Shown piece after piece: positions 1 to 64,000 of a stretch of DNA of 64,000 nt (its first letter is position 1; each line of letters begins with the position of its first letter). This stretch comes from Spirosomataceae bacterium (GTDB lineage: Bacteria > Bacteroidota > Bacteroidia > Cytophagales > Spirosomataceae). The notes beneath the pieces are model-generated. The model was given only the letters and a program-made list of their open reading frames with translations, was not told the DNA's origin and made no database searches. Both the position numbers and the translations under genes were made by a program. The DNA lies in the NCBI GenBank assembly GCA_041392315.1, contig JAWKMH010000006.1, positions 262,537 to 326,536 of the forward strand, in the 5' to 3' direction.

Positions 1-1211
1 ATTGGCCAGCTGCTACCGAGGAGTCGCCCTGGGGAACGGCCTATGCTACGCATTTTGTGATAGAAGCACAGCGGGCAGGTTTTGAAGTAAATCAAGGCAT
101 TTTGGGTAAAATGTTGGATTACTTGGTAACCTTTACCAGCACTCCCAAAACTGAATTGGCCTATGCTTACGACGAATCGGGCAGTTACAGCAGCACAACC
201 ATCGCCTCGCGTACCGCACTTTATGGCCTTTATGTGTTGGCTCTCAATGGCAAAGCCAACCGCGCTTCCATGAATTATTACAAACAGAACCAAACATTAC
301 TCTCTGAAGACACACGTTATCTGTTGGCTGCCACTTATAAGCAAATTGGCGACGAGCGCAGCTATAAGGCGTTATTGCCTAATAATTTTGCAGACCAATC
401 GGGCAGTAGAGGGCTGTCTGGCAGTTTTGCGAGTCCTATTCGCAATTTGGCATTGACGCTCAATACTCTCATCGAAACCGACCCCGACAATCTCCAAGTA
501 CCTACTTTGGCACGAAGGCTCTCGCAAGCACTCAATGCCTCGCCTTATCTAAACACCCAAGAAGCGGCTTTCTCGATGTTAGCTTTAGGTAAGTTGGCAA
601 AGAAAAATACTGCCTCAAACGTAACCGCTAAGATAACGATGAATGGCAAAAGGTTATCAGTTTGATGGGAAAGACTTGATTATCAATGCAAAAGCCCTAT
701 CCGAGGCACAGGCAGCCGCTGGCAAAGGATCACTCTACTGGTTTGCTCAAACAGAGGGTTTGAGTGCCACAAGGCGACCTACATCGAAGAAGATGTCGGC
801 CTGCGTGTGAGAAAGCAGTTTTTGAATCGTAATGGCCAACCTATTAGTAGCTTCCGTCAGAATGACTTAGTGGTAGTCAAAACTTCATTAAGCAGCACCG
901 ATGGCAAACTCCTGTAGAAAATGTAGTAGTAACAGACTTTGCTGCCCGCGGCTTTCGAAATCGAAAACCCACGCCTCACAGAGCCACGCGATATGCCGTG
1001 GATTAAAACCCCCACATCACCCGACCACCTCGACCTGCGCGACGACCGCATTAATTATTATACTACTGCCAACAATACCGAAAAGACGTTTTACTACATG
1101 GTGCGGGTCATTACCAAAGGTACTTTTACCCTCGGCCCAGTCAGTGCCGATGCCATGTATTCAGCAGATTTTCGTAGTTATTCGGGGGCGGGAAAAGTGA
1201 AGGTGGAATAG
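1..1211 (+). CDS. Bacterial alpha-2-macroglobulin family protein, C-terminal part (5' truncated, frameshifted in this sequence)
   Basis: Fragments 57..665 and 939..1211 carry A2M-like motifs (WGTAYATHF, YLNTQEAAF, LLPAAFEIEN, LDLRDDR, YYMVRVITKGTFTLGPVSADAMY); indels between 660 and 940. Confidence 0.85.
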
Positions 1212-1231
1212 AGCCGCAAGACTTTGGGTCT

Positions 1232-2699
1232 CTATTCCTCCCAACGCCAATCTTTCCCAATGATTAATTCTTTTTTTAGCCCTTGAGCAATGAGCAAATC
1301 GCGGGTTTTGTTGCTGTCAAGTTTTTTGGCAGGCACCATTGCTATTGGCCAAAGCATAAAGTAGCATGGCTGAGTAGCGCACCCCATTGACCATTTCATC
1401 GCGATTGATGAGATTGAAGTTATCGCAATCAGCATGATAACAACCATAAACATGAGGGGCAAGCTTGCCCGCAGGTGCACCAGTAGGAATACCTTCGAGC
1501 ATAAAAGGCTGATGGTCAGAGTGAAGACCCGCACGGCTATTAATTGTATTAGCAAAGCCTTCGTCTGCTCTTTCTCGATTTGCTCACCCACACTCTGAAA
1601 AAATGGAATCAGCTCTGTCGCGCCCTCCAATGTTCATCCCCTGCACATTATTGGTCATATCGAGGTTCATCATAAACCTCACTTTGTCTATCTGTCTTGC
1701 CTTGCTCAATTCTTTTACATATTGCCGAGAACCCAACAGCCCCTGTTCTTCACCCATAAAAAGCACAAAGTCAATAGTGCGTTTTGGTTTGATTTTCATA
1801 GCTTTAAATGTACGTGCAATATCCATGACAGTAAAAGAGCCAAGGCCGTTGTCGGAAGCACCTGTGGCCAAATCCCAAGAGTCTAAATGTCCGCCCATCA
1901 CAATACGATCGTCGGATTTGCCTTGTAAGGTAGCCACTACATTTCTCACTTTTACTTTTTTACTTACATTACTCATCTCCAACACAGCGTGCAAGTCGGT
2001 ATCTACTTTCATCCAATTTCTAACCTCTTCGCCACTTTCCTTTGAGATATTAACGGCAGGAATACCGATAAGCGCTCCCGTAACAGATGCTGTACCTGTC
2101 AATAAAACATTGCCTGCCACTTGGTTGATAGTAATGATGGCCGTTGCGCCATACCTGATGGCAAGGGCTGTTTTTTCGGAACGATGCAAGTTTTTTTGGC
2201 CAACCTTACCATTTATCAAACCTATGTTGGCAAGTACAACCTTTCCTTTAACTTGGTCTTTTAAGGCTTCAAAATCCTCTTCTAATCCATTCCCTACATC
2301 TATTATCGCTCCATTGACCCGTGCTCGTACAGGAGAATGTGCCAATGCAACTACAGGTACAGATCTAAAATTATCGCTTTTGTTGGGAACAATCTCCAAG
2401 GTGACAGTATCACGTAGCCACGCTTCTGTTTCAAATTGCTGAAACTTCACATCAGTATAGCCATATTTTTTAAGTAAATTATACGCATATTGTTCTGCTT
2501 TGGCACCATTAGGGCTGCCCGTTAAGCGATGACCAATGGTAGAGGTGACTTCGCCAAGTGTTTCGTAAGCGCGGCTATTTTTGACTACTTCTGTATTTAT
2601 CTTTTGGAAAATAGATATATATTCGCTATCATCACGAAAACTAACAAATAAAGACAGGCAAACAACTATTGAAAAAGTAAATAAAAATTTTCGATTCAT
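1232..2699 (-). CDS. M28 family metallopeptidase (carboxypeptidase Q-like, PA domain), signal peptide; frameshifted near 3' end
   Basis: Zn-ligand motifs GGHLDSWD, SDNGLG, GEEQGLLGS, NLDM, and downstream-frame MLEGIP...YH; ORFs 1584..2699, 1317..1502 and 1232..1630 join into one gene. Confidence 0.88.
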
Positions 2700-2785
2700 G
2701 AAGGGTATGGGTATGATAAGGTTCGTTAAGATACAAAATTATCTACTAAATGGTTTGTTTGTAGTACAAGAATTTATCTAACGGT

Positions 2786-4066
2786 TTATTTAGATTTAAG
2801 TATTGTTGTACCTATACTACAATTTAAACAGCGTTTTTTATGACAAAAACTATTGTAAAGTTCAATAGTTGCTTGGGTATCAAAAGCCGTTTTAGCCTCT
2901 AAGCCTAATGCCTTCCATTGGTCTGTAATATGATTTTTTTCGGCAGGAAGTTGTTCAAGCAATGCTACAGCTCTATCTAAAAAGTCTTGATTATTTTTTA
3001 CTTCCGAATAGGCTACTAACAGAGGTACGACCGAATTTGTAATGATATTTTCTGCCGACGCCTTTCCAAGCATTGGAACTTTCCCAATAGCCTCCTTTTG
3101 GAATTGGTAGTGTTTTTGCCAATAAGGCGATTGCGGCACACGCAGTTTTTTTACCAACGCCATCAATGATTCTGCACGAATAAACAAGGAGAACAAGCCT
3201 TGTTGTTTTTGTATTAAAGCGGCCAATTGTGCTAATCGGACTGTGGGAAAATTGGCTGGGCGCAGTCGCAAAAATCGCCATTCTCTTGGGCGTAGTTGCA
3301 GAGGATACAGTGAATATTTTGAGGCTAAAAAATCATACTCGCGCTTTAAGGTCGCCGTATATTCATCTGTTTTTTCTATTCCGTCCACAAAACTCGCCTG
3401 TCCCAACAGCATCGCTTCTATTTGAATGAGATTGTCGCAATGTTTTTGAAGTATTTTGAGGGGTAGCCCTGTTGACCGGAGCATAGGTTCGGCATTGATT
3501 TTAAAACCAAAATTTTGGGCCAAAACCTGATACGCCGTTTCCTCCCAATCATGGTGGTTGCGTTCAAGAAGCATTTTTACTGCTTCCGCCTTTTGTTGCA
3601 AACGTTGCATGAGGGCACGATCAAGCATGGCTCGTTTTTGGATGTCGGCCACAGCATTAAAATGACTTGCACAGGGTATGATTTCTTTGTTTTCCAGAAG
3701 CGTGTGATACTTAAAGAGCAACTCCTTGGATGTGCGTGTTTTCAGTTCCAACGTTGGCAAATGGGTACCATCAGGGCGCTGAATGTGCTCATCATTTTCC
3801 CACACTACATGAAGCACGACGCTATCGTAAGCATGATTATGCGTATGCAAATGGCGGTGCCAATCTGAACTTCTCAGGTGCATTTCAATTGTCCCTATCC
3901 ATTCAAGGCTATCTATCCATACATGACCATTAAAAAAATCAGGGCCTGCATCAGTATTGCGCTGCCCAACAGTCACAATTTGGAGTGATTCGCCTGTGGT
4001 GGTTTGTAGGTCAGTGCTATCAAAATACTGAAATTGCCACAGAAAATACAGAAAATCTTCGGACAT
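2786..4066 (-). CDS. DUF2851 family protein
   Basis: MSEDFLYFLWQFQ start, AGPDFFN, HxH, RLRPANFPTVRLAQL and C-terminal CxxKRCLNC match the conserved Bacteroidota family. Confidence 0.88.
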   Translation of the reverse strand: MSEDFLYFLWQFQYFDSTDLQTTTGESLQIVTVGQRNTDAGPDFFNGHVWIDSLEWIGTIEMHLRSSDWHRHLHTHNHAYDSVVLHVVWENDEHIQRPDGTHLPTLELKTRTSKELLFKYHTLLENKEIIPCASHFNAVADIQKRAMLDRALMQRLQQKAEAVKMLLERNHHDWEETAYQVLAQNFGFKINAEPMLRSTGLPLKILQKHCDNLIQIEAMLLGQASFVDGIEKTDEYTATLKREYDFLASKYSLYPLQLRPREWRFLRLRPANFPTVRLAQLAALIQKQQGLFSLFIRAESLMALVKKLRVPQSPYWQKHYQFQKEAIGKVPMLGKASAENIITNSVVPLLVAYSEVKNNQDFLDRAVALLEQLPAEKNHITDQWKALGLEAKTAFDTQATIELYNSFCHKKRCLNCSIGTTILKSK

Positions 4067-4144
4067 AACACCTTAGCAAAAATAAAAAGTCCTTAAAATT
4101 AGTTATATTGTTGGGTTTATTCACCACAAAGGTCACTGATATAT

Positions 4145-7100
4145 ATGAAACGGCTTTATCTATATATTTTCTTCATTGTTTTTATTGCAGGTACAGGAGC
4201 TAATCTAAAAGCGCAGGTTATCAAACTTTCTGACGAACCAGCTCAATTTATAGCAGATGTTCAAAAAATGATGGCTATGAGTGGTAACCCCAATTATGTA
4301 AAGGCAGCTAAAAACCTTGAAACATTGTGGTTAGATAGTCGTTTGACGCAAAACCACCAAAAAAGTATCATTGCTCTGAGCCGCCAAATGGTGGCCAAGG
4401 GCTATAAACCCAATACACCTCACTTTGAGCAATTTTTTAATGGAACCTATGCCTCTTTCAATGGTGCATATGCCAACCCCAATGAAGTAGATGGCTACCT
4501 CACTACTGCTACCCAAATGATTGAGAAATATGATGCTAAAAGTGCTTTAAAATATTTTGAAACAGCCCGAAGTTTATTTGAAAACCGCCTACTTTATACT
4601 TCTAACTTCAATCGTTTATTTGCCCTTGAGGGGTCTTTTAGTTTCCAATTTAAGGAAGCTGCTCCTGAGCAAGCAAAAACCGGTGAAGCTGCCAAAGCAA
4701 CTACGGCTAACGATGGCTGGGACAATGTAGTCGCCGACTCCACGGGTGCATTATCTGCCAGTTTTGTTTATGAGAAAAAACCACTTCCCAACATTTTAGG
4801 TGCAGTCATCGCGTTCAAACATGTCAATTTGGTGATAGTGACAGCCAATGACTCCGTCTCTCTTGCCCAGACCAGCGGCCAATTAGCCATCAAAGAGGGT
4901 GTCTGGGTTGGGACAGGTGGAAAGGTGACCTGGGAAACCATAGGCAATCCAGACATATTTGTCTCCCTGAGTGCTTATAGTTTTAATGTAGGGCTTCCTA
5001 AAATTACGGCAGATGATGCTAAACTTAACTATACTACCAAATTGACTCAACCTGTAGAGGGTGTTTTCGAGTATGAAAGCAAAAGGCGTAACAAAGGGCA
5101 ATTATCGCCCTATCCGCGCTTTATTTCTTACCGAAACGATGCCCAATTAAAGGGACTGAGTAAAAATATACAATACAAAGGCGGACTCTCACTCGTTGGT
5201 TTGAAGCTTACTGGCAGCTCATTGAGCCAAGAACCCGCTACTATTACCGTAAGTTATAAAAATAAAATTGCTTTTAAGTCCACCAGCCGTCGTTTTGAAC
5301 TTACCGACTCCCTCATCACGGCGCCTTTGGCTACTTTTACTACTTATTTGGGTACTGATTCACTTTATCATCCAGGTATCAGACTTTCTTACAGCGATAC
5401 AGACGGGCTACTTAAAACCCAGAGTGCCGACCGTACAGGCTACCAATATACGCCATACGCTGACTCCTACCACAAAATGTATATTGATGCCGAAATGTTG
5501 CGTTGGAGTTTTCCTAAAAACGAAATTGAGTTTTTGAGAATCGCAGGCAAAACAGAAGTACCTATTCGTTTTGAATCGTTTAACTTTTACAAACAAGAAC
5601 GCTTTCGAGCCATGAGCGAGCAGTATGGTTTTCACCCGCTATTGATGGCTGCCAATTATATCACCAAACAAAAAACACCCACTTTTGCCCCCGCAGACTT
5701 AGCAACGCTCTACAAACGCGATCTAAATGCGTTAAGTACGGCGTTTGCGCAATTAGATTATGATGGATACGTAACTATTGATTCTAAAAATGGGCTATAT
5801 AGGCTTACTGACAAAGGTATTTTGTATGTATTGGCCAACAACAAACAAGCTGATTTTGATAACTTTCGTGTCTCCTCGCTTTATGCTGCCAATACCACCA
5901 CTGCCAACGCCAGTATTGATCTCAAAGATAACGTAATGACCATCCGTGGGGTAGAAAAGTTTACCATTAGCGATTCATTAAAAATCTTTGCCACGCCTTC
6001 TGACAAACAAATCAAGGTAATGAAAAACCGTGATTTCTCCATGAATGGTTTGCTCACTTCAGCCAATTTTAGGTTTAATGGCCGTGATTTAATATTCAAT
6101 TATGATAAGTTTTTTGTGGACTTGACCAAAATTGACAACATCACTTTTATTCCAAAAGCAGCTTATGATAAGGGCAGCACTACCGAAGTAGGGGGTGATA
6201 TTGTCTATGAAAAATCAGGGCGTATATATCTCAACGACCCCACCAACAAATCTGGAGCGAAGAAAAATTCAGTATTTCCACGCCTCAATGTCCCTGAGGG
6301 TATGACGGTCTATTTTGACCAAGCAGACCGTGGAAATCTAACTTATGATCGAAAAGTATTCTTTAAAATTCCAACACTTGATTACGATAGCCTTGGAACT
6401 CAAGACATTGTTTTTATCGGCACCTTCAATTCTAACGGTATCATGCCTCCTTTTCAAGCAGAGCTCCGCTCCATGCCCGATAACTCACTTGGTTTCAAAT
6501 ACAAAGCTCCCGCTACGGGGTTTAAAGTATATGGAACCAATGCCACGGTAAAGTTTACAAAAGAACTAACAATGGACAAACAAGGGCTGCGCTCCGAAGG
6601 CGAGATTACCCATTTGAGTGCTCGTATCCCCACACAAGCTATGCTGTTTATGTCTGATTCACTCATTGCCAGTGGTGCAGAAGCCGAAATCAAAGAAGCG
6701 ACCATCGGAAAAGCTTATTTCCCCAAAGTGGAATTGAGAAATTTTACAATGCGATGGATGCCAAAAGCGGATAGTATGTCGTTGACTACAAAGGCAAATG
6801 CTTTTAATTTTTATAATGGTACTACAAAGCTGGATGGGCGTATTGTATTGCGTTCTTCAGGCTTATACGGCAAAGGGTTTTTACGCCGCGATGATTCCGA
6901 ATTGACCTCACAAGACATTAAATTCAACAAAGAAGGCTTTTTGGCAGGCGATGCCCAATATAAAATTATATCGGCTACCAATGCCACTCGCCCAGTGCTT
7001 TTAGGAAAAAATGTGGATGTTGATTTTAACTTAGTAAAAGGATTGGTAGGTATTTCAACCAACAAAACTTCGTTGGAAAATACCTCCATGGAGTTTCCCT

Positions 7101-9118
7101 TTACCGCCTACCGTACTTCTATTAATCGTGCACAATGGAACATCAACGCCAAGACCATTGCTATGAAAGGCGATGTGAGCACTTCAACTTTCACGGCAAC
7201 AGCCTCTGAACAGGAAGGATTAACCTTTAATGGGTCTTCTGCTTTATACGAAATAGAAAAGATGACGCTCAACATCGGAGGCGTACCTTTTATCAAAACA
7301 GCAGATGCTAAAGTAATTCCCGATAAAGGATTAGTAACTGTCCAACGCAACGGAGACTTACCGCTTTTTAAGAATGCAAGATTAATATTAGATACCCTCA
7401 ACGAATACCACCGCCTTAAAAATGGCAATATTCAGATTGTATCCAGAACAAAGTTTACAGGCGACGCTACCTATCTTTATGCTACTGTGACGAATGATAC
7501 GATCCCTGTCAAAATGGGTAATTTCAACTTGAGAGAAAGCAACCTCACTGCTTCAACAAGCAGCCGTTTGGTCCAATCCAAAACAAAATCGGCTTATACA
7601 GTAGCCCGTGCTGAAATCGTTGAGTTAGATAATTTTGTAGTAGGGCCACGTCTCCAATACAAAGGCTCAATGACTATGCTGGCTCCCGAACCTAACCTTC
7701 AGTTCGACGGCTATATCAAACCTATTATCAAACAACGTCGCGATTTAATGGCTTCTTGGATTCCATTCAAAGAGACCCCTACCAAGGACGTAGCACTGAA
7801 AGTTACGCCAACCCTTAAAAATGAGTCTGATTTACCGATTTCTGTAGGCTTACATTATCGTTCAGCTACCGCCGACGGTCTATATGCCACCTTCTTATCA
7901 CCTAAAGAAGGGCGCAACGACCAAGCTATTTTTGAGGTCAGTGGGTTACTACGTTTTGATGACAAAAAAAAGGTTTTCAGTATCGCACCCGAAGTCAAAA
8001 CCCCAGATGAGCTTGTTGACGAAGCAAATTCCTTTACTTTCAATGATGCCAAAGGAACGATTGATTACCAAGGGAAACTTAATTTTATCTATGAGCAAGA
8101 GGCCAAACCAGGGGAAGAATTATTTTTAGCAGCGGGGTCGGTCCGTACCAATCTAGACAGTAGCACTTATCAGTTTAATAGTTTGTTGTCCTTTAATTTC
8201 CCAGCCAATAAGGAAATTATTACCAAAGCTGCTGAAAATATTGTACAAACCAATTTGGATGAACAAAACAGTGATGCCGCCGAGCCTAATTTTGAAAGAT
8301 TAGGCAATAAACTTACCGCACTCATTGGCCGCAAAGCTACCGATGGTTACATTGCTCGCACAGCCGCAGCTTATAAACCTCTCTTTGATGCTTCACCTAA
8401 GTTTAATGCAACGCTCGTGTTATCAAATGTAAATTTGCGCTGGTCGCCTGTACAAAATGCGTTTTATAGTGTGGGGAAGATTGGCGTATCTAATTTGGGT
8501 AATACCGACATCAATGCCGAAATGGACGGAATGATTGAGATTAGAAAAAATACACGTGGCGACGAAATCAGTATTTACCTCGAATCTTCAGAAAGTGTGT
8601 GGTACTATTTTGATTGGCAACAGGGTAAACTGGCAATAGTATCATCAGAGCAAGAAACCAACGATTTGATAGCTGTAAAATCAAGAGACAAAAAAGAGTC
8701 AGCCATTTTATCCATTGGCTTTGAGGAGCGTGATTTGTTTATGGATAGATTCAATGCTATGTATCGACCCAAACCCAAAAAACCTGTCTTAGCCAAAGAT
8801 ACCAAAGCTCCAGCAAAAGGCACGCCAGTCAAAACACCCGCTGCAAGCCCAAGCAAAACAACCGCTAAAACAGCTCCCGTAGTAGCAGCTAAAGAAGTGG
8901 AGGAAGAAGAAATGACAGAGGAGGAAGATACCAAGGCAGCTGATAAAACAGCAAAAAATACGAAAACGACCAAAGACACCAAAATCGCGGTAAAGACCGA
9001 TGCTAAAAATGCAAAATCCGACACCTCCAAAACCAAACCTGGCGCGAAAGTAGCCCAAACACCCCCCAAAGCTCCTGTCAAGAAAAAAGCGAAAGAAGAA
9101 GAGAAAGAAGGGTTTTAG
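4145..9118 (+). CDS. Large exported hypothetical protein (1657 aa), beta-strand-rich, Lys/Ala/Thr-rich C-terminal tail
   Basis: Intact long ORF, Sec signal peptide (MKRLYLYIFF...LKA-Q), low-complexity charged tail; function not recognised. Confidence 0.8.
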   Translation: MKRLYLYIFFIVFIAGTGANLKAQVIKLSDEPAQFIADVQKMMAMSGNPNYVKAAKNLETLWLDSRLTQNHQKSIIALSRQMVAKGYKPNTPHFEQFFNGTYASFNGAYANPNEVDGYLTTATQMIEKYDAKSALKYFETARSLFENRLLYTSNFNRLFALEGSFSFQFKEAAPEQAKTGEAAKATTANDGWDNVVADSTGALSASFVYEKKPLPNILGAVIAFKHVNLVIVTANDSVSLAQTSGQLAIKEGVWVGTGGKVTWETIGNPDIFVSLSAYSFNVGLPKITADDAKLNYTTKLTQPVEGVFEYESKRRNKGQLSPYPRFISYRNDAQLKGLSKNIQYKGGLSLVGLKLTGSSLSQEPATITVSYKNKIAFKSTSRRFELTDSLITAPLATFTTYLGTDSLYHPGIRLSYSDTDGLLKTQSADRTGYQYTPYADSYHKMYIDAEMLRWSFPKNEIEFLRIAGKTEVPIRFESFNFYKQERFRAMSEQYGFHPLLMAANYITKQKTPTFAPADLATLYKRDLNALSTAFAQLDYDGYVTIDSKNGLYRLTDKGILYVLANNKQADFDNFRVSSLYAANTTTANASIDLKDNVMTIRGVEKFTISDSLKIFATPSDKQIKVMKNRDFSMNGLLTSANFRFNGRDLIFNYDKFFVDLTKIDNITFIPKAAYDKGSTTEVGGDIVYEKSGRIYLNDPTNKSGAKKNSVFPRLNVPEGMTVYFDQADRGNLTYDRKVFFKIPTLDYDSLGTQDIVFIGTFNSNGIMPPFQAELRSMPDNSLGFKYKAPATGFKVYGTNATVKFTKELTMDKQGLRSEGEITHLSARIPTQAMLFMSDSLIASGAEAEIKEATIGKAYFPKVELRNFTMRWMPKADSMSLTTKANAFNFYNGTTKLDGRIVLRSSGLYGKGFLRRDDSELTSQDIKFNKEGFLAGDAQYKIISATNATRPVLLGKNVDVDFNLVKGLVGISTNKTSLENTSMEFPFTAYRTSINRAQWNINAKTIAMKGDVSTSTFTATASEQEGLTFNGSSALYEIEKMTLNIGGVPFIKTADAKVIPDKGLVTVQRNGDLPLFKNARLILDTLNEYHRLKNGNIQIVSRTKFTGDATYLYATVTNDTIPVKMGNFNLRESNLTASTSSRLVQSKTKSAYTVARAEIVELDNFVVGPRLQYKGSMTMLAPEPNLQFDGYIKPIIKQRRDLMASWIPFKETPTKDVALKVTPTLKNESDLPISVGLHYRSATADGLYATFLSPKEGRNDQAIFEVSGLLRFDDKKKVFSIAPEVKTPDELVDEANSFTFNDAKGTIDYQGKLNFIYEQEAKPGEELFLAAGSVRTNLDSSTYQFNSLLSFNFPANKEIITKAAENIVQTNLDEQNSDAAEPNFERLGNKLTALIGRKATDGYIARTAAAYKPLFDASPKFNATLVLSNVNLRWSPVQNAFYSVGKIGVSNLGNTDINAEMDGMIEIRKNTRGDEISIYLESSESVWYYFDWQQGKLAIVSSEQETNDLIAVKSRDKKESAILSIGFEERDLFMDRFNAMYRPKPKKPVLAKDTKAPAKGTPVKTPAASPSKTTAKTAPVVAAKEVEEEEMTEEEDTKAADKTAKNTKTTKDTKIAVKTDAKNAKSDTSKTKPGAKVAQTPPKAPVKKKAKEEEKEGF

Positions 9119-9139
9119 ATGGTTTGGTATCAAAGATGT

Positions 9140-9210
9140 TTTGTTGTACCGACGGAAGGAGGCATCTGAAAACCGCGTCGATTAGATACCTCCTTCGTCG
9201 GTATGACAAA
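9140..9210. repeat. REP-like inverted repeat (GTCAT(T/A)CCGACGAAGGAGG(A/T)ATCT family) between convergent genes; possible bidirectional terminator
   Basis: Left arm tttgttgtaccgacggaaggaggcatct (9140-9167) pairs with right arm agatacctccttcgtcggtatgacaaa (9184-9210); related copies at 25298 and 26599. Confidence 0.75.
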
Positions 9211-9232
9211 GTGGGGTCAGTAAGAAAAGACT

Positions 9233-11562
9233 CTATCGCCGTTTTTTACGTTCTTTTGTTTTAGTAATTTTTCGAGTTGTGTTGGCAGACATTTTGCTTT
9301 TTGTGGTTTTCAAGGAAATAACCCTTTGATTATCTTTATCTTCAGCCAAAACTAAATCCATGCTTCGGCGCGAAATATTGGTTTCTTTGACTTTCACTTT
9401 GACAGCATCGCCAAAGGTATAAAACCGCTTGCTGCGCTGTCCCACGAGTCGATAGTTCTCTTTATCTAATTCGTAATGGTCGTCTTTGAGGTCGTTCATA
9501 CGTACCAAGCCCTCAGAGGCTGTCTCTGTGATTTCTACAAACATTCCAAACTCTGTTACACCTGTGATTATGCCCTCCCACACGCGGTCGGGATCCATGG
9601 AAGCCATAAACTCTACTTGTTTGTATTTGATACTGGCGCGTTCGGCGTTGGTGGCCAATATTTCTCGAGCCGATGAGTGCTTGCAAGCGGGTTCGTATTC
9701 GGTACGCTCTGGCGAGGGTTTGCCATCCAAATAATGTTGCAACAATCGGTGGGCCATCATGTCAGGATAACGACGAATGGGCGAGGTGAAATGTGAATAT
9801 CTTCTTCTAAACGCCAACCCAAAATGCCTACATCTTCGGTGCTGTATCGGGCTTTCGACATCGTTCTGATGGCCAGTTGTTCAAGGCGTTTTGCTCGGGT
9901 TTTCCTTCAACGCCTCCATGAGGTAATTGAGCGATTGAGCAGCCACTTTTTCATTTTCTATTTTCATTTGGTAGCCCAAACGTCCTGCAAAAGCTGCAAA
10001 AATGCGCAACTTCTCCATATCGGGCTGCTCATGGATACGATAAATCATCACATTGGGATGTGTCTTATTTTCAGATTGGTGGTAAATAAACTCAAGGCGC
10101 GCTTGTGTAGGCATAAACTCTTCTATCAGTTTATGAGCATCTTTACGGACTTTGGTATAAAGCCCCAAGGGTTTACCGTTTTCGTCAAGCCTAAACTTCA
10201 CTTCTGTTGTTTCAAAATTAATAGCTCCCTTGGCAAATCTTTCTGCCCGAAGTTTGTGCGCAAGTTCATTTAATAAAGTAAGTACACCGCTCATTTCTTG
10301 GGTGTCAGGATTTTCTGATGACCTCTTGCGCTTCTTCATAACTAAATCTCTTATCAGAATGAATGACCGTGCGCCCAAACCACTCGCTCACTATTTTAGC
10401 TTCAGCATTGAGTTCAAAAACCGCCGAGAAAGTTAGCTTATCTTCATTGGGGCGGAGAGAACAGAGGTTGTTAGAGAGTTTTCGGGTAGCATAGGCACAG
10501 TTCTATCCACCTCTAAATAGACTGATGTATGCGGGCGTAGGCTTCGTTCGAGTGCTGTTCCTGGACGTACATAGTGCGTTACATCGGCGATGTGTATTCC
10601 GATTTCATAATGACCATTATCGAGGGTTTTGACCGAAAGCGCGTCGTCAAAATCTTTGGCATCGACGGGATCAATGGTAAAAGTCAGTATGTCGCGCATA
10701 TCGCGGCGGCGTGCTATTTCCTCGGCGGTAATGTCAGTGGAAATGGCGTTAGCCTCGATTTCTATTTCTTCGGGAAATTTGTATGTAAGCCAAATTCGGC
10801 CAAAATGGCGTGCATTTCAGTTCGCGATGCGTGTAGATTTTTTCCCAATACGCCTCTACTACCTCGCCTTCCATGCGTCGGGAGCGTGTTGGAGTATTGT
10901 GTAAGATACCACTGGCAATGACTTTATCTCCTTCTTGGGCATTTTTTAAGTTTAGCTTCAGGTATAAACAACTCATCGTAAATACAGCGGTTGTCAATGG
11001 CTACGGTACCGTGGCCGGAGCCACCAGTTCAATCTCACCCACAAACTCCGTGCGACCACGCTCAATGATTTCTTCTGCCGCGCCCCTCACGGCGGCGGCC
11101 TGCCCGAAAATCGCTAAAAAGTGTAATTCGGACGGTGTCGCCATCTATAGCCCCTCGCAAATCGTCGGAGTCTATCCACACATCGGTATTTTCGGCTTTA
11201 TGGTTGGTTGGTGTATTGTCGACACCACAAAGGCATAGTTTTTATTGACATGCTCTACTTTACCGATGAGTACGTTGGCATTAGCACTGACATTGGCGAC
11301 ATACAAGCCCTCATCGGTGCGCTTTACACGGTTTTCTTCTACCAGTTCCTCCAAAATACCATTGAGTAGTTGGCGAAGTTTAGAATCTTCCGGCATCGAA
11401 ATGCTCGTAGAGTTGAGACAGACCAAACGCCCGTGGCTCATTTATCTCAAAAAAGGCAGCGATTTCTGATTTGAACTCATCCACAAACGTTACAATTTGT
11501 TTTTGCGGACGGCTTTTCTTGGTCTTTGGTTTGGCTGTGCGGGTGTTTTGTTCCTTCTTCAT
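9233..11562 (-). CDS. rnr: Ribonuclease R (many apparent frameshifts)
   Basis: FTIDPVDAKDFDDALS, IGIHIADVTHYV, AHKLIEEFM, YSHFTSPIRRYPD and a C-terminal S1 domain with basic tail, spread over several frames. Confidence 0.92.
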
Positions 11563-11677
11563 CCTATTTAATACTTCTACCCAAAGAAACCACTTTTTCG
11601 GTAAAATCATTGCATGAGGGTGATTTTTGGGAGATTGATGAAAAATGGGTTTTAAATCCTAATGGCTTGCTGTCCAC

Positions 11678-11715
11678 AAAAAAATCGAGCGAAGGGCATT
11701 CACTACGCTCGATTT
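11678..11715 (-). terminator. Rho-independent terminator downstream of the two peptide genes
   Basis: Stem aaatcgagcg / cgctcgattt running into a T-tract on the minus strand (A7 at 11678-11684 on plus). Confidence 0.65.
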
Positions 11716-11738
11716 AACTCGAAGTCCGTGAAGCGATA

Positions 11739-11865
11739 TTAGCAGTTTTTGGAAGCCGCTTTCTCGTAGTAAATTACTCCTCCTACAATCTGTTGTGTTT
11801 GCTTGGCTGAAAAGGCTTACGATTTTATCTGTCTTGAGATTGATTCTGTTGATTGTCTTTTTCAT
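11739..11865 (-). CDS. Double-glycine leader peptide precursor 2 (41 aa after removing one T from a CTTTTC run): MKKTINRINLKTDKIVSLSAKQTQQIVGG-VIYYEKAASKNC
   Basis: Leader is paralogous to the upstream precursor; a single-base correction restores SLS..Q.IVGG and a stop just before the terminator. Confidence 0.7.
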
Positions 11866-11921
11866 GACTTTGTGTTGTTAAAAAATGGTTGATTGGTTTT
11901 GACTTGTTAAATTGTTTTGTT

Positions 11922-12068
11922 TTAGTCGTTGCACCAACAGGTATTGTCGGCTCCACATGTTTTGCCAGTCCGAGGTTTTACACCGCCCATAATACCTTGT
12001 GCATTTTCTTTCGAAAGGCTTAAGATTTTGTCTGTCTTCAAAGTGATTTTGCTAATTGTCTTTTTCAT
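11922..12068 (-). CDS. Double-glycine leader peptide precursor 1 (48 aa): MKKTISKITLKTDKILSLSKENAQGIMGG-VKPRTGKTCGADNTCWCND
   Basis: Lys-rich leader ending in IMGG, core with 3 Thr and 3 Cys, A-rich 5' leader; resembles Bacteroidota lanthipeptide/GG-type precursors. Confidence 0.8.
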   Translation of the reverse strand: MKKTISKITLKTDKILSLSKENAQGIMGGVKPRTGKTCGADNTCWCND

Positions 12069-12350
12069 GATAGTTATTTGTTTTGATTGTTTTTTGTTTA
12101 ATACTTTGTTTTCGTCGTGATTGACGATACAAAGGTGTAGCATACGACAACCTTAATGAAAAATAATCTCTCAAACAGGGGAAAATTGAAGTTAAATTGT
12201 GGCTTTTATAGATTGAAGTGAAAGAATAGCTACCGATAACATCATTGAGTAGCACAAATTATATGTGATAGTTGGAGAAAAGGGAAATAGCTAATTGATA
12301 TACACTAAATTGTCATAAGTACTTGTGTATATTTAGTTTGCATTATTCTG

Positions 12351-12424
12351 TTTGACCCCGTCGGGGTCAGATGTTTATAGAAGCCAATAACCTGCTACAA
12401 ATAAACGACCCCGACGGGGTCGAA
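12351..12424. repeat. REP/BIME-like doublet of GACCCCG(T/A)CGGGGTC palindromes
   Basis: gaccccgtcggggtc (12354-12368) and gaccccgacggggtc (12407-12421) are each hairpins and are inverted copies of each other. Confidence 0.75.
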
Positions 12425-12459
12425 TAATGCAATGTATTTTTGTTTTGGTACTTAAGTAA

Positions 12460-12510
12460 CCCCTCCTAAATCCTCACGGTACGCCGTCGCGGCCTGTGAG
12501 GGAGGACTTT
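12460..12510. repeat. GC-rich REP-like hairpin (CCCCTCCTAAATCCTC...GAGGGAGGACTTT)
   Basis: Imperfect inverted repeat in an otherwise AT-rich intergenic region. Confidence 0.5.
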
Positions 12511-12613
12511 ATTGGGCTGATAATCAGAGTTATAAATCAACTGCAAATACTTGAAAATTTTTGCTTGATTACTTAACAGTTGAATTACATCTTGAAAAAA
12601 CGCAAGTCTTTCT

Positions 12614-12621
12614 TACATTTG
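12614..12621 (+). promoter_or_regulatory. Bacteroidota housekeeping -7 promoter element (TACATTTG)
   Basis: Matches TAnnTTTG about 40 bp before ATG 12660. Confidence 0.55.
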
Positions 12622-12659
12622 TACTGAATACAGTATGCTTGCAGAAGAATTATAAAAAC

Positions 12660-13940
12660 ATGGAAACTTACGGAAAAATACTTTTGATTGCGATGCCTAT
12701 TTTTTTGGGGTTGGTGCTGCTCGAAAAAATATATGGCTGGTTCGTAAAAAAACAACCTTTTAGAACCATGGACACACTTTCGAGCCTAAGCTCGGGTTAT
12801 ACTAATATCATCAAAGATGTACTTGGCTTGAGTGTTTCGATTCTGACTTACAGCTACATGGTGTCGCATTGGGCTATTTACAAAATTGAATCTACGCTTT
12901 GGGTGTATGTGGTGGCTTTCGTAGCTTTAGATTTTTCGGGCTATTGGGTGCATCGGCTGAGCCATCAAATCAATTTCTTTTGGAACAAACACGCCATTCA
13001 TCACAGCAGCGAAGAGTTTGATTTGGCTTGTGCTTTGCGGCAAAGCCTCTCCTCTTTTGTCAATTTGTTCACTATTTTTCTACTGCCTGCGGCTTTGCTG
13101 GGGGTAGATGCCCAAGTGATTGCCGTGGTAGCACCCTTGCATCTTTTTGCGCAGTTTTGGTACCATACGGTTTATATTGGCAAAATGGGTATTTTGGAAT
13201 ATATCATCGTTACGCCCTCACATCACCGTGTACACCATGCCATCAATCCCGAGTACTTGGACAAGAATCATAGTCAGATTTTTATTATTTGGGACAAACT
13301 TTTTGGTACTTTTCAGGAGGAACTACCCAATTTACCGCCCGTTTATGGTATTACCCGCCCTGCCCAAACGTGGAATCCCATCAAAATTAATTTTCAACAT
13401 TTGTGGCTGCTTATCAAAGATGCCTATCGTACTCGTAGCTGGCGCGATAAGCTACGCATTTGGTGGATGCCTACAGGCTGGCGGCCTACAGATGTGATAG
13501 ACAAATACCCTGTTCATAAGATTGACGACCCTTATCGTTTTGAGAAATATGCGCCTCAAGCATCGGTTAGTCTTAGGATTTGGACGTGGATTCAGTTTTT
13601 GTTTACGTTCGCGCTGATTAACTATTTCTTTCTCTACATTGCCAAAATAGATACCCCTTATCTATTTGTGTACGGAGGGTTTATTTTCTTATGCGTTTTT
13701 GCCTACACCGAGTTGATGGATAAAAACCCCTTGTCGGTCTATTGGGAAGGTTTCAAGAATGTCGTAGGATTATGGCTAATCTACCAAACAGGCTGGTTTG
13801 GTATGGATGAGGTGCTACCTTGGGCAGTAATACCCCTTGCGGTCTATTTTGTGATTTCTACGGTCGTGGTGATATGGTTTGTGAAGGTAGATTTGCCAAA
13901 AACCCAAAAACAAACTACGCATGAACTGGCCCATGCGTAG
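12660..13940 (+). CDS. Sterol desaturase / fatty-acid hydroxylase family (alkylglycerol monooxygenase-like) membrane protein
   Basis: His boxes HRLSH, HAIHH, HHRVHH and multiple TM segments; likely start METYGK at 12660. Confidence 0.88.
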   Translation: METYGKILLIAMPIFLGLVLLEKIYGWFVKKQPFRTMDTLSSLSSGYTNIIKDVLGLSVSILTYSYMVSHWAIYKIESTLWVYVVAFVALDFSGYWVHRLSHQINFFWNKHAIHHSSEEFDLACALRQSLSSFVNLFTIFLLPAALLGVDAQVIAVVAPLHLFAQFWYHTVYIGKMGILEYIIVTPSHHRVHHAINPEYLDKNHSQIFIIWDKLFGTFQEELPNLPPVYGITRPAQTWNPIKINFQHLWLLIKDAYRTRSWRDKLRIWWMPTGWRPTDVIDKYPVHKIDDPYRFEKYAPQASVSLRIWTWIQFLFTFALINYFFLYIAKIDTPYLFVYGGFIFLCVFAYTELMDKNPLSVYWEGFKNVVGLWLIYQTGWFGMDEVLPWAVIPLAVYFVISTVVVIWFVKVDLPKTQKQTTHELAHA

Positions 13941-13952
13941 GGTTTTGTAGCA

Positions 13953-14906
13953 TTACTCGTCCCAAAGATTTTGGAGGGTATAACCACTGCCCGGCAAGCA
14001 CCAAAAATCACCCTTGATGTAGCGATAGTCTATATTAACACTTTGCATCAGTGCCATTTCCTCCCTATTAAGTGCTATATCAGTTGCAGCTAAGTTTTCT
14101 TTCAATCGCTGTGGATTGACCGATTTGGGTATGACAGAAGTACCCCGATTGACAGCCCAAGCAAGCATAAGTTGGGCGGGTGAAATTTCTTTGCTTTTTG
14201 CTAACTCCAAGATGATGGCATTTTCAAAGAGTTTAGGCTCTCCTTCTACAATGCGAGTGGGTGGTCTATCTGCCGAGCCCAAAGGCGAGTAGCCTGTAAG
14301 ATGAATCCCTTTGGTTTGGCAAAAATCGAGCATTGTTGGTTGTTGCAAAAAAGGGTGCATTTCCAATTGATTTACTTCTGGTTGTACGCCAGTGGCTTGG
14401 GTCACTTCCATTATTTTTTTGGCGCTAAAATTAGAAACGCCAATGTGCCGAGCAAGTCCTTTTTCTTTCAATTCAATCATACCTGCCCAAGTTTCTGAGA
14501 GGGGTACTTCACTGAGACTTAACATATCTTCGCCTACTGTCGGAAAAGTAATTGCTGGTTTGAGCGCAATCGGCCAATGAATCAGGTACAAATCCAAATA
14601 ATCAAGCTGCAAATCAGCCAAGGAAGTTTTGATAGAGGGTAGGATATATGGCTTTTGGTGGCTGTTGTTCCACAGTTTAGAAGTAATCCAAAGTTCGCTT
14701 CTTTTCACATCCCCTACTTTGAGGGCGTCGGTCAGAGCTTGGCCTATCTCTTTTTCGTTCCCATACAACAGCGCACAGTCAAAATGTCGATAGCCTATCT
14801 CAATGGCCGATCGAACGGCCGCATATACTTCTCCTTTGGCCGATTTCCACGTACCGAGCCCAAGTGCTGGCATTGGGTCGTCGTTGCTAAATGATAGGTA
14901 TTTCAT
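13953..14906 (-). CDS. Aldo/keto reductase
   Basis: LGLGTW, DCALLYGNE, LDLYLIHWP, IGVSNF, IPKS. Confidence 0.93.
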   Translation of the reverse strand: MKYLSFSNDDPMPALGLGTWKSAKGEVYAAVRSAIEIGYRHFDCALLYGNEKEIGQALTDALKVGDVKRSELWITSKLWNNSHQKPYILPSIKTSLADLQLDYLDLYLIHWPIALKPAITFPTVGEDMLSLSEVPLSETWAGMIELKEKGLARHIGVSNFSAKKIMEVTQATGVQPEVNQLEMHPFLQQPTMLDFCQTKGIHLTGYSPLGSADRPPTRIVEGEPKLFENAIILELAKSKEISPAQLMLAWAVNRGTSVIPKSVNPQRLKENLAATDIALNREEMALMQSVNIDYRYIKGDFWCLPGSGYTLQNLWDE

Positions 14907-15004
14907 GTTTTATAGTCTTAATTAATTGATTCGTGCTTTGGTAGCTAAAATTTAAAACCATTAAAGCCTTCATTTAGTTTAAGACTATAAAACGTACCTT
15001 TCTA

Positions 15005-15709
15005 ATGCAATTTTCGGGAAAAAATATTTTAATTGTGGGCGCAAGCTCAGGTATTGGCTTGGCCATTGCCCAATCGCTGCAAACAGAGGGAGCTACTCTT
15101 TTTACGGCTTCTCGTACTACCCCAGTAGGTATTCAGAGTACGCATCTGACGTGGGACGTAGCACAGCCTGCCGCAGGTATTTTTGATACCTTGCCCGAGG
15201 TGCTACATGGCATAGTCTATGCACCAGGCACTATCAATCTCAAGCCTTTTCAGCGGTTTTCTTTAGAAGATTTCAAGCAAGATTTCGACATCAATGTACT
15301 GGGGGCAGTGGCGGCCATTCAAGCCAATTTGACACGCCTCCGCAAAGCGGGTGGCGCTTCGATTGTGTTGTTTAGCACCGTGGCCGTGCAAATGGGCATG
15401 GGCTTTCATGCGTCTATTGCTACCGCCAAAGGGGCGGTTGAGGGGCTGACTCGCTCTTTGGCGGCAGAACTGGCAGCCGTCAAAATCCGCTGCAATGCCC
15501 TTGCCCCTTCACTCACCGATACCCCCTTGGCCAATGCCCTACTCTCTACCAACGAAAAGCGTGAAGCTTCCAACAAACGCCACCCCATCGGGCGCGTGGG
15601 TACAGCACAAGACTTGGCCGCTGCCGCCAAACTCCTTCTCTCCGATGAGGGTAGTTGGATAACAGGCCAAGTGATTGGTATTGACGGTGGCATGGGACGG
15701 CTGAAGTAG
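15005..15709 (+). CDS. SDR family oxidoreductase
   Basis: VGASSGIG Rossmann motif; LAPSLTDTP; SWITGQVIGIDGG. Confidence 0.92.
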   Translation: MQFSGKNILIVGASSGIGLAIAQSLQTEGATLFTASRTTPVGIQSTHLTWDVAQPAAGIFDTLPEVLHGIVYAPGTINLKPFQRFSLEDFKQDFDINVLGAVAAIQANLTRLRKAGGASIVLFSTVAVQMGMGFHASIATAKGAVEGLTRSLAAELAAVKIRCNALAPSLTDTPLANALLSTNEKREASNKRHPIGRVGTAQDLAAAAKLLLSDEGSWITGQVIGIDGGMGRLK

Positions 15710-15813
15710 CTACTTTTGGTCTCAGACCCAACTACTGAAGTATCTATGTTAGGATATCCTCCTATAATTACACCTAAATTTATAACACAGAACCGCTAAA
15801 AAATAGATGGGTA

Positions 15814-16149
15814 ATGAACAATGAAATATTCGGCAGGTTGGTAGAATTCGTTTACCAAAAGAGAGGGAAGTATAAAAAAAAACTCATTAGGCATACCCAA
15901 GTAGAAAGAGATTTATACATGACTGGTGATGATACTGTAGAGTTTATGGACGCCTTTTTTTATCATTTTAACATAGATTCTACTGGTTTTGAATTTTGTA
16001 GATACTTTGATGAAGAAGGTTTTGGAATTAATTTCAGATGGCTCATGAGTAAAATTAGGCGAGTACCCTACACCAAACGCTCTCCACACAAAATAACAAT
16101 GGGTGATTTAGAAGAATGTATTATTAAAAAAAGGTGGATTGACCCATAG
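15814..16149 (+). CDS. DUF1493-like (acyl-carrier-like fold) small protein
   Basis: DLxxxGDD..EF...F.ID...F.F..YF..E and ITMGDL pattern; AT-rich. Confidence 0.65.
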   Translation: MNNEIFGRLVEFVYQKRGKYKKKLIRHTQVERDLYMTGDDTVEFMDAFFYHFNIDSTGFEFCRYFDEEGFGINFRWLMSKIRRVPYTKRSPHKITMGDLEECIIKKRWIDP

Positions 16150-16200
16150 AAAATAGTCAAGAACACCATAAAACTGTGAAACCACCCCAAGCATAGTGAT

Positions 16201-17449
16201 TTACTTGAAATCGATTATAAATTCAGCCTTCTTGGTCTGCGGTTTTTTCTTTTTGTAGGTAACATTCCACATATCCCCTTCTTTCACTATTCTGACGGCT
16301 TCCTCAAAAAGTAAGGGTTCGGCTTTGTTTTGGTTTTTGAAGTCTTTCAATTTGCCTGTTTTATCTATGGTAAAGCCCACCACTACCCGCCCGCGTGGTG
16401 CTTGCGGGTGCTGTGCTACAAATCGGGCTGCCGAGGTTATTAAATACTCATTATATGCCTTCCAACCGTTTTTAGGACTCACTTTTTGATTTTTATCAGG
16501 GTGACTTGATACCACTACTTCACTCAAGACTTGCTTATCTTCTTGCATGGCAATGATGGGTAGTATCGAATCCTTGACGGTGAGTTGGGTAGGTTGATAG
16601 CCGATGGATTTGATGATAAGTTGACTATTTCTGGGGATATTGCGAAGTATAAAATTTCCATTTGAATCCGTCATTACACTTGTCGAGTGTCCTACCAATG
16701 CCACCGTACCGCCCACCAAGGCTTGTTGATTGTCCGCATCTATCACGCGGCCACGGAGCGTAAAAAAAGGCTCGTTGGCAGGGGCAGGCGCACTCGCTTT
16801 TACAGCTGCTGTCCGTGCTACTTTGCTACTTTCTTCTAAAACCCTACTTGGTGGGTTTTCTTAGGGTGGTGGCGTAGGCACTGCCTCTGACAAAAGCGCC
16901 TCTTGCACCTCTTCTTTTTTCAAATGCTCGCTGGCCACTACAGCCGTAGGTAGTGGCTGTGTTGGGGCAGTAGTCGCTGCTTTTTCTTTGGAGGGTTTGC
17001 AGTTGCTATTTTAGGTGTTTTAGTACCTTCTTTTGAGGAATAGGTACCGCAGCAGATAGCGGTGCGGCTTCTTCAATAGGCTCTGTGGTTTCTTTGTTTA
17101 CAGAAGAGGTAGCCACGGCTGCAGGACTTTCTGCTTGTTCTTTCACCAACCACCAACTCAACCCCACTGCCAAAACTACGGCCGCTGCCGACGCATAGTA
17201 AAAAGGGAATAACCTTTTATCTTTTTTTTCTACACGCCCCAATAGCCTTTGGCGTAATTCCACCAAAGTAGCTTCTGTATCAATGCCTGTTTCTTTCAGC
17301 GCAATGAGACCTTCCAAGGTATCGTCTATCTGTGGATTTTGTAAAGCTGCTTTTTCGACTTGGTGTTGTTCCTCGTGCGACAACCCTCCCGCTACATATT
17401 GGCGTAGCTGGTCGGTAGTGGGATGGTTATGTCTTTTTTGTTTATCCAT
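16201..17449 (-). CDS. Putative membrane anti-sigma factor with carboxypeptidase-regulatory-like and TonB C-terminal domains (frameshifted in linker)
   Basis: N-terminal LRQYVAGGLSHEEQHQVE anti-sigma-like domain, TM helix, Pro/Ala linker, then TDSNGNF...IGY and GRVVVGFTIDKTG...EEAVRIVKEG; overlaps the ECF sigma stop. Confidence 0.75.
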
Positions 17450-18026
17450 GTCGTTTGCCCTCCATGCACAATTTCAGGTTTCTTTTTCCATTTTGGAGAT
17501 AACTCTTCACTTTAGACAGCGCAAAACCCGTTTGATCTGCAATCTGCTGATAGCACAGTTGTTGAAAAAAAAACAACTCTACACTTTGGCGTTGCTCTTG
17601 AGCAAGTGTTTGCATACAGTCACCCAAATCGGCCAGTTGATGTTCTATTTCCCAGCCGTCTTTTTCAGGTGATTGGGCCACAAAATTTTCGTAGGCTTCG
17701 TTTTCAAAAATACCCTCATCACCTACCGCTATTTTCTTTTGGCGGAGTTGCATCAAACAAAAATTTCGTGCTACACTATGCAGCCAACTTTTAAAGTTTT
17801 GCACTTCATGATTTTTCAAATCTGTGATGATTTGCTCAAAAATCTGCATGACACCATCCTTGGCCTCATCTTCGTCGCGCAGGTATTTGAAACATACCGC
17901 AAAAACCATGTCTATATGACGCTCATACAAAACCCCCAAGCCCTCTAAATCGCCTGTGCGCTGGTATGCCACCAAGTAATCGGTGTCGGTAAGGGTAGTT
18001 TTAGTACGAAATATTTTCAAAAACAT
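17442..18026 (-). CDS. ECF RNA polymerase sigma factor
   Basis: Region 2 (KYLRDEDEAKD, FKSWLHSVARN) and region 4 (YQQIADQTGFALSKVKSYLQNGKRNL). Confidence 0.92.
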   Translation of the reverse strand: MFLKIFRTKTTLTDTDYLVAYQRTGDLEGLGVLYERHIDMVFAVCFKYLRDEDEAKDGVMQIFEQIITDLKNHEVQNFKSWLHSVARNFCLMQLRQKKIAVGDEGIFENEAYENFVAQSPEKDGWEIEHQLADLGDCMQTLAQEQRQSVELFFFQQLCYQQIADQTGFALSKVKSYLQNGKRNLKLCMEGKRHG

Positions 18027-18154
18027 ACACTACGAGTTATTCCTTTTTTATAGTAGATGCAGTCGGTTTGTACTTTCCACAAAAATTTTTCAAAAACTTT
18101 TATGGAATCATGCACCTTGCTGCATCCAATGGTTGAAACTAAACGAAAACAATC

Positions 18155-20017
18155 ATGAAAACAAACATTTTTTGCTTCCTCTTTAGCACCTTGGCCTTGC
18201 TTGCTTGCGCACAATCTTCGCCTGTTACCATCACAGGGACAGTTGTTGAAACGAACACCCACCAGCCGCTTGCAGGTGTCGGCGTGGCTATCAAAAACAC
18301 CAAAACAGGAACTACTACCGATGCCAACGGTCGCTATCGCATGGCTGCTCATGTAGGCGACAAGCTTGTTTTTAGCTTTGTAGGTTATCAAAATGAAGAA
18401 CGAAAAATTGGAAAAGACTCTGTTATTAATGTGGCATTACAGATAGGCTCGCAAGTTTTGCATGAAGTAGTCGTTGCGGCTGAACGCACCTCTTCTTTCT
18501 CCAAAATGCAGCCAAACGCCTTGCCTCCCACGTTTGCACCCTATCCAGGTATGCCAGCAGGTACCCATTTCAATACAGAAGAGTACAAAGCATTGAACGA
18601 AAATAGTTTTCACGATACCCAAAAAAATCCGCTGACTACTTTTTCGATTGATGTGGACAGAGCAGCTTACAGCAATGTACGTCGGATGTTGAATTTGGGG
18701 CAGTTTCCACAACGCGATATGGTGCGTATCGAAGAGATGATTAACTATTTTGATTATGACTACGCCCAGCCCAAAGGCGAACACCCTGTGGCTATTCATA
18801 CCGAGTTGTCAGATTCACCCTGGAACAAAGGCTTAAAATTACTGCATATTGGGCTTCAAGCCAAGACCATTCCAACGGATAATCTACCTGCCTCCAATTT
18901 AGTATTTTTGATTGATGTATCGGGTTCGATGAATGCGGCCAATAAATTACCATTGGTTAAGGAAGCGTTCAAGTTGTTGGTAAATCAACTGCGCCCTTCC
19001 GATCGTGTGGCCATTGTTGTCTATGCAGGAGCTGCAGGAGTAGTATTACCTTCCACTGCGGGAAACCAAACAGCGACCATCAAAGATGCGCTCGACCAAC
19101 TCGCTGCAGGAGGCTCTACGGCAGGGGGCGAAGGTATCCGATTGGCTTATAAAATTGCCCAAGAGAATTTTATCAAAAATGGTAATAACCGCGTGATTTT
19201 GGCCAGCGACGGCGATTTCAACGTAGGAGTATCGAGCGAGGGCGAGCTACAACAAATCGTCGAAGAAAAGCGCAAAAGTGGTGTTTATTTAAGCGTTTTG
19301 GGTTTTGGCATGGGCAATTACAAAGACAATAAAATGGAAACCATTGCCGACAAGGGCAACGGCAACTATGCCTATATTGATAATCTTCAAGAAGCCCACA
19401 AAGTGTTTGTGCATGAATTTGGCGGCACGATGTTTACTATAGCGAAAGACGTAAAATTGCAGTTAGAGTTTAACCCAACTTTTGTAAAAGGTTATCGCCT
19501 GATTGGTTATGAAAACCGCATGATGAAAAACGAGGAATTTAACGACGACAAAAAAGACGCGGGCGAAATGGGCAGTGGCCATACCGTAACAGCCCTCTAC
19601 GAAATTATCCCTGCAGGTGTAGAGAGCGCGTATTTGGCCAAGATAGATGAATTGAAATACCAAAAAACAGTCGTTGCGGCCTCGTCGCAATCCAACGAAC
19701 TGCTGACCCTCAAGCTACGTTATAAACTTCCTGATAGCGAAAAAAGCCGTTTGATAGAAGTAGCGGTGCGCGATATACACACTCCTTTTGAAAAAACCTC
19801 CAACAACTTTCGCTTTGCGGCTTCGGTAGCCGAGTGGGGCTTGTTGCTGCGCAATTCTGAATTTAAAGGAGCCGCTACTTATGCCCAAGTTATCCAAACA
19901 GCCCAACAGGCCTTGGCCAAAGATTCTGAAGGGTATCGTTCGGAGTTCGTAAGATTAGTTAAATTGGCGAAAGACTTAGATAAAAACGATGGCGTAGTAA
20001 AAGCAGCAGACGAATAA
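18155..20017 (+). CDS. YfbK-like VWA domain protein (carboxypeptidase-regulatory-like + vWF_A + VWA + DUF3520)
   Basis: TTFSIDVD, VRIEEMINYF, MIDAS motif DVSGSM, ILASDGDFNVG, YRLIGYENR, DAGEMGSGHTVTALYE. Confidence 0.92.
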   Translation: MKTNIFCFLFSTLALLACAQSSPVTITGTVVETNTHQPLAGVGVAIKNTKTGTTTDANGRYRMAAHVGDKLVFSFVGYQNEERKIGKDSVINVALQIGSQVLHEVVVAAERTSSFSKMQPNALPPTFAPYPGMPAGTHFNTEEYKALNENSFHDTQKNPLTTFSIDVDRAAYSNVRRMLNLGQFPQRDMVRIEEMINYFDYDYAQPKGEHPVAIHTELSDSPWNKGLKLLHIGLQAKTIPTDNLPASNLVFLIDVSGSMNAANKLPLVKEAFKLLVNQLRPSDRVAIVVYAGAAGVVLPSTAGNQTATIKDALDQLAAGGSTAGGEGIRLAYKIAQENFIKNGNNRVILASDGDFNVGVSSEGELQQIVEEKRKSGVYLSVLGFGMGNYKDNKMETIADKGNGNYAYIDNLQEAHKVFVHEFGGTMFTIAKDVKLQLEFNPTFVKGYRLIGYENRMMKNEEFNDDKKDAGEMGSGHTVTALYEIIPAGVESAYLAKIDELKYQKTVVAASSQSNELLTLKLRYKLPDSEKSRLIEVAVRDIHTPFEKTSNNFRFAASVAEWGLLLRNSEFKGAATYAQVIQTAQQALAKDSEGYRSEFVRLVKLAKDLDKNDGVVKAADE

Positions 20018-20021
20018 ACAG

Positions 20022-20067
20022 CAAAGTCATTGGTTGTCCACAACGTTGTGGACAACCAATGACTTTG
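20022..20067. terminator. Perfect 46-bp palindrome between convergent genes (probable bidirectional terminator)
   Basis: caaagtcattggttgtccacaac|gttgtggacaaccaatgactttg equals its own reverse complement. Confidence 0.7.
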
Positions 20068-20089
20068 TAAGTAGTTGATGGATAATATC

Positions 20090-20725
20090 CTATCGCAACG
20101 TTCCGGTACTGGGACTATATTTGCCCAAAGGAAAACTCAAACCCACATTGATACCCCAAGAACGATTATATACATCAGGAACTGTGTTCATTACCTGGGT
20201 CAGGCCCAAGTTGTAACGTAAATCGGCGTTTAGCCAAACTTTGTTACCAATCGAATAGTTGAATCCTGCACCCATAGCAGCTCCTGCGTCAAATCCTTTA
20301 TAAGGAGGATTTACACCCTCAGGATTGATTGACACCCCACTTTCATTAACAGCCTGTGCCAAAAAACCGATGTAAGGACCAAGCATTACTTTGGGGCGAA
20401 ATTTATTACCTCTACCATTAAGATAATAAGTACCCATGACGGGGACTTGAATATAATCTAAATGTCCCTTAGATGCTCCATTAGAAGATTGGCCTCCCAT
20501 TCTACTATATAACAGTTGGCCATTTAAACCAAATCTGCTTTGACCACTGTAATTAATAAAAAGACCTAAAGAAGGGCCTGGTTTCCAATCATTATAAATG
20601 GTATTTCCTGTAAGCCTTGAAAAATTTAGACCTACAATAGGGCCAAAAGACACATTTTCTTGAGCCACAACAGTAGTAAAAGAAAACGCTGAAATGATAG
20701 TTAGAACGACAAGAGCCTTTTTCAT
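20090..20725 (-). CDS. Outer membrane beta-barrel (porin/PorT-like family) protein
   Basis: Signal peptide MKKALVV..., GPIVGLNFS, LDYIQVPV, GPYIGFL, DLRYNLGL; start at 20725 preferred over 20842. Confidence 0.82.
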   Translation of the reverse strand: MKKALVVLTIISAFSFTTVVAQENVSFGPIVGLNFSRLTGNTIYNDWKPGPSLGLFINYSGQSRFGLNGQLLYSRMGGQSSNGASKGHLDYIQVPVMGTYYLNGRGNKFRPKVMLGPYIGFLAQAVNESGVSINPEGVNPPYKGFDAGAAMGAGFNYSIGNKVWLNADLRYNLGLTQVMNTVPDVYNRSWGINVGLSFPLGKYSPSTGTLR

Positions 20726-20810
20726 GATTATAAATAGATGATAGTTGAACAAATTGAGTTGATTGTAAATTCTATATGTCAAAAGCTGTTCCTCTTTCAT
20801 AAAAAAGGTA

Positions 20811-20854
20811 GCAGGTCTAAATTTGGGGAAATATTTCCCCAAATTTAGACCTGC
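20811..20854. repeat. Perfect 44-bp palindrome (possible terminator of the upstream SDR gene)
   Basis: gcaggtctaaatttggggaaat|atttccccaaatttagacctgc equals its own reverse complement. Confidence 0.75.
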
Positions 20855-20882
20855 CTTTACTCAAAGTCGCTATTTTTAAGAA

Positions 20883-21593
20883 TTATTTCGGCATGGTAGG
20901 CCGTACTTCAATTTTGCTGGGCAAGGTGCGGGGGTTCATTTTGAGCAAATCAGCTACTATTTCGCCAATATCTTCAGGTTGGATCTTCCACGCATCTTTG
21001 TCAGAAGGCTCGTGGTTGTTGAAATAGGTAGCCACCGACCCTGGCATAATAGTCGTTACTTTGATACCATGGTGGCGTACATCAAGCATAACGGCCTGCG
21101 TAAAACCCACCAAACCAAACTTACTGGCATTGTAGGCGGAGCCATTGGCAAAGAAATTGGTACCTGCCAAACTCGCTATCGTAATCAAATACCCTTTAGC
21201 GTCTTTCAAGGCAGGTAAAGCTGCTTTGACACTATAAAAAACGCCTGTTAAATTCACATCAATGGTTTCTTGCCACTGCTCCACGGTGAGTGACTCGACA
21301 GGTGCAAAATGACCTACACCTGCATTAGCTATCAACACATCTAATTGCCCCCAAGTGTCTATTACTTGATTAACAGCATCTTGCTGAGAATCAAAACTAC
21401 GCACGTCTGCCACCACACCCAACGCAAAGCCTGCTTTAATTTGGTTTAGCTGTGCAGTAGCCTCCTTAACTGTGGCCTCGTTGCGTCCTGTAATGGCTAC
21501 TTTATATCCTTCTTTGATGAGCTTTTCAGCTACGCCGTAGCCTATTCCTTTGGTACCGCCTGTGATCAGTGCTGTTTTTATGCTGTTTGACAT
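20883..21593 (-). CDS. SDR family oxidoreductase
   Basis: TGGTKGIG, ANAG, catalytic YNASK. Confidence 0.93.
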   Translation of the reverse strand: MSNSIKTALITGGTKGIGYGVAEKLIKEGYKVAITGRNEATVKEATAQLNQIKAGFALGVVADVRSFDSQQDAVNQVIDTWGQLDVLIANAGVGHFAPVESLTVEQWQETIDVNLTGVFYSVKAALPALKDAKGYLITIASLAGTNFFANGSAYNASKFGLVGFTQAVMLDVRHHGIKVTTIMPGSVATYFNNHEPSDKDAWKIQPEDIGEIVADLLKMNPRTLPSKIEVRPTMPK

Positions 21594-21624
21594 AATAAAG
21601 TGTTTTGTTGTTTAGACTAAAAAC

Positions 21625-22224
21625 TTACCGACTTTGATAAAAGTTCGGCCATAACATCGGTACACGACGGCGGTAATCTAAGTAAGTATCTTCAAATTGA
21701 CGAACGAGTTTCTGCTCTTCAAATACAATACCAATACGGATGTACACTATAACGCAGAGTACCATGATAAGGCTACGAATAGTGGCCTCTTCCCAAAAAA
21801 GGCCTAAGACAAACAATATCGTTCCGCTATAAATTGGGTGTCTTACATATTGGAGCAGGCCACTGCTTCTGAAATTGGTTTGAGCTGCTTGCTGGGGTGT
21901 TTTCAAACCCACAAATTCACCCAAATAGTAGCCTTTTAATGCAAAAAAGACGGTAACAAGCCCTGACAGTTTGAGCAAATCTGCTAAAATATCTAACCGC
22001 CAATCAAACGCCCAAAGTCTATCGGTGGGTAAAATGCGTTGGTATAGCCACAAACCCACCAATAACCCAAATGCCAATAGGTTGTAAATCAGCCGATAAT
22101 AGCGGAATGACCTTCCTAATTTTAGGGCTAAAAATTGCTTTACGGTACTGCTTGCCAATACACTATGCAATGCGCCATAAGCCAGCCAAAGAGAGATTTG
22201 TAGGAAATAAGGGGACATATTCAA
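21625..22224 (-). CDS. Isoprenylcysteine carboxyl methyltransferase / NnrU-like membrane protein
   Basis: HSVLAS, YRLIYN, VRHPIYSG, EEQKL..F...Y..YRRRVP. Confidence 0.82.
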   Translation of the reverse strand: MNMSPYFLQISLWLAYGALHSVLASSTVKQFLALKLGRSFRYYRLIYNLLAFGLLVGLWLYQRILPTDRLWAFDWRLDILADLLKLSGLVTVFFALKGYYLGEFVGLKTPQQAAQTNFRSSGLLQYVRHPIYSGTILFVLGLFWEEATIRSLIMVLCVIVYIRIGIVFEEQKLVRQFEDTYLDYRRRVPMLWPNFYQSR

Positions 22225-22315
22225 ACAGTCATAATAGCAAATTTAATGACCAAAATAGCGATAAAGAAATGTAAATCACTATTTTCGTTTTCATAAATCC
22301 TCTAAAAACTATACC

Positions 22316-23854
22316 GTGAAAAAAATAGCTTTTTACTTCATCCTACTTCATTGGGTTTGTATTGCCAACACTGTCGCACAGTCGTATCAGCCGCCTATCT
22401 TTATTGATGCCGAACGAGAGAAAAAAATAGAAGCTACCTTCCCAGTCATAGACAGGATTTACCAAGACCATGCCGCTCAAAGCCATTTCCCAGGTTTTGT
22501 CTATGGCATAGTGGTTGATGGTAATTTGGTTCATACAGGCAATGCAGGCTATACAGATGTGGGCAAAAAAACAAAAGCTACCACCCAATCACTTTTCAGA
22601 ATTGCTTCAATGAGCAAGAGTTTTACGGCCATGGCGATTTTACAATTGCGTGATGCAGGTAAACTCCATTTGGACGACCCCGCCGATAAGTACATTCCTG
22701 AAATGAAAAAGATGAAATTACTCACCTCCGATGCCCCTGCCATTACCATAAGACACCTACTTACCCACGCCGCCGGCTTTCCTGAAGATAACCCCTGGGG
22801 CGACAGACAGTTGGCAGATACCAACGAGGAACTACTCCAACTCATTCAAAGCCCTGTTTCTTTTTCCAATGCCCCTGGCATCGCTTACGAATACAGCAAC
22901 TTGGGTATCACGCTGTTGGGATATCTGATACAAAAGGTATCAGGTAAAACCTACCAACAATACATCAACGAAAATATATTCACTCCTCTTGGTATGACCC
23001 ACACCCGATGGGAATACACTGAAGTCCCTGCCGACAAACTTGCCCACGGCTACCGCTGGCTTGATGGAAAATGGGTAGATGAACCCCTCCTCCACGACGG
23101 GGCTTATGGTGCTATGGGTGGCTTGATTACTTCTATTGAGGATTTTAGTAAATACATGGCTTTACATATAGCTGCTTGGCCTCCGAAAAACGATGCCGAT
23201 AATGGCCCGCTAAAACGCAGTTCGATACGAGAAATGCACCAGCCTTGGAATATCAGTGGCTTTGCACCGCAATACAAGTATGCCAGTGGCCGGCCTTGTG
23301 GCACTGTATCGGCTTATTGCTATGGACTGAATTGGCTGCGCGACTGCGAAAATCGCGTGTATGTAGGGCATAGTGGCGGATTGCCCGGCTTTGGAAGCAA
23401 CTGGCGGTTTTTGCCCGAATACGGCGTTGGTGTGGTTTGTTTCGCTAATCTCACTTATGCCTCTACTGTGCCCGTCAATCTAAAAGTGTTGGATACGCTC
23501 ATTGTGAGCGCCCAACTCAAGCCTCGCCAATTGCCCGCCTCGACTATTATCAAACAGCGCCAGAAAGAACTGACACAGCTATTACCCAACTGGGAAAACG
23601 CCGAAAAAAGTGGCCTCTTTGCCGAAAATTTCTTTGCCGATTATGTATTGAATGACCTTAAAAATGAGTCGAAAGCACTGTTTGAAAAGGCGGGCAAGAT
23701 AGTAAGCATCAAAGAGATAGTTCCTGAAAACCAACTACGTGGCCGCTATCTTATCGAAGGCGAAAAAGCAACACTGTGGGTATCTTTTACGCTTACTCCC
23801 GAAAATAAGCCACTGATTCAGGAGTATCATATCGGAGAAGTGAAAAATCCTTAA
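22316..23854 (+). CDS. Serine hydrolase (beta-lactamase/class C-like family), exported
   Basis: FRIASMSK (SxxK), LLTH, YSN, GHSGG; signal peptide. Confidence 0.9.
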   Translation: MKKIAFYFILLHWVCIANTVAQSYQPPIFIDAEREKKIEATFPVIDRIYQDHAAQSHFPGFVYGIVVDGNLVHTGNAGYTDVGKKTKATTQSLFRIASMSKSFTAMAILQLRDAGKLHLDDPADKYIPEMKKMKLLTSDAPAITIRHLLTHAAGFPEDNPWGDRQLADTNEELLQLIQSPVSFSNAPGIAYEYSNLGITLLGYLIQKVSGKTYQQYINENIFTPLGMTHTRWEYTEVPADKLAHGYRWLDGKWVDEPLLHDGAYGAMGGLITSIEDFSKYMALHIAAWPPKNDADNGPLKRSSIREMHQPWNISGFAPQYKYASGRPCGTVSAYCYGLNWLRDCENRVYVGHSGGLPGFGSNWRFLPEYGVGVVCFANLTYASTVPVNLKVLDTLIVSAQLKPRQLPASTIIKQRQKELTQLLPNWENAEKSGLFAENFFADYVLNDLKNESKALFEKAGKIVSIKEIVPENQLRGRYLIEGEKATLWVSFTLTPENKPLIQEYHIGEVKNP

Positions 23855-23905
23855 ATTAGATTGCTGGCTTTTTGCTCTTTTGTATTCAAATAACACTTAA
23901 CCATA

Positions 23906-25246
23906 ATGACTACTTCTCGTAGAAATTTCGTTCGTTCAGCCGCTATTGTGGCAGGTTCCAGTCTTTTTTCATTTGCACCTTTAGAAGTCTTAGCCAGTCA
24001 GCGCAGGCGCGTATCGGCCAATGAAAAGCTTCATTTGGGGGTCATTGGCTGCAAAGGTATGGGTTGGTCGGATTTACGCTCACATTTACTGATGAGCGAT
24101 GTAGAATGTATCGCCCTTTGCGATGTAGATCAGAGTGTGCTTGACCAACGCGCTGCCGATGTCGAAAAAGCCCAAGGCAAGCGCCCTGAGTTATACAAAG
24201 ACTATCGCAAGATGCTCGAAAACAAAGACATAGATGCGGTCATTATTGGTACTCCCGACCATTGGCATTGCTTGGTGCTCACCGACGCTTTGGCCGCAGG
24301 TAAGCACGTTTATTGTGAAAAACCTCTGGCCAATTCTATCGAAGAGTGTAATCTAATGTTGGCGGCAGCGAAGCGTTCCAACAAAATTATTCAAATAGGA
24401 CAATGGCAGCGGAGCGGTTCGCACTACGAAAAAGCCATTGATTATGTGCAGTCAGGAAAAATTGGTAATATTCGTTTGGTGAAAGTGTGGGCGTACCAAG
24501 GATGGATGGAACCCGTTTCCATAAAACCCGACAGCCCCGTACCCGCAGGAGTAGATTATGATATGTGGCTCGGCCCAGCTAAAAAGCGGCCTTTCAACCC
24601 CAATCGCTTCCACTTCAATTTTCGTTGGTTTTGGGACTATGCCGGCGGCCTCATGACCGACTGGGGTGTACATGAAATAGACATTGCGCTCTACGCTATG
24701 AAAGCCAAAGCCCCTAAATCTATCATGGCTTCGGGCGGAAAATTAGCCTACCCCGATGATGCCTCCGAAACTCCTGATACGCTACAAACCGTGTACGAAT
24801 ACGATGGCTTTAATATGCTCTGGGAACACGCCACTGGTATAGATGGTGGTAATTATGGCTTGACAGAAGGCATTGCTTTTATCGGTAACAACGGAACAGT
24901 CGTGTTGCACCGTGGCGGCTGGATGTTACATCCCGAAACTCAAACTAAAAACGGTATCAAGGTCTATAAAATCGAAGATATTCCCGACCAAGCACGCAAT
25001 GGCGAGTACCTCAACGAACACACTAAAAACTTCGTGCAGGCCATCAAAGACAATAGCCCTAAAATCTTAAAATGCGGTATAGAAACAGGAAGTGTAGCCG
25101 CTATCAACGCCCATATGGGCAATATTGCCTACAAAACAGGCCGTAAAGTGTATTGGGATGCCACTGCGGGTGCTTTTAAAAATGATGCCGAAGCCAACGC
25201 CCTCATCAAAGCCCATTATCATAATGGCTGGCAATTGCCCAAGTAA
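23906..25246 (+). CDS. Gfo/Idh/MocA family oxidoreductase with Tat signal
   Basis: SRRNFV Tat motif, GTPDHWH, YCEKP, DYDMWLGPA, MTDWGVH. Confidence 0.93.
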   Translation: MTTSRRNFVRSAAIVAGSSLFSFAPLEVLASQRRRVSANEKLHLGVIGCKGMGWSDLRSHLLMSDVECIALCDVDQSVLDQRAADVEKAQGKRPELYKDYRKMLENKDIDAVIIGTPDHWHCLVLTDALAAGKHVYCEKPLANSIEECNLMLAAAKRSNKIIQIGQWQRSGSHYEKAIDYVQSGKIGNIRLVKVWAYQGWMEPVSIKPDSPVPAGVDYDMWLGPAKKRPFNPNRFHFNFRWFWDYAGGLMTDWGVHEIDIALYAMKAKAPKSIMASGGKLAYPDDASETPDTLQTVYEYDGFNMLWEHATGIDGGNYGLTEGIAFIGNNGTVVLHRGGWMLHPETQTKNGIKVYKIEDIPDQARNGEYLNEHTKNFVQAIKDNSPKILKCGIETGSVAAINAHMGNIAYKTGRKVYWDATAGAFKNDAEANALIKAHYHNGWQLPK

Positions 25247-25247
25247 G

Positions 25248-25355
25248 TTTTGCCATTCCAGCCTTTGCCATTTCCCCCTTTGTCATTCCAGCCCTCCTTT
25301 GTCATTCCGACGAAGGAGGAATCTATACGTTATTCCCTCTTCTTCTGAATGACAA
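25248..25355 (+). repeat. REP-like element preceded by three truncated tandem copies of its 5' end
   Basis: tttgccattcc, tttgccatttcc, tttgtcattcc, then tttgtcattccgacgaaggaggaatct (25298-25324) and a remnant right arm ...gaatgacaa. Confidence 0.7.
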
Positions 25356-25388
25356 TAAACTCTCTGCTACTTTCACATATAAAATTGA

Positions 25389-25396
25389 TACCTTTG
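25389..25396 (+). promoter_or_regulatory. -7 promoter element (TACCTTTG) for purM
   Basis: TAnnTTTG 24 bp before ATG. Confidence 0.55.
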
Positions 25397-25420
25397 CGGT
25401 TCATTTTGTGACCTATCACC

Positions 25421-26587
25421 ATGACCGAACGTTACCTTCAACGCGGCGTATCTGCTTCCAAAGAAGATGTGCACAACGCCATTGCCAAACTCGACAAAGG
25501 GCTTTTTCCCAAGGCATTTTGTAAAATTGTACCTGATATTTTGGCAGGCGACCCTGATTATTGTACCATCATGCACGCCGACGGTGCAGGAACAAAAACC
25601 TCCCTGGCCTACCTTTATTGGAAAGAAATAGGCGATTTATCGGTATGGAAGGGTATTGCACAAGATTCGATTGTGATGAATACCGACGACCTAATTTGTG
25701 TTGGAGCTACTGGCCCAATGCTAATTTCGTCGAGCATTGATCGCAACAAAAACAAAATCCCAGGCGAAGTCATTGCTGAAATCATCAATGGAACAGAAGA
25801 AGTATTAGAGATGCTCCGAAGTCATGGAATAGAGATTTATAGCACGGGGGGCGAAACCGCCGATGTAGGAGATCTGGTGCGTACCATCACGGTCAATAGC
25901 ACCATCATTGCTCGCATGAAACGTGCCGATGTGATTTCTAATGATACGATTCAAGCAGGTGATGTGGTAGTAGGATTAGCTTCATTTGGGCAGGCATCTT
26001 ACGAAACCTCTTATAATGGTGGCATGGGTAGCAATGGCCTTACTTCTGCCCGCCATGATGTGTTGGGACATTATCTCGCCACCAAATATCCCGAAACCTT
26101 TGACCCCGAAGTTCATTCGGCTTTGGTGTATAGTGGCTCAAAATACCTCAATGATGTGGCAGAAAATACCCCCCTCAATGTGGGCAAGCTTATTTTATCA
26201 CCTACGCGCACTTACGCACCTGTAGTAAAGGTAATCTTAGACGAACTTCGTGCCCACATTCATGGCATAGTGCACTGTAGCGGAGGGGCGCAAACCAAGG
26301 TGTTGCATTTTATTGATAATCTACATGTTGTAAAAGACAATCTTTTTCCCATTCCTCCTCTTTTCAAACTGATTCAGGCCGAAAGTGGCACGAGTTGGCA
26401 GGAGATGTATAAAGTTTTTAATATGGGGCATCGTTTGGAAATTTACCTATCTGAAATCCACGCCCAACGGGTCATTGAAATCGCTCAGTCCTTCAACATT
26501 GAAGCCCAAATCATCGGTCGAGTAGAAGCATATCAAGGCAAAAAAGTAACGATTCGTAGTGAATTTGGGGAATTTGTGTATGAGTAA
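25421..26587 (+). CDS. purM: Phosphoribosylformylglycinamidine cyclo-ligase (AIR synthase)
   Basis: RGVSASKEDVH, MHADGAGTK, GGETADVGD, SNGLTSARH, EMYKVFNMG. Confidence 0.93.
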   Translation: MTERYLQRGVSASKEDVHNAIAKLDKGLFPKAFCKIVPDILAGDPDYCTIMHADGAGTKTSLAYLYWKEIGDLSVWKGIAQDSIVMNTDDLICVGATGPMLISSSIDRNKNKIPGEVIAEIINGTEEVLEMLRSHGIEIYSTGGETADVGDLVRTITVNSTIIARMKRADVISNDTIQAGDVVVGLASFGQASYETSYNGGMGSNGLTSARHDVLGHYLATKYPETFDPEVHSALVYSGSKYLNDVAENTPLNVGKLILSPTRTYAPVVKVILDELRAHIHGIVHCSGGAQTKVLHFIDNLHVVKDNLFPIPPLFKLIQAESGTSWQEMYKVFNMGHRLEIYLSEIHAQRVIEIAQSFNIEAQIIGRVEAYQGKKVTIRSEFGEFVYE

Positions 26588-26598
26588 AGCTTTATTTT

Positions 26599-26625
26599 TT
26601 TGTCATTCCGAAGTATGAGGAATCT
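26599..26625 (+). repeat. REP-like half element
   Basis: tttgtcattccgaagtatgaggaatct, a variant of the 25298 copy. Confidence 0.6.
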
Positions 26626-26789
26626 AAATCAGCATACCACCATACATCGAGAGGCTATTTTTACCTCACAACAGGTTTCTAATACGTTTTTTCGTAGTTT
26701 TGCGGCTCAAAAATGACATTAGACACTTGTCTTCAAAGGCATAGTATATCATCAAACGTCAAACATCCCATAAAACGTAGCTGAGAATA

Positions 26790-29441
26790 ATGACTTCCCA
26801 CGAAATACGTCAAGCATTTTTAGATTTTTTCAAAAGTAAAGGCCACTTAATTGTCCCCTCTGCCCCTTTAGTAGCCAAAAATGACCCCACGCTCATGTTC
26901 AATAACTCGGGCATGGCGCAGTTCAAAGATTTTTTCTTGGGTAATGGCACGCCGCCCAGCAAGCGTATTGCCGATACCCAAAAGTGCTTGCGCGTGAGTG
27001 GAAAACACAACGACTTGGAAGACGTAGGTTTTGATACTTACCATCATACCATGTTTGAGATGTTGGGCAACTGGAGCTTTGGCGATTATTTCAAAAAAGA
27101 AGCCCTGGCTTGGAGTTGGGAGCTACTGACACAAGTATATCAACTTCCTAAAGATCGTATTTATGTATCGGTTTTTAAGGGTGACGAAAAAGACGGCGTG
27201 CCGTTTGACCAAGAAGCGTGGGACATTTGGAAAGCCATTTTAGGCGGCGAAGAGCGAATCATTTTAGGAAACAAAAAAGACAATTTTTGGGAAATGGGCG
27301 ACGTAGGCCCTTGCGGCCCTTGTTCCGAAATCCATATTGATCTCCGCGATGAAGCCGAAGTGGCTTTAAAATCGGGCAAGGAACTCGTCAATGCGGACCA
27401 CCCGCAAGTGGTAGAAATCTGGAACAACGTATTTATGCAGTTTGAGCGCAAAGCCGATGGGTCGTTGATTACGCTTCCTGCCAAACACGTGGATACAGGG
27501 ATGGGCTTTGAGCGCCTTTGTATGGCCATTCAGGGCAAACAATCGAACTATGACACCGATATTTTTCAAAATACCATTCAGGTCATTGAGAAAATGTGCG
27601 GTAAAAAATACGGCGTAAGCGGGACGCTCAACACCAGCGATTATACCGACATCGCCATGCGCGTTATCGCTGACCACCTTCGGGCGGTAAGTTTCGCCAT
27701 TGCCGATGGGCAGCTTCCCTCCAATGCCAAAGCAGGTTACGTAATTCGTCGCATTTTGCGCCGCGCCATTCGCTACGGCTACTCATATTTGGGCTTTACT
27801 GAGCCTTTTATGAGTCAGTTGGTGCCTGTGTTGGCCGAACAATTCAAAAATGTATTCCCAGAGCTTAAATCGCAGGAGGAGTTTGTGACGCGCGTAGTGT
27901 TGGAAGAAGAAAAGAGCTTCTTGCGTACCTTAGAACTGGGAATCAAGCGATTCGAGTCGCTTAACCCAACGGGAGGCGTCATTGATGGAAACATCGTTTT
28001 TGAACTCTCCGACACTTACGGTTTCCCTGTGGATTTAACGGCGCTTTTGGCCAAAGAAAAAGGCTACAAAATCGATGAAGCTGGCTACGAAAAGGCATTG
28101 GCCGAACAAAAGAACCGCAGTCGCCAAGACGCCGCCAAAGAAGCCACCGACTGGGTAGAAATAAACGAAGGAAGCGATTTTGAGTTTTTGGGCTACGATA
28201 CCCTCGAAGCCACCGCTCAACTCATCAAATACCGCAAGGTAAAAACCAAAGCTGGCGACGAATACCACATCGTACTTGACCGCACACCTTTCTACGCCGA
28301 AATGGGTGGCCAAGTGGGAGATACGGGAACGATAGAAGTGATGAGAGATGAGAGAAGAGTGATAAACATTGTGGATACCAAAAAAGAGAATGATTTATTC
28401 ATTCATGTTTCGAGGGATAAGAATTTAGACGAACTACTCATCGCTCCTCACTCCTCACTCATCGCTCGAGTTGACGCTCATCGTCGTCAGAATATCATGC
28501 GGAACCACACGGCTACGCACTTGATGTTGGCGGCTATGCGTCGGGTGTTGGGAACGCACATTGTTCAGAAAGGTTCGTACCAAAACGACGAAGTGACCCG
28601 CTTTGACTTTTCGCACTTTGCCAAAGTAACCGACGACGAACTCGCGCAGATTGAAGCCATTGTCAATGGTAAAATCCGCGAAAACATTGCGCTCAAAACC
28701 CACGTCAACATTCCCATCGACGACGCCATCAAAATGGGTGCAACGGCCACTTTTGGTGAAAAATACGGCGATTTTGTGCGTGTGGTAGAGTTTGACCCCA
28801 ACTTTTCGGTCGAGCTTTGCGGGGGAACGCACGTACCTGCTACGGGCGAAATCTCGCTCTTTAAGTTTATCTCTGAAGGGTCTGTTTCGGCGGGGGTTCG
28901 GCGGGTAGAGGCCGTAACGGGCGAAAAAGCCTTTGAGTTGTTGAACGACGAATTACGCATTACCAATACCCTACGCGATATGTTCAAAGGGCAAAAAGAC
29001 GTTGTCAAAGCCGTTGAAGGTCTTTTGGCTGAAAAAGCTGCTTTGCAAAAACGCATAGAAGCCCTCGAAAACGAGAAGTTAGCCCAAGTAAAAGACGCCT
29101 TGTTGACCCAAGTAACACACACCAACGGCGTTGCCAGCCTCATTGCGCGCGTGGAAGTTCCAAACGCCGACGCTTTGAAATCGTTGGTATATCAATTGAA
29201 AGAGCAATCACAAGCGCCTTTCTACATCGTTTTAGGAACGGTGTTGGGTGGTAAGCCTCAGTTGGCCGTGATGCTTTCTGACGACTTAGTAGCACAAGGC
29301 AAACACGCAGGCAACATCGTAAAAGAGCTTGCCAAGGAAGTAAAAGGTGGTGGCGGTGGTCAGCCTTTCTTTGCCACCGCAGGTGGTTCCGACGCCAGCG
29401 GCTTGGATGCTGCCTTAGCAAAAGCCCAAGGAATCGTGTAG
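26790..29441 (+). CDS. alaS: Alanine--tRNA ligase
   Basis: DPTLMFNNSGM, HHTMFEMLGNWSFGDYFK, DTGMGFER, editing motifs NHTATH and ELCGGTH, GGGGG C-Ala; TAGTTTTG promoter at 26695. Confidence 0.98.
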   Translation: MTSHEIRQAFLDFFKSKGHLIVPSAPLVAKNDPTLMFNNSGMAQFKDFFLGNGTPPSKRIADTQKCLRVSGKHNDLEDVGFDTYHHTMFEMLGNWSFGDYFKKEALAWSWELLTQVYQLPKDRIYVSVFKGDEKDGVPFDQEAWDIWKAILGGEERIILGNKKDNFWEMGDVGPCGPCSEIHIDLRDEAEVALKSGKELVNADHPQVVEIWNNVFMQFERKADGSLITLPAKHVDTGMGFERLCMAIQGKQSNYDTDIFQNTIQVIEKMCGKKYGVSGTLNTSDYTDIAMRVIADHLRAVSFAIADGQLPSNAKAGYVIRRILRRAIRYGYSYLGFTEPFMSQLVPVLAEQFKNVFPELKSQEEFVTRVVLEEEKSFLRTLELGIKRFESLNPTGGVIDGNIVFELSDTYGFPVDLTALLAKEKGYKIDEAGYEKALAEQKNRSRQDAAKEATDWVEINEGSDFEFLGYDTLEATAQLIKYRKVKTKAGDEYHIVLDRTPFYAEMGGQVGDTGTIEVMRDERRVINIVDTKKENDLFIHVSRDKNLDELLIAPHSSLIARVDAHRRQNIMRNHTATHLMLAAMRRVLGTHIVQKGSYQNDEVTRFDFSHFAKVTDDELAQIEAIVNGKIRENIALKTHVNIPIDDAIKMGATATFGEKYGDFVRVVEFDPNFSVELCGGTHVPATGEISLFKFISEGSVSAGVRRVEAVTGEKAFELLNDELRITNTLRDMFKGQKDVVKAVEGLLAEKAALQKRIEALENEKLAQVKDALLTQVTHTNGVASLIARVEVPNADALKSLVYQLKEQSQAPFYIVLGTVLGGKPQLAVMLSDDLVAQGKHAGNIVKELAKEVKGGGGGQPFFATAGGSDASGLDAALAKAQGIV

Positions 29442-29469
29442 AGACTCACTTTCTTTCCAATATGTTAAT

Positions 29470-29515
29470 ACCCCCGCTCTTGTTCGGATGAATGAGGGCG
29501 GGGGTTTGTTTTTTT
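29470..29515 (+). terminator. Rho-independent terminator after alaS
   Basis: acccccgctctt...gagggcgggggt stem followed by a T-tract. Confidence 0.8.
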
Positions 29516-29580
29516 GTCAATTGACACTTGATAAAATATCATAACCTATCCCTCCCAGCCACGAGCAAAAAAGTATTTCA

Positions 29581-29664
29581 CCTATTAAATCAAACAAAAA
29601 ACAGCCAAAGTTGCCTATTAAATCAAACAAAAAACGCTTACATTTGCCTATTAAATCGAACAAA
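29581..29664 (+). repeat. Three direct repeats CCTATTAAATC(A/G)AACAAA with 33-bp period overlapping a TACATTTG promoter element
   Basis: Copies start at 29581, 29614 and 29647; TAnnTTTG at 29639-29646; ATG at 29668. Confidence 0.85.
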
Positions 29665-29667
29665 CCC

Positions 29668-31011
29668 ATGATAAAGAGGCAGTTAGAGAGTTTCTTGTAC
29701 GAGTGGAAGAATTCAGCCTCTCGCAAGCCATTGATTTTGCGCGGGGCAAGGCAAGTAGGAAAAACTACCTTGGTGACACAGTTCGGAAATTCATTTGACC
29801 AATACCTCTATTTTAATTTAGAACGGGCCGCTGACCGCCAACTTTTCAATTCCGTTGAAAACCTTGCTACGACGATACAATTGCTATTTTTAGCAAAGGG
29901 AGAAGTCGAGAACAAAGACAAAAAAACACTGATTTTCATTGATGAGGTACAAGAATCTCCCAAAGTATTGGAGGCATTGCGATTTTTCTATGAAGATTAT
30001 CCCCACCTCTACATCATCGTAACAGGCTCGTTGCTGGAATTTGCGATGGAACAAATCGCCCGTATGCCCGTAGGCAGGGTGGAATTTGCGGAATTACATC
30101 CACTCAACTTTCAAGAATACCTCAGTGGAATGGAAAATCAAGCACTAATAAATGTGCTCAACCATGTTCCGCTCGACAATCAATTACTTGCCGTAATTTA
30201 CCCAGTTTTTCACGAATACGTAATGATTGGTGGTATGCCCAATATCACGTACAGCTATCTTCAGGACAAAAACCTAAGCCGAATCATCAGTTTGTATGCC
30301 TCTATCACTGAGGCTTACAAAGCCGATATTGAAAAATACGCCACCAACTTCACGCAGCGTACAATCTTGCGTCATGTCATGGATACCGCGCCGTTTGAGA
30401 TAGACAACCGCATTATTTTTAACCACTTTGGCAATTCGTCTTTCAAAACACGAGAGGTAAAAAAAGCAATTAATGCCTTAGAAAAAGCTAAAATATTGGA
30501 ACTAATCTACCCTACGACTAATGTTTCGTTGCCTTCTCTACCCGATTTCAAAAAAAGCCCTCGTCTCCAATACTTAGATGTTGGATTGGTTAATTTTCAA
30601 TTGGGGCTACACCGTGAGCTACTCGTTGTCAGCGACTTAAATAATAGCTCTCGCAGCAAACTCATTCAACAAGTAGTGGTGCAAGAAATCAAATCATTGC
30701 GTTACTTACCCGATTCAGGGCTTCACTTTTGGGTACGTGAAGAAAGTGGAACTTCTTCGGAGGTGGACTTGGTTTATCCTTATCGCAATCTGCTCGTTCC
30801 CATAGAAATCAAGTCAAGACCAAGTGGTACGTTACGTTCATTACACGAATTTATGGATCGTTGTCCCCACGACGTAGCAGTGCGCTTTTATGCAGGAAAC
30901 ATTTCCATTGACCACGTTCAAACCCGTAAAGGCAAACCCTATCGTCTCCTCAATCTTCCCTACTTTTTAGCGGCTTGGTTAGAAGATTATTTGAGGTGGT
31001 TTGTTGTCTAA
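29668..31011 (+). CDS. AAA+ ATPase (AAA_14) with C-terminal DUF4143 PD-(D/E)xK nuclease-like domain
   Basis: Walker A GARQVGKT, Walker B IFIDEVQ, TGSLL, IGGMP, EVDLV...IEIKS. Confidence 0.88.
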   Translation: MIKRQLESFLYEWKNSASRKPLILRGARQVGKTTLVTQFGNSFDQYLYFNLERAADRQLFNSVENLATTIQLLFLAKGEVENKDKKTLIFIDEVQESPKVLEALRFFYEDYPHLYIIVTGSLLEFAMEQIARMPVGRVEFAELHPLNFQEYLSGMENQALINVLNHVPLDNQLLAVIYPVFHEYVMIGGMPNITYSYLQDKNLSRIISLYASITEAYKADIEKYATNFTQRTILRHVMDTAPFEIDNRIIFNHFGNSSFKTREVKKAINALEKAKILELIYPTTNVSLPSLPDFKKSPRLQYLDVGLVNFQLGLHRELLVVSDLNNSSRSKLIQQVVVQEIKSLRYLPDSGLHFWVREESGTSSEVDLVYPYRNLLVPIEIKSRPSGTLRSLHEFMDRCPHDVAVRFYAGNISIDHVQTRKGKPYRLLNLPYFLAAWLEDYLRWFVV

Positions 31012-31123
31012 TACCACTCATCACGCATTTCCAAGGCATGGACTTAAAATCATTATGGGGGTGGTATTAGGAGATTTATCTTTGCATCGTTATTTTTGAT
31101 ATAAACGATAAACCCTAAACTAC

Positions 31124-31693
31124 ATGGAATTCCTAGCAACAGCCGACCCTTTTTTGAAGGGGCTTTGGTACATTACGCTCCCCACCTCTATTATTTTTCT
31201 GCTACAAACCCTCTTAACATTTATGGGAGGCGATGCTTCCGATGGTCTTGATGCCGATTTTGACGGCGATTTGTCGCACACATCAGGGCCTTTTCAACTT
31301 TTTACTTTTCGCAACTTGGTGAATTTTCTGCTGGGCTTTGGTTGGACAGGCATAGGCTTTTACTCGGTGATCCCCAACAAAATGGTGTTGGTAGCGCTCT
31401 CGGTAGTCGTAGGCTTGGGTTTGGTAGGTTTGTTTTTTATTATCATCAAACAAATCAGCAAGTTAAGTCAGGACAATACCATGCGCATCGAAAACGCCAT
31501 CGGAAAAACAGCCCAAGTCTATTTGGTTATTCCTGCTCGCCAAGAGGGGTACGGAAAAATTCATGTCAGTATTCAGAATACCCTTCGTGAACTCAACGCC
31601 ATTACCAAAAATTCACAACCAATTCCAACGGGTGCATCTGTCAAAATCACGGAGATACTAACTGATGGTACATTGGTCGTGGAAACCCACTAA
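31124..31693 (+). CDS. NfeD-like membrane protein (short, OB-fold C-terminus)
   Basis: TM helices, FTFRNLVNFLLGFGW, IGKTAQVYLVIP...GKI; directly upstream of flotillin; TATCTTTG promoter at 31077. Confidence 0.85.
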   Translation: MEFLATADPFLKGLWYITLPTSIIFLLQTLLTFMGGDASDGLDADFDGDLSHTSGPFQLFTFRNLVNFLLGFGWTGIGFYSVIPNKMVLVALSVVVGLGLVGLFFIIIKQISKLSQDNTMRIENAIGKTAQVYLVIPARQEGYGKIHVSIQNTLRELNAITKNSQPIPTGASVKITEILTDGTLVVETH

Positions 31694-31740
31694 GTATTCT
31701 CATCATTCAATCATTTTTTTCACATAAACTTTCTACCACT

Positions 31741-33282
31741 ATGGACATGACTATGACTCCATTGATTACTATTGCCGTCATTGCGGTTGTTATTTTTGCA
31801 ACGATTGCGGCGCTGCTTGCGCGTTACAAACGCTGTCCTTCCGACAAAATACTGGTTATTTATGGTCGAACGGGCACCGAAAAAGACGGCTCTACGTCCT
31901 CCGCACGCTGTATTCATGGGGGCGGAGCTTTTGTCTGGCCTGTCATTCAGGACTTCGCTTTCTTAGATCTAAAGCCTATTTCTATCGAGGCCAACTTGAC
32001 CAATGCCCTCAGCCGCCAAAATATCCGTATTGATGTACCGTGCCGTTTTACGGTAGCTATTTCGACCGAAACCGACAGCATGAACAATGCTGCCGAACGC
32101 CTTTTGGGGCTTTCAATGCAAGAAATTCAAGAATTGGCCAAAGATATTTTGTTTGGACAGTTGCGCTTGGTTATTGCCACCATGACCATCGAAGAAATCA
32201 ATTCTGACCGCGATAAGTTTTTGACCAACATCACCCAAAATGTAGAAGCCGAACTGAAGAAAATAGGTTTAAAACTTATCAATGTAAACGTAACCGACCT
32301 CCGCGATGAGTCGGGCTATATCGAGGCATTGGGGAAAGAGGCTGCAGCTAAGGCCATCAATGAGGCCAAAATCAGCGTGGCAGAGCAAGAAAAAGTGGGA
32401 GAAGTAGGAAAAGCCTTGGCCGATCGCGACCGCGATACGCGCATGGCCGAAGCCCAGCGTGAGCGCGATATTCAGATTGCCCAAACCAAGAAAGATCGCG
32501 AAGTATATATTGCAGCCACCCTGCGCGACGAAGCCATCGGGAAAGCCGAAGCCGAAAAAGATACCCGTATCAAGACTTCTGAAGCCAACGCCTTTGCTGT
32601 ACAAGGAGAAAATGAAGCCAAAATCACGATTGCCAATTCAGAGGCTATTCGCCGTGAGCGCGAAGCCGAAGCAAACAAACGCGCCAGTGCTGCCGAAAAA
32701 GTACAACAAGCACGCGCCTTGGAAGAGTCTTATTTGGCCGAACAAAAAGCCGAAGTAGCCCGTGCCGAACGCGAGCGTTCCTCACAATTGGCTAATATCA
32801 TCGTACCTGCTGAAGTAGCCAAGCAGCGAGCCATTATCGAAGCCCAAGCCGAAGCAGAGCGTATTCGCGAAAAAGCCAAAGGAGAAGCAGATGCCATCTA
32901 TGCCAAGATGGAAGCCGAAGCAAAGGGACTTTTTGAGATTTTGACCAAGCAAGCCGAAGGTTACAAAGACGTAGTGAGTGCTGCTGGTGGCGACCCGTCA
33001 CAAGCCTTCCAACTACTGTTAATTGAAAAACTTCCCGAGTTAATCAAGATTCAGGTGGAAGCCGTCAAAAATATCAAGATTGATAAAGTAACAGTTTGGG
33101 ACAACGCTGGCAATGGTAGCTCTGATGGCTCTACCACTGCCAATTTTATCTCGGGAATGATGAAATCTGTACCTCCCCTCAACGACCTCTTCAACATGGC
33201 AGGACTCAATTTGCCCGACTACTTGAAAGGAAAAGAAACAGGCGAAACGCCCACAGTAAAACTCCCTCCAGAAAAGCCATAA
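31741..33282 (+). CDS. Flotillin / SPFH domain protein
   Basis: N-terminal TM, GGAFVWPVIQ, GQLRLVIATMTIEEINSDRDKF, EA-rich coiled coil. Confidence 0.93.
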   Translation: MDMTMTPLITIAVIAVVIFATIAALLARYKRCPSDKILVIYGRTGTEKDGSTSSARCIHGGGAFVWPVIQDFAFLDLKPISIEANLTNALSRQNIRIDVPCRFTVAISTETDSMNNAAERLLGLSMQEIQELAKDILFGQLRLVIATMTIEEINSDRDKFLTNITQNVEAELKKIGLKLINVNVTDLRDESGYIEALGKEAAAKAINEAKISVAEQEKVGEVGKALADRDRDTRMAEAQRERDIQIAQTKKDREVYIAATLRDEAIGKAEAEKDTRIKTSEANAFAVQGENEAKITIANSEAIRREREAEANKRASAAEKVQQARALEESYLAEQKAEVARAERERSSQLANIIVPAEVAKQRAIIEAQAEAERIREKAKGEADAIYAKMEAEAKGLFEILTKQAEGYKDVVSAAGGDPSQAFQLLLIEKLPELIKIQVEAVKNIKIDKVTVWDNAGNGSSDGSTTANFISGMMKSVPPLNDLFNMAGLNLPDYLKGKETGETPTVKLPPEKP

Positions 33283-33290
33283 AACCATCC

Positions 33291-33320
33291 AGTGAACCCC
33301 CAAAGATTGAGGGGTTCACT
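33291..33320. terminator. Hairpin between convergent genes
   Basis: agtgaacccc / ggggttcact stem. Confidence 0.65.
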
Positions 33321-34146
33321 TACGCTTTATAGACCACAACTCGCCCTTTTGCTCGTTTGTAACCACAAAATCAGTATCATTGACAAACACAATGGCCTCG
33401 CTTTGGCCTAAGTTGGCTTTGATACAATAGGTTGGTTTTTTGAAATTGATGCCTTCGCTTACATCAAACAGCAAGATTTTGCCATAAGTAAGAAGTGCTA
33501 AAGTTTTTCCATTGGGGCTAATATCTGCCCCTGTTACCATTGCTTTGCTATATACACTATCTTGGGGAGTAGCCACATAGCTACCTGCTACATCTGGAAT
33601 GGTATATAATTTGACGAAACGGTTGGTTTTACTTCGGTTTTTGGAAAACAAATAGAGTTTTTCTTTGTGCCAAACGATGGCCTCGCAGTCAAAATTTTGT
33701 TCATTAGGTGGTGGTGGAAATGCAGTTTGGTCGGCATAATGAAAGTGTATTGTTTCCTTGTCCGTAGCTTGATTGGGATGGATTTTATAAACCACTAAAT
33801 CCTTTCTTTGATTGGCATTGTTGCCAACATCAGCAATGTACAAGTTTCCTTTTATATCTTGACCCAAATCTTCCCAATCGGTATTTGTGAGTTGAGGCAG
33901 GTTTAATTGCCGAATAATTTTGCCTGATTGGGCTATTTCGTACAAATGGGCTGGATTTCCGCTGTCGTTGTGTGTCCAAAAGGTGCCTTCTTTGGTAGCC
34001 AGGGCCAAGCCAGATGTTTCCTGAATTTTTTCAGGGAGTTTTCCTAATTTCTTGATTTTATAAAGATTTTTTCCTTCATGAAAGCCCTCATTCTTTTTCT
34101 CTTGGTGGCAGCTACAAGTCGCAATTTGCATCATGAAGCTCACCAC
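33316..34146 (-). CDS. Exported hypothetical protein, probable beta-propeller (SdiA-regulated/esterase-like repeats), possibly a lipoprotein
   Basis: ETSGL, WTHNDSG, DWED, LYIADVGNN, FDCEA, TGADISP, QSEAI motifs; true start may be slightly upstream. Confidence 0.7.
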   Translation of the reverse strand: MVSFMMQIATCSCHQEKKNEGFHEGKNLYKIKKLGKLPEKIQETSGLALATKEGTFWTHNDSGNPAHLYEIAQSGKIIRQLNLPQLTNTDWEDLGQDIKGNLYIADVGNNANQRKDLVVYKIHPNQATDKETIHFHYADQTAFPPPPNEQNFDCEAIVWHKEKLYLFSKNRSKTNRFVKLYTIPDVAGSYVATPQDSVYSKAMVTGADISPNGKTLALLTYGKILLFDVSEGINFKKPTYCIKANLGQSEAIVFVNDTDFVVTNEQKGELWSIKRK

Positions 34147-34217
34147 ATCAATTTTTGTAACATGGATTTCTATGTTTTTAAGTAAATTTGGTTGATTTTA
34201 TCCCTTTTTTTACGCTC

Positions 34218-35287
34218 ATGCAAAAATCTTTTCCTTTTTCGTTACGTCTGGCGGGTTGGTTGTTATCGGCAGTCATTATTGTTTATATATTATATGTCTT
34301 GCGCGAAACGCTCATCCCCTTACTTTTTCGGTACTCTTTGCTGTTTTATTGTATCCTATTTGCGCTTTTTTTGGAACGTTGGCGTGTACCAAGAATTTGG
34401 GCGATTACGTTGGCACAAATTCTGTTTTTTGCCGTTTTGGTAGGGGCTCATACTATCTTGCCTCTAAGCAAATTGTTAGTTTTGGCGAAGAGCTTCCTCG
34501 TTTAGCAAAAGCTAATTTTTGGATTGATCAAGGTCAAGATTTCTTATCAGACCAATTTGGGCTTAGTCACTGTAACCAGGTATCAGAAGGCCGTGAATAC
34601 CTCACCGAAGCCCCTCAAAGATAGTGCCTCTATGCTGACAGGTGCAGTAGCTACCACTACTGGGACGCTGGCTTCGGCTGCCCTTGTGCCTTTATTTGTG
34701 TTTTTCTTCTTGCTTTATCGTGATTTTTTCGACGTTTCTTCTATCGTGTTTTTGATAAACGGCACAAACGCCGTGTAGATTATGCACTCAATCGCATTTA
34801 TGAAGTAGTTCAAGGATATTTGGTAGGACTGGTTTCTGTTATATTAATTGTAGGTATTTTAAATTCGGCTGGCTTGCTGGTTTTGGGCGTTCCTCATGCT
34901 ATCTTTTTCGGTTTCTTTGCTGCTTGCCTGCTTTTGATACCTTATATTGGATTGCTTATTGGCTCCCTCCTACCTGCTTTGATGGCCTTAGTAGCCTTAG
35001 ATTCTCCCATGTATGCAGTAGGGGTGTTGGCTGTTTTTGGAGTTATTCAGGTGCTGGAAGGGAATTTCATTACGCCTTATATTGTAGGTTCTAAGGTGAG
35101 TGTCAACCCCTTAGCTGCTACTGTAGTATTGATTTTGGGAGGCCAATTGTGGGGTGTTTCAGGTTTGATCTTGGCATTGCCCATTACGGCCATTATCAAA
35201 GTAGTTTTTGATTCGATAGATGCACTCAAACCATTTGGCTATTTATTAGGAGATGCTGAAGAGGTTACCTCTCCGACAAAAAAATAG
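34218..35287 (+). CDS. AI-2E family transporter (frameshifted)
   Basis: Hydrophobic fragments with FFFLLYRD, LIPYIG, QVLEGNFITPYIVG...VNPL, GGQLWGVSGLILALP. Confidence 0.85.
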
Positions 35288-35495
35288 TTGAATACTACCA
35301 TAAAGTCTTTGGTTAAGATAGGAATTTTGCTGTTTTGGATAGCGTCCGCCAAATGGTAATTGCACATTCACCTTGCATCTGTAAATCGCTTTATTTTAAA
35401 TCCAAGAAATTAATGCTTAACCAATATTTATTTTAAATTGCGCCTTTAAGTCTATTATTTACAGAAATAATACCAAATTACCTCAACACTTCTCA

Positions 35496-37943
35496 ATGAA
35501 ATATTTACGCGCACTTTTAAGTCTTTGCGTAGCGGCAGGATTAACTTATTTTTTAAACCGCCCTATTGCTGTGCTGCCTGCCTTAGGGCCTTTTTTTAGC
35601 CCTTTTAGTGGTTTTTGGCAAAATGCCGATGCTCCTCTCAAACTCCCACCCGCCGATATGCAACTACAAGGCTTGAAGGGTGAAGTCACAGTCAAATACG
35701 ATGATAATGGCGTACCGCATATTTTTGCCGATAACGACGAAGATTTGTATATTGCCCAAGGCTATGTCATTGCCCGTGACCGTCTGTGGCAAATGGATTT
35801 TTATAGCCGCGTAGCCGCAGGCCGATTGAGTGAGGTGATGGGGCCACTCGCACTCGATTTCGACCGCTACAACCGCCGCCTCCAACTGCCCGAGGGTGCG
35901 GAAAAATTAGTGGAAGCATTTATGAAGGATACTACTTCAAAAATGATAGCTACTTCTTATGCTGCAGGTATAAATGCTTATATACAGCAAGTTACCTATA
36001 AGGATTTAGCCATTGAATATAAAATTTTGGGCTATCAGCCCGAAGCTTGGTCGCCACTCAAAACGGCCTTGGTAGAAATGGTGATGCGGAAAGATATGAA
36101 CGCTCGCTCAGACGACTACCGTATGACCAACGTTTTGAATAAATATGGCAAAGACATTGTCAACGACCTTTTTCCCGACTATCCTGTGGAAGAGTCACCC
36201 ATTGTTCCATCGGGTACAAAATGGGATTTTACGCCCATTGCTGTACCCAAAGTACCCGAAATGATGCAGGCCAATATCGCCAGCCTTGACATAGAGGCCG
36301 AAAACCCCGGCATTGGCTCCAACAATTGGGCTGTACATGGCTCGCGCACTGCTACTGGCTTACCACTCCTTGCCAACGACCCTCATTTGGGACTTTCGCT
36401 GCCTTCTATCTGGTACCAAATGCAATTAGTCTCTCCTACGGTCAATGTCTATGGTGTTTGTGTGCCTGGCTGGCCAGGTATAGGCATTGGTTTTAATAAG
36501 GATGTGGCTTGGGGAATGACCAATGTGGGTTCGGATGTTTTTGATTTATACCAAATTCAGTTCAAAGATTCGACTTTGAAAGAATACAAGCACGATGGCA
36601 AGTGGAAGACCATTACGTCCAAGGTCAATGAATTTAAAGTAAAGGGCTTACCTGCCATTGCCACAGACACCGTACTTTACACGCATCATGGGCCAATACT
36701 ATATAACAAAGGCCAAAAACCATTTTTAGGGGACTTGCCCGTAGGCCATGCGCTTACTTGGGTGGGACCTGTGGCACAGGGTAATTCATTACTGGCACTC
36801 TATATCACTAATCGAGGCAAAAACTACGATGACTACCGCAAAATACTCCCTCACTTAGCAGCGCCTGGCTTCAATGTAGTCTTTGCCAGTAATCAAAATG
36901 ATATTGCCATCACTTCGACGGGTTTTTTCCCCTTGAAGTGGAAAGAGCAAGGTAAGTTTATTGGTGATGGTAGCAACCCTGGCCATGATTGGAAGGATTG
37001 GATTCCTGTAGAGCATAACCCTTACACCAAAAATCCTACTCGTGGTTTTGTGAGTTCAGCCAACCAATTTCCTGCCGACCCCACCTATCCTTATTATTTG
37101 GGTTGGAAGTTTGCCCCTGGAGAGCGGGGTATACGCATTAACGAACGGCTGTCGAAAATGGAAAAAGCTACCTTGGACAGCCTCCGTTTGATGCAAAATG
37201 ATAATTTCAATGTGGAAGCAAGACGTATTTTGCCAGATTTACTTAAAATATTGGAAAAGGATGCCAGTGCAAAAACCAATCCTGCCTTTTCGATTTTAGA
37301 GAAATGGAACCTCAAGAACGACCCCGACCAAATGGCTGCCACTATCTTTGAGCGTTGGGTCAAAGAGCTTCGCTTGGCTATATGGGAAGATGAATTTCCA
37401 AGCAAAGATGAAACAATGCCCATGTCGCAGCCCACCCGCGACCGCACTTGGGCAATGCTCCAAAAGCAACCTACCGCCAAGTGGTTTGACGACACACGCA
37501 CTACTAATAAAATTGAAACAGCTGAAGATATAGTACGCGCTTCATTCAAAGCTACTATTGACTCACTTACAGTCAAACATGGCCCTATTAATCCCGAAAC
37601 ATGGGGTTGGGGAGTTGCCAAAAGTACCGACATAAAGCATTTAGTACCACTGTTTAAGTCATTCTCGCGCATGGATGTAGTCAATGGCGGTGGAGCCAAT
37701 ATCGTAAATGCTACTACCGAGGCCGGCCATGGCCCCTCATGGAGAATGGTAGTGCAATTGGATAAAACTTGGCCCAAAGCGTACGGTCTATATCCTGGAG
37801 GCCAATCGGGCAACCCAGGCAGCCCACTCTATGACAACATGATCGACCCATGGGCAAAGGGTGAACTCAATGAATTGGTTTTTCTAAAATCTAAAGATGA
37901 AAAGCATCCTAAGATTGTATCTGAAATGAAATTAAAACACTAA
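35496..37943 (+). CDS. Penicillin acylase family Ntn-hydrolase (peptidase S45)
   Basis: GVPHIFA, AQGYVIARDRLWQMD, nucleophile GSNNW, LANDPHL, YPGGQSGNP. Confidence 0.93.
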   Translation: MKYLRALLSLCVAAGLTYFLNRPIAVLPALGPFFSPFSGFWQNADAPLKLPPADMQLQGLKGEVTVKYDDNGVPHIFADNDEDLYIAQGYVIARDRLWQMDFYSRVAAGRLSEVMGPLALDFDRYNRRLQLPEGAEKLVEAFMKDTTSKMIATSYAAGINAYIQQVTYKDLAIEYKILGYQPEAWSPLKTALVEMVMRKDMNARSDDYRMTNVLNKYGKDIVNDLFPDYPVEESPIVPSGTKWDFTPIAVPKVPEMMQANIASLDIEAENPGIGSNNWAVHGSRTATGLPLLANDPHLGLSLPSIWYQMQLVSPTVNVYGVCVPGWPGIGIGFNKDVAWGMTNVGSDVFDLYQIQFKDSTLKEYKHDGKWKTITSKVNEFKVKGLPAIATDTVLYTHHGPILYNKGQKPFLGDLPVGHALTWVGPVAQGNSLLALYITNRGKNYDDYRKILPHLAAPGFNVVFASNQNDIAITSTGFFPLKWKEQGKFIGDGSNPGHDWKDWIPVEHNPYTKNPTRGFVSSANQFPADPTYPYYLGWKFAPGERGIRINERLSKMEKATLDSLRLMQNDNFNVEARRILPDLLKILEKDASAKTNPAFSILEKWNLKNDPDQMAATIFERWVKELRLAIWEDEFPSKDETMPMSQPTRDRTWAMLQKQPTAKWFDDTRTTNKIETAEDIVRASFKATIDSLTVKHGPINPETWGWGVAKSTDIKHLVPLFKSFSRMDVVNGGGANIVNATTEAGHGPSWRMVVQLDKTWPKAYGLYPGGQSGNPGSPLYDNMIDPWAKGELNELVFLKSKDEKHPKIVSEMKLKH

Positions 37944-37956
37944 AAATAAAATAGTC

Positions 37957-38301
37957 ATGCTTTATACACTCATTATCATTCTTAGTGCTATTGCACAATT
38001 TTTTGGGCCGTGGTGGCTAATGCCTATCGTTTGTTTCGCGCTTTGTTTTTGGAAATCTGAAACAGCATTAAGTGCTTACGGTGTTGCGTTTGCGGCTATT
38101 TCTACCTTATGGCTTGGCTATGCTACGTATCAAAATTTTGTGACTCAGGGCGTTATTACCAATAAAATAGCCGAGTTGTTTCGTATTCCTAATGCAGCTT
38201 TACTATTTACAGCAGTTACTTTTGTAGGAGGTACAGTAGCGGGTTTTGCAGGCATGGCTGGTTTTTATTGCCGCAAAGCCTTTTCATTTGCTAATACTTA
38301 G
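37957..38301 (+). CDS. Small hypothetical membrane protein
   Basis: 114 aa, hydrophobic, PWW motif, 13 bp after the acylase stop. Confidence 0.75.
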   Translation: MLYTLIIILSAIAQFFGPWWLMPIVCFALCFWKSETALSAYGVAFAAISTLWLGYATYQNFVTQGVITNKIAELFRIPNAALLFTAVTFVGGTVAGFAGMAGFYCRKAFSFANT

Positions 38302-38321
38302 CATTTATGCTTTCCAAATAG

Positions 38322-38360
38322 CAAAAAGGCCGACTCAAACGAATTGAGTCGGCCTTTTTG
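38322..38360. terminator. Bidirectional rho-independent terminator
   Basis: caaaaaggccgactcaa / ttgagtcggcctttttg. Confidence 0.85.
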
Positions 38361-38376
38361 TAAGAAAGCGTTACGA

Positions 38377-38687
38377 TTAAAGAACAACCACCGAGTTTTC
38401 TTCGTAAGATACGCCCGTTGGGATGTACTTATCAGCGGCTTCGTCGTTGGCCCAAGTGGTACCATCGAGCAAATAACGGAAAGCATATTCTTTTCCAGTT
38501 TCTAACTCAACAGTAGCTTTGTATGAACCATCTTTTTGTTTCTTCAATTTAGTAGCAGCCTCTGCTGCCAGCCGTTAAATTCTCCGAGAAGTGCCACCTC
38601 TTTTGCATCGGCTACCACATCCGATGAAAGTAAAAATGTTACTTTACAAACGGGTTTGCTTTTTAATACTTGTTTTGCAATTGCCAT
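38377..38687 (-). CDS. Isoamylase early-set (CBM48-like) domain protein (frameshifted; not recovered as a single ORF in the track)
   Basis: Manual translation MAIAKQVLKSKPVCKVTF...EVALLGEFNGW...LELETGKEYAFRYLLDGTTWANDEAADKY...EENSVVVL*. Confidence 0.8.
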
Positions 38688-38852
38688 AATAGTTGTTGGT
38701 TTTGATTTGCGCTACAAAAGATATAAAATAAATACAATACAAATCAATGATTACCAATGGCTTATATGTTAATATTCTTTTAATAGTACAATTTAAAGTT
38801 TTACAATTACAAAAAATATTTAAAATAGTAGGTTATTATAAACACTTCAAAA

Positions 38853-39251
38853 TCACTTTTCAACCTTTATTTGTTCATTAATTTGTTGTACACGAGCGTT
38901 CATAATGGTGGCAATACTGTAAGCTCGGTATTTTACGTCTTCTGCTTTTTCTCCCTCAAAAAATGTATCGACATTCTCAAAAAATAAAGCCAACCAACGG
39001 TCAAAGTGCTGTGGCGTTAAGGTATATTGTGTTGTTAGCCGAAAATGCGGTGGCATAGGCTGGCCATTATAATTGAGTGTGCCAAACAAAATTCCTTCCC
39101 AAAAATCAACCATTTTAGGTAAATGAACTTCCCAGTTTATTTGTGCTATATCTTCAAATATAAGTCCTAATTCAGGATCTTGACGGATTTTTTCATAAAA
39201 TTGATTGACCAATAATTCTACATCCGAACGACTTTCAAGCTGTTTTTTCAT
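38853..39251 (-). CDS. Group III truncated hemoglobin
   Basis: LVNQFYEKIRQDPELGLIF, WEVHLPKMVDFW, PMPPH, HFDRWLALF. Confidence 0.9.
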   Translation of the reverse strand: MKKQLESRSDVELLVNQFYEKIRQDPELGLIFEDIAQINWEVHLPKMVDFWEGILFGTLNYNGQPMPPHFRLTTQYTLTPQHFDRWLALFFENVDTFFEGEKAEDVKYRAYSIATIMNARVQQINEQIKVEK

Positions 39252-39537
39252 TGAAGAACTTGATTTGAGAAAATTAATCTTGATAATATGATTGGGTTAC
39301 AAAGTTGGTCATCTTTGCTGAAAGCAACAATGATGAAAATCAGAGCCATATTATTATTTGAGAAATAACTTTCTGACTTTCAGCTTATTTTATCCTACTT
39401 TTGTTTGGCTTGAAAATAACTTTTCGTCGCATTTATTTGGTAACAAATCAATATGGGCGTATTTTTCAACCCTATTTTAAATAAAAACCATAATTCTCTA
39501 TCAATATAACTTCTAACCTTTATAACCATCAAAACGA

Positions 39538-41179
39538 ATGGCAAATCAACTTTGGATCAGAAAACCCTTAGACAAACTGTTAAATGAATCTTCGGGTGAG
39601 GGAAATCAACTAAAACGAACACTAGGTCCTTGGAGCTTGGTGGCATTGGGCATTGGAGCCATTATTGGCGCAGGTTTGTTTTCTATCACAGGCGGTGCAG
39701 CAGCCAATCAAGCAGGCCCTGCCATTACTATTTCATTTATAGTAGCGGCATTGGGCTGTGCGTTTGCAGGTTTATGCTATGCCGAATTTGCTTCTATGAT
39801 CCCTGTGGCAGGAAGCGCCTATACTTATTCCTACGCTACTATGGGCGAGTTTGTTGCCTGGATTATTGGTTGGGATTTAGTGTTAGAGTATGCCGTAGGA
39901 GCTGCCACGGTCAGCATCAGTTGGAGTCGGTATTTAGTCAAGTTTCTGGAAGGGTTTGAGGTACACTTGCCCGCCGCGCTTACGGCGGGCCCTTGGGACG
40001 GTGGCATGATTAACCTACCGGCGGTCTTTATCGTAGTACTGATGAGCCTATTGTTGATGAAAGGTACTCAAGAAAGTGCCACGGTGAATGCCCTCATCGT
40101 AGCCCTGAAAGTAGCCGTTGTAGTCATTTTTATTGTATTGGGTTGGCAGTATATCAACAACGACAACTATACGCCCTATATTCCTGAAAATACAGGTACA
40201 TTTGGGGAGTTTGGTTTTAGTGGTATTATACGCGCTGCGGCTATTGTTTTCTTTGCTTATATTGGTTTTGATGCGGTGAGTACGGCGGCTCAAGAAGCCA
40301 AACCCAGGCAAAGACATGCCTATCGGTATCTTAGTATCGCTGGCTATCTGTACAGTTCTCTATATTTTGTTTGCGCATGTAATGACGGGCGTAACGAGCT
40401 ATACTTCATTTAAAGGGCAAGACGGTATCGCACCTGTGGCGGTGGCTATTGAGCATATGGGTACGGCCAATGCCGCTGGCGTGCTTGTCCCTGATTACCC
40501 TTGGCTCAACCGCGCCATCATTGTGGCTATTTTGGCGGGTTATTCATCCGTAATCTTGGTAATGCTCATGGGACAAACACGTGTTTTCTTTAGCATGAGC
40601 AAAGATGGACTACTGCCCAAAGTGTTTTCAGAGGTGCACCCTAAATTTCAAACACCTGTCAAAAGCAATTTCTTGTTTTTGGTATTTGTAAGCTTGTTTG
40701 CGGCCATTATTCCTGCGCGGGTGGTAGGCGAAATGACCAGTATCGGTACTCTTTTTGCTTTTATCTTGGTGTGTATCGGGATTATGGTCATGCGTAAGCA
40801 ACTGCCCAATGCACCACGCGCCTTCAAAACGCCCCTTGTGCCTTTAGTGCCTATTTTAGGGGTGGTTACTTGCTTCTTTATGATGGCCTTCTTGCCATTA
40901 GATACTTGGATTCGGCTTATTGTCTGGATGATTGCAGGCTTTGATATTTACCTGTGGTATGGTATTAAAAATAGTAGCCTATCTTCAGGTAAAGCCTCCC
41001 TGACAGACGATTTAAAAATCATTGGAATGGTTGGCTTGACTTTGGCTATTGCACTTGGCGTGATTGCTTTTGTGCATCATGCCCAAACCGATGGTACAGA
41101 TGCTGGTCTATTTTACTTCTCACTTGTGTTTGCTGCTGTTCATGCAGTGGTATATATCGCCACTTGGTTGAAAAAGTAG
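39538..41179 (+). CDS. APC family amino acid permease (one frameshift near 40310)
   Basis: GAIIGAG, YAEFAS..PVAGSAY, FAYIGFDAVSTAAQE, MSKDGLLP, RAFKTP. Confidence 0.92.
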
Positions 41180-41194
41180 ATTGACACCTCACGT

Positions 41195-41230
41195 AAACAG
41201 CCCCTTGAACATCAATTCAAGGGGCTGTTT
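41195..41230. terminator. Bidirectional terminator
   Basis: aaacagccccttgaa / ttcaaggggctgttt. Confidence 0.8.
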
Positions 41231-41257
41231 GGTTTGGGGAGATTAGCTGCCGCTATC

Positions 41258-41953
41258 TTATCTCAAAGGAATAGCCAAACCCACCAAAGCACTAAAACTT
41301 TGATTATGCACAGGCACACTCACTACTGGGGTGTCATATACCCGCGTAAAGCCACGCTCATACCGCCCTTCCACAAATACCTTGGCTTGCCCTACGGCAA
41401 AGCTCAACCCAGCCCCTCCCACGCCGCCTACTTCAAAGCGACTGAATGCCCCGAGGCCAATATCGGTACGCATAGGTTGTGAGCGAAATAAAATCAAATC
41501 GGCACGGCTTACTATTTTACCATCGGCCAAATAATTAAAACTGGGACCAACGACTATATATGGTTTTACTATACTACCATTATCCCCAAAGTCGTATTGG
41601 AGCAGCAAAGGAGCTTGGACATAAGTTAAACGCTGGCGAATTGTTCCTCCTAAGGGAATGTTAACACCCGCTAAGTCTAACAAATTATTGGAAGATAGAC
41701 CCGCACCGCTTTGCTTGTAGGCCAATTCAGGGCGAAAAGAAAGCCCCCCTGTTATCGGGATTTGTAGAAAAATACCGCCATTCCCACTCACAATATAGTC
41801 CATATTACCCGTAAAATTTTCGATAAAGTTACCGTGACCCGTGGTTTTAGACAGCGAAGCTCCACCACGAACACCCATAGATACTTGTGCGTTTGTGGAG
41901 AAACTGACGGCTATTAATAAGAAGACTACTAAGCTATTGCATATTGTTTTCAT
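41258..41953 (-). CDS. Outer membrane beta-barrel (porin family) protein
   Basis: Signal peptide, GVRGGASLS, FRPELAY, YVQAPLL, GPSFNYL, EGRYERG. Confidence 0.82.
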   Translation of the reverse strand: MKTICNSLVVFLLIAVSFSTNAQVSMGVRGGASLSKTTGHGNFIENFTGNMDYIVSGNGGIFLQIPITGGLSFRPELAYKQSGAGLSSNNLLDLAGVNIPLGGTIRQRLTYVQAPLLLQYDFGDNGSIVKPYIVVGPSFNYLADGKIVSRADLILFRSQPMRTDIGLGAFSRFEVGGVGGAGLSFAVGQAKVFVEGRYERGFTRVYDTPVVSVPVHNQSFSALVGLAIPLR

Positions 41954-42050
41954 TGCCTTGAGAGGATTAAATTTGTAAAACATTTACTTCACTAACGGCA
42001 ATAAGACGTAGGTATTTCTTTAGAGTAACCCAACGCCCCGTTAATGATTG

Positions 42051-43943
42051 TTAATGGTTACAAATCCGTATTCCTGCCTGAAAACCTACCCAATTAGTAA
42101 GCTCAAGGCCATCACGAAGCGTAGTAGTGGGAAAAGGCTGATATAATCGCGATTGGTCTAATTTTAGATAGCCTGGTTGGGCAATCATGACCGTAAGTGA
42201 TGCTCCTCCAAAGAGGGCAATTAGGGGCGTAATTTTCTTTTCTATTCTAAAGCAAGCCGATAAAACAGGCCATTGGAAGAGTCAAAACGATTGGTGGCTT
42301 CCATGATTTTATTGGCTGTCATGTCAAATTACTCATCAGCCTCGCCCCAAGCTTTGGGCCGTTCCAATACCATAGCCAAAGGTATAAAGGGGTTTGTTGG
42401 CAATACCGAAATTGCCGCCTATGGTAAGTATATTATAGAAAGGCCGAACACCCGTTTTGAAGGTTAGATTGGCATAATTGAGTTCATCTGTACTCATCTC
42501 AAAACGGCGGAAGCCGTTGCGTCTTACAAAGCTAAACAACCCAATGGGCAACGCGGCAGAGGAGTCTGCGTAATTGAACAGGGCTATTTGTAGCCCTTTT
42601 TGATGCACTGTAGCATAGTTGAAATAAGGGCTGATTTGTACGCCTTGGAGTTTTTGAAGTGCCATGTTGCCAAAACCACTGAGTTGCCAGCCGCGTACAT
42701 TCCCCACGGTTATATTGCCAAAACCAGCCATCTGCCAACCGTTCAATTCTCCCAAAGTCAGATTGGCAAAACCTGCAGTTTGGAAACCGTTATTAAAACT
42801 CCGTCCTGTCAGATTAGCAAAACCTGCAATTTGTAAGCCATTATGATGCCCCCCCGTCAAATTAGCAAAACCCGAAAGCTGCATGCCATCAAAATTTCTT
42901 AAGACAGCATTGGCAAAGCCTGCTGCTTGCAAGCCAAATACATTTCGCCCCACTAAATTAGCAAAACCCGAAAATTGCGCTCCATGCACATCCCAACGCA
43001 CAATATTAGCCAATCCACCAAACTCTAAAGCATTGACTCCCAACGAATAGCCAGCAATCGCATTGAAAGAAAGGGTATTGATAACATTGCCACTCAATAC
43101 ATGATTGGTACCTATAAAAGGCAAAAGAGAGATTTGAAATGGACGATAGATAGTGTCCTTGACGTTTTGAATATGTACAGCTTGTTTAGCTGTAGCAAAA
43201 GCATCTACAAATGACCTTTCAACTTTATCCAAATCCAGTTTCTTTTTTTGTTTTGTTATTTCCAAAGTATCGGCAGAGGCTACAAATACAGGAGTAGGCA
43301 CTCGAAAGCTAAATGTATCTCTTACTGGCGTACTCATAGGTAATGCCTGTATCAAAATCGGTAAAGGTTTGGTATTGATTCTCGCAGAAATCAAGCCGAT
43401 ATCTAAGGATTGTTGATTATTGATAGCTACACTTGTACCAATATAACTTTCTTTACGGACTTCTATATGTGGGTTAGGCAATGTAGCTGGAAGTCGCAAT
43501 TTGTAATAACCCATTGGATTAGTCACTGCCGAAGCCAGGGTTCGTTTTTCAAAAACACTTGCCTGCGCAATACGCTCTCCTGTTTCTTGGTCAAATATAT
43601 AGCCATTGATGATGATATCTTTGGGTGCTTCGGGCTTTGCCGCTGCTTTTTGAAGAATAATGTGATTTCGCCTCTCTTTATAGGTAGCTGCTCCTCTAAA
43701 TACCTCGTCCAGCCATTGCCTCAATGGTTTATTGGTGATATTGAAAGTAAGACGGCGGTTCAAATCAAATTCGTTGGGATTATAAGAAAAGCTAAATTCA
43801 TTTTGTTCTCCTACTATTTTTAGAGCATCTTCCAACCGTTCATTGTTTAATCGAGCTGTAATGGGTCTATCTAAAATAGATTGTTGTGAAAAAGACACAA
43901 TAGATGTGAGTATAAAAAGAGTGATTTTTAAGAATAATTTCAT
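42051..43943 (-). CDS. Exported protein with STN-like and carboxypeptidase-regulatory-like domains and about ten 16-aa GxQxAGFAN repeats (3' end frameshifted)
   Basis: LEDAL..FSFSYNP (STN-like), INGYIFDQETGERI..TNPMGYY, repeats such as HGAQFSGFANL, NGLQIAGFANL, RGWQLSGFGNM; reading continues to ...WVGFQAGIRICNH* at 42051. Confidence 0.78.
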
Positions 43944-44011
43944 ACATTTTAATAGCTGTTACTGGTTAAAAAATAAGCCCATTTCTAAAGGCTGACCACC
44001 AATTGCCCTAT

Positions 44012-45037
44012 CTATTTACATCCACTTCCATCAAGTACAATAGCACTACCACGACGGACTATTTTCAGATGAAGCGTTTCGGCAATGACGAGAAGCGTAT
44101 TATCTAACGTTTCACGTTCAAAACGTGCGGTAAGAGGACAATCAGAGAGATATTGACTACTCAATTGAATATCGGCATGGTAGCCTTCGCGCAATGAAGC
44201 CACGACCTCGCTCAAATTAGTTTTGTCAAATACAAATACGCGAGTGCGGTAGGCCAATTCGTTGAAATTGAGAGAAGGAAGTTTTAGGAGAGTATCTGCC
44301 TGTGCGATAGCCGCTTCCTGTTTTACTAAAAAAGTAGTAGCCTTAGAGGTTGAAAATTGTACTTTACCACTTGTTACGGCCACTCGTACCTGTTTATCAT
44401 AAGCTTTTACATTGAACGAAGTTCCCAACACACGTATTTCTGTTCCGTTGGCTTTGATAATAAAAGGTCGATTTTCATCACGCTTTACTTCAAAATATGC
44501 CTCGCCTTGTAATGTTACGGTACGATTCTCATCATTGAAATCAGCCTTAGTTATCAACGTTGAGTATTGGTTTAAAAACACTTTTGTACCATCGGGCAGT
44601 TGTTGCTCAATGGTGTTTTTTTGAGTTTGAATCTTATTGACTATCATTGGCTTTTCGATGGGTCTTAAAAAATGATAACCCAACCAACCCAAGCCTATCA
44701 CCACCAATACACTTGCTGCTATGCGCCAAGTTAGTAAATGGTGAATGGTGAATGGTGAGCGGCGAGTGCCAATTGTTGAGGTTACACGCCTTGCTGGGCT
44801 GCCGATTTTCATCTGCCGACTCACTTTTTCCCATGCCAAATCAACATGTACTTCTGCTTGAGGTAGCAAGCCGGCAGAGGTTTGCCAAATTCGCTGAAAA
44901 CGTACCAATTCCTGCTCATGGCTCACCGACAGAGAAAGCCATTTTTTTACTTGCACGACTTCCTCTTCAGTAGCTTCTCCTGCTACATATCGCGCCAGTA
45001 AATCGTCAGGAATCGTTATGTTTGTATTCATTGGCAA
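44012..45037 (-). CDS. FecR family anti-sigma factor
   Basis: DLLARYVAGEAT..V..W, TM WRIAAS, LPDGTKVFLN, RTVTLQGEAYFEV, VLGTSFNV. Confidence 0.93.
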   Translation of the reverse strand: MPMNTNITIPDDLLARYVAGEATEEEVVQVKKWLSLSVSHEQELVRFQRIWQTSAGLLPQAEVHVDLAWEKVSRQMKIGSPARRVTSTIGTRRSPFTIHHLLTWRIAASVLVVIGLGWLGYHFLRPIEKPMIVNKIQTQKNTIEQQLPDGTKVFLNQYSTLITKADFNDENRTVTLQGEAYFEVKRDENRPFIIKANGTEIRVLGTSFNVKAYDKQVRVAVTSGKVQFSTSKATTFLVKQEAAIAQADTLLKLPSLNFNELAYRTRVFVFDKTNLSEVVASLREGYHADIQLSSQYLSDCPLTARFERETLDNTLLVIAETLHLKIVRRGSAIVLDGSGCK

Positions 45038-45051
45038 TAATTTGTCATCAT

Positions 45052-45630
45052 CTAAAAGTTTTGCAAACCCAACGCAAGCATCAACATCGGTAAATAATCG
45101 GCTAATTCTGTTCTTAAAATTTTGAGGGCTTTGCCTATTTGGTTTTCAATGGTTTTGACCGACAAGCCCATTTTATCGGCTATTTCTTGGTACCTTAATT
45201 CCTCAAAACGGCTCATTTTAAATATAATACGGCATTGTTCAGGCAATTTTTCAATGGATTTCGATAGCTGTTGCTCCAATTCATTTTTATAGACTGTCTC
45301 GCTCACAGACTCGTACGAAACCTCCTGATAATCTTGTACATACTGTTGGTGTTCGTCGCGCACTTTTTGGTGTTTAATCCGATTTAAGCAATGGTTATGC
45401 ACCGCTCGGTACAGATACGATTGTAGCGACTGTGTAATCTCTATGGTTTCTCGCTTTTCCCAAATTGTTACAAACACATTTTGTACAATCTCCTCTGCCT
45501 CTTCTGTGTCGCGCAATATACCTCGCCCGTAGGCACACAGCCCGCATAGTATTTCCGAAACACCTGTTCAAAAAATACGCTCGTCGCCTTGCTAATGGCA
45601 GTGAGTAGTTGTGCGTCCGGACAATTGCAC
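45052..45630 (-). CDS. ECF (FecI-like) RNA polymerase sigma-70 factor (5' part frameshifted)
   Basis: FEQVFRKYY, AEEIVQNVFVTIW, SYLYRAVHNHCLN, LPEQCRIIFKMSR, SVKTIENQIGKALK. Confidence 0.9.
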
Positions 45631-45954
45631 GAGAATGTTGTAGCGTTGGTCTTGCAACAAAGAAGGCGATTTTGCGCCCAACCTATGTTTTTTGTTTTTG
45701 GCGAACTAAGTGCCAAGAACGCAGTTGAAACCTCCATTTGGTAGTATGACAACCCAAAGGAGTTTGCACTATCTAAAAGAACGATATTTTGAAAAGGTAA
45801 AGATAAATTGCTATTCCTCTATTGGCTTATTTTGAACGCATTACTTTTTCATTTGTATAGCAAATATGAAAATTTTTCCAAGCCACATAGGGGTTTCGGG
45901 TGTGTCTATGTTGTCATAGCTACAAAACAGTCAATCTCAAATTTCCTTACAGCT

Positions 45955-46665
45955 ATGAAAAAAATATCAGCTATTTTTCTTTTTGTACTTCTATCGGGAT
46001 TCTTTCAATCTTATATTTTTATCGATGGCGATGCCGCCTCAACGCTGTCATTAATGATTCCCGTAATTTTGATTTACGTGGTTTTGACCAACTCCAAATA
46101 GGCAATGCTTTTGATATTCAGGGTGCGGCAATCGGGGCAATTCCATCTTTGTACGTGGCGACCGCCGCGATATTGAAGACTTAGACGTATTTGTGGACGA
46201 AGTGGCAAATTAGTCATGCGTTATCGTAATTGGCTTTATTCGTCGCGCTACCAAATGGATTGTGGACATTACAATGCCTATATTACAGAGTGGACTTTTC
46301 AGGCGCGACCAACTCCATGATTGAAGGTTTTGGTAAAACACCGATATGGACATTCAACTTTCGGGTGCTTCCAAAGCTGAGATTGATGGCGATTGGAACT
46401 TCATAACGATGAACATTTCGGGAGCTTCAGATTTGGTTTACATGGGCAAGGACAAAGTTTGAACGGAGATTTATCAGGGGCTTCACGCTTAGAAGCGTTT
46501 GATTATCAGTTGATAATGCCGATTTAAGCTCAGGCGCAAGTACGGCACGTGTCTTAGTTGGCAAAAATCTCAAAGTAAAAGCCAGTGGTGCCAGTACGCT
46601 GCGTTTTAAGAAATCTGAAGTGAGGTCAGATCTCTCCAGGTAGTAGTACCGTATCTAAAACCTGA
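45955..46665 (+). CDS. Head GIN domain (DUF2807) protein (heavily frameshifted)
   Basis: Fragments RNFDLRGFDQLQIGNAFDI and repeated SGAS/SGAT motifs typical of DUF2807. Confidence 0.7.
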
Positions 46666-46682
46666 TTAAGACAAAAAATCCT

Positions 46683-46690
46683 TAACTTTG
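46683..46690 (+). promoter_or_regulatory. -7 promoter element (TAACTTTG) for ileS
   Basis: TAnnTTTG 30 bp before ATG 46721. Confidence 0.55.
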
Positions 46691-46720
46691 TGGTTGAAAA
46701 TGAGAAATAAAAACCACCCA

Positions 46721-49700
46721 ATGGCGTTCAGAGAGTACAAAGGATTGGATTACGCGAAAATTTAGAAGCGAAAATCCAACAATTCTCAGAAGAATCAAAT
46801 GTTGAAAAATCAGTAGGTGCGCGAAGGTACCCTCTTTACCTATGAAGGCCCCCTCGGCCAATGGCGTACCAGGGTATTCCACGTCATGGCACGGACAATC
46901 AAAAGATATTTTTTGTCGTTAAAACCCTCAAGGCTACCAAGTAAAACGCAAAGGAGGGTTGGGACACCCACGGGCTGCCCATCAGACTGGTGAAAAAGAA
47001 CTCGGCATTAAAAAGACGATATTGGTGTAAAAATCAGCATCGAGGACTACAGCTTGCGTGCGAAGCTTTAATGATGCGCTTTACGGACACGTGGCTCGCC
47101 ATGACCGAAAAATGGGGTATTGGGTGGACATGGACGACCCCTATATTACCTACAAAAACGAATACATCAAACACGCTATGGTGGCTACTCAAGCAGCTCT
47201 ACGATCAAGGATTGCTCTATAAAGGCTATACCATTCAGCCTTATTCGCCTGCGGCATTGCAGGGTTGAGTTCGCATGAGTTGAATATGCCGGTACTTACC
47301 AAGATGTAAAAGACACGACAATCGTAGCCCAATTTTAAAGTAAAACATACGGGAAAATCAGCTTATTTATTCGACACCGCCAATAGCAGCAAGGGTCTAT
47401 ATCTTAGCATGGACACTACGCCTTGGACACTTCCTGCCGCTCGGCCTTAACGGTAGAGGGCTTCCATCGATTACGTCTTAATAAAAACCATCAATCAATA
47501 TACTTATCGAGCCGTTAATGTAGTTTTGGCCAAAGACTTGGTGAGTAAGTATTTTTCAGAAAAAGAACAAGAAGCTGATTTTAGCACCTACAAAGACGGC
47601 GACAAGGTGATTCCTTGAAAGTGTTGATGGAGTTTAAGGAAAATATCTTGAAGACATTGAATATGAGCAACTGCTGCCTTACATTCAGCCGCTGCAAGAT
47701 GCCAACAAAGCTTCCGTGTGATTTTGGGCGATTTTGTAACGACTGAAGACGGCACAAACGTTGTGCACACCTCCTCCTACTTTTGGCCTGAACGACTTTC
47801 CGACAGCCAAGGCCAGTGGCGATGCCCGCTATCGCCAATGCGCGACGAAAACGGCAAAAGTCCCGATTGTGGATAGACAGGGTCATTTTGTCAAAGAAAT
47901 TGAAAGTGAATTGGTGGACGATTTGTCAAAGAAGAATATTACTCAAACGAAGAACGTAATGCACCCGATTTCAAGCTCAAATGTTCTGATAGCTATTAAA
48001 TTAAAAGGAAGAAAATAGGGCATTTAAAGTAGAAAAATACAGAGTATACCTACCCGCATTGCTGGCGTACTGACAAACCGATTTTTATAGTTATCAAATT
48101 GGATGAGTTGGTTTATTGTACTACCACAAGAAAAAGACCGTTTGGTATGCCTCAACAAAACCATCAATTGGCAACCCGAAAGCACAGGTACAGGGCGTTT
48201 TGGCAACTGGCTTGAAAACTTGGTAGACTGGAACCTGAGTCGTAGTCGCTATTGGGGAACACCGCTACCCATCTGGGTGGACTTTTTATCGGGAAAAAGA
48301 ATATGTGTTGGAAGTATAAGAGAAATTAAAGAAGAAGGATGGTACTATTTTGGCGGCGAAAAGTTTGAAAAATACAGACAGACAATTATTGCAAGCATAA
48401 ACCCTGAAATCGTAGAAAGCGATTCTATTCCTCCATTAACCTTGAAAGAATATGAAGAGGGCGAAAAAGCTAATCATGAACGTGGAGACATTAATTCACT
48501 ATCAAAATCCTCATTTTTACCAGGTGACTTTGTATTAATCATGGGAATTAATCGAAGATTATTTAGCTTATTTAATACCTGCAAAAGAATATTTTTCTGA
48601 TTCAAATTTTGATTTGCACAGGCCTTATATTGACAGAATAGCTTATATAAAAAAGCTCTTGACATGGACATTGTAACTGATCTCCCTATCCATCAATATG
48701 GCATCTTTGTTCGCGAAGCTGCCAGACCTATGATTGATGTATGTGGTTAGAGCTCGGGCAATGCCTTATGCTCTGGCGCCTGCCTTTCGAGAATTTGGAC
48801 AAGATATCCCCAAAGTATGGGCGGCACTGCCGACGAAAAAAACACCACATCGTTTCCTGCTGATTTTATTTCGAGAGGGTAGATCAAACACGGGGTTGGT
48901 TTTTTGCTTCACGCCATTGCGGGAGCTTTTGTTTGAAGCGAAGTTTCGTTCAAAAACGTGGTTTTCTACGGGCTTGGTGTTGGATAAAAACAGCAACAAA
49001 ATGTCGAAACGCTTGGGCAATACCATTGAACCCTTTCGCTACCATTGATACCTATGGCCCCGATGCTACGCGCTGGTACATGATTACAAACGCCGAACCA
49101 TGGGACAATCTTAAGTTTAATTTAGAGGTGTTCTGGAAGTACAGCGTAAAGTTTTTTGGAACGTTGTTTAATACCTATAACTTTTTGCACTCTATGCAAA
49201 TTTGGACAATTACAGGGGTAGAACAATTCAACCGTGTACCGCATTGAGCAGTTAAACAGAACCTCGACCGTTGGATTATCTCCAAACTATATACATTGGT
49301 CAAAGAAGTAGGTGAACACTACGACAATTATAACCCCACCAAACGGGGCGTTTGATTCAAGATTTTGTCTTGTGTGTGATAACCTCTCCAGCTTCCGGTA
49401 TGTTCGCCTAAACCGTAGGCGTTTGTAGAGTGAAATGACCACCGATAAGCGAGCCCTTATGAAACGCTTCAACATTGTTTGGCAGCAGTAGCATACAGCT
49501 AATGTCGCCGATTGCTCCTTTCTTTGGCGACTGGCTATACCGCAATCTCACCGATCATGTTCGTGAGGAATCTGTGGCCAAAAATACGCCTTTCAAGCAT
49601 GAATCTGTCCACTTTCACCGATTGGCATACTTATGAGGAATACTGGGTGGACACCGAATTGGAGCAGTCCATGCAATTGGCACAAGATATCTCTTCGTTG

Positions 49701-50384
49701 GTTCACTCCCTGCGCAAGGCGCACAGAATCCAAAGTACGGCAGCCATTGTCCACAAGGTACTCATACCTGTATTGAGCGAAAAACACGTCCGTCAGATAG
49801 CACGTTGCTCCGATTATCATGTCAGGAAGTCAATGTAAAATCGGTAGAGTTTGTGAGCGATGATTCGGGGTTTTGAAGAAAAAAATCCAAGCCTAATTTC
49901 AAAGCACTTGGTCCTAAATACGGGCCTAAAATGAAAGAAGTAGCAAGTCAGTAAGCTGCGCTTACGGCCAATGATATTTCTACGATTGAAAGGGCTTCAA
50001 CATATTAGTGGTTGGTGATTTCACGCTTTCGAAGATGTTGAAATATTAGCCGAAGATGTGCCTGGCTGGTAGCAAGCGAAGGCGGCCTTACAGTGGCGTT
50101 GGATGTCACCTGTTTCTGAAGAATTACGCCGCGAAGGTGCTTCGCCCGCGACAGTAAACCGCATCCATACCCGCAAGACAGTGGCTTAGAAGTAACCGAT
50201 AAGATCAATATTGCTTTGGAGAACAACAACGTGGAGTTGGCCGAAGCAGTAACCGCCTCAACAAAGCTACATTTGTCAAGAAGTACAAGCACTCACCTTA
50301 GAGCTCGTAGCCGACTTAAATGGCTCCCGCCTCAGAAATAGAAATGGATGAGTTTCTGCTCAAAGTAAAAGATTAGTGGCATAA
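46721..50384 (+). CDS. ileS: Isoleucine--tRNA ligase (type 2), heavily frameshifted in this sequence
   Basis: YEGPPSANG, GWDTHGLP, AWTTTPWTLP, YPHCWRT, DWNLSRSRYWGTPLPIW, EGVDQTRGW-like, NKMSKRLGN, YGPDATRWY. Confidence 0.93.
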
Positions 50385-50389
50385 CTATT

Positions 50390-50433
50390 TTTCAAACGAA
50401 GAAAGCCGCGACTCTGGCTTTCTTCGTTTGAAA
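50390..50433. terminator. Bidirectional terminator
   Basis: tttcaaacgaagaaagcc / ggctttcttcgtttgaaa. Confidence 0.8.
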
Positions 50434-50450
50434 TGAAGAGTTACCTACTT

Positions 50451-50890
50451 CTTAGCCTTTACCATTTTGGCAAACTGAACAGACCCGGCGCATCAAGCCC
50501 TCCCAAATGACTGGTAACTTCTTTCATTACCATCTATAAAAAATAGCGTTGGGTAACCTTCAATAGGAGTATCAGCTGGCCAATTGAGGGCCTTCGCCTA
50601 TTTCCATGTCTTTCTTAACATTGATAAAATTGGCATTGAAAAATGCACCTACTACTTTGCGTAAACACATTTTTGCATGGCCTTGCATGGTCCACACCAA
50701 CTGGCGTAGGCATCAAAAAGATAATTTTCTTTCCTTTTTTTGCTTTTTCAAGCACCTTGGCCCAGGCAAGTCCACAAATTGAATACCAACGTCGGCTGTA
50801 TTCGTTTTTAGGGGTTTCGGTCGTAGTAATGGCTGCTATACCCGACAACATGACGGCGGCCAATACGAAAGCGGAGACAAAAGCGTATCA
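50451..50890 (-). CDS. Thioredoxin family protein (frameshifted)
   Basis: After indel correction: KAKKGKKIIF.DAYASWCGPCKAMQKNVF...FNANFINVK.DME.GEG...GYPTLFFIDG. Confidence 0.8.
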
Positions 50891-51055
50891 TTGGAGTTTA
50901 TGTTTTTATTTTGAAAATATTCTTTGAACCTACAACAGAATTTCATTGCAGAATCGTTGTTTTCACCAAAAAAATTACCAAATCAGCGAATATTTTACAT
51001 TGCCATTGAGGGGCAATAACAGTTCTTGTTGATTATTTACAGTTCGCAATATGGG

Positions 51056-52699
51056 CTTACTTTTGGGAGGTCTATACCTACAAAGTAAGTTTGTTCATTT
51101 ACTTCATAAAGCCCTTTTCTACCAGAGAAATGTTTGCTTTCCAGCTGCTATTCGCACATATCCGTTTAGCATGTTACCATTGATGATTCGGGTAAGTATG
51201 CCATTGGTAGCAGTTATTTCATGGTTATCTCGGAGTCATTTGTACGATACGTCACTGTCGGAACCCCAACGGTGTTGAGTCATTACCCACGATAGACCAA
51301 ATCGGTCAGCGAATCGGGCCATGGCGCATTGGGGTCTTTGAGCACAGCCAATCCACCTGGCCTTTGGTGGCATTGGCAGCACCATTGGATGTAAAATTTG
51401 CGGGTTCGCCGCGTTCGTGCCACATTTCTGTAACGTCAGCAAATGGCCCTTTCAAAACTTCTGTCTGGAACCTCGATTGAGATCAAGGCTATAATTAAGC
51501 CCCTGTGGCAGTCCTACCATTAAGCAATGCGTTCGTTTACGACCTTTTCTCCTTCATGAATGATAAATGAGCGCACCATTTCGGCTTTATTGTTGGCCGA
51601 AACTTGAATTTAGGAATAGGATCTGGTTCTGGCACTGAAGAAAGAACGTGCCACCAATGGATTGCGTTCGAACCCCTTGTGTAAAGCGTACATTCCTAAA
51701 GTGCAGGTCGCCGCCAGGTGAGTTTGTGGTAATGTAATCGAAAAGGATGTGTGCCTTTAGAGAGGTGAATATTTACTGGCACAAGATTTTGAAGAAAATC
51801 ATTCCATTGATAAAGTACCACCTTTCATCAATTTCAAGCAACCATTGGCCATATAAGCCAGCTGCAAATGATAGTCTCCCTCTTGGGTCATTTTATCCAT
51901 TTGGCCTTCATAAAGTAGATAATAGCTATTGTTTCCTATGCCCCATTCTCTGGTTAAAATCGAGGTGGTATCTTTTTGAGGGATATTGGAGCAACTCTTT
52001 CGGTCTGTCATTGCCTGCTTTGTAGAGGGTATAGTAAGATTTTTTGAGCGTTAGAGGACGTGCATCCCTAAGAAGTTGGTAAAAGACATTTTTAAAAGCT
52101 ACTGTTCCTGTTATTACATTCAAAGCGAGGATGTTTGAGCATTGTCCACGTTATTCAAACCATTTTTCTTGAATGACAACACCGTTGAGTGTTAGTTTTC
52201 GAAGGATTGAGCATTATTTTTTGAACTGTACTTTTAAACTTTGCCAAAGCCCTGGTGCTTTACAGGCATTTTGAATAGGGACCAAATCGCCTACTGTACC
52301 GCAAGTGTTAGCATTAATGATAGGCAATTGCCAGCTATCTTTAAGATGAATATTGTACCCTCCTGGCAACACAACAACAGCATTGCTACCTGGCGAAAGC
52401 ATAAGTCTAATTGCAAAATTAAATCGCCAGCTCCTAAATTTGTCTGGCTTTACTGCCTTGAGTACCAGCTCAATGACACTATTATTTTTGTCGATAATGG
52501 GAATGGTTTTAACAAAATCACTTTTTCGAAGTGTAAAGAGGATTACTGTTTGGGCTGCTTTCAAGTCCCTATCAACTGAAAATCACCCATTATCAGCTGT
52601 TATCAGTTTTGTCATACCTGTATTTTGGGCAGATACAGAAAAAATAAAACCGACTGTCAAAAAGACGAAAGCCGGCTCTAAAGGTATTGTATAATTCAT
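51056..52699 (-). CDS. Exported hypothetical protein (about 540 aa, heavily frameshifted)
   Basis: Signal-peptide-like start (...FIFSVSAQ) and a chain of overlapping minus-strand fragments; no family recognised; ends approximate. Confidence 0.45.
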
Positions 52700-52739
52700 G
52701 GTCAAAGAGAATATCGTCTTTGTGTTCTTTTAATCAAAC

Positions 52740-55700
52740 ACATTGCTGCTTTCTTTCTACTGTATTTTGGATTTCCGCTGGGCTTTACGTCCTTTTGCTC
52801 TGCAGTCAAAAGTACATTCCTGGCAGTAACTTACTAAAGTCTATTTCATCTTTGTTGGTGTATGTCTGCTGACGCAAAAATCCGCGGCCGTAGCCATCCG
52901 TTAAAACAAGGAAACAGGCTCAGTCAGCCGCCTCTTCTACTTCAATGGTACAAGCAGCGTTTGCACGGGTATAGGATATACTTTGAGCCATTCGCTATTG
53001 GTGGAAGGAGACACACTCAACAGTGGGTTGAACAATCAGTTTCAGACGTATGATAGCTGGGCCATTTCCGCAACCGTTTGAAATAGAAACGATACTATAT
53101 ATGTGTTGTTTTCCCTGGTTTTACTGTAAATTCATAGGGTGTCTTGATGTTGAAAAAGTTGTATCTTTTTTGAGCCAACTATCTCGATAAGCAATAGTCA
53201 AAGGCATTTCTCCTGTAAAGGTTATGAACAGTTTGGCACTTTCATTTTCGCAAATGCTGGCTGGACCCGAAATGGTGGCCGTAGGTAATTCACGAACGTT
53301 AATTTGGGCTTGACTTATTTTACCTTTGACAGTAAAATTGAGGCAACCCCCACTACTCTAACATAATAAAGGCCTCCCCACGATGCCCACTGGGAACGGT
53401 AGCTGTTAGTGGGCTGTTATTTCCCTCTGTAGGGATTGTTTGAAAACTTGCGTCGTCTGTGGTTTTTGAGATTTGAACACGAAATTGTGTATTAGATGGA
53501 AAAAAATCTGATGAAAAATACGGAATAATAAACGCCTGACCTGCACAAGTGAAGAACGATTGGAGTTTCCTACATCAATCGTTGCGACCTTCTTGATGAT
53601 GGTATACTCCCTGCTGGGCTACCTTCACCATGAGTTTGTGATTTTTTTGTAATGGTATAAACAGTTGTTTCTGAGGGCTTACAGGGATAATCGGGTTTAA
53701 TGGTGTAGTCACTACCTCCATTAGAAAGCGTAAATGTCGAGGCCTTGGCCTGTAAAAACGATGGATAGCGTAGCAGGTTCGCCTTGTGTTACGGACGCTC
53801 CACCACTCAAGGTAGCTTGGCAAGGCCTGAATAATCACACTTATCTCCGCACGAGGGCTTTCGCAAGTATTATCACCTGTTTGTGATACATAAAATTGTT
53901 AAGTACCAGGGTTTGGGTTGGTGGAATATTGAGGTATCTTGTGCTGTACCTCCTGTCTTATTCATTACCATACCACTTTAATCTTGTCCCTGTGTGGCTT
54001 GTAACGCTTTAGGTGTTTCGTTCTGACAAAATACAACAAGGCGTACTACTGACTGTGGGGGGAGGTAGTACGCACATTTACCTTAATACCAGTGGACCTC
54101 TGCATCCATCCCTAAGTTGTAATACTGCATAATCGCCTATAAAACCAGCTTCTGTGGTAATTGTTGGTGTTGTGCTTGTTTCGTTGCTATTTGGTAGAAT
54201 CAAACTAAACTCTGCAGTTCCTTGGATTTTGGCATCTAATTGTATGAAAACAGGTCAAACTGGCAAAGCAAATATTCTAATTTTGAAACCAAAGAGGACT
54301 GTAGGAAGTGGCTTAATTGTAACTTGCACTTGGCTGCGTTGGCTTTCGCAATTATATTGATTGGTTTGAGACACATAAAAATTGGTCGTAACCGAATTAT
54401 CAGTAGAATTGTTTGTTGAGGGAAGTAGGCGCAGAAGGTAACATAGAACCTCCATTTGCTTCGGTGTACCATTTCAAGTTACTACACTTGCCTCTAAAGG
54501 TTTAGCTATATCTGTTGCGCAATAGATAATCGTTGGGGTACTACTCGGATTGAATGGAGTAGGATTGATATAGTTGAATGTCGAGCAGGGCCTGTGCAGC
54601 TCGCTGTTGCAGGGATTACGCTCACAGTAGCAGTTACTACACTTTGCTTGGAGCCATTGGAGGCTATAAAACCACCTGCAATATTTCCTGTACCATTGTT
54701 ACCAAACCCTACATTAATGGGTGTGGACCAATTAAAAAAATTTATTATTAGGTGTATCGCTCGAAAAATTAATAGGCGACCCTGTAATTCCCGCACAAAT
54801 CGTTCCATCACTGACAGTATTCACAGCGGGATAGGATTGACAGTAATCGTAAATGTTCGAGAAGTACCCAAGCAGCCATTGGCTGTTGGTGTAACCGTTA
54901 CGGTAGCAGTGTTGGCACTTGTTACGGTTGCCACATTGAAACTACTTATATTGCCACTACCTGCTGTACCAAATCCAATATTACCACTACTCGACCAAGC
55001 AAATGTAGTCCCAGAGGTTGGTCCCGAAAAAGTGATTGGAGCTCCCGACACAGAACCACAATAAGTAAGATTGCTTAGATTATTGACGGTTGGTGTAGGG
55101 TTGACAGTTACAATGTAAATGACCTTGGTAATGCCCTATGCAAGTAGCCGTTTTAGCTATTACATTAATGGTTGCAGCAACCACCACACTTGCCCCTGTT
55201 GTAGCGGTATAAGCGGCTATATTTGTACCTGATGTTCCAAAACCTACATTAGAAGTGAGCTCCAATCAAAAGTTGTACTTGTGGTTGGGCTTGAAAAAGC
55301 AATTGCAGTAGCAGGAGCCGTATTGCAGTAAACAGCATTTGATACACTATTCACCTTAGGCGAAGGATTTACAGTAACAGTAAAGGTTTTAGCAACACCT
55401 GTGCAAGTATGGCAGCAGGTAACAGACACGCTGCTTATTGCTGCAACATCACTGTCTAAAGTAGTATAGGCTGCTATGTTTCCTGTACCATTTGTTCCAA
55501 AACCTACGTTCGTCGTCGAGAATGAGCAAAACTTGTGTTGGGGTAGCGCGAAAAACGTCAACTTGAGTGCATTGACATTTTTCCACAAAAGGTGGCATTG
55601 ACAACCATGTGGCTACCACTGAGTTGGATTGACAGTTATAGTAAATGGCACAGCAGGCCCAGTACATGTACCTGTGGTAGGTGTTACAGAGATGGTACTT

Positions 55701-57588
55701 ACCAAAGGATTTGTACCGCATTGGTAGCTGTATAGGCAGCAATATTACCCGCACCCGTTATATGCAAATCCAACGTTTAATGAACCAGTCAACTAAAGGT
55801 TGTTGCTGCTACTGGGCTTGCGAACGTTATGGCTGCCTGGTGCATTGTTACAATAGGTAGCACTACTTATAGCATTTACTATGGGAGTTGGGTTGATTGT
55901 GATAGTAAAAAGTTTGGGAGTGCCTATACATCCATTGACAGATGGAGTTACAGTTATTGTTGATACCACCTGTGTTGTACTTGAGTTAATGGTAGTATAG
56001 GCAGGAATATTACCCGTTCCACTTGTTCCAAAACCTACATTGGCCGAGCTCGTCCAAGCTAAATGTAACCCCTGCCGTTGGGCTTGTAAGAGTAGTTCCT
56101 GCTGCCCCGACTACCTCCCACAAAAGTATTGTTTGCAATCGTATTAACTGTAGGTGTGGGATTAACCGTTACGGTGAAAGTCCTACTCACTCCTGGGCAA
56201 CCTGCCAAATTAGGTATAACCGTTACGGTGGCCGTTACTGGCGACGTACCACCATTGGTTGCCGTGAAAGCAGAAATGTTACCCGTTCCTGATGTTCCAA
56301 AACCGATGTTGCTACTACTTGAAGACCAAGAAAATGTAGCACACCAGCCGAAGGGCTTGAAAAGTTAATACCTGTCGAATTGGCTCCATTGCATAAATCA
56401 GCTACCGAAATAGCATTAACAGTGGGTCGGTGCCTTGCTGTGATGGTGAAAGTAGTACGTTAATACCTGCATCCCCCTATTTTAGGTGTAGCAACTGTAG
56501 CTACTATATCAAGCTCCGCCATTGACAGCCACAAAGGCGGGAATATTGCCCGTTCCTGAAGTACCAAAGCCGACATTGGCGGTACTTGTCCATTCAAAAA
56601 GTAGTAGCTCCTGCTGATGGGCTTGAAAAATTAATCGCTGCTCCTGGTGCTCCATCGCATGCAATAGGCTGCATTGCTCACAGCATTGACTGTAGTATTG
56701 GTTGGATTAACCGTAACAAGAATACGTTCTTTGAGTTCCAGCACATCCATTAGTAGTGGGGGTTACAGTAACCGTTGCTACTATAGGCGAAGAAGTGGCA
56801 TTAGCAGCCGTGAAGGAATTAATATTTCCGCTCCCTGAAGTACCAAAGCCAACATTAGCCGTGGCGAAAATGTAGTACCTGGTGTTGAGCTACTAAAGTC
56901 GTTATAGGCTCCTGTGGCACCATTGCAAGATTTAGATTTGCAATGGTATTAACACTGCTACTGGTTTTATGGTAACTGTAAAAGTAGTAGGAACGCCCGT
57001 GCAGCCATTGACAGAGGGCGTAACGGTTACGGTCGTTTGTAGGTCTGTAGTTCCTCCATTTGATGCAGTAAAGGGAGGGGTATGTTGCCCATGAAACTTC
57101 CCAGTGACCGAACTCGTCCAGAAAAGATGCTCCAGCACTACTGCTAAAAGCAATACTTCCTACGGTAGCACTACTACAAGAGGTGATATTAGCAACAAGT
57201 TCAACTGTGGGCTATTCGGACGTCTGGAAACGCAATACTTCCTACTGAAGTAACAGCCCCAGATACCACCCTTACTTTATAGCCCGTTTCAACATCGAAC
57301 CTACAGGTAATGTTGCTGTAATAAAACTGGAAGTGCGAATAACAATAACGTTCGGGGGGTTGCGGAAACACGCCCACCAGCATCCAGAGAGTTGGGCTGA
57401 AAATGTAGGTGTACCTGCAAAACCTGTTGCCGTAAAATAAACGCGAATTTGCTGTCCCGCACAATAGCCTGAAGCTGGAAATGCTCCACCGAAGCATCCG
57501 TGACTATGACTGTACTAATAGCTTGGTACTTCGCTTTCAGGGTACCCCACAAAACAGCGCCACAATAACAAACAGTAGTCTTTAACAT
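52740..57588 (-). CDS. Large surface protein with at least 9 tandem PKD-like repeats, Ig-like repeats and a probable T9SS C-terminal sorting domain (heavily frameshifted)
   Basis: About 88-aa repeats (YC...ITFS.P..GTTFAWSS..N(I/V)GFGT.G.GNI..F.....TVTVTP..NGC.G...TFTITVNP), then FYVSQTNQYNCESQR Ig-like units and a ..LLPGMYF tail. Confidence 0.75.
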
Positions 57589-57659
57589 AACTTAGTTAAA
57601 ATTGATTTTTTATAAAAACGGTCAAAATTAATGCTTTATTGAAAATTGTATTTTCTAAA

Positions 57660-60600
57660 TCACTATCTCCATTTTTATTCCACATAATAGCGTGATAGTC
57701 CAGCTCATGTACCCGTCGGCGAATTTTTTCGGTTTATTTCACCGTTTTCGGCATTGGGATGCACTCTATTAGAAAGAAAAACAAAAACTAAATCTTCTTT
57801 AGGATCTACCCACACCATTGTACCTGTAAAGCCAGAATGTCAAAGAACATGCACAGTGCCGAAGACGACATAATTACTTTCACCACTTATTGATTTTTGT
57901 CCCAACCCAATCCTGATTGGCACTATCCTCAACCTGTGCAAAAACAGGATAGTCTGCTCTTGGCATATCGTCATACCATAAAGCCCTTTTTGAAGATTCA
58001 TTTTGCATCAATATTGCCAAATCATATGCCGTACTAAAGTCCTGCATGATGCCCTTCCCCTCCATAAACTGCCGCCATTTGATCGTGTACTGTTCCTTTT
58101 AGGAGTTGATTCCTGTAAGAAAAATCATTTTTTCTCGGGAGCAATTTGATCCTCCGCAAATCTTTCCAATGGTCTGAATCCCGTCATTACCATACCAAGT
58201 GGTTCATAAAAATTTTGACTTAAAAAGTCGTTTAATGGCTGATTAGTAACACGCTCCACAATTTTTTGCAACATCAAAATTCCTAAATCACTATAAACGA
58301 AGGGATATTTACCTCGTACTTGTTTTCTCATGGGAGATTGTATAATCCATTTCCATACCGAATCTTGTATAGCAGGTTTAGCAAATAACCTGGGAGCAAT
58401 TTGTAACGAATACACACTATCTCGCAAAGAACTATAATACTCGGTCATTAATCCCCCACCGCCTGTTTTGGTATTTTCCCATAACTTTGGATAAAAGGCT
58501 ACCAAACCAGATCGATGCAGCAATAAGTCCTCTATGGTAATAGAGGCTTTATTGGTTCCAACAAGTTCAGGCAAATAGTGTGCCGCTTTTTGTTTTAAGT
58601 CGATGGCATTTTGCTCTTGCAAATACATGGTAGCTTGTAAAGTAGCTGCCACTTTTGTTACGGAAGCTACATCATAAAGGGTTTCATTGGTTACTTTTTG
58701 GGTAGGATTATCATAAGTGAGCGTTCCATAATTCTTTTGAAACACTGCCCTCCCACGCCGAGCCACAAACACCTGTGCCCCCGGAAAAATACGGGCTTCA
58801 ATTGATTTTGCTATCAGTGTATCTATTTTCATCAGACTGACCGAACTCATTCCTACTTGTTCAGGCATCCCAAAAATAAGACGATTCGTCCCCTTGGTTT
58901 CGTAACCAGTTCCTAATTCATAACGGCCTTCAATTGATATGGGTAGTTTTCCTCTAAATGGTAATGCCCCAAAAATTTGCTGTGCTGCTACTGACTGCAA
59001 ATCTGGTAAATCTTCGTAGGCGCATACCACTGCCGACGTTGTCGGCAGTTGCTTCAAGGCATAAGGAGTAGCAAACAAACTGACAATTACCTTTGATTGT
59101 TGCTGCAAACGATTCAGTAAATCTATGGTTGCCGACGTGATATAGAAAGGCCGATTGAAATTTCGACGACTATCATGCAGGCTCACTATCACTACTTTTG
59201 CCCCGTTGGTTTGAGCGATGAGGCTTTCTACTTCTATGTTTGTAGTAGGTTTTTCTGCATACACAATATGATTAAATGGGGCATACTTACTCAATGTCTG
59301 TTGAAAAGCATTAATTCCTCCGCCTCCTATTGCAATCGAGGCAAAAGTACAGGTATCTAACGTTGAGATAGGTAAAAGTTGGTTTTCATTGTGTACCAGG
59401 GTAACAGCCTGCTCGCACAAATTACGTGTAAGCGCACTAAAAGCTGGCGACTGCAATTGATTATTAAGTAGTGTTGAATTAATTGGTCGTATTCGATTAA
59501 GCCCTACCCAATATTTGGCTCGTAAAATTTTCCTGACTTTCTCATCTATTATTTCTGAAGGTATGGTGCCATTCATCACCCCTTCTTTGATTTTTTTGAT
59601 AGACTCGGCCACTCTTTCAGGATACAATATGATGTCGTTCCCAGCCATTAATGCTTTAATATTGGCATCAACAGCTGTACGCCCTCTCATTACCCCTTTC
59701 ATATTCATTGCATCAGTAAAAATCAAGCCCTCAAAACCCATTTTCTTTTTTAGCAAGTCGGTAATGATTTTTTCAGAAAGTGACGCAGCCAAATTGGGCG
59801 TATTATCCAGTTCGGGTACATACAAATGGCCCGTGATAATCCCAGTGAGGCTGTCATTGATCAATTTTTGAAAAGGATAAAGTTCTGAGGCAGCCAAATG
59901 CTCTGTTGAGTGTAATAGCACAGGTAGGGTAAAATGAGAATCGGTGCCTGTATCTCCATGTCCAGGAAAATGCTTGGCAGTAGCTATTACATGCTGGCGT
60001 TGTAGCCCTTTCATATAAGCCGCCGATTTTGCTGTAACATTATCGCGATTTTCGCCAAATGAGCGTAAACCTATGACTGGATTGCTCGAGTTGGAATTAA
60101 TGTCGGCCACAGGAGCAAAATTGACTGAAATCCCTAATCTTCGGCATTGTCGGCCTATTTCTACCCCCATCTGTTCAATATAACGATTGTCTTGGATTGC
60201 CCCCAAAGTCATTTGTTTAGGAAAATCTTCTATGCTATCCAAACGCATCCCCAAGCCCCACTCACCATCAATGCCAATCATAAGCGGTACTTTAGATAAT
60301 GATTGGTAGCGATTGGTAAGTTTTGCCTGCCGCGTGGGCCCCCTTTAAAAAACAACAGCCCCCAATATGATAATTTTTGATGAGGTTATCTACATAGCGA
60401 TAGTATGTTTCATTCCGATCCGAATAGGTAGCAATCATAAACAATTGCCCTATTTTCTGTTCCAAACTCAATTGGTTAAAGACGCTATCTGCCCATTGGT
60501 TTTCCGTAAAGACCATTCGCGTAGGAGGAGTATCTTTTATTTTGAAGAGAGACTGTTTTTTCTTGAAAGTAGTGTGATGTACTGGTTTTGTTACTACTCC

Positions 60601-60666
60601 AAACCCTGCCATAAGTATCATACCAGCTCCCAAACCAAGAAATACTTTTCTAACTAAATTTTTCAT
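57660..60666 (-). CDS. GH3 beta-N-acetylglucosaminidase fused to a beta-lactamase-like serine hydrolase (frameshifts near both ends)
   Basis: EQKIGQLFM, IDGEWG, NFAPVAD, KHFPGHGDT, TDAMNM; ASVTK, YSDLG, HTGFTG; 3' end approximate. Confidence 0.9.
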
Positions 60667-60852
60667 TTTAGGTATTAAAAACAGGTACAAAAGTAGGAAA
60701 AGACAGGCGTAAAAATTGTACAAAACTCATTTTTGACAAATAAATCCTTTTTTGTTTACTATTTATAAACTTTATTTTACAACATTCAATACGGCCTTAA
60801 CTATTTGATTATCAGTCTTATTTTAATGATTTTTTTAAATATAATTTACACA

Positions 60853-60896
60853 TAACATTGGCGTAACATTGGCGTAACATTGGACTTCTACTTTTG
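60853..60896 (+). promoter_or_regulatory. Three 11-bp direct repeats TAACATTGG(CG/AC) abutting a TACTTTTG -7 element
   Basis: Copies at 60853, 60864 and 60875; TAnnTTTG at 60889-60896. Confidence 0.75.
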
Positions 60897-60922
60897 TGCT
60901 GTAAAATGACGCCCCAAAAAAT

Positions 60923-63757
60923 ATGAAACCAATGAATTTAAAGTTGAAAACCCCTTTGATGAAACGACAATCTCTACTATTTATCGCGGCGCTGCTATAC
61001 AGCGCTTTTTCTTTTGCCCAATCGGGTACTTTACGTGGGACAATCACCGATGCCAAAAACAAAGAAACCCTTATAGGAGCTACTGTCCGTATCGTAGGCA
61101 CACAAATGGGGGCTGCCACTGATATCAATGGCTTTTTCTCCATCGCAAAAGTGCCTCCTGGTAAATACATTATTGAAATCACCTATGTTTCTTACAAAAC
61201 GGAAAATATCGAAAATGTTGCGATTGAAGCCGATAAAGTTACCGAAATCAATACGGCTTTGTTGGAAGCCGCTGCCACCCTCGATGAAGTACGCATTGTT
61301 GCTACCCGCCAAACCAACACCGAAGTCTCGGTCATTAGCGAAATAAAGGCATCACAGAATATTGTGAGTGGAATTTCATCGCAGCAAATCGCCCGTACAC
61401 TCGACCGCGACGCAGCACAAGTCGTCAAGCGTGTACCAGGGATTACCATCGTAGGTGACCGTTTCATTACGATTCGTGGTCTCAATCAGCGTTATAATAA
61501 TGTCATGCTACACAATGCTTTTACACCTTCGATGGAAACCGACGTAAAAGCCTTTTCGTTTGATGTCATTCCGAGTGGACAAATAGACCGTCTGCTCATC
61601 TATAAAACACCTTCGGCAGATTTGCCAGGCGAGTTTGCAGGCGGCATTGTCAAGATTTTCACCAAAAATATTCCCGATCAAAACACCATTACATTTGACT
61701 ATAGTGTGGGGGTTCGTCAAGGCACTACTTTTCAGGACTTTCAGGCTTCAAAACAAGGTGATAACTACTGGACCAGTTTCAATAATGGTTATTTAGACCT
61801 CCCCAAGTTTTTTCCATCAGACATACGCGCCATTAGCAATAACCCTGCTTTAGTAGAGCAAGTAGGCCGTTCATTGCGCAATGAATGGGTGCCCGTGAGA
61901 AGCTCAGCTACCCCCGACCAGCGCGTAAGTCTAACAGGTAATTTCAAGATGCAACTCGGCAAAGTTAAGATTGGCAATATTACGACGGTCAATTTTAGCG
62001 AAACCCGTCAATTTACTGATAATCAGCGTAACGACTATAACATCGGTGGTGGCAATCAAATTGAAACCCTCTATGAATATGAAGATAAAGCCTACTCCAG
62101 AAATAACCGTGTGGGCATTCTGCACAACTGGGCGTTTCGCTTCAACGACAACCACAGCATAGAGTTCAAGAACTTATTCAATCAAATCAGTACGGGGCGT
62201 TATGTAAACCGTACGGGTCAGGATATTGCCCAAAATTACAAGCCCAACAATCACTCCTTCGACCAAGTATATCGTGGTATTTACACAGGCCAACTTACAG
62301 GTAAGCATGAATTTAATGACGATAAAACGACCATTGAATGGGTAGCTGGCTACAATAACTCCTACCGCGACCAGCCCGATTATAAACGCTATCGCTCAGA
62401 TGTCTTAGACCCCGCCACAGGCCGCAGTGAAATCTATATCCCTGTAGGCCAAGCACAGGCATATTTTTTGGGAAGATTTAGCTCAAAAATGAACGAAAGT
62501 GGTTACTCAGGCTCCGCCAACCTAACACAAAAAATTACGACGGGGGGAAAAGACATTGAACTAAAATTCGGAGGTTTTTATGAGTTAAAAGACCGTACTT
62601 TTAAGGCCCGCAATTTGGGCTATGTGCGTGGTGGAAACTTTAATCCTGCTTTGGCTGCCAGCGATATTAACACGCTCTTCCAAAATATCAGGAATGATGG
62701 TGGCATACGCATAGATGAACAAACCAACCCCAACGATTCTTATACCGCCAAAAATACGCTTTTAGCAGGTTATGGGATGATTAATCTCCCTATCACTAAA
62801 AAATTCAATGCGATTGCAGGGGTGCGGATAGAAAACAACCGCCAACAGATGAACTCAGCTTTTTTGGGAGGTGCGGCCACCAAAGTGGATAATAAAATTA
62901 CCAGTGTGCTACCTTCGGCTAATTTAACTTATAATTTCACCGAAAAAATGTTGCTACGTGCTGCCTACGGTGTAACCGTAAACCGCCCCGAATTTCGTGA
63001 GTTAGCTCCTTTTTCTTTCTTCGATTTTGATTTCAATGTAGTCTATGAAGGAAACCCCAATTTGAAAATTGCTACTGTTCAAAATTTTGACTTGCGTTGG
63101 GAGTTGTATCCCACTCCTTCGGAGGTCATTAGCGTAGCTGCTTTCTATAAGGATTTCAAAACACCCATTGAATCAACGGTAGATTTAGGTTCGACTGGGT
63201 TGGGTTCAAAAACCTTCATCACCAACAACGCTGAAAGTGCTTATAGTGCGGGCTTTGAATTAGAGATAAAGAAAGGCTTAGGAAATTTAAGACCGGGCTC
63301 TCGCCTCTTAGAACGCACAAGCCTCTTGTTCAATACAGCCCTGATTTACAGCCGTGTGCAGTTGGGAGCGAAAGGTGTAGGACAGTCGAACAACCGCCCT
63401 TTACAAGGCCAATCACCTTATATTGTCAATGTAGGATTGAACTACAATGATACCAAAAAAGACCTTCAAGTAAATTTGCTATACAACGTCATTGGCCGCC
63501 GTATCATTGCCGTTGGTTTTGAAGCCTATCCAGATTTGTATGAAATGCCTCGCAATGTCATTGATTTGACTTTCTCAAAAGGATTGAACCAACGTTGGAC
63601 GATTAAGGGCGGTATCCAAGACCTACTCAACCAGCCTTGGCGCATTATGCAAGATTCAAACAAAGACGGCAAGTTTGTGTCAGGCACTGATTTCGACGTA
63701 CAAAAATACCGTACAGGACAGGTATTTAGCTTAGGATTTAGTTATCGCCTTCTGTGA
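60923..63757 (+). CDS. TonB-dependent receptor
   Basis: Carboxypeptidase-regulatory-like N-domain, plug (VKRVPGITI, IRGLNQRY), barrel motifs RPEFRELAPF, GNPNL, NFDLRWELY; start may be 60959. Confidence 0.93.
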   Translation: MKPMNLKLKTPLMKRQSLLFIAALLYSAFSFAQSGTLRGTITDAKNKETLIGATVRIVGTQMGAATDINGFFSIAKVPPGKYIIEITYVSYKTENIENVAIEADKVTEINTALLEAAATLDEVRIVATRQTNTEVSVISEIKASQNIVSGISSQQIARTLDRDAAQVVKRVPGITIVGDRFITIRGLNQRYNNVMLHNAFTPSMETDVKAFSFDVIPSGQIDRLLIYKTPSADLPGEFAGGIVKIFTKNIPDQNTITFDYSVGVRQGTTFQDFQASKQGDNYWTSFNNGYLDLPKFFPSDIRAISNNPALVEQVGRSLRNEWVPVRSSATPDQRVSLTGNFKMQLGKVKIGNITTVNFSETRQFTDNQRNDYNIGGGNQIETLYEYEDKAYSRNNRVGILHNWAFRFNDNHSIEFKNLFNQISTGRYVNRTGQDIAQNYKPNNHSFDQVYRGIYTGQLTGKHEFNDDKTTIEWVAGYNNSYRDQPDYKRYRSDVLDPATGRSEIYIPVGQAQAYFLGRFSSKMNESGYSGSANLTQKITTGGKDIELKFGGFYELKDRTFKARNLGYVRGGNFNPALAASDINTLFQNIRNDGGIRIDEQTNPNDSYTAKNTLLAGYGMINLPITKKFNAIAGVRIENNRQQMNSAFLGGAATKVDNKITSVLPSANLTYNFTEKMLLRAAYGVTVNRPEFRELAPFSFFDFDFNVVYEGNPNLKIATVQNFDLRWELYPTPSEVISVAAFYKDFKTPIESTVDLGSTGLGSKTFITNNAESAYSAGFELEIKKGLGNLRPGSRLLERTSLLFNTALIYSRVQLGAKGVGQSNNRPLQGQSPYIVNVGLNYNDTKKDLQVNLLYNVIGRRIIAVGFEAYPDLYEMPRNVIDLTFSKGLNQRWTIKGGIQDLLNQPWRIMQDSNKDGKFVSGTDFDVQKYRTGQVFSLGFSYRLL

Positions 63758-63842
63758 GCAGAAGCTATTTTATTATGTACACTCCACCATTAATAACCAT
63801 TAATTTTTTAACTCAATTTTTCACCTTAATAATTTTAACAAA

Positions 63843-64000
63843 ATGAATTTTCGTAAACTAGCCCAAACAGTCGTTACACTGTCGGTACTTTCCACAGCAC
63901 TGATTTTCAATGCTTGTAAAAAGACCGAAGAAATCGGTCCTGCCCCCGTGATTTCGGCAGGGAACCCTGTCAATGGCTTGGTAGGTGCGACGGTCAAAAT
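63843..64000 (+). CDS. Lipoprotein, N-terminus only (runs off window)
   Basis: MNFRKLAQTVVTLSVLSTALIFNA-CKKTEE, lipobox followed by a K/E-rich export signal. Confidence 0.75.
   Translation, partial: MNFRKLAQTVVTLSVLSTALIFNACKKTEEIGPAPVISAGNPVNGLVGATVK

Follow-up and report, generated by a model that had tools for sequence, protein, structure and literature searches.

Analysis of a 64,000-nucleotide stretch of DNA (the window; G000:C35:262537-326536) from a Spirosomataceae genome assembled as 38 contigs (5.7 Mb, with an estimated completeness of 80.7%) established that two small tandem genes on its minus strand are real, and indicated that they most probably form a co-transcribed pair of LanA genes, coding for class I lanthipeptide precursors with the Bacteroidota type of GG leader and standing as satellites to a lanthipeptide system that is scattered around the genome. 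The sequencing runs found to contain window DNA were wastewater metagenomes. The relevant features of the locus, all on the minus strand and given by window position, are as follows:

12121..12137 (-): promoter-like motif CACCTTTGTATCGTCAA, which precedes the gene 1 ATG by 53 nt and contains a Bacteroidota -7-like CAnnTTTG
12069..12120 (-): putative 5' untranslated region as read from the sequence, A/C-rich and without a Shine-Dalgarno element
11922..12068 (-): lanA gene 1, encoding a class I lanthipeptide precursor of 48 aa, by NF038158 match and translation
11866..11921 (-): intergenic spacer, A/C-rich, without a promoter motif of its own
11739..11865 (-): lanA gene 2, frame-shifted as assembled; the intact allele is 41 aa, a 29-aa GG leader plus the core VIYYEKAASKNC
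11810..11813 (-): T4 homopolymer with a one-base frameshift; contig C25 has T3 at this site
~11677..11715 (-): terminator-like hairpin with a 10-bp stem (AAAUCGAGCG/CGCUCGAUUU) followed by a U-tract, by folding

The first of the two genes agreed in coordinates, strand and 48-residue translation with the original prediction, the product consisting of a 29-residue leader that ends in GG (MKKTISKITLKTDKILSLSKENAQGIMGG) and a 19-residue core (VKPRTGKTCGADNTCWCND) with three threonines (Thr5, Thr8, Thr14) and three cysteines (Cys9, Cys15, Cys17). It was intact and identical in both of the contigs that carry it, C35 (the window) and C25. The leader matched NF038158, the NCBIfam class I lanthipeptide leader L1b (lant_leader_L1b), over all 28 profile positions and with a score of 46.9 bits, as against a curated cutoff of 27 bits that was passed by none of the control genomes; the GG leader that the two genes had been claimed to share is consequently real and no chance likeness. 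Pfam contained no family for either gene. When judged by the pattern of PCAT substrates (Gly-Gly, or GA or GS, at positions -2/-1, and hydrophobic residues at -4, -7, -12 and -15), the gene 1 leader presented G-1, G-2, I-4, A-7, L-12 and I-15, and the gene 2 leader displayed the same pattern.

Orthologues of gene 1 with 63-81% identity were present in other wastewater assemblies, and all three threonines and all three cysteines of the core, xKPxTGKTCGAxNTCWCND, were kept. Comparison of the gene 1 core with five orthologues gave pN values of 0.06-0.09 against pS values of 0.59-0.93, while the corresponding pN for the leader was ~0.19, so that the core, which is under purifying selection, is the more strongly constrained of the two parts. 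Conservation in relatives, which had been posed as a question, is thus present in the form both of gene 1 orthologues and of a wider core family in related MAGs, and the accompanying notion of a freely varying core fails for gene 1, the same pN and pS values having been recorded across those MAGs. Most of the orthologues read AG-A where gene 1 reads GG-V, for which reason the cleavage site is uncertain, the cut in the orthologues falling perhaps one residue later. These data also bear on the proposal that the two genes are chance small ORFs without a product, for which their shortness and a terminator fold no better than shuffled sequences might be cited: that proposal was effectively refuted by a profile score well in excess of a cutoff that no control genome passed, by a divergence between orthologues that is biased towards synonymous sites, and by an upstream motif conserved at a fixed distance (see below).

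The second gene starts, as predicted, at 11865 on the minus strand, but the 41-residue peptide attributed to it is not encoded by the window, since the run at 11810-11813 contains one T too many and the original prediction had dropped a base. This minus-strand run reads TTTT, and the extra T shifts the frame after Leu18, with the result that gene 2 as assembled reads ...KIVSLFSQANTTDCRR... and continues as a 68-residue ORF (11659-11865) through the terminator hairpin, while the remainder of the predicted peptide, SAKQTQQIVGGVIYYEKAASKNC, sits in the next frame of the window. An intact allele certainly exists in the same assembly, the 41-residue peptide MKKTINRINLKTDKIVSLSAKQTQQIVGGVIYYEKAASKNC being encoded exactly on contig C25 (L002:889-1014), which reads TTT and whose alignment with C35 shows a gap at window position 11810. 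This allele scored 30.1 bits with NF038158, whereas gene 2 of the window, owing to the frameshift, scored only 14-15 bits and fell below the cutoff of 27. A metagenome contig from a related strain ends CCTTTCG at the gene 2 site, and is therefore T3 and in frame; among the low-depth Logan wastewater-metagenome contigs, none from the same strain spans 11810-11813, those available stopping at 11811 or 11821. Given the intact allele in the same assembly, the frameshift seen in the window most probably reflects either an error in the consensus or variation between strains. The peptide itself was the sole match in the homologue search conducted with gene 2, with leader-only matches falling below the database E-value limit, which shows only that its core has no counterpart among the proteins searched. 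With no homologue found, and with a single serine and a single cysteine (Ser9, Cys12), this core counts against the reading of the pair as lanthipeptide precursors.

If the breaks in gene 2 and in the enzyme genes described below were real, the system would be dead, and the pair would then be the decaying relic of a lanthipeptide system in the course of being lost, with orphans no longer matured. We regard such a relic as unlikely. Gene 2, the LanB gene (three one-base indels) and the PCAT gene (at least three) are admittedly all broken in the assembly, the indels cluster in certain regions, with a 1657-residue ORF 3 kb away intact, and the presence of the leader family in only six of the 19 congeners implies that it is gained and lost readily. 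However, the housekeeping gene rnr has suffered more breaks still, yet it is intact in C25 and in an independent metagenome contig. This gene (RNase R; window 9340-11615, minus strand), which lies directly downstream of gene 2 and is single-copy in the genome, switches frame about eight times in the window but occupies one clean frame both in congeners and in C25, a 2338-bp contig that is 97.3% identical to window 10838-12454 and whose rnr product is 71% identical to congener RNase R; furthermore, an independent wastewater-metagenome contig agrees with the C25 state at 11390 and 11553. The same broken-versus-C25 pattern recurs in a gene on contig C12, which matches the other half of C25, the ORF of the larger contig being broken at homopolymers and that of C25 not, and long ORFs are depleted genome-wide, those of at least 250 residues covering 0.60 of this genome compared with 0.74 of a finished congener. 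When compared with intact relatives, the LanB gene (3) and the PCAT gene (at least 3) exhibited isolated one-nucleotide indels, mostly deletions, a pattern expected of consensus errors, which is what they and the indels of rnr most likely are. Gene 1 is intact and identical in two contigs and under purifying selection across species. The stretch from ~9300 to 11813 of the window is accordingly read as poor consensus or mixed strains, with rnr no obvious pseudogene. A single homopolymer indel can evidently hide a precursor gene in an assembly, and similar indels break lanB, the PCAT gene and rnr, which calls for caution.

Some further features of the surroundings may be recorded. The immediate neighbours of the locus are rnr and a gene of the fatty-acid-hydroxylase family, and the intact 1657-residue ORF referred to above (window 4145-9118, plus strand) belongs to no Pfam family. 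A ~140-bp repeat at window 12314-12454 contains the GC-rich hairpin CGACCCCGTCGGGGTCG, and copies with 86-98% identity were located on C12, C37 (three), C1 (three), C9, C33 (two) and C38, with weaker ones in congeners; from its sequence it resembles a MITE or REP element. It is precisely at this repeat that C25 passes from a C35-like to a C12-like sequence, and this contig must consequently be either a chimera or the product of a real rearrangement.

The promoter-like element CACCTTTG that had been reported near 12130 was found at 12130-12137, where it forms part of the longer motif CACCTTTGTATCGTCAA, which occurs once in the window as against 0.04 occurrences expected by chance. In the general form CAnnTTTGTATCRTCAA the motif was located 55-65 nt upstream of the ATG of the first gene at the C35, C37, C36 (twice), C33 and C13 loci, and a genome-wide search allowing no more than one mismatch returned 12 matches, seven of which precede lanA genes, compared with a single match for the reversed control. 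Of 25 loci from related MAGs and species, 13 had the same motif 55-94 nt upstream of the precursor genes. A promoter function for CAnnTTTGTATCRTCAA would be in keeping with this distribution, which also suggests that the scattered precursor loci may be expressed together from a common promoter-like motif; as a candidate shared element, it provides a handle for finding further members of the regulon. A sigma-70 scan gave two matches where 2.5 were expected, the sigma-70 model being uninformative for a Bacteroidota genome. The A/C-rich upstream composition of gene 1 was common to all of the paralogues and, as the spacer between the two genes is without a promoter motif of its own, genes 1 and 2 are probably co-transcribed. 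The prediction of one terminator downstream of gene 2 held in so far as a hairpin and U-tract are present at 11677-11715, but the fold energy (MFE -18 kcal/mol) did not go beyond that of shuffled sequences (z = -1.3), and alone is not significant; a simple terminator scan missed the hairpin because its loop exceeds 8 nt. One match to the lanA promoter-like motif (C12:160494-160510, minus strand; L086) precedes a lipoprotein gene of the beta-lactamase/serine-hydrolase family (PF00144), and is accompanied by the upstream element ACAAACAAGTTGGTATTGAAATC that is common to the C36 and C37 lanA loci; to judge from this arrangement, the lipoprotein may be a co-regulated accessory or immunity protein.

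By way of locating the enzymes that such precursors would require, the genome was searched with profiles PF04738, PF14028, PF05147, PF03412 and PF04055, and every match lay outside C35:262537-326536. The 64-kb window therefore contains, as had been stated, no LanB, LanC, C39 or radical SAM gene, and the whole of C35 contains no LanB, LanC or PCAT gene, so that linkage offers no support at this locus. Elsewhere in the genome, both the leader-based search for paralogues and the search for maturases and a transporter that had been proposed gave positive results, the former disclosing ~11 precursors with this leader, ~nine of them besides the window pair, and the latter a LanB and a PCAT on C36 and LanCs on C13 and C37. 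The loci are organised as follows:

C36: lanA-lanA-lanB-PCAT-HlyD-like, with LanB comprising Lant_dehydr_N and Lant_dehydr_C, and the PCAT comprising C39, a transmembrane domain and an ABC ATPase
C13: lanA-lanC-lanA-lanA, adjoining a two-component system
C37: lanA-lanC-lanA
C33: one orphan lanA
C35 (the window): two orphan lanA genes

The LanB gene (C36:41088-44102) represents the only LanB locus in the 81%-complete genome, and the two LanC genes lie at C13:36487-37596 and C37:44110-45153. The C39 domain (PF03412, 122.5 bits) of the transporter beside lanB keeps the catalytic Cys (DCGP) and His (HFVV), and the best NCBIfam match of this transporter was TIGR03796. Seven of the paralogues adjoin an enzyme gene and three of the ~11, namely the C33 gene and the window pair, have none nearby; the leaders of the orphans are 70-80% identical to those of the enzyme-adjacent paralogues, and the cores differ. 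As the genome is only ~81% complete, this inventory of enzymes may itself be incomplete. The original assignment of the pair to lanthipeptide-type RiPP precursors is upheld by an NF038158 leader whose paralogues adjoin LanB and a C39 PCAT, or LanC. Processing in trans is likewise well supported, if from sequence only, by the maturases on other contigs and the seven enzyme-adjacent paralogues, and the idea of a dispersed, prochlorosin-like library agrees with the finding of several precursors with one leader type away from a single LanB locus.

Two subtypes of leader were apparent among the paralogues, one containing ...LKTDKIV... (C35, C13, C33 and one of those on C37), and the other containing ...FSTEKIV... 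(both of those on C36 and one on C37) and having an extra conserved upstream element; the C37 LanC gene has as its neighbours one precursor of each subtype. A further GG-peptide system, unrelated to this one, occupies C1:384000-395500 (L087), and consists of an intact 754-residue C39 PCAT, a protein with a C39-like domain, thioredoxin/VKOR-like genes, and a small ORF that encodes MKKLLMQFSDNFLSRTQMKSVKGG followed by a Gly/Cys-rich core. This C1 PCAT was considered as the processing enzyme of the window pair and set aside, having a different GG peptide of its own and thiol-oxidoreductase neighbours, for which reason the C36 PCAT is the likelier partner.

The same arrangements bear on whether the products are modified at all. 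Both leaders, with GG and hydrophobic residues at -4, -12 and -15, would fit PCAT substrates exported without lanthionine, as class II-like bacteriocins or signals; the gene 2 core has little to modify, the unrelated PCAT system on C1 comes with its own GG peptide, and a two-component system adjoins the C13 locus. We nevertheless consider unmodified peptides very unlikely, given that the leader belongs to a lanthipeptide-specific family (NF038158), that it adjoins LanB or LanC in this genome and in relatives, and that the three threonines and three cysteines of core 1 are kept in orthologues.

Examination of related loci, which derive from Runella sp. and from Spirosomataceae MAGs obtained from bioreactors, demonstrated that some relatives of the CWCND core directly adjoin LanC (C13 of this genome, L066, L067) or LanB (L065), and that others (L058-L064) are orphans whose neighbourhoods are unrelated. 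Canonical lanA-lanC-lanB-lanT clusters with the same leader occurred in Larkinella, Spirosoma, Fibrisoma and Rhodocytophaga, and roughly half of the related precursor loci compared had no enzyme within 6 kb. The distribution of the leader family is patchy: among the other taxa searched, it was found in six of 19 species from the same genus, in one of five genera from the same family, and in none of 16 families from the same order. No synteny of the operon was detected in the congeners searched, whose rnr loci are without it. One further Spirosomataceae MAG, from another genus (G021), yielded 33 NF038158 leader matches, most of which lie in one ~20-kb array beside lanB and a PCAT gene (G021:C1:1968287-1988753; also L065, L068) that is, on its sequence, a very large class I precursor library.

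On the preferred reading of the pair as satellite class I precursors, the leader MKKxIxKIxLKTDKIVSLSxxxAQxIxGG would recruit the sole LanB, that on C36, which would dehydrate Ser and Thr residues of the core through glutamyl-tRNA. A stand-alone LanC, either that on C13 or that on C37, would then add Cys thiols to give (methyl)lanthionine rings, up to three of them in peptide 1 (Thr5-Cys9, Thr8-Cys15 and Thr14-Cys17 being guesses) and one in peptide 2 (a guessed Ser9-Cys12), after which the PCAT encoded beside lanB would remove the leader behind GG and carry the product out of the cell. Each of these steps is predicted from the protein families concerned. A broader and more tentative suggestion, to which we attach slightly less than even confidence, is that some Runella and other Spirosomataceae genomes might contain a class I equivalent of the prochlorosin arrangement, where a single LanB/PCAT locus, unlinked LanC genes and orphan lanA genes would be united as one regulon through the leader and the CAnnTTTGTATCRTCAA motif, and of which one product would be a species-spanning core (...TGKTCGAxNTCWCND) usually encoded by an orphan gene that moves between neighbourhoods.

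A system of this kind is already known, in this lineage as elsewhere, and it is the dispersed layout that is less ordinary. The Bacteroidetes class I LanAs reported by Walker et al. (2020; PMC7268733) have LxLxKx5L-type leaders that end in GG, and a C39 protease is encoded in the same cluster; the study also noted a likeness of these LanCs to LanM cyclase domains, which fits the NCBIfam matches recorded here. The present precursors share with the NF038158 precursors of that study a leader match, a GG end, a Cys/Thr-rich core and a genome with LanB, LanC and a C39 PCAT. By contrast, mining in that study (PMC7268733) took in seven genes on either side of LanC, and the window pair falls outside such a scope, with no enzyme within 64 kb; moreover, LanB/PCAT and LanC are mutually unlinked in this genome. 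The clustering of precursor and enzyme genes that is usual in the family, if not a defining property of it, is absent from the window pair. Mining that is limited to neighbourhoods is blind to such precursors, so that class I repertoires in Bacteroidota may be undercounted.

Closer to the source genome, RuiABC of Runella limosa yielded a seven-fold dehydrated, three-ring product in E. coli (PMC9993889, PMC9576775), and the related loci suggest that the source genome belongs to the same genus or to a close one. Like Ped15.1/15.2 of Pedobacter lusitanus and the pinensins of Chitinophaga, it exemplifies the action of class I LanB and LanC on Bacteroidota GG-leader LanAs, but all three differ from the window pair in that their precursors are clustered with the enzymes. 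Neither the CWCND family nor the VIYYEKAASKNC core appeared in the literature searched, and a literature search for orphan class I precursors returned nothing specific. The conserved core family with the CWCND terminus could be produced heterologously with the published Runella/Chryseobacterium pEVOL platform, and the locus as a whole offers a case in which trans-processing by a split class I system can be put to the test.

The transporter on C36, with its N-terminal C39 domain bearing Cys and His, its transmembrane domain and its ABC ATPase, has the make-up of PCATs (LahT, NHLP-type exporters), which act on GG substrates; it differs from them in being broken by one-nucleotide indels as assembled, and in that its cleavage of the present substrates is a prediction. 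A parallel for the layout is that of the prochlorosins (ProcA/ProcM) of marine picocyanobacteria, where a conserved leader is likewise joined to diverse cores, several of the precursors lie far from the synthetase, and the distant precursors presumably share one enzyme set. That system, however, is of class II, with a single LanM, Nif11-type leaders and up to ~30 precursors, whereas the one described here, from a member of the Cytophagales, is of class I, with a separate LanB and LanC and ~11 precursors.
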